Virus record (IMG/VR): IMGVR_UViG_3300020045_003217 | Location: 1-36,515 of that record | Length of the DNA: 36,515 bases | DNA from: a virus | Taxonomy: Duplodnaviria; Caudoviricetes | Reading direction: 5' to 3' (one strand) | In this document: one piece after another, positions 1-36,515 of the stretch | Layout of the letters: each line of letters opens with the position of its first letter | Position numbering within the stretch: the stretch's first letter is position 1 | Notes under the pieces: generated by a model | Told to the model about the DNA's origin: nothing | The model's input: only the letters and a program-made list of their open reading frames with translations | Databases searched by the model: none | Translations under genes and position numbers: made by a program

Positions 1-103
1 CATATAAATACAATATATAACGATCATCATATAAACCGTCATCACTATATTCATTTAAAATCTCTCTAACGTCGTAAATTATTTGACTTGTTTTTACAGC
101 CAT
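1..103 (-). CDS. Partial (N-terminus) putative virion ring/tail-adaptor protein
   Basis: ATG at 103 opens MAVKTSQIIYDVREILNEYSDDGLYDDRYILYLY, running off the window edge; follows a terminator in the structural module; function inferred from resemblance to crAss-like ring proteins. Confidence 0.45.
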   Translation of the reverse strand, partial: MAVKTSQIIYDVREILNEYSDDGLYDDRYILYLY

Positions 104-116
104 ATTTTTTTAAATT

Positions 117-143
117 AAAAACCCCCTCTGGTATAGAGAGGGT
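117..143 (-). terminator. Rho-independent terminator
   Basis: Minus strand ACCCTCTC-TATACCA-GAGGGGGT followed by TTTT, just after the stop of 153..1079. Confidence 0.75.
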
Positions 144-152
144 CATGTGTTA

Positions 153-1079
153 TTATAATTCCATCATTTCGTTAAATACTGTTTTACCATTTAGTATTAC
201 AGCACAACCTATTGCAGGTTTAGCGAATTCTTTTGCATATGTCATAGCATAAGTTTTATGGTCTATACCACAACCTACCTGACAACCAAATATTTTAAAT
301 TTAGAACCTACTACCCAATCAACATACGCTTGTGTATGTAAATGACCCTGCACAATAGATTGTAAATCTCTTCTAGCACGTTGTCTAGCAGTACCTCCTT
401 CACCATGTATATATAATACATCATCTATTTCAATAGATTCTGTAAATGTCCAACCTGGTGTACCTAATACCTCAGCATAATCTTTAATCCACATTTTAGA
501 TAATCCAGCAGTTTGTGCTTTACGCATAATAAGTCTATCATGATTACCTATAATTACAGTAGCTTTAGGAAAATAAGAATACCATTTTTTAATATTATTA
601 ATAGCTAATTTTAATTCTACCCCTGCATTATGTCCGTCAGGATTAGTTTCGTGATAAGATGATGCGTGATTATCTATAATATCACCAATAAAAACTACTT
701 CATTGCAATTGTGTTTTTTATAAGTATTTACACAGTGTTCTAAGTAACCTTTTAAACAAAATGGTTCATGTAAATCACCAATAACTAAAACTTTTTTACT
801 TATTTGTTTTTTAGTATAATTTAATAAATTTGAAATATGTTTATCTTGTGTAGTTTCTAAAGGTATAAAAGCATTTTTAAAAATATTTACATTTGTCGGT
901 TGAGGTAATTGTAAAACATCTATTGTAATATATTTTCCCAATTCACTTTTAACTTCTCTAATTGCTTGAGTACATAAATCAGTGTTTTTAATTCCCAATT
1001 GTTTAGCTAAAGCATTTTTACCAAATTTAAGATACCCCTTACGTTTATGTAAAAATTGTTTAATTTCATTTTTAGTCAT
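153..1079 (-). CDS. Calcineurin-like metallophosphoesterase with basic N-terminal extension
   Basis: Motifs GDLH, GDIID, GNHD, HG and GHLH in canonical order. Confidence 0.85.
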   Translation of the reverse strand: MTKNEIKQFLHKRKGYLKFGKNALAKQLGIKNTDLCTQAIREVKSELGKYITIDVLQLPQPTNVNIFKNAFIPLETTQDKHISNLLNYTKKQISKKVLVIGDLHEPFCLKGYLEHCVNTYKKHNCNEVVFIGDIIDNHASSYHETNPDGHNAGVELKLAINNIKKWYSYFPKATVIIGNHDRLIMRKAQTAGLSKMWIKDYAEVLGTPGWTFTESIEIDDVLYIHGEGGTARQRARRDLQSIVQGHLHTQAYVDWVVGSKFKIFGCQVGCGIDHKTYAMTYAKEFAKPAIGCAVILNGKTVFNEMMEL

Positions 1080-1101
1080 ATATTATTTTTTATAATTAGA
1101 A

Positions 1102-1133
1102 CAAATATATATTATTAAATAATAAAATGCAAA
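1102..1133 (-). promoter_or_regulatory. Bacteroidota sigma70-type promoter
   Basis: Minus strand TTTG (1133-1130), 20-nt spacer, TATATTTG (1109-1102), upstream of ATG 1079; matches TTTG-N19-21-TAnnTTTG. Confidence 0.75.
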
Positions 1134-1172
1134 TTTTTATACATTTATTTTCTAATATATACACATTATAAT

Positions 1173-1442
1173 TTAATACCCAGCAAAACTATGCTTAGGG
1201 TTATTTACTAATACTTCATTTATTCCAAAATCTACTTCTTGTTCACACATTATATCATAATGATAACCTTCTGCAAATATAGGTAGTATTTCTTCTGTTA
1301 GTTCATTTATACAGATTTTTCCAATTTCTACAATAGCATGTACTCCAATTCCGTATATGCCATCTTCAAGCATTATTTCTTTTGCTTTTAAATCAACCAA
1401 CGCTGTTTCTTTGTCTGAATATTTTAGTTTATATAGTCTCAT
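1173..1442 (-). CDS. Small hypothetical protein, possibly fibre-associated
   Basis: 89-aa ORF coupled by an ATGA overlap to the upstream gene; lies downstream of a fibre/spike gene. Confidence 0.6.
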   Translation of the reverse strand: MRLYKLKYSDKETALVDLKAKEIMLEDGIYGIGVHAIVEIGKICINELTEEILPIFAEGYHYDIMCEQEVDFGINEVLVNNPKHSFAGY

Positions 1443-1672
1443 ATTATTATATCTTTAATTAATAAAATTGTTCCTGCTATTAGTGTTACAACTAAGTCCT
1501 TCCAATCAAACCCTCCGTATTTGTATTCATCATACAACTCTTTACCTAAAGCAAATATTAGAACTATAAGCAAACTAACCCAATTTATAAAAATAAGGTT
1601 AGATAAAATATAGATAAAAAATCCATATATAAAATGGTTCGCTTTGTCTTGTGGTATTAATGGTAGTTTCAT
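1439..1672 (-). CDS. Small membrane protein (VanZ-like DKxxH ... KExxD ... DxxD pattern)
   Basis: QDKANHF, three hydrophobic segments, GKELYD, FDWKD. Confidence 0.6.
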   Translation of the reverse strand: MKLPLIPQDKANHFIYGFFIYILSNLIFINWVSLLIVLIFALGKELYDEYKYGGFDWKDLVVTLIAGTILLIKDIII

Positions 1673-1673
1673 G

Positions 1674-2927
1674 TTATAGAGTTGTTAGTTGAATGCATTC
1701 TGCATTAGAAAGAGGTATAGGAAATAATACTTCATTTTTCAAATATCTAAGAACTCCGTTTAATTTATTTAAATATTGAAAATTACCAAAAGATAATGGT
1801 ACATTTGCATTTGTAACAACTTTAATACCATTTTCAAAAATATCTACTGTAATTCCATTAAAAACAATAGCTAATTTCACGTAATTAGTTGTTGTGCTAT
1901 AAAGCATTATTTGAGAAAAACCATTCCAATATACAACTGTAAGTCTTACGCTACCACCGCCGGCGTTTCTAAGAGATAAAGACGAAACTCCTGAGGCAAC
2001 AGAGCTTATATTACTTTCTCCTATATAAAATTCAGAACCAAGACCATCTCTAATTAAAGGCACATTATTATTTAATTCAATAAACCACGTACCACCAGCA
2101 CTTGTAATTAATCCATTTGTGTAAATGTTATTTCTATTTAATACATCAGCATTTCTTGTTACTGTACTTGCTACTGTAGGTATGTATGAAGTGGGATATG
2201 CTCCTTGTTCTGCTTGTGCTCCCCATACATACACGTTTAATCCAACAACTGACATTCCTTTTAACGCTCCTAAAAAAGAAGGTGTAATGGCGACTAATCC
2301 TGTAGTAGCTGTAGTGGTAGATGTTACTGTCCAACTACATCGATACCATCCATTACCATAATTCGTAATTGTTGCAATACCTCCTGTTTGTGAGCTTATT
2401 GTTCCATTACTTAAATTAAATACTGCGAATTGAGTATTTACAAATCCATCTGCTCTAAATGTAGCACTAACATAATCTGTATTTCCCGCTTTAGCAAAAA
2501 ATGATTGAGTGTACGTTACTCCAGAAACTGAAGCTGTTGTTGATGGATAAATAAATACATTTGACACAGCTAATGCTTGTACTAAATCAGATGTTAAGGT
2601 ATTATCAGGAGAGTTAGCTACGTTAGTTGTTACTGACATATTCAATTTAATCCAATTAGAATTATCAAACTCTTGACTATAGGTAACTAAATTAGTCCTC
2701 TGCGGTTCTAACAATATACTTGGACAACCTCCTGCTACATCATAGTTTAATCTTGGAACGTTTAAAGCAACTGATTCTATAATTCCACTTGAATTTACCC
2801 TTGTTGCTGTTGTAGCTCTAACTACAGACATATCACCATTACCGTTTGCAGGAATAATGGAGTATAATTTACTTTCTTTTACTGCATTTGGTGTTAAAAC
2901 CAAACTTGCTTTACTTAGTAAACTCAT
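1674..2927 (-). CDS. Head/tail spike-fibre protein with carbohydrate-binding/LamG-like domains
   Basis: RATTATRVNSSG..PRL.Y..LLEPQRTNL and WGAQAEQGAYPTSYIPT..VTRNAD motifs typical of phage spike fibres; likely start is ATG 2927 (MSLLSKAS), overlapping the TGA of the upstream ORF. Confidence 0.7.
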   Translation of the reverse strand: MSLLSKASLVLTPNAVKESKLYSIIPANGNGDMSVVRATTATRVNSSGIIESVALNVPRLNYDVAGGCPSILLEPQRTNLVTYSQEFDNSNWIKLNMSVTTNVANSPDNTLTSDLVQALAVSNVFIYPSTTASVSGVTYTQSFFAKAGNTDYVSATFRADGFVNTQFAVFNLSNGTISSQTGGIATITNYGNGWYRCSWTVTSTTTATTGLVAITPSFLGALKGMSVVGLNVYVWGAQAEQGAYPTSYIPTVASTVTRNADVLNRNNIYTNGLITSAGGTWFIELNNNVPLIRDGLGSEFYIGESNISSVASGVSSLSLRNAGGGSVRLTVVYWNGFSQIMLYSTTTNYVKLAIVFNGITVDIFENGIKVVTNANVPLSFGNFQYLNKLNGVLRYLKNEVLFPIPLSNAECIQLTTL

Positions 2928-3073
2928 ACATTTAGTGTATTTAGTGTTGATACTTGACAAGACTCAGCTTCATAAACACCTGAATCAGCTGCCACCCTTA
3001 GTTTAAAGTCTGCAATTAATGCAGAGACACTTAAACCATTTTGTCCTTGTCCACATGATAGTAGAGTTAACAT
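2924..3073 (-). CDS. Small hypothetical protein, 49 aa (not in ORF track)
   Basis: MLTLLSCGQGQNGLSVSALIADFKLRVAADSGVYEAESCQVSTLNTLNV*; fills the gap exactly and overlaps the next gene by ATGA. Confidence 0.65.
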   Translation of the reverse strand: MLTLLSCGQGQNGLSVSALIADFKLRVAADSGVYEAESCQVSTLNTLNV

Positions 3074-3074
3074 A

Positions 3075-3704
3075 TTAAGCGTAAGTTAAGTTAATAATTA
3101 CATCTCCTGCTCCTACTACAGCTACATCGTTATCTGCTGGTCCTGCAGTAATGGCAATTGAAATTCCTAAGGGAAAATTTACCCCCATAGAAAAGGGAAT
3201 AGCAATACCAGCCCCTTGTGTATTTGCAGGTACAGGAATAGTCATTACAGGAATATCTGTACCAACAGTAGGTGCAGTAGCTTTATTATAAAATTTCAAA
3301 AACCTAACTGTAGATGTAAGCCCTATAGCAACAATTGAGTATAAATTACCTCCAGAAGCTTTAACAACATTTGCATTAGTAGTTCCTAATGAAATTAATT
3401 TATAGGGAGTAGTTCCATTTGAACCAGTTGTATTTGGAATACTAGTAACAGAACTGTTTAAAGTTTCAGAAAGTGACGTATAAAAATTTTCCCATTCTAA
3501 TAATGTATACGCTACATTTAATTCATTAAAAATATTAGGTATTTCTACTATTGCAACACATTTTGTTGTAGTATTTGTTAGATAAATATAATAATTATTT
3601 TCTAATTCATTTTTTTCTACAAAAATATCAGATATTAAATATTCAGAAATAATGTCTGGACCTGTTATAATTAAATAATTATTTTTTTTATATACTTTAT
3701 TCAT
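3075..3704 (-). CDS. Putative virion structural protein
   Basis: C-terminal beta-rich domain (TTNANVVKASGG..LKFYNKATAPTVGTD..FPLGISIAIT) in the structural cluster. Confidence 0.55.
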   Translation of the reverse strand: MNKVYKKNNYLIITGPDIISEYLISDIFVEKNELENNYYIYLTNTTTKCVAIVEIPNIFNELNVAYTLLEWENFYTSLSETLNSSVTSIPNTTGSNGTTPYKLISLGTTNANVVKASGGNLYSIVAIGLTSTVRFLKFYNKATAPTVGTDIPVMTIPVPANTQGAGIAIPFSMGVNFPLGISIAITAGPADNDVAVVGAGDVIINLTYA

Positions 3705-3708
3705 ATTG

Positions 3709-4299
3709 TTATTTATTTATTTTAAATAATTGTTTTTTGTAACCTATGTAAATATTTTGATTTATATCATATCCTCCAGTGAAAATATCACCTTTTTTAT
3801 TTTGAATCCCTAAGTCAACTTTAACTCCAGGATTAGATAATTGTAAATTATTATATACTTCTAAACCTCCATACATTGCAAATACAGTTTCTTTAACTTT
3901 AAATTGTTTAATTGTTACTGTAGGAACTATTTTAAGCAATTCTCCTTTAGTTTCTGTGTAAATTGATATATCAGCATCATCATTATTAAAATCTGTCGTA
4001 TAAGATCTTATTTTACGTGCATCTATATACATATTTAATTTAGTACTGTCAATTGATTGTTCAAATACTTTTACCTCAACAGTATCTATTTTACCAGGAA
4101 TATAAATATTTTTACCTTTTATATTTTTATATTTAGTAATTATTTTAGTTTTTGTTTCTAAAGGTTTAAATATTGTATCATATTGTACAACTGTTTTTGT
4201 TTTTATATTATTATCACAACTTCTTTGTAAGAATAAACTAAATAATAGCAACCCTATAATAATATATAAGGTTGCTAAATGTTTAAAATTTGTATTCAT
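3709..4299 (-). CDS. Putative spanin-like lysis accessory protein
   Basis: N-terminal TM segment, DT-rich stalk (YDTI, IDTV, IDST), beta-strand C-terminus; directly downstream of the endolysin. Confidence 0.55.
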   Translation of the reverse strand: MNTNFKHLATLYIIIGLLLFSLFLQRSCDNNIKTKTVVQYDTIFKPLETKTKIITKYKNIKGKNIYIPGKIDTVEVKVFEQSIDSTKLNMYIDARKIRSYTTDFNNDDADISIYTETKGELLKIVPTVTIKQFKVKETVFAMYGGLEVYNNLQLSNPGVKVDLGIQNKKGDIFTGGYDINQNIYIGYKKQLFKINK

Positions 4300-4300
4300 A

Positions 4301-4774
4301 TTATTTTGTAAAATATAATTTAGCTTCAGACTTACGTCTTCTAACTAATCCATTAGAAACTTTTCCTAATGATTTATTCCATTTTAAAAATTCTGTTATA
4401 ATACTTAAATCATTAGGATTTTTATTTATTTTTTTAAGTAATGTACTATCACCTAGTCCTTCTGGAATATCATCAGCATCTATATCAGAACCTAAATTAT
4501 ATGCAAAAGATACTAAAGCATTAAATTGGTTTTGTGTAACAGTACTTTTTAATAAACTAGTTACATCTTTTGCAAATAAATCTGCAATAAATTTAAATAT
4601 TTGAATTGCATATTCTTTAGTAATTGGTTTATCTCTTAACGTAACTTTTTTACCATTTGGATAATATGTATTACCATAACCAATTGTAGGAACACCTGAC
4701 GAACATAAATAAGGTTTTAAAGATAAACCTTCATATTCCATTATTAATTCATAACCTACTTCATTCAATTTCAT
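4301..4774 (-). CDS. Endolysin, GH24 (T4-type) lysozyme
   Basis: EGLSLKPYLCSSGVPTIGYG, QNQFNALVSFAYNLG, GLVRRRKSE. Confidence 0.92.
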   Translation of the reverse strand: MKLNEVGYELIMEYEGLSLKPYLCSSGVPTIGYGNTYYPNGKKVTLRDKPITKEYAIQIFKFIADLFAKDVTSLLKSTVTQNQFNALVSFAYNLGSDIDADDIPEGLGDSTLLKKINKNPNDLSIITEFLKWNKSLGKVSNGLVRRRKSEAKLYFTK

Positions 4775-4928
4775 CTTTTTTGTTTTTACGTAATTTAATC
4801 CATTTATCTATACTGTAACCAATCGATACAAATAGTAATAATAATTTTAAAACATTTTCAATTTGTGTAAAAGTAATAGTTATTACAACCATGTTTATCA
4901 TCCAAAGTTTTATTTCATTATAGTTCAT
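4761..4928 (-). CDS. Putative holin, 55 aa (not in ORF track)
   Basis: MNYNEIKLWMINMVVITITFTQIENVLKIILLFVSIGYSIDKWIKLRKNKKDEIE*; hydrophobic segments plus charged tail; overlaps the endolysin start. Confidence 0.6.
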   Translation of the reverse strand: MNYNEIKLWMINMVVITITFTQIENVLKLLLLFVSIGYSIDKWIKLRKNKKDEIE

Positions 4929-4945
4929 TTAATTAATAGTTTTAA

Positions 4946-5137
4946 TTATATTTTATCTTTAAATTTTAATATTGTTTCTGTTACTTTTACACTTCCAATA
5001 TATATTGCAGCTATAGTTGTCCATTCAGCTCCTGTTAAATTAGAAGTGAATAAAGCTATTGTAGCTATTATAAACACTGTAAATGTTTTACTTATGGCTT
5101 TTCCTAAGTATCTGTCTATTATCTCTTGTCTACTCAT
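4946..5137 (-). CDS. Putative holin/antiholin small membrane protein
   Basis: Likely start ATG 5137 (MSRQEIIDRY...); two hydrophobic helices; in the lysis cassette. Confidence 0.55.
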   Translation of the reverse strand: MSRQEIIDRYLGKAISKTFTVFIIATIALFTSNLTGAEWTTIAAIYIGSVKVTETILKFKDKI

Positions 5138-5294
5138 ATTTGTTATAAAATTTTCTTGTTTCAAAATCAAAGTATGGGTTTTCCATTTCTTCCGTGCGTA
5201 ATTCCTCGATAGCTATTTCGTTATCTGGAAGATTTTCTATATTCTCAGTAGCATACAATTCTTTACCTTCTGAGTTGATTATTGTGTATATCAT
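5130..5294 (-). CDS. Small acidic protein, possible tail-fibre assembly chaperone (not in ORF track)
   Basis: 54 aa MIYTIINSEGKELYATE...NPYFDFETRKFYNKYE*, starting 4 nt after the tail-fibre stop. Confidence 0.55.
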   Translation of the reverse strand: MIYTIINSEGKELYATENIENLPDNEIAIEELRTEEMENPYFDFETRKFYNKYE

Positions 5295-5298
5295 GATT

Positions 5299-8200
5299 TT
5301 AATTTATTAGTTTTACCGAGCGTAATCTGCCAACATCTGTTGTTGTATCTGAAAGCTGAATTGATATAAATAGGTAGTTTACTAAAGTAGTATCAAAAGG
5401 AAATGTGGTATTTGCAGATGATGAAGCTGATATGTCGGTTAATATCGAACTTGTATTGTTAGATATATAGATATTTCCCCCCGATATTGTTGGATTTCTT
5501 TCAAACACTACTGCGTTAGCTGATGTAGCTGCTATGTATACTCCTAAATTTGTAGCTGTTGCAAAATCATTTGTAGAGTTAACTTTAACCCTTAAAGTCA
5601 TCGTTCCAACGCCTCCTAAGCCTTTTGATATTTTTACCCTTAAATTAGGCATACTTTCCAAGCCTAAAGAATTAGCAGGAATAGTCCCTGTATAAAGTAA
5701 TGTTTCGGTAAGCGTTCCTGTTACGGTAGCTGTTGATGTTGTATTTATAATATTTCTCGTAGCATTAGCCAATGCATCATAAACAGCATCTTCACTCGGT
5801 GACTTGTCAGTTACTCCGTTTATTATTGTTTGGGTTATTTTTGCATCTACATAAGTTTTATTCGTAACATTGTTGCCTGTTGTAGGTACTTCGGTAGTCG
5901 ATAATTTTCCAGCCGAACTAATTGTAACCTTTCCAAGTTCAGCATATAATAAATCCCCAGTACCTCCCTGATTTCTTAGTGTTATACCTGTTCCGCTATT
6001 AAAATTACCGACATTTATTCCAGCCGAAGTACTTGATTGATTGGCAACTGACACAGCATTTCCGGTTGTCCCTGAGGTTGTATTTTCAACATATATACCT
6101 GCTGAACCAGTATTATATATCCCTAATCCGTATGCATCCCCACCCCCTGTAGTTTTTGAATTTGAAATTCCAATTCCACCACTTAGTAAATCAGTACTTG
6201 CAAAGTACTTCCTACCAGTTATAGAAGATTGATTGCCAGTTGTCTGCAAAAAATCACTAACTAACTTTTTCTCTAAAGCAGTAGTGCTGGGGTTTCTTGT
6301 TAAAATATCAGGTGAACCTACCGAAGTAACAGGGGTAGAAGATATTTTTAAATTTAAAATGTTTAATGGTCCTGTAAGCGTAACAGCCCCTGAGCGGGTT
6401 ATATGTGACGTTTTACTACTGCCAGCATCTACCGTTGTCCCGAAAGTATTAAAATTAGAAGTTGACGGAACTGTTTTAGTAACATAAGTAGTCGAATTAT
6501 ACACCCATGTACTCGCATCTGTACCTATATATAAGTTTGCAACATCATTTTTTAATAAATTATCATTCGTAACAGGTGGATTTTCAGTATCAAAAATAGT
6601 AGCTGTTATTGGTGACGTTGCGTTAACATAAACTATTTTAGAATAATTTACAGGCAATCCAGCATTAACAGCATCTACCGTTGGGTATTTAGTACCTGTT
6701 CCGTCAATAGCGAGTGAGTTTTGTTTGTTTGAGTTCAATTCATATCCAGCATCAACAACTGAAAAAGGTACAGGCAACAAAGTTCTTACAGGTGAAGCAC
6801 CTCCAAATTGAAATTGATAAACTGGGTCAGAACCTCCAGCGATTCTATTAGCGTAACTTTTAATAACGATTCTATCTGTTGCCACGAAATCACCATCATC
6901 CCATAATCCCGATGCTGTAAATTCAGAATAACCACCATCTACAACAGGTTCGCTTGTACTTGACGTGCATATTAATGTTTCAACACCTGCAGCATCTCGA
7001 TGGTAAACTTCAAAGTAAAATGTAGCAGTTCCGGAACCGCTTAAATGCCTAATATTTCCAAAAGTAGTAATATTAAAAACGCCCGGTTGCCCCATTAAAA
7101 CTCCTGCATCTGAAATTCTTTGAGATATTAATTGACCAACACCCGTAATAGTTGGAGTAGATACATCAACAGCAGTTGAATTATACCTTACATCGTGTAT
7201 ATCTTTCACCATTACAACATAACCACTCACATCGCTTGCAGTTGTTGTAGGGTATAGTGTTAGATTAGTCGGTAAATCTGAAATATTAAGTTTCAAGTCT
7301 AAAGCGTCATGAGTTGCTTTTTCGTTGGGGTATAGAGTTGTTGAATATCCTGTAATTGAAGATATTTTATTTGATGTAATTTCTTTACCTAAATCACTTG
7401 GTGGATTTATAACTGTCCATTCATTCCAGTCATCCTTAATTATATAACATTGATGGTTAGGATTTAATATAAGTCCATTTGGTGCATTTACAGTAACACC
7501 TATACCTGACCAAATTGAAACTACTCCTGTACCCATATTTTTAAATGGATAAATTGCACCATTACGAATATATTTACCATATGAACCATTTGGAAATATA
7601 TTTATAGATGAGTTTGTAGTACCTGTAAAAATAACATTATAATCATCTTCTCCAGGTTCTAAATTAAAATCAGATTGTGAAGTTTTATATGTTAATTTAT
7701 ATCTTTTTAAAAATAAATCATTATAATTTGGTAATACGGTTTCACCTACTGTTCCATCAGTTACTAAATAAAATGTTAAATATAAATCTGGAAATTCTAA
7801 TGTTGGTGCACCTGGTATAGAAACACTTTCCTCACCAGAAATAATATCAAATGAATTAGTATTATTTGGAACAATATATATAATTCTTTGATTTCCAGAT
7901 GTAGAATATGGAATTGTTAATTCAATACTTAAAGGATTAGAATATTCAATATTATTAATTAACCATACATTTAAAGGATTAATTGTAATAACGTTATCCA
8001 CTAATGTAAAACCTGTTTTTGTAATAAATCTATAGGCTTCACCTTTAAGATTTGCGTGAATTGTATTATTATCATCATCATACACAAATTCAATAGTATC
8101 ACTATTTTGTAATATACTACCAACAGCATCTTGTGCCATTTCATTTGTATATTGACTAATATCATCATTATTTGATGAAATAATATAAGGTGTTAGTGTA

Positions 8201-9384
8201 GTACCATTACCCGTAATTCCAATATTTGTTCCAGGTATAATTTTTGTTTCAGAACCATCTGGTGTATTTGGAAATACTGTTTCTAAGTATTCTTTAGTTA
8301 CTACAGCTTTACCTGTTACATCATTTTCAATTAAATCATTGGTAACACTTGGTAATGTTAATAATCCGTTTTTTAATAATTTTAAAGCATCACTTCTTAG
8401 TGTAGAAGTCCAAATACCATCTGGTGTAGCAATATCTCCATTACCAACTATTAGTATTGGTGATAATGCTTCATTAATATCTTCTGAAGTATCTGTATAA
8501 TCAGTATTTGCTTGACCTAATACAGTTGTGCCAAAACTTTTATTTAATAATGAAACACCAGATGTTAAGCCTGCTGCGCCATTAATAATATTACCTTGTC
8601 CAAACACTGTAGAATTACCAAGTATATTATATATAATTTTATTATATGAACCTGATAATAAACTATTTTTGGAATTATTATAGTTATTTCTACCTAATAT
8701 TGTAGAATATTCACTTTGTAATCCAGAATGGTTATATCTACCAAATAAAGAATCATTATAACCTTGTGCTGATAAATTATATCCGAATGTATATGTTAAG
8801 TTACCTAATGATCCATATAACTCATCAGGTTGTACACCATTCTGCCCTATTTGACCTTCAGGTTCACCATTTGCACCAATTTCAGCAAAACTAAAATCAT
8901 ATGAAAATTGACCAATATCTCCAAATTGAGATTCATTTCTATTTCGTGGAAAATAACTATTGTTAACAGAATTAAAAGGTGATGATAATCCAGAAATTAT
9001 ATAAGGTGTAACATTACTTCCATTTCCATCAATTACAATATTATCACCTTCTTCAATAAAAATATTTGATGTATTATTTTCAATTGTAAAAAAATTATAT
9101 TTTTTATTAGAATAATCTACATCGTTTGTTATAACACCATTTGGATAAATATAATCTGTATCTCGTAATCCTGTTAATTCTTCACCAGATAATACTTCTC
9201 TCCATTCATAACGAGTACCTTCTAATTTACAATAAATAATTAAACCTTTTTCATATGTAAATGCTAAATTATCATTAATTCCTAAATCTTTTAATGTTGC
9301 TTCATCAGCAATATTTTCTTTTGCATTTAAAGGAATTTGAGTTGGTATTCTTAATCCAATTGGTATATTTGAATAATTACCCAT
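5299..9384 (-). CDS. Long tail fibre / receptor-binding protein (mosaic)
   Basis: 1361 aa, G/S/T/N-rich; duplicated GxNIxIxGNGxxxTPYIIS motif; repeated PxxxAxxxxL segments; beta-helix-like blocks. Confidence 0.75.
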   Translation of the reverse strand: MGNYSNIPIGLRIPTQIPLNAKENIADEATLKDLGINDNLAFTYEKGLIIYCKLEGTRYEWREVLSGEELTGLRDTDYIYPNGVITNDVDYSNKKYNFFTIENNTSNIFIEEGDNIVIDGNGSNVTPYIISGLSSPFNSVNNSYFPRNRNESQFGDIGQFSYDFSFAEIGANGEPEGQIGQNGVQPDELYGSLGNLTYTFGYNLSAQGYNDSLFGRYNHSGLQSEYSTILGRNNYNNSKNSLLSGSYNKIIYNILGNSTVFGQGNIINGAAGLTSGVSLLNKSFGTTVLGQANTDYTDTSEDINEALSPILIVGNGDIATPDGIWTSTLRSDALKLLKNGLLTLPSVTNDLIENDVTGKAVVTKEYLETVFPNTPDGSETKIIPGTNIGITGNGTTLTPYIISSNNDDISQYTNEMAQDAVGSILQNSDTIEFVYDDDNNTIHANLKGEAYRFITKTGFTLVDNVITINPLNVWLINNIEYSNPLSIELTIPYSTSGNQRIIYIVPNNTNSFDIISGEESVSIPGAPTLEFPDLYLTFYLVTDGTVGETVLPNYNDLFLKRYKLTYKTSQSDFNLEPGEDDYNVIFTGTTNSSINIFPNGSYGKYIRNGAIYPFKNMGTGVVSIWSGIGVTVNAPNGLILNPNHQCYIIKDDWNEWTVINPPSDLGKEITSNKISSITGYSTTLYPNEKATHDALDLKLNISDLPTNLTLYPTTTASDVSGYVVMVKDIHDVRYNSTAVDVSTPTITGVGQLISQRISDAGVLMGQPGVFNITTFGNIRHLSGSGTATFYFEVYHRDAAGVETLICTSSTSEPVVDGGYSEFTASGLWDDGDFVATDRIVIKSYANRIAGGSDPVYQFQFGGASPVRTLLPVPFSVVDAGYELNSNKQNSLAIDGTGTKYPTVDAVNAGLPVNYSKIVYVNATSPITATIFDTENPPVTNDNLLKNDVANLYIGTDASTWVYNSTTYVTKTVPSTSNFNTFGTTVDAGSSKTSHITRSGAVTLTGPLNILNLKISSTPVTSVGSPDILTRNPSTTALEKKLVSDFLQTTGNQSSITGRKYFASTDLLSGGIGISNSKTTGGGDAYGLGIYNTGSAGIYVENTTSGTTGNAVSVANQSSTSAGINVGNFNSGTGITLRNQGGTGDLLYAELGKVTISSAGKLSTTEVPTTGNNVTNKTYVDAKITQTIINGVTDKSPSEDAVYDALANATRNIINTTSTATVTGTLTETLLYTGTIPANSLGLESMPNLRVKISKGLGGVGTMTLRVKVNSTNDFATATNLGVYIAATSANAVVFERNPTISGGNIYISNNTSSILTDISASSSANTTFPFDTTLVNYLFISIQLSDTTTDVGRLRSVKLIN

Positions 9385-9396
9385 ATATTATTTTTT

Positions 9397-9846
9397 TTAA
9401 ATTTGTTCTGCTTTCCAATATCCATCTGTTGCACCATTTATACCACTACCAAAACCAATATATTTAAAACGATACATTTGGTTTGTTGTTAATATAATAC
9501 TTGGTATAAAAGTATTAAATACTGAAAACATTTTTGAAGTATTTGCAACATTTGCTCTAACTTCAATATTATTTGAAACAGCAATTACATAAATTTCAGT
9601 TCCTATTTTATTAACTGCTGGTAAATAACCTATTCCACCACTAAAACTACATGAATTAATTTCATATGATAATTCAGATGGTGTAGCACTCAATGTAATT
9701 GTACCAGTTGTTGATGTAGTTTCTTGATCTACATAATCAACTATTGATAATAAATCATTACCTATTTCTGTATTAGAGATAGATTTAGCATTTGTTTTAT
9801 TTATAACATGTGATGCTATATTATTTTTTATTTGAGTATTTGTCAT
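9397..9846 (-). CDS. Putative structural protein
   Basis: 149-aa ORF coupled to the upstream gene, in the structural operon. Confidence 0.55.
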   Translation of the reverse strand: MTNTQIKNNIASHVINKTNAKSISNTEIGNDLLSIVDYVDQETTSTTGTITLSATPSELSYEINSCSFSGGIGYLPAVNKIGTEIYVIAVSNNIEVRANVANTSKMFSVFNTFIPSIILTTNQMYRFKYIGFGSGINGATDGYWKAEQI

Positions 9847-10544
9847 TATGAAAAGATATTATTAAATATATCATTAAATATACTAAAGTCGTTATTTATT
9901 TTTTTTATTTTTATAAACATATCTCCATATGAATATATGTTATTAGATACAAATAATATATAATTATTTGTAGTATCATAATGTCTTGAAAATGAATCTG
10001 ATATATTATTATCTAAAATATCATATATTGCATAATTCTCAGTATATAAAGTATCTTTTAATACAAAACATATTCTACCTATATTTGAATAAGTTATAGT
10101 AATACCATTTTCAAAATTACCATAACTATCATGAAATTTAGATTCTGGATAAGAAGGATCTAAAACTAATGTTTTTACATCTTCAAATGTTGTAGAATAA
10201 TTTATTTCTTGCCAATAGTTAATATATTTAAAAGAAGGTACTGTAGAACTTGTAGAAACATTGTTTTGTCTAAATACAGGTGTTGATTTGTTTAAAGAAC
10301 TATTAATATCATATCTTTTACAAATATTTGAATAGTTATAAAATATATGATTATATAATAATGATAATTTATTTTTATCTATTTCTGTTAAAGAATCTGT
10401 ACATTTAGTTAATAAATTATAGATACTAGTTAATACATATATTTCAGAAGATATTAATTTACCTTTTAATTTTGCATTAAGTATTGATTTATTTAAACTA
10501 CATATAGTTGTTAAAACATGTTGTTTATCATTATTTCGTATCAT
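9846..10544 (-). CDS. Putative structural protein (fibre-attachment region)
   Basis: 232 aa; position between capsid-accessory genes and the fibre. Confidence 0.5.
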   Translation of the reverse strand: MIRNNDKQHVLTTICSLNKSILNAKLKGKLISSEIYVLTSIYNLLTKCTDSLTEIDKNKLSLLYNHIFYNYSNICKRYDINSSLNKSTPVFRQNNVSTSSTVPSFKYINYWQEINYSTTFEDVKTLVLDPSYPESKFHDSYGNFENGITITYSNIGRICFVLKDTLYTENYAIYDILDNNISDSFSRHYDTTNNYILFVSNNIYSYGDMFIKIKKINNDFSIFNDIFNNIFS

Positions 10545-10546
10545 TA

Positions 10547-11122
10547 TTACAGCTGTGTAAAGTTATTACATGTAGGACATTCAATAGGTACACAATTTGT
10601 ACATGTATCTAATGAACATAATTTTTTAAGATTATTTACCATATCTATTGCTTCAGTATAATATCCAATATCTACAGATTTTATAGTAGTATCTATTAAC
10701 ATGTTTATTGTGATTACCATTTGATTTATTTTACTATTGTCACAAGTAGTACAATCTAATGATATTTCTAATAAATATTTTAATAAACATCCATAATATT
10801 GAGATAGATCATATGTTATACCTAATGCTGGAGATAATAAATTTCCACAATTATCAACATCTGGATAAGTACTTGTTATTTCAATAAAACATAAATCTTC
10901 AAATTTTACTAAACCTATATCAACAGCATCAATAATAATATTTTCAGTATTAGAGGTTTGTTCTAAATAACTAGAAATATCAATAGATAATGACGGATTT
11001 TTAAAATCATTCATTTTCCAAAATGTTAAACTATCAATTGTGTATCCTGTATTTGTTTCAACATTTATTTCAAGTTGTGAACCTTCGTTAATAATTTTAA
11101 AATTATTTAATGTTATTGCCAT
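10547..11122 (-). CDS. Putative structural protein with Cys-rich C-terminus
   Basis: CTTC and CTNC..CPTC clusters; crAss-like position after the auxiliary capsid gene. Confidence 0.55.
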   Translation of the reverse strand: MAITLNNFKIINEGSQLEINVETNTGYTIDSLTFWKMNDFKNPSLSIDISSYLEQTSNTENIIIDAVDIGLVKFEDLCFIEITSTYPDVDNCGNLLSPALGITYDLSQYYGCLLKYLLEISLDCTTCDNSKINQMVITINMLIDTTIKSVDIGYYTEAIDMVNNLKKLCSLDTCTNCVPIECPTCNNFTQL

Positions 11123-11133
11123 ATTTTTTAAAT

Positions 11134-11168
11134 AAAAAAAGGCAGAGAAATTTTGTCTCTCTACCTTT
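11134..11168 (-). terminator. Rho-independent terminator
   Basis: Minus strand AAAGGTAGAGA...TCTCTGCC followed by TTTTTTT, after 11193..12206. Confidence 0.75.
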
Positions 11169-11192
11169 CTGGTTAATTTTTTATTATATTAA

Positions 11193-12206
11193 TTATACTA
11201 CAGCTAAATCAGCAGGAACCCCAGCATTTGGTGCTACTACTCTTAATTTAGCAAGATAACCATTAATTGCTGCATTAGAAGCAATTGTTCCAACTGTAAA
11301 TGGCATACATACTGTAAGTTCTTTAAACTGTCTTTCAACATTAACTCCTTCACGATCTTTGTGGAATCCTACAACTACTGTATTATATGTACCGGCTTTA
11401 TTTGCAAGATACGTAACATTAAAGTTATTAGGGAATCCCATTTCACGACCATAATCAGCATTTTCATATCCTTTTAATGAATATTCAGCCAATGCAACTT
11501 GTTTACCTGTACCTACACCTGGTTTAATACCTTGAGTAGTAGCTACTGCTAAAATGTAATAAGAAGTTCCAGCAGCAGCAAGTGTTGCAGGTGAATTATC
11601 TTTTACAGAATATTCTACTTCAAATTCTACAGGTTCTCCTGAATCTTTACCAAGAATAAAAGATTGTACTTTACCAGTAACAAGTAATGTTGTACTTGAT
11701 ACAGACGCTTCAACTTGATTAATTTCACCAGAACGTTTTAATGATGCATTTAAACTTTTTACAAGTTCTGCTAAAACTGTTGCATGAGTAGTAGTACCTG
11801 TATTAGGTGTTACATAAAATCCATGAATATGTCTAAAATTTTCAGGTGATTGAATACCATCAAATTTACGAATTGATACTCTATAAGTTGCATTATTTGT
11901 TGCATTTCCAGTAAATCCTGTAACAGCTATGATTTTAGGAACTTCAGCTGCATAAGCACCAAGTTTAACATAATCAATTTGTTTGGGATCTATTGTATCA
12001 CTTGCATCGACACCTGCTTGAAGTGCACTATTTTTTACAAGTACTTTAAAAGGTAAATTAGCAGCAGCAGCAGCACCATCAGATTTAACAACAACAATCT
12101 CTCCAACAGAACCTGTTGCAACAAACGTTGAATTTGTAGTTTCTGATGCAACAGCATCTGCAATTATTAACTTACCTACATTTTTTGGTGAAATTATACT
12201 CGCCAT
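11193..12206 (-). CDS. Auxiliary capsid (decoration) protein, crAss-like
   Basis: 337 aa, Ala/Thr/Val-rich, GVGTGKQVA..EY...GY motif; third gene after MCP as in crAss-like synteny; followed by a terminator. Confidence 0.65.
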   Translation of the reverse strand: MASIISPKNVGKLIIADAVASETTNSTFVATGSVGEIVVVKSDGAAAAANLPFKVLVKNSALQAGVDASDTIDPKQIDYVKLGAYAAEVPKIIAVTGFTGNATNNATYRVSIRKFDGIQSPENFRHIHGFYVTPNTGTTTHATVLAELVKSLNASLKRSGEINQVEASVSSTTLLVTGKVQSFILGKDSGEPVEFEVEYSVKDNSPATLAAAGTSYYILAVATTQGIKPGVGTGKQVALAEYSLKGYENADYGREMGFPNNFNVTYLANKAGTYNTVVVGFHKDREGVNVERQFKELTVCMPFTVGTIASNAAINGYLAKLRVVAPNAGVPADLAVV

Positions 12207-12218
12207 ATTTTTAATTTT

Positions 12219-12956
12219 TTAATTATTTCTATTGTTTAATTGAACTTTATTTTGTAAACTATTTTCTTTATAATCTCTCAACGCTAATTCTACTGCACGA
12301 TCTAATATTTCTCTATGAATTTCTATATCTAATTTACAAGTTTGTTCTGTTGTAACACCATCAATTGATAAATTTAATCCTGTAAATTCTGAATTTGTAG
12401 ATAAATTAGTTAATATAATAGGTTCAGGATATTGTACATATCTTAAATGATATGTTGTGATATTTTCACTACTTAATATTTCAACAGTTTTTAAATTTGA
12501 TAAATTATAATCTAATCTCCATGCAATATCTTTATTTGGTTTTTTAAATGGACTTTTAACACTAGTATTAAATCTATCTAAAGAAATTGGTATAATACTT
12601 ATTTCTTTTTGACAACTGCCATTTACATATGTACCTTGCTCATATTTTATTAAAAAAACATCTGATGGTATTGTAAAAAATTTAGAATTTAAAGAAGAAG
12701 TAAGTTTATTACTATTTATTGTAAAAGATGTGGATTTAAAATCTTTAATTAAATTTTTAAAATCTATTCTTCTTTTATCATTTGCATCAAATCCTTTTTG
12801 ATATTTATTTACAATTCCATTGTATTCTTTAATTATTTCTAATTGAGCTTTTGTAAGATAAGAACTAATTTCAAAAAGATTTAAACCAGGACTCGCATTA
12901 GAAGATATATTATTATACAAAATATTAAATTCTGTAGCAAATTCTTTAGTTGTCAT
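12219..12956 (-). CDS. Head-tail ring/adaptor protein, crAss-like
   Basis: EFNILYNNISSNASPGL..EIS.YLTKAQ; Y.LRYV.YPEPIIL; HREILDRAVELA. Confidence 0.7.
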   Translation of the reverse strand: MTTKEFATEFNILYNNISSNASPGLNLFEISSYLTKAQLEIIKEYNGIVNKYQKGFDANDKRRIDFKNLIKDFKSTSFTINSNKLTSSLNSKFFTIPSDVFLIKYEQGTYVNGSCQKEISIIPISLDRFNTSVKSPFKKPNKDIAWRLDYNLSNLKTVEILSSENITTYHLRYVQYPEPIILTNLSTNSEFTGLNLSIDGVTTEQTCKLDIEIHREILDRAVELALRDYKENSLQNKVQLNNRNN

Positions 12957-12959
12957 GTA

Positions 12960-13838
12960 TTATTTTGTATTAGACACTCTTGCTTGAATTAAATCACGAA
13001 CTTCATGATTTTTTGGATCAATTAAATAATTTACAGCATTTGGTAATGAAGCAATTTCACCTTGTTTAGCAAGTGTTAAACCATCAACAGTTTCATATTT
13101 ACCATTCTTTTTAAGAATAATTCCAATATTTTCTGCAAGTGCAATTAATGTTTTTGTTTCAAAATTAGGATCTTCTACTAAAGCTAAAAATTCTTTTGTT
13201 CTAACATCAACTAATGTTTCAACTTCAGTATTTATAAATTTCATTGTTGAATTCTCAGAAAGTTTTTTACCAGTCATTAAGTAAATAATTGAAATCATAA
13301 TATCTCTGTTATCTTCTAATTTGTAGTAAGCTTTCCAAGCTGCTTTAATTAAATCAAGTTTTTTAGATCTATCTTTAAGTTCTTCACCATCTTTAGTTAT
13401 AAAGAATTGATAAGTACCTTTATTTTCTAATTTATATTGTTGTAAACTTGGAGCAATTACTGAATCCCAAGCTAATAATATTTTATATTTTAAATAATCT
13501 TCAGGAACAGCTAAATCTAAAATAGTATCTAATTTCTCTAAAGACACATATTGTGTTTTCCAAAAATCACTATATATTGATAAATTTACACCATTAAAAT
13601 GTCCTTTTTCAAAAAATTCTTTTTCTTCATTAGTAAGAACATTTTTTAAACCTCCATTTCTTAAAAGTGGTACACAGAATTTTCTAGTAGCACCTTCAAT
13701 CATTCCTCCAGAAATAACATGACTTTCACCAACATCTGCAGCTAAACCTTTATTTCTTTTAATGAATCTTATTGTAATTCTTTCATTTGGTAATGTAAAC
13801 CCCTTTACAATTTCCTTAACTTCTTCTTTTACTGCCAT
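12960..13838 (-). CDS. Conserved crAss-like protein downstream of MCP
   Basis: 292 aa; FW...V.L...LDL..PEDY.KYKILL pattern; synteny. Confidence 0.6.
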   Translation of the reverse strand: MAVKEEVKEIVKGFTLPNERITIRFIKRNKGLAADVGESHVISGGMIEGATRKFCVPLLRNGGLKNVLTNEEKEFFEKGHFNGVNLSIYSDFWKTQYVSLEKLDTILDLAVPEDYLKYKILLAWDSVIAPSLQQYKLENKGTYQFFITKDGEELKDRSKKLDLIKAAWKAYYKLEDNRDIMISIIYLMTGKKLSENSTMKFINTEVETLVDVRTKEFLALVEDPNFETKTLIALAENIGIILKKNGKYETVDGLTLAKQGEIASLPNAVNYLIDPKNHEVRDLIQARVSNTK

Positions 13839-13864
13839 ATTGAAATTTTAATATTTATAAAATA

Positions 13865-13885
13865 AACGGTGTTAGGCACACCGTT
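13865..13885 (-). terminator. Hairpin (terminator/stabiliser) after MCP
   Basis: AACGGTG/CACCGTT inverted repeat followed by a U-rich tract on the minus strand. Confidence 0.5.
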
Positions 13886-13927
13886 AAAAGCCATATATTA
13901 TGATTAGAGACACCCTAATCCTTATTT

Positions 13928-15448
13928 TTAGTATTGATAAATGATACTTGGAATTAATGATGCAGTTCTAGATGGATCTTTTACCATCGCACCTTGCATA
14001 CAATATGCTGTGATAGTTGCACTATCTTCCATTCTTCCCATATTACCAGAACCTCTTTCTCCTGTAAAAGGATTTCTAAAACCAGCTTGATATCCACGAA
14101 TTTCTTCGTTATCTCTAACAGCTACTTTTTGAATATTTGGCTCTTCTGTAGAACCAATATAAAGGATATCATATCTATAAGATTCTGCAACACCACCATC
14201 TGGGTGCATAATTTTATTACGTACTTTATCATCATACATTGGATCAACCTCAACCATTACGTGAATAGAGTTTGCAAATTCATATTCAGTAAATTGGTAA
14301 CCAGCTTTAAATGAATTAGAATGTAATTGAGAACTCGTTTTAGAAACTACAGCTGGATTGTTTTGAGATAATTCTTTCCAAGCTTGTCCTTCACGATTAA
14401 TAGATTGAGAAAATTGTTTAGCTCCACGTTCACCTGTACGAAGTACAAATTTTCTTTCACTAAAATCTAATTTTCCTTCTGAAAGTTCATGTAACATATC
14501 TTCTAAAATTCTTAATGAAAATAAGTTATATGTAACAATATTTGAAACTTCCATTTGCTCTCTAATACCAGAACCTGATTCAATTTTAAATCCTGATTTA
14601 CCAGTATTCATAAATGTACCATCTTCAGCTCTGTTTGATTTACCAAACATGATATTATAAGCTTTTAATCTAGAAATATGTTGTTCAAATCTCCAGTAAA
14701 TTTCTTGCATCCAAGTATTAGACGTACGAAGTTTTCCTGCATTATCTAATGATTCAATTTTAGCATAGAATACATCTGTAGCATTCAATTTACAATTAAT
14801 CATGTTACCTGGTACAGTTGTTTCAACACGAAGTTGAGACATTGTATTTTTCAATGTATATGGAGAACTGAAATTAATATCAGCACCTTTAATAGACATT
14901 GTTCTTTCAACTGGTGCACCCTCAATAGAGAATCTTTCACCTGTTAATAATTCTGCTCCTGGTACCCCATCATAAGTTTCAGGTCCACCAAAAATCTCAG
15001 CAGTATATACATAAGGTCCGTTTGGTCCTTCAGATTTAGGATCTGCTAAAATACGATATTGATAAATATCTGGTTTAGAACCTGCAATTACATGAACGTC
15101 TGTAAAATACTTTTCAGCGAATACAAGTTCTACTTCTGTACGATTTGCTCCAACATTAGTACTACCACTTGTTACAACACTACCTTGATAACGTGCTTCA
15201 ACTAATGGAATATTACGTTCATGAGAACCTACCATTTTCCAGATAAAATCTCCTTCATCATCAATATATTTCACTGGAAACATATTAAGAACGGTATCAA
15301 GATTTTTCATACCAGCTTTAGCTAACAGTATTCCTGTTATTTGAGACGCTACTTGCGGACGAGTTGCGTAAATTTGTCCTAAATGATTTCTTGTGGTGAG
15401 TCCTGACCAATATTGGCCCTTACTCATGACATTTTTTGCTAATGACAT
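13928..15448 (-). CDS. Major capsid protein (HK97 fold, crAss-like)
   Basis: 506 aa; WSGLTTRNHLG, GSGIREQME, F.LRTGERG, VDPMYDD, ESYRYDI; portal-scaffold-MCP order. Confidence 0.88.
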   Translation of the reverse strand: MSLAKNVMSKGQYWSGLTTRNHLGQIYATRPQVASQITGILLAKAGMKNLDTVLNMFPVKYIDDEGDFIWKMVGSHERNIPLVEARYQGSVVTSGSTNVGANRTEVELVFAEKYFTDVHVIAGSKPDIYQYRILADPKSEGPNGPYVYTAEIFGGPETYDGVPGAELLTGERFSIEGAPVERTMSIKGADINFSSPYTLKNTMSQLRVETTVPGNMINCKLNATDVFYAKIESLDNAGKLRTSNTWMQEIYWRFEQHISRLKAYNIMFGKSNRAEDGTFMNTGKSGFKIESGSGIREQMEVSNIVTYNLFSLRILEDMLHELSEGKLDFSERKFVLRTGERGAKQFSQSINREGQAWKELSQNNPAVVSKTSSQLHSNSFKAGYQFTEYEFANSIHVMVEVDPMYDDKVRNKIMHPDGGVAESYRYDILYIGSTEEPNIQKVAVRDNEEIRGYQAGFRNPFTGERGSGNMGRMEDSATITAYCMQGAMVKDPSRTASLIPSIIYQY

Positions 15449-15476
15449 ATGTTTAATTTAATTAAGTTATTATTTT

Positions 15477-15947
15477 TTATTTTATAAAGCATTCTGTATA
15501 ACCTTTAAATTTCTTTATTGGTATATATTTTTTGACATTTTTTAATAAATTATATTCAAGATAAGTTGCTTCATATTTATCAATTGTAATTGTTTTTACA
15601 ATTTCTACTTTATATGATATTTTTTCTAGTCTTTGTTTTAGATTTTTAGTTAAACCATATTTATAAAATATTGTATTATCTTCATCTATTATTTTTAAAT
15701 GATATAAGATTAATTCTTCAGTAATCCAAAGTTCTTTAAATCTTTCAGCATTTGTTAAATTATAGGTAGAGGATTGTGATCTTGGAATTTTAATTCTTGT
15801 TTCACTACGTTTAATACTTTTACGTTTATCTTTTTCTTTATATAATTCAGGATTGTTAATTCTACGTAAACGTTCTTTTTCTAATATTATATTTCTATTT
15901 AAAATATAATGTTCTTTTCTTTTAAGACGTCTTTGTTCACTAACCAT
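15477..15947 (-). CDS. Putative free-standing GIY-YIG-like homing endonuclease
   Basis: Basic N-terminus; LYHLKI...FYKYGLTKNLKQRL...A..LE...GYTECF. Confidence 0.6.
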   Translation of the reverse strand: MVSEQRRLKRKEHYILNRNIILEKERLRRINNPELYKEKDKRKSIKRSETRIKIPRSQSSTYNLTNAERFKELWITEELILYHLKIIDEDNTIFYKYGLTKNLKQRLEKISYKVEIVKTITIDKYEATYLEYNLLKNVKKYIPIKKFKGYTECFIK

Positions 15948-17056
15948 TATTGTACAATTTTATCTCCAATTTCGTAATCACTAGCATTAGGATCATCTAA
16001 GAAACTTGGATCTCCACCTTGTAATACATGTTGATTATTTTTCAAAGCTTTTTCAATATTTTTTATTTCTTTAGAACGTTCTGTTTTTCCAAAATAACTA
16101 AAATCTTTAAATCCTTTACTTAATGTATATACTGTGTATAATCTTTGTGAAAAATCTTTATTTTCACGTTGATCTTTCATTAATTGATTCTCATCTATAC
16201 CTGTATTAGGATTCTTCCCAACAGGATTCATCATAGTTGTGAGAATTTGTTTTCGAGCAGTTTGATTAAGTTTAATACCTTTTAATGGTTCTTCTGTTTC
16301 TAATATTGTTTTTTCTATTAGTTTTTGAGAAGTAGCATACTCATCTTGTTCTTTTTGTTTTTGTGTAAGTTTAAATTTTTGTTCTTCTTCAAATTTTTCT
16401 TTTACACCTTTTTTAATATTTTCTAATGCTTCCTTAGCATCTTCAATATCATCATCAGCAGCAACACTTCTATCTGTAAGACGTTGTGCTTTTTGTTCTG
16501 AAAAACCTTGATTTATAAAATCTTGATATATTAATTGACTTCTTAGTTCTTGGTCACTATTAATAATATCTTCAGTTATACTATCAAGATTATTTTCAAC
16601 TGTTTTTTGTTTTTGAAAAGTTTCTATATCAATACCAGCTCTAAAAGCTTCTACAGCTTGTTTCTGCAAATCTGTTAAATCAATTAATTCTTTAGCTTTA
16701 ACTTCTTCTGCAATTAAATCTGCAAGATCTTGTATTGTTTCAACTTTTTCTAATTTAGAAGAGTCTACAGAGGTGAGAACACCTTCCGTTTGCAAATAGG
16801 ATGCTAAGGACTTATATAAAGGGGGAGAAGAAGTATCATCACTATCGTCGTCAGCTTCATCATCCTCTGTATCATCCCCAACTACTTTATCTGGATCATT
16901 CTCCTCGTCAGGTTCTTCATTATCTTGTTTTGTGACATCTGTTTCTAAAACATTATCACTATCTTTTATTATATCATTTCCATTTACTGGATCTGTATCT
17001 TCTTCATAAAATTCATCTCCTAAATCAAAGATGCTCATTCCTAATTCTTCTTCCAT
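15947..17056 (-). CDS. Putative capsid scaffolding protein
   Basis: Very acidic N-terminus, coiled-coil middle; between portal and MCP. Confidence 0.65.
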   Translation of the reverse strand: MEEELGMSIFDLGDEFYEEDTDPVNGNDIIKDSDNVLETDVTKQDNEEPDEENDPDKVVGDDTEDDEADDDSDDTSSPPLYKSLASYLQTEGVLTSVDSSKLEKVETIQDLADLIAEEVKAKELIDLTDLQKQAVEAFRAGIDIETFQKQKTVENNLDSITEDIINSDQELRSQLIYQDFINQGFSEQKAQRLTDRSVAADDDIEDAKEALENIKKGVKEKFEEEQKFKLTQKQKEQDEYATSQKLIEKTILETEEPLKGIKLNQTARKQILTTMMNPVGKNPNTGIDENQLMKDQRENKDFSQRLYTVYTLSKGFKDFSYFGKTERSKEIKNIEKALKNNQHVLQGGDPSFLDDPNASDYEIGDKIVQ

Positions 17057-17081
17057 TTAATTTCCCCTTTTAAATATTTAA

Positions 17082-17089
17082 CAAATATA
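17082..17089 (-). promoter_or_regulatory. Bacteroidota -7 promoter box
   Basis: TATATTTG on the minus strand about 25 nt upstream of ATG 17056. Confidence 0.55.
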
Positions 17090-17135
17090 GTATAAAATTT
17101 TAAAAAATATTAAAATAATTTAATATCCAGTATAG

Positions 17136-19508
17136 CTAAGACACACTCTTTTTTTGTTTAGATACTGCTATTTTTTTATCTTCTTTCTCCATTTTATCAT
17201 TATGCATTTTCATTTGATTATCTAATGCTTTTATTTTTAACATTAAATCATCTTTATGTTTTTGATAGTCAAAATCATTTACATCATTATCTTCTTCTGG
17301 CTCATTTTCTAAAGCCATTTGTTTATCATTTGACTGAATTATAGCTTTCTGAATTTCAGTATCAGATTTTTTATCAATTTCATATATTTTTAAATCGCGA
17401 TCTAATTGTTTATCTGCAGCTTCTTGTTGAGAAATTTGTTGTGTAATCGCATTTTTATCTTCTTCAACTTTAGCATTACGTGCATTAGTTTGTTCTTCAG
17501 AATCTTCAATTTTTCTACGAATGTCTGCTAAAGATTGAGATGTTAATATATCTATCACTGTTGTATAAGAACCACCATTTTGTAAAAATGCTTGCGCTAG
17601 TGTTTCTAATGTTTGATGTACTTTTTTAACATTAGCACTACTACTAACAACTAAACCATAATCAGCTTCATTAATTTCATTACCATCAATGTCTATAATT
17701 TGCATAGACATATCATCACTAATAAATTGTAATTTTTTCTTATTATCTTTTAATGCTATTTTAGCAGTTTCTAAAAATACACTTAAACATCTTCGTTTAA
17801 CGTCTTCATGTTTCATAAACCACCATTCAGTAATATGAGAAGATTGTGTAACACCTCTTTCAACACCACCAACAGTTTCTCTATTAGAAATGTTACCTTC
17901 ACGTTGTCTAGAAATACCTGCAATTTCACCCATTTCAGTTTTAATAAATTCTAATAACTGAATATGTTGTTGAATATAATTACCTGTTTCTAAATCAATA
18001 GCTCTAGTATTTTGACCATTTAAATTTCCAGCAAGTTTACCTTGTGCAGCTCCAGCGTTACCTTCTTTAAAACCATCTATTACACCAATACCTAATTTAG
18101 TAGCTTGAGCAATCCATTTTTCTGGTTCCCAACCATTGGGTATTAATGATATATCTAATAATAATATTTTACCTAAATTTTTAGCAATTGCTGTATTTAA
18201 TCTATCCCATATAACATCATATAAATATTGATAATTTTTCATTTTATCAACCATAGATATAGCTCTACCTTGATTGGTATTATATACTTCACCTACAATT
18301 CCAGGACCACATACCGACGGATTACTAAGTCTATTATATTGAACAGGTTTTGGACGCATTCTAATATAGATATCTTTACCTATTTTAGTACCTTCCCACC
18401 ATTCATTAACCCAATAAGTAGTTAATTCTTCTCCTAAATCTTCATTAGCAATATATTCTTCTGATACATATTTATAATCTACTTCACCATATTCATCATA
18501 AAATTTTAATTTAAATATTTTCTTTTGTGAACGCCAATATACTCTAAGTATTCTAACATTACCAGAAGAATCTATATAACTTGATGAAAATTGATGACCA
18601 TTAATTTCAGCAATCCCTAAATAATCATTTAATACTTCAGAATGTTGATCTCTTAATAATAAATGATTTTCATCATCAGTTGTATATTTACTTTGACCTG
18701 TAGATGTAGAATATTCTGTAATTACATCAATATCTGATGCTTTTAATTCATCATAAAAAATATCTAATATTTTACCAGGAGACCAATGATCTTCAATTAC
18801 AATTAAATCAGAATCTTCAATTTTAGAAGAATTACCAGATCTAACACTATGTACTTTAATAGGGTTAAGTTTATCAAATGTAGGTTCTCCAGATACTATA
18901 TCACATTGATACATTTCTTCTGCCATTATAAAAGCATCTTTAATACCTGCATTAAATTTATTTTCAAAATTCAATTCTTCGTAATAATGTTTAACTAAAT
19001 GATTGACCATTCTTTCACGAGAATCTTGGTAATTATATTTTAAATATTTATTATGTTTTTCTAATTCTTTTTGTGCTTCTTCTTCAGATAATCCTTGTTG
19101 TAAAATAGATATTAATTTTTCTTTTACAAGTGCTGATTTTTCTTCTTCTTTCTTAGTAATAGCATCTTTATTAACTACAGTAAAAAACCAATCAAAAGGT
19201 CTATTAATTTCTTCACCTACTAAAACATCAATTTTAGGAACCATAATTGGTTTATGAGGAATTACTTTACTTATAAACTCAGCATCTATTTGTTGAGGAT
19301 TTAATGTATTTAACATATCATGTGGCGATACTATTCCATTATATAGATTTATATTAACAACTCTATTTTGAATAGTTTGCCTTACACGTTCATTATTATA
19401 AAAAGAATATTTATCTGCAGAGTTTACACAATCTGTTCTCCATTGTTTACCTTTTTGTTTATAAGATAATTTTTGCCTAGGCATTTTACTTACGACCGGT
19501 GCTCCCAT
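17136..19508 (-). CDS. Portal protein
   Basis: 790 aa; PKIDVLVGEE, W.NEWWEGTKIG, GISRQREG; coiled-coil C-terminus; adjacent to terminase. Confidence 0.88.
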   Translation of the reverse strand: MGAPVVSKMPRQKLSYKQKGKQWRTDCVNSADKYSFYNNERVRQTIQNRVVNINLYNGIVSPHDMLNTLNPQQIDAEFISKVIPHKPIMVPKIDVLVGEEINRPFDWFFTVVNKDAITKKEEEKSALVKEKLISILQQGLSEEEAQKELEKHNKYLKYNYQDSRERMVNHLVKHYYEELNFENKFNAGIKDAFIMAEEMYQCDIVSGEPTFDKLNPIKVHSVRSGNSSKIEDSDLIVIEDHWSPGKILDIFYDELKASDIDVITEYSTSTGQSKYTTDDENHLLLRDQHSEVLNDYLGIAEINGHQFSSSYIDSSGNVRILRVYWRSQKKIFKLKFYDEYGEVDYKYVSEEYIANEDLGEELTTYWVNEWWEGTKIGKDIYIRMRPKPVQYNRLSNPSVCGPGIVGEVYNTNQGRAISMVDKMKNYQYLYDVIWDRLNTAIAKNLGKILLLDISLIPNGWEPEKWIAQATKLGIGVIDGFKEGNAGAAQGKLAGNLNGQNTRAIDLETGNYIQQHIQLLEFIKTEMGEIAGISRQREGNISNRETVGGVERGVTQSSHITEWWFMKHEDVKRRCLSVFLETAKIALKDNKKKLQFISDDMSMQIIDIDGNEINEADYGLVVSSSANVKKVHQTLETLAQAFLQNGGSYTTVIDILTSQSLADIRRKIEDSEEQTNARNAKVEEDKNAITQQISQQEAADKQLDRDLKIYEIDKKSDTEIQKAIIQSNDKQMALENEPEEDNDVNDFDYQKHKDDLMLKIKALDNQMKMHNDKMEKEDKKIAVSKQKKSVS

Positions 19509-19584
19509 TTATTTATTTTTTATTAATTTAGCAATATACAATATTTTAATAAAATATAATGAAATAATTACACTCTTAAAATAG

Positions 19585-21858
19585 CTAATCATTGAATATT
19601 GTTTTGTATTTTTCTTCAGTAGATATTGTTTTATTACCATATATATTTTCAAAAAACTTACTATTTGCCCAAGTAGTTTTTGTTTTAACAGTTTCTTTAC
19701 GTAACGATTGTTGTTGTCTAAGTCTATCTTCTCGTAATATAAATAACATACCCATTGCAGATACCCTATCAAAGTTACCATCAGAATTCCATACAATACA
19801 TTCTTCTAAATATCCTAATGATCTAATTGTATGTAAATTAAGTTTTTTAGATGTTTCACCATCACTATTATAGGCTTCACTTAACATCCAAGATACTTGT
19901 AGTTGTCTTCCCCATGCATTTATTGGTTTAGTGGCACGTGTACCTTTAGGATTAGACATAGATGGTTTCAACATATCCATATCTTTAAGTATTTCTGGAG
20001 TATCTGCTAAATAATGTAATGCATTTTTATGTTTAAAATAAGTATGTAATCCTTTAAGATTATTTTCATAGTTTAATTGTGCATTATAAAAAATACTTAA
20101 TTTAAGTGCATTTTCATAACATTGTTCAGCTTTAGGGTATCGTCCTGTATATTCAGCAACAACTCTATCTGTTAACATATCTAATATTTGAATACTAAAT
20201 AATGATGTACCATCATCTTGATCAATAGGATCGACACCTCCAATATATCTACCACTTTGTATACGCCCATCTGCACCCTTTTTAGGTAACTCAAATATTT
20301 CTATGGCACCTATTCTATTTTTACCAGGATCATTTGTTCTAATGGGTCTTAAATCAGCATTAGGAATCCATTTAACACCTTCTAGTTGATCATGTACTAA
20401 CTCACCAACATAATGTTGTGCTAAAAATCTTTGTTCTTCAGGTTTAATACTATTTAAATAATCTGCTAAATCTGCTACAGGAAAGATTGTTCCTTCTACA
20501 CGCATAATAGCTTCTTGTGGTGTAATAGGTTTTTCTGCTCTGGCTTGAGTTAACGCTGCTGGATCTGAAGAGTTTCTTGCAATTTTATGCCTATTTTCAA
20601 TAATTTCAATTAATGCTTTAATAACATCTGGTTCACCAGATTCCATATCATAACATCTGTGTCTATTCATATATGCACCCCAAAAAAATCCACATTTATT
20701 AGAACTTTGCACATTTTTATCATATACATTTTGTACAGAATAAATATTATAAGCATCAGGACTATAGAATAATTTTTTAGAACCTTCAAATGAAGCACCT
20801 TCTGTACCTCCAGTACCACCTGCCATCATAAATCCAAATGATGATGAACCTGATTCCACAGCTTCTCTATTTACACCCCATGCTGTTTCTAAATCTGGAA
20901 ATAAACCATCTTCTTCATATTGTATAAAAGGTCCACGAATACCCCTAGCTTTTTCAGGATTATCTTTAAGAGATATTGCATTGACAGATGATAACAATCC
21001 TTTACGATTACCAAATTTATCTACATATCCTAATTGAACTTCCATAGATCTTAGAGAATTTGTAAGTCTAATTCTTGGAAGAGGTGTATTATCTGCAATC
21101 CAGTCAAGATTATCAATTACTTTACCAAACATTCCTTTATCTCCTAATAAAAATGTTTTTTCAGAAGCTAAATGAAAATTAACGTTACCTGAACCTGGAA
21201 ATATATACATATTACAAGGTGAAATTACAGCAGCTTTAAATGACCATCCACAACCTCTCATTTTCAATAGTTTACCATGTTGACTTTCTTGTCTAGCTTG
21301 GTCTACATAATGAAAAAATAAATAATCACCTAACCAAGGTTTAGGAAAATCTTTTTTACGTTCAGCTTTTTGTCTACGTTTATTCTGATTATTATTAGCA
21401 TTTTCTTCTACTAACCATATTTTAGAATAATTCCAGTAAAAATATAAATATCCTGGAATCCATTCTCCATCAGATTCTCTTACAAAACCATCTTTCCAAC
21501 GTTGCATTTCTTTTTTCCAAAACAATGCATATTCAGATCTAGGATTTGGATTAGGTGTTATGTTAGTATATCTACCATTTTTTTCATAAAATATTGCCCG
21601 TTCTCTAAAATAATCTAAATCCTCAAGTATGTGAGGTTGTGTAATATCTACTATAATTCTATCATCATAATAAGTCTTACGTTCATCAGAATCATCTAAA
21701 CTAGAGTATCTTATTTTATCTTTAGCATAACCACGTTGTGTTTCATGAGATATAAGATGTTTAATAAAAGGTATTGTTTCAATATATTCTATTAACTCAT
21801 CTCTTACTTTTTCAGGTAAGTCTTCAGGAATATTAGATTGATATTTATTATATTTCAT
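19585..21858 (-). CDS. terL: Terminase large subunit
   Basis: LKMRGCGWS (Walker A-like), YEEDG (Walker B), GGTGG coupling motif, GGVDPID nuclease, NFDRVSA. Confidence 0.92.
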   Translation of the reverse strand: MKYNKYQSNIPEDLPEKVRDELIEYIETIPFIKHLISHETQRGYAKDKIRYSSLDDSDERKTYYDDRIIVDITQPHILEDLDYFRERAIFYEKNGRYTNITPNPNPRSEYALFWKKEMQRWKDGFVRESDGEWIPGYLYFYWNYSKIWLVEENANNNQNKRRQKAERKKDFPKPWLGDYLFFHYVDQARQESQHGKLLKMRGCGWSFKAAVISPCNMYIFPGSGNVNFHLASEKTFLLGDKGMFGKVIDNLDWIADNTPLPRIRLTNSLRSMEVQLGYVDKFGNRKGLLSSVNAISLKDNPEKARGIRGPFIQYEEDGLFPDLETAWGVNREAVESGSSSFGFMMAGGTGGTEGASFEGSKKLFYSPDAYNIYSVQNVYDKNVQSSNKCGFFWGAYMNRHRCYDMESGEPDVIKALIEIIENRHKIARNSSDPAALTQARAEKPITPQEAIMRVEGTIFPVADLADYLNSIKPEEQRFLAQHYVGELVHDQLEGVKWIPNADLRPIRTNDPGKNRIGAIEIFELPKKGADGRIQSGRYIGGVDPIDQDDGTSLFSIQILDMLTDRVVAEYTGRYPKAEQCYENALKLSIFYNAQLNYENNLKGLHTYFKHKNALHYLADTPEILKDMDMLKPSMSNPKGTRATKPINAWGRQLQVSWMLSEAYNSDGETSKKLNLHTIRSLGYLEECIVWNSDGNFDRVSAMGMLFILREDRLRQQQSLRKETVKTKTTWANSKFFENIYGNKTISTEEKYKTIFND

Positions 21859-22060
21859 AATCTTTTATTTTTTTAAAAAAATCACTTTCTGAAAGAAATG
21901 TAGTTTTTTCATTGTCACATAGTAAAATATTATTTGTATTTTTACTTAACACAAATGTTATATTGTTTTTACTATAATATTTTATATGTGAATATCCCGC
22001 ATCTGATTCATTATAATTTAAAGCTAATAATACTTCTTTTTTAAAGCAATCCATCTTCAA
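21848..22060 (-). CDS. Hypothetical protein
   Basis: 70-aa ORF overlapping both neighbours. Confidence 0.5.
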   Translation of the reverse strand: MKMDCFKKEVLLALNYNESDAGYSHIKYYSKNNITFVLSKNTNNILLCDNEKTTFLSESDFFKKIKDYEI

Positions 22061-22586
22061 ATAATGCTTTTTCCTGACTACCTACATTACTAGATTTCTC
22101 AGATTGTTCTTTAATAACAGTTTGTTCAAGTTTTTGCAACGATGTTACAATACCCGGCATTTTAGATAATCCACTGGATATACTTTCTATTTCTTTAATA
22201 GATAACATATCATTATCATCTTCAACAATTTTTCTCATTTTGTTAGAAAGAGTGTTTGCAATAAATAAGCTGTTTTCGAGTATTGTAGACGATACAGTTT
22301 TACTACGATCTTTATAAAAATCAATTGCAGTTTGGACATCTTTATTTAATTTCCATCCTTTTGGAAGATTTAAATCTTTAATAATTTCTTCTTGTTTATC
22401 TTTTGGATTTAATATATAATTATAATCAGATTTAATATCTGTTAAATACCATATAAAAGCTAACTCTTTCATAGCCACTTCTTTATCTTTAGACTTATCA
22501 TTATCTAATAATTTTTTAAATGGTATTAAAGCGTACGCTTCCTCTGATATATGTAAATTATATTCTATTAGTTGAAATAAATTCAT
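22041..22586 (-). CDS. Conserved crAss-like protein, candidate terminase small subunit
   Basis: PFKKL...DKSKDK..A.KELAFIWY; helical; upstream of terL. Confidence 0.5.
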   Translation of the reverse strand: MNLFQLIEYNLHISEEAYALIPFKKLLDNDKSKDKEVAMKELAFIWYLTDIKSDYNYILNPKDKQEEIIKDLNLPKGWKLNKDVQTAIDFYKDRSKTVSSTILENSLFIANTLSNKMRKIVEDDNDMLSIKEIESISSGLSKMPGIVTSLQKLEQTVIKEQSEKSSNVGSQEKALFEDGLL

Positions 22587-22831
22587 TTGTATCCTATTTT
22601 GTTTGCATAAGTTTCTAAATTTCTAATATGGTCTTTATAATTACCAACTACTTTATGATAATTTCCAGAACGATCTTCAATTATGGTTACGTTCTTATAT
22701 AAAGAACCTCTACTAGTAAATAATGGACTAATAGAGGTTATATCTTTATCTATAATATGTGTTGGTATTATAATTGTTTTTATATCAGAAGTATTTTTAT
22801 TTTCAAAAGTAATATACTTCAGTATTAACAT
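22583..22831 (-). CDS. Hypothetical protein
   Basis: 82-aa ORF in the operon, ATGA overlap. Confidence 0.55.
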   Translation of the reverse strand: MLILKYITFENKNTSDIKTIIIPTHIIDKDITSISPLFTSRGSLYKNVTIIEDRSGNYHKVVGNYKDHIRNLETYANKIGYK

Positions 22832-22834
22832 AAT

Positions 22835-23359
22835 TTAAATTTTATAAGAACCTGTTTCTGTAACTAAACCTACTCTAGATGTATTACTTTCTGGAAATTT
22901 CATTCCTTTAGACATTGCATTTTTAGCAGAATCTTCAATAGCTTCTTGTTCTAATGTAAATTCTCTCAATGTTTTAAATACTTTTACTGAATCTGGTAAT
23001 GCATTATAATCTGGAATTATTCCTTCAATTTCTCTTGAATTAATCTTAATATATACTTCATCACTTCCTGGTACACTAAAAAATGGAATAACAATTTGTT
23101 CTTCAATCATTTCAGCACCTCCAATACCAGATCTAATTTTAGATGCTTTTTTAACATGTTGAATAAATCCATTCATATTTAAAAATACATAATCTCCAAT
23201 ATTTACACCTACTGTATCAGGACCTACGGCTACTACTTGTTGTACTTCTTTAATTTCAGGTGTTTGTTTACCTAAAAATAAATTATTGTCTTCTTTCTTT
23301 ACTAAATTACTTGTTACAAGGATATATGATCCTCTTGGTATAAAATTAACTTTATTCAT
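22835..23359 (-). CDS. GroES-like co-chaperonin
   Basis: FIPRGSYILV ... VVAVGPDTVGVNIGDYVFL ... IEGII, matching the GroES pattern; extended C-terminus. Confidence 0.65.
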   Translation of the reverse strand: MNKVNFIPRGSYILVTSNLVKKEDNNLFLGKQTPEIKEVQQVVAVGPDTVGVNIGDYVFLNMNGFIQHVKKASKIRSGIGGAEMIEEQIVIPFFSVPGSDEVYIKINSREIEGIIPDYNALPDSVKVFKTLREFTLEQEAIEDSAKNAMSKGMKFPESNTSRVGLVTETGSYKI

Positions 23360-23642
23360 TATCTTTTAATTTATTATTTTTTAATTCAACTGCTTTTTTA
23401 ATATGTTGTATTTTACTCCAATTAGTATAAAATTTACCAATATATTTAAAGTAAAAAGTTGTTTTTAATTTATCAAATTCTTCTTCAGAAGTTATATCTT
23501 TAATAGGTGTGTTTTCAATAGTTGTTCTAAAAAATTTAAATTGACTATTAAATATTTCTTCTACAATACTTTCTGGAAGATTATATTTTCTTGAGACCTC
23601 TTTTATTTTGTATTTAAATTTTGTATTAATCATTAATTTCAA
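23352..23642 (-). CDS. HU/IHF-like DNA-binding protein
   Basis: IKEVSRKYNLPESIVEEIFNSQF...FYFKYIGKF; basic, 96 aa. Confidence 0.6.
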   Translation of the reverse strand: MKLMINTKFKYKIKEVSRKYNLPESIVEEIFNSQFKFFRTTIENTPIKDITSEEEFDKLKTTFYFKYIGKFYTNWSKIQHIKKAVELKNNKLKDNE

Positions 23643-24006
23643 ATTTAAATATTAATGAATACGTATTAGAAGTTGTTAAATCTAATATAGGAATAAATGA
23701 TTTATTTATTTTGTTATCAATAATTATTTTTTTCTTACGTAATGCATATAATGTATTATTAAATGAACCTTCTATTACATTTAATTCAGCATATATTTTA
23801 TGCTTTGTGTCATAATCAAAAGTTAATTTCCAAGCTAAATCATCATTTTGTATTTCTTTTTTAAATTCAAAATAATAATATAGTAATGATGCTATAGCAT
23901 TCATTTCTTGAGGTTTAAGTTTATGTAAAGGTTTAGTTAATGTTAACCAATGTTTAAAAAAGTTTTTTATATTGGTTTTAATTAATGCTTGTTTTACATT
24001 ACTCAT
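23626..24006 (-). CDS. Putative winged-HTH DNA-binding protein
   Basis: KI..EL.V...SFNN.L..LRKK.II pattern. Confidence 0.5.
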   Translation of the reverse strand: MSNVKQALIKTNIKNFFKHWLTLTKPLHKLKPQEMNAIASLLYYYFEFKKEIQNDDLAWKLTFDYDTKHKIYAELNVIEGSFNNTLYALRKKKIIIDNKINKSFIPILDLTTSNTYSLIFKFEIND

Positions 24007-24329
24007 TTTCTATCTGGGTATTTATTTAAATAATGAAATATACTAGCATGTGTTTCTGTTTCATTTAAACTATTTCTACACGTAACACACTCATCATTAT
24101 CATCATTATCTGTTACTAAATATAAACTTTTACAATGAATACAGCATTCTACTGGTTCTGAATCATAATCAGTTTTATCAAGTTTTAATATTGTTTCCAA
24201 TTTTTCTATATGTTCACTATCTATAATTGGAAAAGCAGACATTAAATTTGTATGTTTAAACTTTTCTAATATTTTAGTAAATTGTTTTTGTACTTCTTTC
24301 ATGTTATAACTGTTATTTTCAGTCGCCAT
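24003..24329 (-). CDS. Zn-ribbon protein
   Basis: EPVECCIHCKSL ... CVTC. Confidence 0.55.
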   Translation of the reverse strand: MATENNSYNMKEVQKQFTKILEKFKHTNLMSAFPIIDSEHIEKLETILKLDKTDYDSEPVECCIHCKSLYLVTDNDDNDECVTCRNSLNETETHASIFHYLNKYPDRK

Positions 24330-24617
24330 TCATTATTAATATATTCTTTATTAACTTTAACATCTACTGGTTTAATTAATTTAAATATATTAATAATTAG
24401 TTCGTTTCTTTTTTCTATTAAACCATTTAGTGATTTAAAATTATTTATATAATAAACCATTATATTTCTTCTATACTAAGTGATATTAGTAATCCTTTAC
24501 TACCCCATTCTTTTTTAAATGGGAGATGAATATAATCTACTTTAGTAACATCTTCTTTAAGGTTATTAATAAACTTTAAAACTTGTAATATTTGATCTCC
24601 TGTTAAATTTTCTAAAT

Positions 24618-24896
24618 TCATTTTATGTCATTTTTTATTTTAAAGTTATCCCATTCTTCTATAGATAATATATCTGGAAATCTTTCTTTGTTACAAGAAA
24701 TAATAGTAAATGCTCTATCTGGAAATGTACAACCACAATGAATACAATGACCTGTTTTAGCACAATCATTTTCACATTGTTTTAATCTATAATCTATTTG
24801 TTCTTTTTGATATACCGGTAACCCTATATATTTATCATAATAAAATCTAGAGTAACCTTGTAAAAAATTTTTAATATTAATTAGATTGTATTTCAT
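24618..24896 (-). CDS. Cys-rich (Zn-binding) small protein
   Basis: R..QC..DC...GHCIHCGC ... C. Confidence 0.6.
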   Translation of the reverse strand: MKYNLINIKNFLQGYSRFYYDKYIGLPVYQKEQIDYRLKQCENDCAKTGHCIHCGCTFPDRAFTIISCNKERFPDILSIEEWDNFKIKNDIK

Positions 24897-25080
24897 TTTC
24901 TTCTTTTTCTTCTAAATATTTTAAATATTCTTTCATACCAAAATAGAATTTTTTTCTATCTTGTAATTCAGGATTTTTACTTTTAGAATTATTAAAAGGT
25001 CTAGAGAGCTTGTTTCCAAGCTCATCTATATTACCTCTTTTTAATTGTCTTGCAATACTTTGAGATCTATTTCTACCCAT
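24877..25080 (-). CDS. Small basic hypothetical protein
   Basis: 67-aa ORF in the operon. Confidence 0.55.
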   Translation of the reverse strand: MGRNRSQSIARQLKRGNIDELGNKLSRPFNNSKSKNPELQDRKKFYFGMKEYLKYLEEKEENEIQSN

Positions 25081-25085
25081 TGATA

Positions 25086-25283
25086 TTATTTTTTAACTTT
25101 AGGTAATTTAATAAGTTCTTGTTCTGGATTGTTTATTACTTCTACTTTAGGTGTTTTAATAATTGAAGTTAAAGTATCTAATGCATACTTTACACTTACT
25201 GCATCATTAATTGTAAATAAACCTCCTTTTTGAGCTAAGTCAACTACTTTTGTAATAATTTCTAATGATTGTTCTGGTGTCAT
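25086..25283 (-). CDS. Small hypothetical protein
   Basis: 65 aa; preceded by a promoter. Confidence 0.6.
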   Translation of the reverse strand: MTPEQSLEIITKVVDLAQKGGLFTINDAVSVKYALDTLTSIIKTPKVEVINNPEQELIKLPKVKK

Positions 25284-25309
25284 AATTAATTTTTAAATTT
25301 ATAATGAAA

Positions 25310-25341
25310 CAAATATATATATAATAAATGACAATTCCAAA
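25310..25341 (-). promoter_or_regulatory. Bacteroidota sigma70-type promoter
   Basis: TTTG (25341-25338), 20-nt spacer, TATATTTG (25317-25310). Confidence 0.7.
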
Positions 25342-25348
25342 TAAAATG

Positions 25349-25543
25349 TTATTTATTTTTTAAATTATTTATTATTTCTTTTGCAAGAATAAAATCTTCA
25401 TTTAAATTTGATTCTAATAATAATTTAATATTATTTTTTTTAATATTATTTATATTTTTTACTTTTAATAATTGAAAATAAAAATGTCTTTCCAATGCAT
25501 TATTAAACTGCTCAGCTCCTTTAAGTCCTGTGTAGAATACCAT
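25349..25543 (-). CDS. Small protein, paralog family A
   Basis: NIKLLLESNLNEDFILAKEII; TATGTTTG box at 25568-25561 upstream. Confidence 0.6.
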   Translation of the reverse strand: MVFYTGLKGAEQFNNALERHFYFQLLKVKNINNIKKNNIKLLLESNLNEDFILAKEIINNLKNK

Positions 25544-25603
25544 ATTATATTTATTTTATACAAACATAAACATAATATTTGTTAATTCCTAATTTTATTG
25601 CAT

Positions 25604-25636
25604 AAAAAACCCTAACCAAATAAATGATTAGGGGTT
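25604..25636 (-). terminator. Rho-independent terminator closing the ncRNA
   Basis: Minus strand CCCTAATC-ATTTATTT-GGTTAGGG followed by TTTTTT. Confidence 0.75.
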
Positions 25637-25948
25637 ATATATATTAAATAATTTATCATTAAAAATAAAACATAAAAGTGCCCTGTCAATAATAATTATT
25701 ATTAACGGAGGGGTATTGTTTTAATAATATTTATAAACAGCCAGTGTGCTTTATTTCTAAAGTGGCGAGATAGTTTGTTTGTAAGCTATACTTAATTGTA
25801 TAGATCCCCTCTGCTATCAAACTGTTTATATAATATTATCTGGTAACCCTAAGCATCAGACATTATCATCGCAACCAAGGTTATAAGAGTTGGCTCTGGT
25901 TACTAAATAGCGTACCAACGAGTTATAACCACAAAATGATAAAATTTT
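25604..25948 (-). ncRNA. Candidate structured ncRNA (~340 nt) of unknown family
   Basis: No tracked ORF; bounded by TATATTTG (25962-25955) and a terminator; nested stems and two pseudoknot pairings; most G-U pairs favour the minus strand. Confidence 0.6.
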
Positions 25949-26000
25949 ATAATACAAATATAATACATATTTGTTAAAAATATTGAAATAATTTACTTAC

Positions 26001-26243
26001 TTAAATAGCTAACTTGTTCATTATTTCTTGTGCTAATATTAAATCTTCATATATATCTGATTTAATAAGAGTTAATAATTTATCATAATATTCATGTGTT
26101 TTATATTTTAATATTAAATCTGATGTTAATTGACATCTCAATTCAAATGTAAGAAACGGTTCATCATGTTTTACAAAACTTCCCATATACATATTATACA
26201 TATTTTGATATGATGACATTCGTTGTATTAATGATTCTGACAT
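26001..26243 (-). CDS. Small protein, paralog family A
   Basis: KLLTLIKSDIYEDLILAQEIM. Confidence 0.6.
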   Translation of the reverse strand: MSESLIQRMSSYQNMYNMYMGSFVKHDEPFLTFELRCQLTSDLILKYKTHEYYDKLLTLIKSDIYEDLILAQEIMNKLAI

Positions 26244-26507
26244 TTATTTTAATATTAATGTTGCGTAACGTGATGGATCCTTTACTATAAAACTATTATT
26301 AAAAATAGTTGTTAAATCTCTTATCAATATAATATTATTATTATTATATAATGTATCTAATATTTCATTTACTAAAGATACATTTAAAAGATCGTTAGAT
26401 AAACATAATTCTTTTATTTTAGATTTATATTCATCTGGTAATTTCATTACTTCTTCAATATCTTCTATAATAGATTCTTGAATTATTATATAGTGTTTTT
26501 TATTCAT
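26244..26507 (-). CDS. Small protein, paralog family A
   Basis: KIKELCLSNDLLNVSLVNEIL. Confidence 0.55.
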   Translation of the reverse strand: MNKKHYIIIQESIIEDIEEVMKLPDEYKSKIKELCLSNDLLNVSLVNEILDTLYNNNNIILIRDLTTIFNNSFIVKDPSRYATLILK

Positions 26508-26778
26508 TTAGTCTTGTTAAAAGTATTTGTTTACATAATTGTAATGTACATTGGTCTTTAGATACCATCATATTATTTATATTAATATCTTCTTCAGAAG
26601 TAAAAGATTGTTTATAATTTACCATATTATATTTAAGAAGTTCTTGATATAAACGTTTACAACTTGTTCTTATATTATATAATGGATCTAAGTTAGTCAT
26701 AAAATTTATATTAGAACAACCTTGTCTTCTAGATTTAACATATATGAATTGACTATCTAAATATTCTGTTTGTGTCAT
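26500..26778 (-). CDS. Small protein, paralog family A
   Basis: NINNMMVSKDQCTLQLCKQIL. Confidence 0.55.
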   Translation of the reverse strand: MTQTEYLDSQFIYVKSRRQGCSNINFMTNLDPLYNIRTSCKRLYQELLKYNMVNYKQSFTSEEDININNMMVSKDQCTLQLCKQILLTRLNE

Positions 26779-26980
26779 ATTTTTATTATTAAATAGCTAA
26801 GGTAAGTATAATATATGACAATTCCAAATTTTTTTGGGAAATTTTTTTTGAAAATTATTTTCAGAACTGTTTACGTAGGATAAACTATCAAACCCACCCC
26901 ACTCTTTTGTAGAATTGGTACATCCCCCGTCATAAGGATGCAATAAATAAACTGGCTTATTGCCACAAAAACTTATTATC

Positions 26981-27298
26981 ATGTTCATAGCTAAATTCAC
27001 ACAAACGTCAAATGCTCCTTTTACTGCTGATAAAAATGGAAACTTTCCATTCATCGGTGAAGTATTATCAGGACAACACAGTGGTAGTATCATTAATGGT
27101 ACAATGTTTAATAGAGCAGGTTTAGAACCTAACACATTGTATGCATGTGAGAACTCTACTGACCCAGAATATCCTGATAATGTACAAACCAATGTTATCA
27201 GTAAACTTAGTATCAAGGAATACCTTGAGTTAAGAACTATGCTTGGTGCACCTAAGAAAGTTACTGCTACTGTAACAACTGAAGATGTAACTGCATAA
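26981..27298 (+). CDS. Hypothetical protein, first gene of the plus-strand region
   Basis: Likely start ATG 26981 (MFIAKFTQ...); followed by a strong terminator. Confidence 0.7.
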   Translation: MFIAKFTQTSNAPFTADKNGNFPFIGEVLSGQHSGSIINGTMFNRAGLEPNTLYACENSTDPEYPDNVQTNVISKLSIKEYLELRTMLGAPKKVTATVTTEDVTA

Positions 27299-27303
27299 CA
27301 TCA

Positions 27304-27328
27304 TAGCCCTTCGGGGCTATTTGTTTTA
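27304..27328 (+). terminator. Rho-independent terminator with UUCG loop
   Basis: TAGCCC-TTCG-GGGCTA-TTTGTTTT. Confidence 0.8.
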
Positions 27329-27423
27329 TAACAGAACTAAATGGTTCCATAAAGTCGTAACGGCTTCATACAATTCTTATAAAGCCTTATAATAAGCTCT
27401 TATATTATATTTTAAAAAACTAA

Positions 27424-27663
27424 ATGTCTCATATTGACCTTATTGGTCATATAAAATTAATAATTATGTCAACATATAATAATGAACCAAAACAAACACT
27501 GTGGGAAGCATGGTTTGTAACATCAGTAGTATTATTCTTAGGTACAATGTTTGTGGGTACATGTAGTGGTAGTGTACAATTATTTCCTAATTATGATATG
27601 TGGTTAGGTGTAACAGTTGCTAATTTAGTTATGTGTGTAATAATAGGTACACAAAGAAAGTGA
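27424..27663 (+). CDS. Small membrane protein
   Basis: Two hydrophobic segments; start may be the internal MSTYNN. Confidence 0.55.
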   Translation: MSHIDLIGHIKLIIMSTYNNEPKQTLWEAWFVTSVVLFLGTMFVGTCSGSVQLFPNYDMWLGVTVANLVMCVIIGTQRK

Positions 27664-27913
27664 TGTGATGTGATGGGATGTGGTTGATAATCACTAATCA
27701 CACCATTCACACACATATTCAACTATCACAATTTACACAACATAAAAAATATAGCTAACTTTAACAAATATTACAAAACATCACATAAAGCTTCCAACTT
27801 ACTCAATTTGATATTGGTTGTTAATATAAACTTACTGCGAACGTTACAGTATTAAAGCAGACTAAACTGCGTGATGTTTTTAATAAATTATTAACTGACT
27901 AAATAACAAAATT

Positions 27914-28156
27914 ATGAAATTATCTAATAAAATTCTATTATCTGTTTATGTTATTCTAACGTTAACATTAATTATCTTATCAATTATTAATAATGCTCCA
28001 TATTTCGGTGTATTAATTCCAATAACAATATTCTTTGCTATATTTTTTGATAATAAAGAATTTTCTGATAAAAATATATCAGAAGCTTGTAAAAGTTTAG
28101 AACGTAACGCATTAAAAGAAAAAATGCAAATTTGGAATAAAGAAATAAATATCTAA
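27914..28156 (+). CDS. Small membrane protein
   Basis: Two N-terminal TM helices, A-rich leader. Confidence 0.6.
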   Translation: MKLSNKILLSVYVILTLTLIILSIINNAPYFGVLIPITIFFAIFFDNKEFSDKNISEACKSLERNALKEKMQIWNKEINI

Positions 28157-28252
28157 TAATATAACAAAACTTTAGTCAGTCAATTACAGATAATGCTGGG
28201 TTGACTGATTATATTAAATCAAAACAAATAAAACTATTAAAACAAATAAAAA

Positions 28253-28723
28253 ATGGAAAATTCAAATCAAACTACAACAGTTAGTACACAATTAAAGTTC
28301 ACACAAGCTGATATTCCAAGTCTTTTAGATACAGTAAATAAAAAAATCAAAGAGTTAAGTAAAAATGACTCTACTGTTCCTGTTATTACTAAAAAATTAC
28401 CAGGATTTGGTACAATTGCAGACATAAATGATGTCATGCGTTTAATACAAGCATGTTCAGCTATTGATGGTAAAGTTGAAGCTTATAAAACAGCTGCTGC
28501 TAAACATTTACCAGAAGGTGCAAAAGTTCCAAGATTTATGATTGAAGGACATTCTCCTGAAGAATGGATTCAAGTTATTGAACTTAAAATTTGTGAAATA
28601 TCACATAAAAAAGAGTTGGATAAACTTAAAACTGTTAAAGCTACATTAGAAGCTAATTTATCTCAAGAGATGAAACTTGCTAATGATTTAGCTAAAATTA
28701 GTGAACTTCTAAACGAAGAGTAA
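28253..28723 (+). CDS. Hypothetical helical protein
   Basis: 156 aa with A-rich Bacteroidota-type leader. Confidence 0.7.
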   Translation: MENSNQTTTVSTQLKFTQADIPSLLDTVNKKIKELSKNDSTVPVITKKLPGFGTIADINDVMRLIQACSAIDGKVEAYKTAAAKHLPEGAKVPRFMIEGHSPEEWIQVIELKICEISHKKELDKLKTVKATLEANLSQEMKLANDLAKISELLNEE

Positions 28724-28998
28724 TGGCTAATTCTAAATTTAAAATAGGCGATAGAGTAAGACCTATACCAGGAAAAAAACAAAGTAATAATAAAACTTTG
28801 AAAGATTTAGAAGAACTGATTATAACAGATCCTTTTTTCTATGGTGGTTATAAAAAAATGATTAGAGCTAAAATTATACATGGATCTTCTGAAGACAATA
28901 TGAGATATGATAGTTATCGTGTAAATCAACAAATAGAATTATTCGAAGATTGTCTTGAATTAATTGAACCAGAAGAAGAAGATTACGAAATCTATTAA
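28723..28998 (+). CDS. Small KOW/SH3-like protein
   Basis: KFKIGDRVR ... EDCLELI; ends YEIY. Confidence 0.55.
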   Translation: MANSKFKIGDRVRPIPGKKQSNNKTLKDLEELIITDPFFYGGYKKMIRAKIIHGSSEDNMRYDSYRVNQQIELFEDCLELIEPEEEDYEIY

Positions 28999-29003
28999 AT
29001 TAA

Positions 29004-29097
29004 AAACTCTCATCCAATTGCAGGATAAACATTCAATGTAATACCGTATGGACAAGGGTTATATTCAGTATGTCAAGGTGCAACCTTGTGAGAGTTT
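29004..29097 (+). ncRNA. tRNA-like cloverleaf element
   Basis: AAACTCTCA/TGAGAGTTT closing stem, TCC/GGA hairpin, long middle arm, CAAGG-TGCAA-CCTTG T-like arm. Confidence 0.4.
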
Positions 29098-29243
29098 AAT
29101 AATACTAATCCTAGAATCTGAGAAATTATCAAGAACCTCATAAATGTAGAAGTACTGATTCTAGGTAAAATATAAATCACTTGCTTGAAAATATTTCTGT
29201 TAAAATATTAGGATATGTCAATTATTTTTCGTATATTTGTATT

Positions 29244-29939
29244 ATGGAAAAAGTATATATTTATTGTCTTAAAGACACAGAAGAAAACATTCGATATATT
29301 GGTAAAACAACTAATATTAAACGAAGATTATATTCTCATATTGCAGAAGCAACGAGAAGTAAAACAAATAGATATGTTCATAATTGGATTAAAAGTTTAT
29401 TAAAAAATAAACAAAAACCAATTATTGAAATAATAGAAATTTGTAATGAAAGTAATTGGATTGAAAAAGAACAATATTGGATTAAATATTATAGAAATAT
29501 AATATCAAATCTTTGCAATAGTTGTGATGGTGGAACTGGTGGGATGACTAGAGATAATCTATCAAAAGAACAGTTATTAAAAAAGAAAAAAATAATGTCT
29601 AATACATTTTCAAAATTTACTAATAAAGATAAAGAAATAATATGGAATATGATTCAAGATAATAAAACTCAATTAGAAATAATGGAGAAATATCCTGAAT
29701 ATACAAGACATATTGATTTTGGAGTTAGAAATGGTAGACAATGGAAAACTATAACTAATTTAGATTATATAAATAAAAATTTAAAAAGAAAAGGTTATAC
29801 TTGTAGAAATGGATTATATATGATTCGTAGAAAAATAAACGAAAAATATAGCGTTGTATTTTCTTCAAGAAGTGAAAAAGAAATAATCACTTGGCTCGAA
29901 GATGAACAGCATATTGGGAATGGTCGGCTAAATATGTGA
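29244..29939 (+). CDS. GIY-YIG homing endonuclease (free-standing)
   Basis: VYIYCL ... RYIGKT.N..RRL.SH ... EQYWI ... LCN..DGG; likely start ATG 29244, 4 nt after TATATTTG (29232-29239). Confidence 0.85.
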   Translation: MEKVYIYCLKDTEENIRYIGKTTNIKRRLYSHIAEATRSKTNRYVHNWIKSLLKNKQKPIIEIIEICNESNWIEKEQYWIKYYRNIISNLCNSCDGGTGGMTRDNLSKEQLLKKKKIMSNTFSKFTNKDKEIIWNMIQDNKTQLEIMEKYPEYTRHIDFGVRNGRQWKTITNLDYINKNLKRKGYTCRNGLYMIRRKINEKYSVVFSSRSEKEIITWLEDEQHIGNGRLNM

Positions 29940-30086
29940 AACTGTACTAGCAGTTGTGTTTATTGTAAAGATATATATGCATTAGAGATTATTTGCATCG
30001 ACTGAAAGTGTACAGATTAGGAACTGTATTTATATTCCACCTAGATATGGACAAGTGATTTTTTTAATAATATAATATAAAACAAA

Positions 30087-30902
30087 ATGAAAACATTCAA
30101 AACAGTATCGTTTCATATCATTAAACCATGTAATATGAAATGTAAGTTTTGTTATGCTACATTTAATGATATTGAAATACAAAAACAATTAACATTTGAA
30201 GAATCTTGTGAAATTATATATAAATTATATAAAGCTGGGGTTAAGAAAATCACATTTGCAGGAGGTGAACCAATGTTATATAAACATTTAGATAGATGTA
30301 TTAAATATGCTAAATTATTGGGTTTAACAACATCTATTATAACCAATGGTTCTTTAATATCATTTAACTGGTTAGTTAGTATGAAAGAACATTTAGATTG
30401 GATAGGATTATCTATTGATAGTTTAAATTATGAAACTAATAAAAAAATAGGTAGAATTGGACGAGATAGATTACATTATAACACATTAATTAAACAAATT
30501 AATCACTTAGGTTATAAATTAAAAATTAATACTGTTGTAAATATTCATAATCAAAACGAAATAATATCTGATTTTATAGCACAATCAAAAGCCACAAGAT
30601 GGAAAGTATTTGATACTTTAAAAGTTGAAGGACAAAATGATAAACAATTTAATAGTATTAAATCTACTAATTATAATCAGTTTATTAAGAATAATCAACA
30701 CCCATCAATGGTAATTGAAACAAATGATTTAATGACTGGTTCATATTTATTAATAGATCCTTTAGGTAGGTTGTTTGAAAATACACAAGGAAAACATACT
30801 TATTCTAAATCATTAATAAATAATAATATTGAAGATTGTTTACAAGAAATAAATTTAAATAGAAATATGTTTATTAAAAGAGGTGGAATATATAATTGGT
30901 AA
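30087..30902 (+). CDS. Viperin-family radical SAM enzyme (ddhNTP synthase-like)
   Basis: FH...CNMKCKFCY (CxxxCxxC), KITFAGGEP, SIITNGS, LDWIGLSIDS, KINTVV, RWKVF..L..EGQN, MTGSYLLIDP.GR, C-terminal FIKRGGIYNW. Confidence 0.9.
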   Translation: MKTFKTVSFHIIKPCNMKCKFCYATFNDIEIQKQLTFEESCEIIYKLYKAGVKKITFAGGEPMLYKHLDRCIKYAKLLGLTTSIITNGSLISFNWLVSMKEHLDWIGLSIDSLNYETNKKIGRIGRDRLHYNTLIKQINHLGYKLKINTVVNIHNQNEIISDFIAQSKATRWKVFDTLKVEGQNDKQFNSIKSTNYNQFIKNNQHPSMVIETNDLMTGSYLLIDPLGRLFENTQGKHTYSKSLINNNIEDCLQEINLNRNMFIKRGGIYNW

Positions 30903-31189
30903 ATAAAAACAAATGAAAGATAAATTAGAAAAATTTATAACTTCTTCTGAAGAAATAAAAGATCCAAATAAAGTATTTACATTAATAATAATACTTGTTA
31001 GTATTATAGTATTTAGTATACTATATTATGTTAAAATAAATAATTAAATATATTATGAGTATAGATTTGAAATAATCTATTAAACCTTTGAAATCAAGTG
31101 TTATCAGTTGATTAGTAAATCTTATAATATTGTGAAATTCAAAACTTATATATCTATGAAAAATAGTTGTATATATAAATCGTATAGTC

Positions 31190-31338
31190 GATTAAAAAAC
31201 TTAATAACTTCACAAGATATTGAGTGCACCAGTTTCTTTTTAAGCTATAAATTCATAATAAAGGATAAACCTTTTGAGTAGAATTGGTAGAAATAGATAT
31301 AAAGTTTTAGGTGTAAAATACAAACAAATTAATTAATC
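31190..31338 (+). ncRNA. Twister-like ribozyme candidate (permuted, lacking P4)
   Basis: CACC/GGTG P1, TAA loop, AATA/TATT P2, CAC-AAG and GA-GTG pseudoknot partners. Confidence 0.35.
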
Positions 31339-31353
31339 TTAAAAACAAATGAT

Positions 31354-32031
31354 ATGAATCAGTTTAAAAGAGCTCAGGTAATATTATTACCTACAAAAAA
31401 TAAAAGTAAATTAGTACTAACTTCAACTCCTATATTAACATTAGTTAATAATGAAGCAATTTATGATTTATCTGAAATTAAATCTCAACATTTATGTATT
31501 ATTTCAGATGATAAAATAAAAGAAGGTGATTGGAAAATTTGTTTAAATGATAATAGTATTTCTCAATATATGTCTAAATCTTGTATTGAAAGTGATACAT
31601 TATGTAAAGATTGTAAAAAAATCATAGCTACAACAGATACTTCATTGTTTACATTAGCTGATTGTCCTGTTAGAGGAGCTGCATCTAATATTAAATATAT
31701 ATTACCTCAACCATCACAACAATTCATTGAAAAATATGTTGAATCTTATAATAAAGGTGAAGTTATTATTGATGTATTAGTTGAATATGAAGAAACATAT
31801 GATGTAAGAAATTACCATGAGAATTTTAACTATAACATTGTTTCTTTAAGACAAGAAAAAATAAATTTTAAATACAATCTTAAAGTAAATTCTAAAGACA
31901 ATACTATTACAATTAAAAAATTAAAAGATAGTTGGAATAGACAAGAAGTGGTTGAATTAATAAAGAAATTTAACAGAGATATTGCTGGATTATATTCTAA
32001 AGATGATAAATGGATTAAAGAAAATTTATAA
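31354..32031 (+). CDS. Hypothetical phage protein
   Basis: 225 aa; QHL.IISDD.IKEGDW, CKKIIATTD, LPQPSQQFIEKYV. Confidence 0.7.
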   Translation: MNQFKRAQVILLPTKNKSKLVLTSTPILTLVNNEAIYDLSEIKSQHLCIISDDKIKEGDWKICLNDNSISQYMSKSCIESDTLCKDCKKIIATTDTSLFTLADCPVRGAASNIKYILPQPSQQFIEKYVESYNKGEVIIDVLVEYEETYDVRNYHENFNYNIVSLRQEKINFKYNLKVNSKDNTITIKKLKDSWNRQEVVELIKKFNRDIAGLYSKDDKWIKENL

Positions 32032-32432
32032 AATAAACCACACATAGAAAGACAAACAAGTAATCAGAATATGTCAATACAAGAAGTGATAATTCTATTA
32101 CAACACTACAAGAAGTGTTATGTTTGTTGAGTATGATAAATTTAGAATTTGCAAGTAGTATTCTTGGGAGTATTTTAATTAAGATTCGAGAGGGTTTTAG
32201 ATTGTAGCAGAGAGAACTCTAAGTTTATCCCTATCTTGAAGGATGTGTGGTTTTATAATAAAATAAATAAGTATGTGGTGGATTCTAATAATTTTATGTG
32301 TAGTATCAATTCATATTCCACATAACAGTAAAAAATATAATCTTAGTTGGCATACAAGATGGTTGTTAACAATAACTTTTTTATATTCATTATATCTAAT
32401 TGTATTTTAAAATAAAAAGGTTAAACATTGAA

Positions 32433-32440
32433 TACCTTTG
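32433..32440 (+). promoter_or_regulatory. Bacteroidota -7 promoter box
   Basis: TACCTTTG immediately before the structured RNA that encloses the HNH gene. Confidence 0.5.
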
Positions 32441-32551
32441 TACTTACATACTCACACTGTGTTGAAGTAAGACATAAAGATACTATCAGTAATGGTAGGT
32501 GGTTAAAGGTTATCCATAATTTATAAAACCTTTATTTTTAAAATTAATATT

Positions 32552-32950
32552 ATGGAAGAAAATTGGAAAGATATCCCTAATTATAAAGGACTATATGAAA
32601 TAAGTGATTTAGGGAACGTAAAATCCATATACTCTAATAAAGTATTAAAACCATCAGCTGATAGATATGGATATGTTAGGTTTTCTGCAACTAAAAATAA
32701 AAAACAAAAAACATTAAGAATACATAGATTAGTTGCTGATTTATTTATATCAAATCCAAAGAATTTACCACAAGTAAATCATATAGATGGTAATAAAGAA
32801 AATTGTGCTAAATCAAATCTTGAATGGTGCACAGATTCTAATAACAAACTGCATGCTTATGCTAATGGTTTAATGGTTGGAGGTAATAAGTATTCAAAAA
32901 CAAGGCAAGATTTACCAAGATATAAGTTGAAATCTACCAACTTTAATTAG
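32552..32950 (+). CDS. NUMOD4-HNH homing endonuclease
   Basis: EENWKDIPNYKGLYEISDLGNVKS (NUMOD4); IHRLVA..F...VNHIDGNKEN...NLEWCT..N..H (HNH). Confidence 0.9.
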   Translation: MEENWKDIPNYKGLYEISDLGNVKSIYSNKVLKPSADRYGYVRFSATKNKKQKTLRIHRLVADLFISNPKNLPQVNHIDGNKENCAKSNLEWCTDSNNKLHAYANGLMVGGNKYSKTRQDLPRYKLKSTNFN

Positions 32951-33235
32951 AAGATTACAGTAATGTAATCCATAGATGGGAATGTATGAGATATGTCCCT
33001 ATACACTATGAGAAGTTCTCAGCAAGTAGTTTGCGGTATAAATTTATATGAGCTAGGTGAAATACCTATTACTAACTACGTGACCCTACTCTTATTAACA
33101 CATTGGTTTTAAAATATCGTTGTGCTATGATAAGAAAGAGGGTGCTAAATTAAATACTAAAATATTATGAAATAGTCAATAACCTTTCTAATACTTTTAT
33201 AAAAGTATATTTTATTAATTTTAAAACTAAATATT

Positions 33236-33367
33236 ATGTCAAGAAGTAAATATTCTTATGTTCAAAAAAATAAAACGATTAAATATTCTAAAGGAGGATA
33301 TAAATTTAATCGTAATGGTGTACCATTAGATAAAAATGGTCAAAATGTTATGAAAAATACATTATAA
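33236..33367 (+). CDS. Small basic protein, 43 aa (not in ORF track)
   Basis: MSRSKYSYVQKNKTIKYSKGGYKFNRNGVPLDKNGQNVMKNTL*; AT-rich leader. Confidence 0.45.
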   Translation: MSRSKYSYVQKNKTIKYSKGGYKFNRNGVPLDKNGQNVMKNTL

Positions 33368-33375
33368 CTGTATAA

Positions 33376-33615
33376 ATGTATACTGTGATTAATGGTAAAT
33401 GGAGTCATCTGAATGGTGAAACATTAAATCCAGTTGATATAACTCAATTATCAATTAAAATAGATAATATGAAACCTATTGCTAAAATTACACATCGTGA
33501 TAAATTAACATCAATTTTTCATATTATTAATAATAATTCTAAAACAGTAGAATTATGTTCTAAACTTTTTAATCAATCAGATAGTACTATTGCTATCATA
33601 AACAAAAAACTATGA
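33376..33615 (+). CDS. Hypothetical protein
   Basis: 79 aa; ATGA overlap with the next ORF. Confidence 0.55.
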   Translation: MYTVINGKWSHLNGETLNPVDITQLSIKIDNMKPIAKITHRDKLTSIFHIINNNSKTVELCSKLFNQSDSTIAIINKKL

Positions 33616-33884
33616 CAGTAAATAAAATAGGATATAACATACCTAGTACATTCCAAATGATTAAGGTTATCAATAATGATTCACCAAGAATGTTAAAAGT
33701 ACATCGAGATGAATTTAATAGAATAAGTAAAAAAGATGGTAAGCAATTATCAAAACCATACATGGACTATGTTCAAATGTTATATATTAAATATATTTTG
33801 AATAAAAAACAAATTTTTCCAAATATTGTAATCCAAGCACAACATATTGGTATGAAAATGTTAAATAACACAGCACTGACATAG
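33612..33884 (+). CDS. Hypothetical protein
   Basis: 90 aa. Confidence 0.55.
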   Translation: MTVNKIGYNIPSTFQMIKVINNDSPRMLKVHRDEFNRISKKDGKQLSKPYMDYVQMLYIKYILNKKQIFPNIVIQAQHIGMKMLNNTALT

Positions 33885-33938
33885 ACAAAAGTCTTTGAAG
33901 AAGCGCAACATATAATAAGTCTTAGTTTGTTGCAAAAT

Positions 33939-33970
33939 AAACCACTAGGTTATAATAGTCTAGTGGTTTT
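33939..33970 (+). terminator. Terminator-like hairpin
   Basis: AAACCACTAG ... CTAGTGGTTTT. Confidence 0.6.
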
Positions 33971-33989
33971 ATAATAAAATAATAATATT

Positions 33990-34124
33990 ATGAAAAAGAA
34001 AATTAAATATAAATATATAAATTCTTTAATTTATAAATTACAAACTGAAAAAGATTCAGAAGATGGTATTACAAAAAATGGTGAAAATCTTCTAAAAGAA
34101 TTAATTGAAGTTACTTCAAAATAA
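33990..34124 (+). CDS. Small protein, 44 aa, just upstream of tmRNA (not in ORF track)
   Basis: MKKKIKYKYINSLIYKLQTEKDSEDGITKNGENLLKELIEVTSK*. Confidence 0.4.
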   Translation: MKKKIKYKYINSLIYKLQTEKDSEDGITKNGENLLKELIEVTSK

Positions 34125-34230
34125 ATATAACGGGGATGACTGGAATTGACTCTTTGTTACTAATTATATAATTCAGCCAGAGATAACTGTAAACATAGGT
34201 GAAAGTTACTTAAATGTAACAAATTTAAAT

Positions 34231-34344
34231 GGAAAAGATCAAGTATTAGCAAATATGCAAGTAGTTCATAACATCTTAAATGGTAGTGATACTGTTATAG
34301 GTGGTAAAACTTCAGTTAAAACAGAAATGTTAATTGCCGCATAA
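34231..34344 (+). other. tmRNA tag reading frame
   Basis: TTAAAT|GGA resume context; GKDQVLANMQVVHNILNGSDTVIGGKTSVKTEMLIAA*; second in-frame TTAAAT|GGT at 34282. Confidence 0.7.
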
Positions 34345-34691
34345 ATTTAAATAGTTAGTAGTAATACTAACAAATTCAAGCTATAGAATAATTTAGCATT
34401 ACTCCACATTTAATAGAATTTAAGGGAGGTTAAAGATTAAATTCTATAATAAGCTGTATAAAATTATATAACGAATGCAAGGAACACGAGGGTTTGATTT
34501 GGACCCATAGTATAGGAATATACTATTAAAAATTGGAAGAATTGTCTGGAACGCTAAGTTACATCTACGAGAGTAATATGCCAATCAGCAGCCGAGCCTT
34601 ATGGAAGTATAAGGAAGGTTCAACGACTAAGGACACTACGGTGAGCCTACAGCCTCCAACATCTAGAACAGATGATGATATAGTCTAATCT

Positions 34692-35111
34692 CTATTGAAA
34701 AATAGAGCAGAAAAATAGTCTTTCATAAGCTAATTTTCTATTAATTTCAGATAAAGAATATTTACCATTTTTAGAAGTTACAATATTATGATATTTTAAA
34801 ATAGTATTAATTCGATGTAATTTCATTGGATGAATAGATTTTAGTAATTTACATAATTGTAAACATTTTTGATTACTATTAATTGATAATGCATAACCAA
34901 TTGAATGATTTAATTGTTTAGCTGGTTTAGTAGATATTGATAAATTTAAATTATAATTATCTAACAAATACTTTTGTATATCTAATAAGATATTTAATTT
35001 TGTATTTGTAAAATCAATTTTAATTGTTCGATATTTATCATTTTTACTATTTTTACTCATTGTAATTGATCCATCAGCATCAAAAAATCCAGAAATGTAA
35101 TCTAAAGTCAT
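34692..35111 (-). CDS. Single-motif LAGLIDADG homing endonuclease, antisense within the intron
   Basis: N-terminal YISGFFDADGSI; F.NT...LL.DI..YL; 139 aa; stop codon lies in the P9 helix. Confidence 0.9.
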   Translation of the reverse strand: MTLDYISGFFDADGSITMSKNSKNDKYRTIKIDFTNTKLNILLDIQKYLLDNYNLNLSISTKPAKQLNHSIGYALSINSNQKCLQLCKLLKSIHPMKLHRINTILKYHNIVTSKNGKYSLSEINRKLAYERLFFCSIFQ

Positions 35112-35157
35112 AATTTATATTTTATATATTAGTAATGGGGTTAATATAACCCATATG

Positions 35158-35165
35158 CAAATATA
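35158..35165 (-). promoter_or_regulatory. Intron-internal promoter for the LAGLIDADG gene
   Basis: TATATTTG on the minus strand 46 nt upstream of ATG 35111, with TTG about 20 nt further upstream. Confidence 0.65.
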
Positions 35166-35388
35166 CGACATTTAAATTTAAAAAACAAGTAAAATTCAAT
35201 TTATTTTATAATATTTTATATTATATGAAATTAAAACATTGCGAATCCCTCCATCTCCACAGTGATACTTGATCTAACACTAAGAGAGTATCGTGTTTAT
35301 GGATGTAGTTAGCATCACGATAAACCCTGTAACAGCTCAATGTTACCAGTTAGAGTAGGATGACTAGTATGTGAAGCTCTAACAAAAT

Positions 35389-35459
35389 GTCTTTATAGCT
35401 CAGGGGTAGAGCACTTGATGCTAATCAAGGGGTCGACAGTTCGAGTCTGTCTAAAGTCC
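35389..35459 (+). tRNA. Atypical tRNA / pseudo-tRNA (6-nt anticodon loop TGCTAA; identity unresolved)
   Basis: D-arm GCTC/GAGC, anticodon stem CTTGA/TCAAG, T-arm GACAG-TTCGAGT-CTGTC, acceptor GTCTTTA/TAAAGTC with a U-U mismatch. Confidence 0.7.
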
Positions 35460-35487
35460 TAAAAATTAATAATTTTAAATAAATACT

Positions 35488-36288
35488 ATGAAATACATAT
35501 TAATAAAAACTTATCCTGGAAGTCCTAAATTAAATACTATTATTAATTTTGGTGATATAGATTGTGATTTTACACATAATCCAAAAAATTATCCAGAATT
35601 TTGGGAAATAGTTGTTGAAAAAGATTATGAAATATTATCTTTAATAAATATACAAATCCCATCAAAACCAGTAATAATTACTAAAAAAGAAAATAATTTA
35701 TTTTCTATCATTGATACACCTGGCATTAAAACTCTTGAATTTTATGATAAATATGATTATATTAAAATTCATTCAGTTAAAAGATTATCTGATGGCGAAA
35801 TATTTACTATAGATGATGATGTTATTTTTGAATTAGGTAAAGGAAAATGTCATTATAAACATTTTAGAAGTGGTAAGTGCGCAATTGATATTGCAACTAA
35901 AATTGTATCTTTTGTAATTCAAGAAGATATGTTAACAGTCCAGATAGACTATAATAAACTGTGTTATTCATTAGATGCTCCTGAAAAAGTTAAAAAAGTA
36001 TTATTTACAACTGAAGATGGTGTTGATATTTTTGAAGGTGATTATTATTATCCTGTAGATAAATTATATTATTTTTTACATGAAAAGCAAACAAATAATC
36101 ATTGTACAAATAATGATAAATTTTGGATATTTTCAACAAAAGAAAAAGCTGAAGAATATATTTTAATGAATAAACCTTGTTTATCGTTAAATGATATTGA
36201 ATTTGCAATTTTTAAAACAAATAATGCTGAAGAAAAGCGTAATAAATTAAAAGATTTAGTAAAATCAAAAATAAAACAGTCCGTGTAA
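35488..36288 (+). CDS. Hypothetical phage protein
   Basis: 266 aa; LIKTYPGSP, IHSVKRLSDGEIFTI, LFTTEDGVDIFEGD blocks. Confidence 0.7.
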   Translation: MKYILIKTYPGSPKLNTIINFGDIDCDFTHNPKNYPEFWEIVVEKDYEILSLINIQIPSKPVIITKKENNLFSIIDTPGIKTLEFYDKYDYIKIHSVKRLSDGEIFTIDDDVIFELGKGKCHYKHFRSGKCAIDIATKIVSFVIQEDMLTVQIDYNKLCYSLDAPEKVKKVLFTTEDGVDIFEGDYYYPVDKLYYFLHEKQTNNHCTNNDKFWIFSTKEKAEEYILMNKPCLSLNDIEFAIFKTNNAEEKRNKLKDLVKSKIKQSV

Positions 36289-36515
36289 ACTGTGAATAAA
36301 TAACATTTAGTGCAAATGTTTAGCACCCTATCCATGTGGATAACAATTATAAGCATCACTTACAAAACCACGTTGAATTGTAAATGTATAAGAGTAAAAC
36401 TTATAATTGGGGAAATGTAGATTGACAACCTACAGTGTTATTTTATATTATTACATATAATCAATAAATATTATAATTTTAAATCAATAAAAATGACAGT
36501 TACTAAAAATTGTAA

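Follow-up and report, generated by a model that had tools for sequence, protein, structure and literature searches.

A tmRNA gene of a crAss-like phage is split by a predicted self-splicing group I intron that carries an antisense nuclease gene, and we consider it highly probable that this intron is an element spreading by homing. The gene occupies positions 34132 to 35259 of a linear viral record of 36.5 kb (36% complete), which was analyzed over its whole length of 36,515 nucleotides and is called the window below. An initial annotation, made from the sequence alone, had assigned this region to a tmRNA gene with a group I intron at 34495-35241, and these coordinates proved to be exact. The same annotation had attributed the window to a crAss-like phage, in agreement with the crAss-type major capsid, ring and auxiliary capsid proteins (PF23898, E-value 6e-166, PF25650, PF25710) and the portal and terminase PHROGs that we identified. 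It had described the intron without its homing nuclease gene, which fills 420 of the 747 intron bases in antisense orientation and explains why the intron is there.

The split gene escapes standard annotation, as had been suspected from the outset. ARAGORN found no tmRNA in the unspliced sequence, neither in the whole window nor in the locus, and an Rfam scan of 30000-36515 (6.5 kb at once) returned no intron match, both being misses due to filter or format. When 34495-35241 was removed in silico, ARAGORN reported a tmRNA starting at 34132 with a score of 100.3, which is barely above threshold and counts as "weak" under the >103 rule given in the accessible text of PMC11915505. When the junction was shifted by up to 6 bases around the proposed ends, a tmRNA was called for only one of the 169 registers, the proposed one.

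The 5' exon (34132-34494, plus strand) contains the 5' strand of the acceptor stem, the D-loop equivalent, helix 2, the tag frame, the 5' strand of the T-stem and the first two U residues of the T-loop, and is 87.9% identical over 338 nt to the intronless allele L104. The remainder of the T-loop, the 3' strands of T-stem and acceptor stem and the discriminator A make up the 3' exon (35242-35259, plus strand), which is delimited by ARAGORN and by stem pairing. A 19-mer of this exon occurs in other viral loci, after an uninterrupted T-stem in 52 of 52; 35 of these are ARAGORN tmRNAs, and none has an intron core. Joining of the exons restores the T-arm, and the alanine-type acceptor with its G3-U70 pair, both claimed initially, is present in the sequence: 34132-34138 pair with 35252-35258, G34134-U35256 corresponds to G3-U70, and A35259 is the discriminator. 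The bases that follow are C-A-G, so the CCA end is incompletely encoded. The spliced tmRNA also has a tag that ends in LIAA-stop. Among the distinct intronless homologues, 9 of 11 match the tmRNA model RF00023, 5 of them over the gathering score, and the closest homologue, L104, is without a match.

The tag frame of the window tmRNA probably has 37 codons (34231-34344, plus strand), as judged from the open frame, the equivalent start in L104 and conservation of the frame in homologous tags; the predicted resume codon is the one at 34231. ARAGORN reported only the last 13 codons in the spliced window sequence, and in the intronless L104 it placed the tag start at the codon equivalent to 34231. 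Homologous phage tags have 30-45 codons, with a shared central peptide and a frame that is kept through indels. A comparison over 12 tag codons is circular in part, since 8 of them had been specified in the search pattern. The long frame sets the phage family (the window and L092-L108, 30-45 codons) apart from the Bacteroidota hosts examined, which have tags of 9 codons. Between the 5' exon and L104, the mRNA-like part is near-identical save for a 21-nt in-frame indel, and the tRNA-like ends are strongly divergent, which is the reverse of the usual pattern. The differences in the acceptor stem of L104 are compensatory. Diverged ends of this kind may stem from exchanges of the tRNA-like domain that the nuclease brought about.

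The intron is 747 nt long (34495-35241, plus strand) and interrupts the T-loop after its second U, at position 3 in the numbering taken from the text of PMC11915505. The check with a group I model that had been proposed gave an RF00028 match at 34484-34707 with 97.3 bits (E-value 7.7e-26, gathering score 50). The ribozyme core (34490-34707, plus strand) runs from P1 to P9, with a P7.1 stem between P7 and P3, and is IA-like if the subclass rules that we take to apply are correct. All group I hallmarks named in the initial annotation (the U-G pair of P1, P10, P3, P7, P8, P9, P9.0 and omega-G) were located. The pair at the 5' splice site is U34494-G34502, P7 joins 34623 and 34625-34629 to 34681-34686, P10 has 6 bp, and omega-G is G35241. 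A second group I intron of the same type was not found in the window, and an exact search with the 5' exon-intron junction had no match in IMG/VR.

Covariation supports the core. The window intron was aligned with 17 position-3 homologues from phages and hosts. In these 18 sequences, 97.5% of the cells form standard pairs, and 34 of 61 base pairs are changed on both sides; none of 500 shuffles scored as high, and slid partners pair at 30-41%. The U at position -1 and the G-C pair of the guanosine site in P7 are each found in 18 of 18 introns. Next to the latter, a pair and the bulge covary, with A-U accompanied by C in 3 introns and G-C accompanied by A in 15. Two features depart from an ideal core. 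P3 has an A-C mismatch, and P4 has an additional U at 34545, which is confined to the window copy in the alignment (1 of 18). This U is no sequencing error, since contigs from the sequencing runs X1, X16 and X20 cover 34545 without a gap. Over 142 bases, the X20 allele has 3 differences, two of which form a compensatory pair in a nearby stem, so the intron structure is still under selection.

The intron-borne gene encodes a single-motif LAGLIDADG endonuclease of 139 amino acids (34692-35111, minus strand; PF14528, E-value 3e-8; PF00961, E-value 3e-6). It is placed after P9, and its last codons overlap the P9 hairpin. The motif at residues 5-16, including the acidic catalytic residue, is invariant in seven of seven sequences. 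In an AlphaFold model the protein has the alpha-beta-beta-alpha-beta-beta-alpha order and the single motif of the homodimeric enzymes I-CvuI, I-MsoI and I-CreI, which were the best Foldseek matches (E-values 2e-5 to 1e-4). It differs from them in sequence (13-22% identity), the model has a pLDDT of only 69, and target and dimer state are predicted. The frame is intact, and dN/dS values of 0.18-0.47 in five of five comparisons with relatives indicate purifying selection.

A Bacteroidota-type promoter is predicted upstream of the nuclease gene (35158-35188, minus strand), with TTG, a 20-nt spacer and TAnnTTTG, ending 46 nt before the ATG. In its strict form, the consensus that we assumed precedes 7 of 35 nuclease genes (mean of 0.24 in shuffled sequences), and in a relaxed form it precedes 21 of them (mean of 1.5). 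Window-wide, the strict pattern was not enriched (7 occurrences, 3.5 expected), and a scan for sigma-70 promoters gave fewer sites than in shuffles. A small inverted repeat just past the predicted promoter (35138-35152) resembles the T-stem target and could be an autoregulatory operator; L001 and L002 have similar repeats after their promoters. The intron is inserted among the four bases at the centre of the T-loop palindrome, but overall symmetry around the site is modest (5 of 11 pairs centred on the palindrome).

Most related phages lack the intron. Relatives were collected by a pattern from the tag region, independent of the intron, which yielded 17 viral tmRNA loci. Three have the intron with the nuclease gene and 14 (11 distinct) are intronless, so that intronless alleles, which the initial annotation had suggested looking for, do exist. 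The loci L101 and L107 have near-identical 5' exons, one with and the other without intron. A closer counterpart of the window gene was found in a contig of 463 nt from run X2. It matches 34371-34488 (118 nt) without a difference, continues with six letters that depart from the window at two T-stem positions beside the joint, and resumes at 35242, with 4 differences in the following 259 nt. Because of these two bases, and because the run is probably DNA, the contig counts as an intron-free allele and not as a splice product. It is near-identical to the window gene, and its joint is at the predicted site. The two altered bases are what homing with co-conversion, or escape of the target, would be expected to give.

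The exact spliced junction was not present in the contigs of any of eight runs, six of them recorded as RNA. Only contigs were available and most runs were shallow, so this absence neither supports nor refutes splicing. A joint in run X18 (depth 760) was considered as a splice product and rejected: 32 other letters lie between its two sides, as in an intronless relative. From the absence of the intron in the near-identical allele and in 14 of 17 relatives, we conclude that it is an optional, likely homing element rather than a splicing switch. The initial annotation had proposed that ribosome rescue by the phage depends on splicing. This is trivially true for the gene copy in the window; as a general trait it does not hold, for the same absences, and there is no sign of regulated splicing.

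The nuclease family is tied to tmRNA genes in phages and hosts. We collected 24 viral and 15 GTDB loci; viral contexts were sorted by eye, and cores were confirmed with a model of our own. In 23 of the 24 viral loci the nuclease gene is at a tmRNA 3' end, 17 times inside an intron and 6 times free-standing; the remaining locus is a weak unrelated match. The intron-borne copies comprise 11 in antisense orientation at position 3, two in sense orientation at position 3, and four in antisense orientation at position 7 or 8. The free-standing copies lie just downstream of the tmRNA 3' end, three beside a position-3 intron without an ORF and three beside an intronless gene, two of which have altered T-loops. 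Of 24 viral loci (the window and three further loci included), 12 had a T-arm that a strict script could reassemble, as had 9 of 11 host loci, and the others were read by eye. Without splicing, ARAGORN detected none of these loci. A crAss capsid family is encoded in 12 of the 23 viral records, and in 6 of the 7 that are near-complete.

Additional arrangements were noted in individual loci. L006 (near 800-1450) and L081 (near 2900-3420) have a copy of the tmRNA 3' end on either side of the nuclease gene, an arrangement that resembles a transition between intron-borne and free-standing forms. Further viral tmRNA introns at position 3 were seen in L116, L126 and L131; one is an ORF-less intron of 224 nt, one is long without a match to the nuclease family, and one has a sense nuclease. 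The P7.1 motif is also present in 11 of 23 loci without sign of an adjacent tmRNA exon, apparently as part of introns in protein genes.

Among hosts, Bacteroidota contribute 12 of the 15 GTDB loci, 11 of them with an intron core, and the other three are weak archaeal matches. L077 and L078 are embedded among housekeeping genes, as named from the translations. Five host genomes were checked, and in all five no tmRNA other than the one with the intron exceeds the Rfam cut-off; the intron family therefore very likely splices in vivo. Of 401 Bacteroidota genomes, one contains the core (0 of 400 apart from this genome, on which the sample was centred), compared with 3 of 17 related phage tmRNA loci, the two samples having been drawn differently. 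Among 50,697 GenBank phage records, we found no match to tmRNA plus intron; the core was matched in part by 6, and a search with the nuclease returned a single phage, at 28.7% identity.

The trees do not group the host copies together. The window nuclease belongs to a clade of 16 rows (support 98/100) that contains position-3 and position-8 copies, one free-standing copy and two host position-7 copies. A single host clade was rejected in the nuclease tree (11 versus 23 rows, with L061, L076 and L088-L091 left out; p-AU 9e-48) and in the ribozyme tree (L061 and L064 left out as duplicates; p-AU 8e-4). The nuclease clade was itself rejected on the ribozyme tree (p-AU 7e-4), hence the gene likely moved between ribozymes. 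The groups were named after the first trees had been seen, and the trees are unrooted and give no direction of transfer. The occupation of three T-loop sites, the free-standing copies and the scattering of the hosts suggest repeated exchange between phages and hosts.

The following course of events is proposed. As in other group I introns, guanosine would attack at U34494-G34502, and ligation guided by P10 at omega-G35241 would then restore the T-arm. Host enzymes would trim the ends, add CCA and charge the RNA with alanine, and host SmpB would deliver it; the initial annotation had already noted that smpB is absent from the window (which covers 36% of the genome), and we found none in five of five near-complete intron-bearing relatives either. 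The nuclease would be made from its own antisense promoter and, like other members of the LAGLIDADG family, would dimerise. Judging from the behaviour of this family and from the tie to tmRNA 3' ends, it would cut tmRNA genes that lack the intron, at the T-arm, which forms an inverted repeat by nature. An intron-bearing copy would serve as template for the repair, and the intron would be transferred together with a few flanking bases, and a gene with the intron would be immune, its site being split. Such an element would be selfish and about neutral to the phage, moving among Bacteroidota phages and occasionally into a host ssrA.

Other explanations of the arrangement were weighed against this homing scenario. 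It is improbable that the nuclease serves mainly as a weapon or takeover tool, which cuts the host ssrA and the tmRNA genes of rival phages and leaves rescue to the immune phage tmRNA with its long tag. Candidate targets do exist, as the ligated exons share 29 consecutive bases with the tmRNA of a Bacteroidota host (L110) and the T-arm/acceptor motif occurs within one mismatch in 265 of 301 Bacteroidota genomes, and the T-arms of intronless phage relatives are far more variable than their mRNA-like parts. However, most of the motif matches listed have a different acceptor at their end and resemble tRNA genes rather than tmRNA genes, the element is absent from most relatives, and cutting of the host gene is a side effect that plain homing predicts too. 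We regard it as quite unlikely that the window copy is defective in splicing, so that the intron inactivated the phage tmRNA and persists by homing alone. The extra U in P4, the P3 mismatch and the failure to find the spliced junction in eight runs could be read in this way, but the extra U recurs in X1, X16 and X20, X20 with its compensatory pair, the P3 mismatch is common to L001 and L004, and splice-site pair, P10, P9.0, guanosine site and tag frame are all intact.

That splicing is a regulatory switch, kept by the phage to time or condition ribosome rescue, appears very improbable. The intron does block T-arm formation until its removal, and an antisense transcript across it could in principle affect splicing; yet the intron is dispensed with in the near-identical allele and most relatives, sits at differing T-loop sites in other relatives, and is already accounted for by its nuclease gene. 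An assembly chimera or chance match can practically be dismissed. No contig from the examined runs spans the whole locus, but an identical 423-nt DNA contig from X1, which may be the source sample, joins the core to the nuclease gene, 11 other viral records have the same site and orientation, and P1, P10 and the junction fit at the level of single bases. The homing scenario can also be extended into a broader, doubtful one, in which introns of the tmRNA T-loop have their reservoir in Bacteroidota phages and are carried by them. A single LAGLIDADG family would target the T-arm repeat common to phage and host ssrA, cycle between free-standing and intron-borne forms at three subsites, and have seeded host chromosomes several times; during infection, it would cut the only ssrA of the host while the split phage gene is immune, passing rescue to the phage tmRNA with its 37-residue tag.

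Several other features of the window were recorded. A tRNA gene downstream of the tmRNA gene (35389-35459, plus strand; RF00005, 50.4 bits) has an anticodon loop of 6 nt, to which no anticodon could be assigned. Its syntenic homologue in L092 and L093 is a tRNA with CAU anticodon, relative to which the acceptor stem and loop of the window gene are remodelled; one loop base differs in the X2 allele. The spacer of 128 nt between the two RNA genes (35261-35388, plus strand) has four predicted hairpins (z -1.5, not significant) and no Rfam match. It is 92% identical in L092 and L093 even though the flanking RNAs diverge, and a relative of it was found on a contig of depth 760 from an RNA library; possibly it is an unnamed non-coding RNA. 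Further homing-type nuclease genes, of the GIY-YIG and NUMOD4-HNH types, are located at 29181-29939 and 32552-32950 (plus strand), with no group I core of the window-intron type nearby. Stop-codon recoding was considered and rejected: portal and terminase genes end in TAG, and coding coverage rises from 0.805 to only 0.82 with TAG as sense codon. An ORF at 33612-33884 (plus strand) ends in TAG and is followed by about 30 more open codons, which looks like a degenerate gene rather than recoding.

Introns of this type have already been catalogued in bacteria, and it is mainly the phage setting that is new. The accessible text of Nawrocki, Petrov and Williams (2025, PMC11915505) reports 883 intron-form tmRNA genes at four T-loop positions, with all position-3 cases in the class Bacteroidia; 36 have a nuclease gene and no intron exceeds 700 bp. 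The position-3 introns described there share with the window intron the subsite after the second T-loop U and the rules for the -1 U and omega-G. A LAGLIDADG gene after P9 was also described, in 4 of 844 founding introns. The window differs in that the gene is on a phage and the intron has 747 nt. The orientation of the nuclease gene differs as well, since it is antisense at position 3 in the window, whereas the host loci that we fetched have it in sense at position 3 and in antisense only at position 7. Four host loci with the nuclease family (JADZFW010000081, JANTFO010000030, DMFR01000196 and JAMZMJ010000003) are rows of the tmRNA_intron alignment accompanying PMC11915505, and the element family is therefore already catalogued on the host side. 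The word "phage" does not occur in the part of its supplement that holds models and alignments. According to the accessible text, the tmRNA database holds 79 phage tmRNAs, from RefSeq viruses, the only viruses searched.

The initial annotation had pointed to the Clostridium botulinum tmRNA as a precedent. This is correct insofar as the latter also has a group I intron in the T-loop, but the site is not the same: the accessible text of PMC11915505, citing Williams (2002), places it at position 7, in a chromosomal gene of a Bacillota species. According to the accessible text of Hausner et al. (2014, PMC3984707), the usual enzymes of phage introns are GIY-YIG, HNH, PD-(D/E)xK and EDxHD nucleases. 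In the collaborative or intronless homing described there, the target of a free-standing nuclease is also the insertion site of an intron without an ORF, which may later take up the nuclease gene, and flanking bases are co-converted. The relatives of the window show all states of this model, but the target is a tmRNA T-arm common to the host and the enzyme is of the LAGLIDADG type. crAss-like phages are rich in group I introns, those described being in protein genes, and tmRNA is not mentioned in the accessible text (bioRxiv 10.1101/2020.07.20.212944). Some phages encode tmRNA, according to the accessible text of PMC4131195, in which introns are not mentioned, and the study in bioRxiv 10.1101/2020.01.27.920355 covers, as far as its accessible text goes, bacterial and archaeal genomes only. 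We found no phage tmRNA intron in a literature search with thin coverage of subscription journals; the form-by-taxon table of PMC11915505 and its figshare database lay outside the search and could list one.

Together, these results show that phages do have intron-split tmRNA genes. Routine annotation overlooks them, and counts of phage tmRNAs are therefore underestimates. The near-identical intron-free allele makes homing, co-conversion and cleavage of host ssrA directly testable, and the relatives hold every stage of the collaborative-homing model at a single target. Introns carried by phages offer a route by which the patchy distribution of tmRNA introns in bacteria could have arisen.

Follow-up and report, generated by a model that had tools for sequence, protein, structure and literature searches.

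Sequence analysis confirmed an intact single-motif LAGLIDADG endonuclease gene lying antisense in the group I intron of a crAss-like phage tmRNA gene, within what we call the window, that is, the whole stretch of DNA analysed (36,515 nt). In the reading that we hold to be highly probable, this is a selfish mobile intron, in which the intact antisense endonuclease, expressed from a promoter of its own, would cut the intron-free tmRNA T-arm and thereby spread the intron.

The window is a 36.5-kb virus record that carries terminase, portal and major head genes. The head protein shares 59% identity with its counterpart in Cellulophaga phage phi14:2 and 45–48% with those of gut crAss-like phages, and the window's source is accordingly assigned from sequence to the crAss-like phages, most likely with a Bacteroidota host. 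Among GenBank phages there was no close relative of the nuclease protein (two records, at 29% identity) or of the window's tmRNA exon. Further selfish-looking genes in the window are a GIY-YIG homing endonuclease gene (29181–29939, + strand), a NUMOD4-HNH gene (32552–32950, +) and a 156-aa ORF directly upstream of the head gene (15477–15947, −). A radical SAM protein, presumably viperin-like judging by its size, is encoded at 30087–30902 (+). The features of the split tmRNA gene and of the gene inside it are the following.

34132–34494, + strand: tmRNA (ssrA) 5' exon, up to and including the second T of the T-loop (ARAGORN on the sequence spliced in silico)
34132–34138 with 35252–35258, + strand: acceptor pairing, including a G3-U pair (sequence reading)
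34231–34344, + strand: tag reading frame of 37 aa ending in LIAA, if the resume codon is 34231
34495–35241, + strand: group I intron of 747 nt at T-loop subsite 3, with omega-G at 35241 (Rfam, in-silico splicing, boundary rules of PMC11915505)
34490–34506, + strand: P1 helix with a U-G pair at the 5' splice site (folding)
34496–34501 with 35242–35247, + strand: possible P10 (read from the sequence)
34484–34707, + strand: ribozyme core P1–P9 with a P7.1-type extension (Rfam RF00028, 97.3 bits, E = 1.8e-25)
34690–34707, + strand: P9 hairpin with a GAAA loop, strands 34690–34696/34701–34707 (sequence, Rfam, folding)
35242–35259, + strand: tmRNA 3' exon, with the remaining T-loop, T-stem, acceptor 3' strand and discriminator A (ARAGORN on the spliced sequence, T-arm assignment)
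35186–35188, − strand: TTG, which we take to be the −33 element of the promoter, 20 nt upstream of the −7 box (motif scan, conservation)
35158–35165, − strand: −7 box (TAnnTTTG) of a Bacteroidota sigmaA-type promoter, here TATATTTG, with a predicted start at ~35153 (motif scan, conservation, PMC9723704)
35135–35154, no strand: 20-bp even-centred pseudo-palindrome over the predicted start (about −1 to +19), a candidate operator (symmetry test and matrix)
34692–35111, − strand: LAGLIDADG homing endonuclease gene, single motif, 139 aa (ORF call, Pfam, alignment, AlphaFold model, dN/dS)

The tmRNA gene is confirmed to be split in its T-loop (subsite 3) by a 747-nt group I intron. Removal of 34495–35241 in silico yielded a tmRNA called by ARAGORN with a 7-nt T-loop, and the boundaries are those expected at subsite 3, namely a −1 U that pairs with G in P1, a terminal G and restoration of the 7-nt T-loop (the rules for the −1 U and terminal G, as well as the subsite numbering, are from PMC11915505). 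The core match came from a local scan with RF00028, for which the cut-off is 50 bits; scans of the whole window missed both the intron (Rfam) and the unspliced tmRNA (ARAGORN). The intron would be expected to self-splice, leaving a working tmRNA. The last nuclease codons and the stop codon (34692–34694, other strand) double as P9 and its GAAA loop, the stop falling within P9, as the earlier note on this DNA had read it, and there in the 5' strand, and the space from P9 to the terminal G is filled by the remainder of the nuclease gene and its leader. As for the tag, we infer the resume codon at 34231 from matching upstream context in host tmRNAs, and ARAGORN puts the tag start at 34303 (13 aa). 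With this resume codon, on which the lengths depend, the tag is long both in the window (37 aa) and in related phage tmRNAs (mostly 34–37 aa); the usual tmRNA tag has 10 aa (PMC11915505).

The 139-aa ORF antisense to the intron at P9, described before as a single-motif LAGLIDADG protein, matches PF14528 (E = 3e-8) and PF00961 (E = 3e-6). Its motif, GFFDADG, spans residues 8–14, and G8, D11, D13, G14, N36, K97 and N115–Y118 are invariant in 68 of 68 family proteins. We take D13, N36 and K97 to correspond to I-CreI D20, Q47 and K98, with the role of catalytic acid assigned from I-CreI D20. The AlphaFold model (pLDDT 90.9) shows an alpha-beta-beta-alpha-beta-beta-alpha fold, and its nearest structures are I-Vdi141I and I-CreI. 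One homologue search returned 170 homologues out of 178 candidates, the best at 94% identity. With dN/dS below 1 in 16 of 16 pairs (0.07–0.50), the nuclease gene is, by this comparison, under purifying selection. The mobile intron is real and probably active.

These same data bear on a further alternative, a remnant gene in decay whose expression or activity has ceased. Frame breaks are present in two of 32 clade copies (L048 and L050; L numbers denote loci), and the three pairs that involve the window show the highest dN/dS of all (0.33–0.50), which would fit decay. Against it, the window's ORF reads full-length, retains every invariant residue and is preceded by a perfect promoter motif, while relatives at 94% identity share its length and intron-free siblings persist. 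We consider decay highly improbable.

The nuclease gene is likely transcribed from its own predicted promoter of the Bacteroidota sigmaA type, as the earlier note had proposed from the box at 35165–35158 (−), which is indeed present. Alone, TATATTTG occurs in 21% of 2000 local shuffles; box and TTG 20 nt upstream together occur in 0.7%. The strict two-part motif was found in 14 of 32 clade leaders against 0.27 expected, and with one mismatch in 26 of 32 against 3.0 expected (the sequences are related in both counts); across these leaders the boxes are kept while the spacers vary. Since TATATTTG fits the Bacteroidota sigmaA −7 box, which sits at −12 to −5 (PMC9723704), transcription is predicted to start near 35153. 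The two-part motif is not enriched across the window as a whole (7 found versus 4.5 ± 1.9 expected), and a sigma-70 scan, the wrong promoter type, revealed nothing upstream of the nuclease gene and no terminator. The motif is absent from four copies in bacterial or bacteria-like contigs (L044, L045, L107 and L108); in L107 and L108 the upstream host gene is co-directional with the nuclease gene.

The predicted start is covered by the pseudo-palindrome at 35135–35154, whose profile is, at the level of sequence, what one would expect of an operator bound by a dimer. A matrix from which the window's own row was left out gave it the highest score in the 36.5 kb (19.3 bits, next 12.8). In 42 dereplicated, still related leaders the even register with a 4-bp centre exceeded shuffles with z 8.8; other spacings did so too, with z 2.7–6.6, and 30 control leaders from the window had no palindrome excess. 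An unseeded motif search settled one base off this register (mean 8.9 bits versus ~4.5 in shuffles) and was set aside in favour of the direct symmetry test. The palindrome precedes the gene whether the copy is intron-borne or free-standing, and also in some of the sense copies; one subgroup has it overlapping the −7 box, another downstream of the box.

An RNA hairpin, or a site for some other phage or host regulator, are the competing explanations of this palindrome, and taken together they have a chance close to even. In their favour, the sequence can form a 6-bp stem, it resembles the T-arm only weakly, and the literature that we covered, with few subscription journals, holds nothing on LAGLIDADG autorepression. 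The hairpin that the earlier note saw here survives as an inverted repeat, less so as an RNA structure: the leader folds no better than shuffles (z −0.19), the arms are often mismatched, in many relatives the palindrome overlaps the −7 box and hence is mostly untranscribed, and it accompanies the gene through intron, free-standing and sense layouts. A DNA operator is therefore more likely than an RNA structure. Binding of this putative operator by the nuclease dimer without cutting, as I-TevI does, is a serious proposal that we place slightly below an even chance; with a conserved palindrome at its predicted promoter, the nuclease gene may switch itself off. On the palindrome matrix, the best register of the T-arm junction reaches 4.2 bits and is centred on CGAA, where GGGT and part of the right half agree, which does no more than suggest a link between palindrome and target. 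The palindrome's symmetry would set the dimer axis at the T-loop CGAA and place one nick at the intron insertion point. The intronless site had also been called pseudo-palindromic; a palindrome exists in the T-arm, but it is centred on a single base of the 7-nt loop, and the best even-centred registers match at 4–5 of 11 positions.

We assembled 104 family loci with at least 70 aligned residues, some contigs appearing twice. In this partly redundant set, a tmRNA 3' end or intron adjoins or encloses 92 loci; a T-arm was assigned automatically for 76, all of them tmRNA-type, and no locus was assigned to a tRNA gene. By this distribution, the nuclease family is a tmRNA specialist. The gene is antisense within an intron at 37 loci (subsite 3, 25; subsite 7, 5; subsite 8, 7) and in sense within it at 11, which speaks against the earlier view that expression depends on antisense placement. 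At 12 loci it stands free next to a gene-less intron (7 antisense, 5 sense) and at 16 next to an intact tmRNA end (14 antisense). For sixteen further loci, an intron core or a tmRNA 3' exon lies no more than 250 nt away, and 12 lack both; of these 12, two are located at contig ends and ten have identities no higher than 35%.

In the tree (139 columns; duplicates L012 and L069 and broken or partial genes omitted), the window's protein falls in a 30-row clade with support 99/97, antisense throughout and composed of 19 rows at subsite 3, three at subsite 7, five at subsite 8, one without an assigned subsite and two free-standing; the labels of about a dozen rows were assigned by eye. L034 (subsite 8) is nested among subsite-3 rows in a group with support 100/98, and the P7.1 type differs in L003 and L037; gene, intron core and subsite therefore reassort. 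The two free-standing rows nested in the clade point to intron loss. L006 and L041 are apparent reversions from intron-borne to free-standing; in L006, the nuclease gene lies between a remnant of intron core and the old 3' exon. With 18 open forks and a midpoint root, the family-wide order of events is not settled by this tree.

This distribution favours the mobile-intron reading. The nuclease likely cuts intron-free tmRNA T-arm DNA, after which repair would transfer the intron to rival phages and, now and then, to a host gene. A homodimer of the I-CreI type would bind about 20–22 bp across the T-arm, a site that would be interrupted by an intron at any of subsites 3, 7 and 8. The orientation of the nuclease gene was likely inherited, the cassette of promoter, palindrome and gene retaining its own signals in or out of an intron.

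Candidate targets are common among related phages. A phage tmRNA set of 98 loci comprised 85 intact alleles without the gene, 7 with intron and antisense gene and 6 others, so that 7 of 7 introns in it carry the nuclease gene antisense. Homing targets exist, since most related phage alleles are intact and there are siblings without the intron. Together with the family's tie to tmRNA T-arms, these intron-free alleles support the suggestion that the enzyme is aimed at rival phage ssrA. One such sibling was found in runs X2 and X4, where a contig identical to window positions 34371–34488 continues, after six different letters, at 35242. We tried this joint as spliced RNA and rejected it because the junction letters differ: it is an intron-free DNA allele with a GGCGG stem. 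Sequencing runs contain at most 35% of the sequence words, true RNA runs at most 9%, and no set of raw RNA reads contains the stretch; no spliced junction was seen in the four runs compared, which are contigs and probably mostly DNA. Two close intron-free relatives, L305 and L306, have a full compensated stem. The sibling's GGCGG stem may reflect escape from the enzyme or else past cutting followed by co-conversion, a transfer of exon flanks from the donor that is known in homing (PMC2988022).

Because the pattern used for the first phage tmRNA set required G at stem position 3, that set cannot test a rule on the stem. The complementary pattern retrieved only four non-G stem alleles, none with the gene within 1 kb; two of the four are L305 and L306. 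In a second, unbiased set, GGG precedes the T-loop in 52 of 52 intact gene-less alleles, and L006, the only intact allele accompanied by the gene, differs in having a rewritten stem that lacks GGG, its old 3' exon lying behind the free-standing gene. Exceptions to the stem rule are L031, L035 and L036, which hold introns in non-GGG stems, and L065/L066, where a free-standing sense relative beside an ordinary intact arm speaks against a strict form of it. Free-standing relatives at L028, L029 and L078–L084 sit by intact tmRNA ends whose T-loop is abnormal at 8 nt (AGTCGGAG) and may represent an immune allele. At L272, a gut crAss-like tmRNA is interrupted by a subsite-3 intron, and the locus contains no nuclease gene.

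Host genes may come within range as well. We compared the best-scoring 30 ssrA genes from 61 Flavobacteriaceae genomes: stem and loop are the same as in the window's junction in 11 of these 30 arms, which makes this the commonest arm, and 13 of the 30 lie within two mismatches of the 22-bp junction. Furthermore, 58 of the 61 genomes contain a site within three mismatches of a 21-mer, versus one control match; most of these sites are one tRNA gene, identified as tRNA-Ser(GGA) in three of three checked and sharing 17 bp. Host entry happens, though rarely, since L107 and L108 are Flavobacteriaceae chromosomal copies nested in the phage clade; their neighbours, read by eye, are housekeeping genes (malate dehydrogenase-like and fumarylacetoacetase-like). 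No match came up in 400 genomes sampled from the phylum, the centre genome not counted. The anticipated reach into host ssrA thus finds support in the matching arms and the two chromosomal copies, whereas for the cutting of tRNA genes only the possibility stands, in the shared 17-bp core, against 76 assigned arms that are all tmRNA-type.

This host-side match is what would favour a weapon, an enzyme that mainly cuts host ssrA, tRNA-Ser(GGA) and rival phage ssrA and leaves the phage's long-tag tmRNA in charge: the window's exon flanks correspond to the commonest host arm and match only 3 of the 85 intact arms in the phage set, and nearly all the Flavobacteriaceae genomes offer a site, mostly in the tRNA gene. 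However, the gene is present in only 7 of 92 state-called phage-set tmRNA genes and missing from close siblings, a pattern of selfish elements rather than of a needed function; moreover, bacteria have family members in their own ssrA, and no family locus maps to a tRNA gene. We regard the weapon as improbable. Regulation of intron splicing, by the antisense transcript or by the protein as a maturase, merits hardly any credence. The transcript necessarily runs through P9 and the intron's 3' portion, and a LAGLIDADG maturase is known from a Thermotoga 23S intron (PMC3984707), yet the cassette occurs intron-free (14 antisense loci by intact tmRNA) and in sense, and the promoter motif is missing from the antisense chromosomal copies L044, L045, L107 and L108. 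The same leader motif is found outside introns, which disfavours the earlier idea of a transcript that tunes splicing.

LAGLIDADG genes after P9 in tmRNA introns are known already. A 2025 tmRNA database paper (PMC11915505) counts 883 intron-form tmRNA genes, with LAGLIDADG in 23 of 844, four of them after P9. The nuclease family itself is already in published data, because the intron alignment of that paper lists the contigs of L107, L108, L113 and L115. The introns described there agree with ours in T-loop subsite 3 (all Bacteroidia in that set) and in the gene after P9; here, in contrast, the intron belongs to a crAss-like phage and with 747 nt is longer than any there (none above 700). In its accessible part, the paper is silent on orientation, promoter, free-standing relatives and one clade across subsites 3, 7 and 8. 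In the literature covered, again with few subscription journals, we found none on phage tmRNA introns with LAGLIDADG genes, their orientation or promoter, nor did we find in print the operator idea or the series from free-standing to in-intron copies.

The enzyme shares its single motif, fold and intron-encoded nature with I-CreI, I-Vdi141I and I-TnaI, but identity is 14–18%, the target is tmRNA rather than rRNA, and the C-terminal RNGKY...LAYERLF is invariant here. Collaborative or intronless homing is known in phages from F-CphI/psbA and the T4 Seg enzymes (PMC3984707, PMC2988022), much like our free-standing copies by a gene-less intron (12 loci) or an intact allele (16); neither F-CphI nor the T4 Seg enzymes are LAGLIDADG proteins, whereas in the present case all states are seen within one family and at one target. 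I-TevI, a GIY-YIG enzyme, represses itself through an operator identical to its homing site at 15 of 20 positions (PMC2988022); our candidate operator likewise sits at the enzyme's own promoter, but its likeness to the target is weak and its binding putative. I-DsqI, an antisense His-Cys enzyme of nuclear rDNA introns, is also encoded opposite a non-coding RNA; it is eukaryotic and relies on a spliceosomal intron and poly(A) (as reported in PMC9548176), in contrast to the predicted bacterial promoter and LAGLIDADG protein found here.

Origin of a mobile intron by capture of a free-standing nuclease counts two phage cases so far, according to PMC3984707. In this small family, free-standing, collaborative, captured and released states occur at a single target, and the natural intact, intron-bearing and candidate immune alleles make the capture model testable. 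If a LAGLIDADG dimer does bind the operator, autorepression would no longer be confined to the T4 enzymes. Through this element, crAss-like phages are also connected with introns in a host translation-rescue gene. A broader proposal, which we advance tentatively and rate as rather unlikely, is that a self-repressing T-arm LAGLIDADG cassette cycles among Bacteroidota phages and hosts, by turns standing alone, accompanying an intron that has no gene, being captured into introns (sense or antisense, at three subsites), leaving them again next to an immune T-stem that has been rewritten, and even settling in a permuted tmRNA's spacer, with crAss-like phages as the reservoir that seeds minor-subsite chromosomal introns. 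If this were true, the cycling cassette would be the first LAGLIDADG homing enzyme to double as its own repressor.

Some loci have unusual layouts. In L055 and L056, inside a tRNA cluster, the 461-nt spacer that separates tmRNA 3' and 5' pieces holds a family member in antisense (L055 gene at about 1600–2250, −), a piece order that corresponds to a permuted, two-piece tmRNA. The pieces co-fold to an acceptor and long helices (−27.3 kcal/mol), with no second 3' end after them; ARAGORN did not call either locus as a tmRNA, and a search for short-spacer permuted tmRNAs in viral contigs found none. In L006, L026, L029, L080 and L111, a duplicated tmRNA acceptor 3' end, resembling an att scar, is present on the far side of the gene. 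Downstream of the window's tmRNA, four successive predicted hairpins occupy 35260–35390 (+; −29.7 kcal/mol; no Rfam match). They are followed by a tRNA-like gene (35389–35459, +) whose anticodon loop, around GCT, has 6 nt and whose variable region is short; this gene is present in the X2/X4 sibling and missing from L305/L306. L305 and L306 lack the entire block 35260–36272, which includes the tRNA-like gene and a 266-aa ORF (PHROG 11079), and there the tmRNA end joins the position equivalent to 36273.
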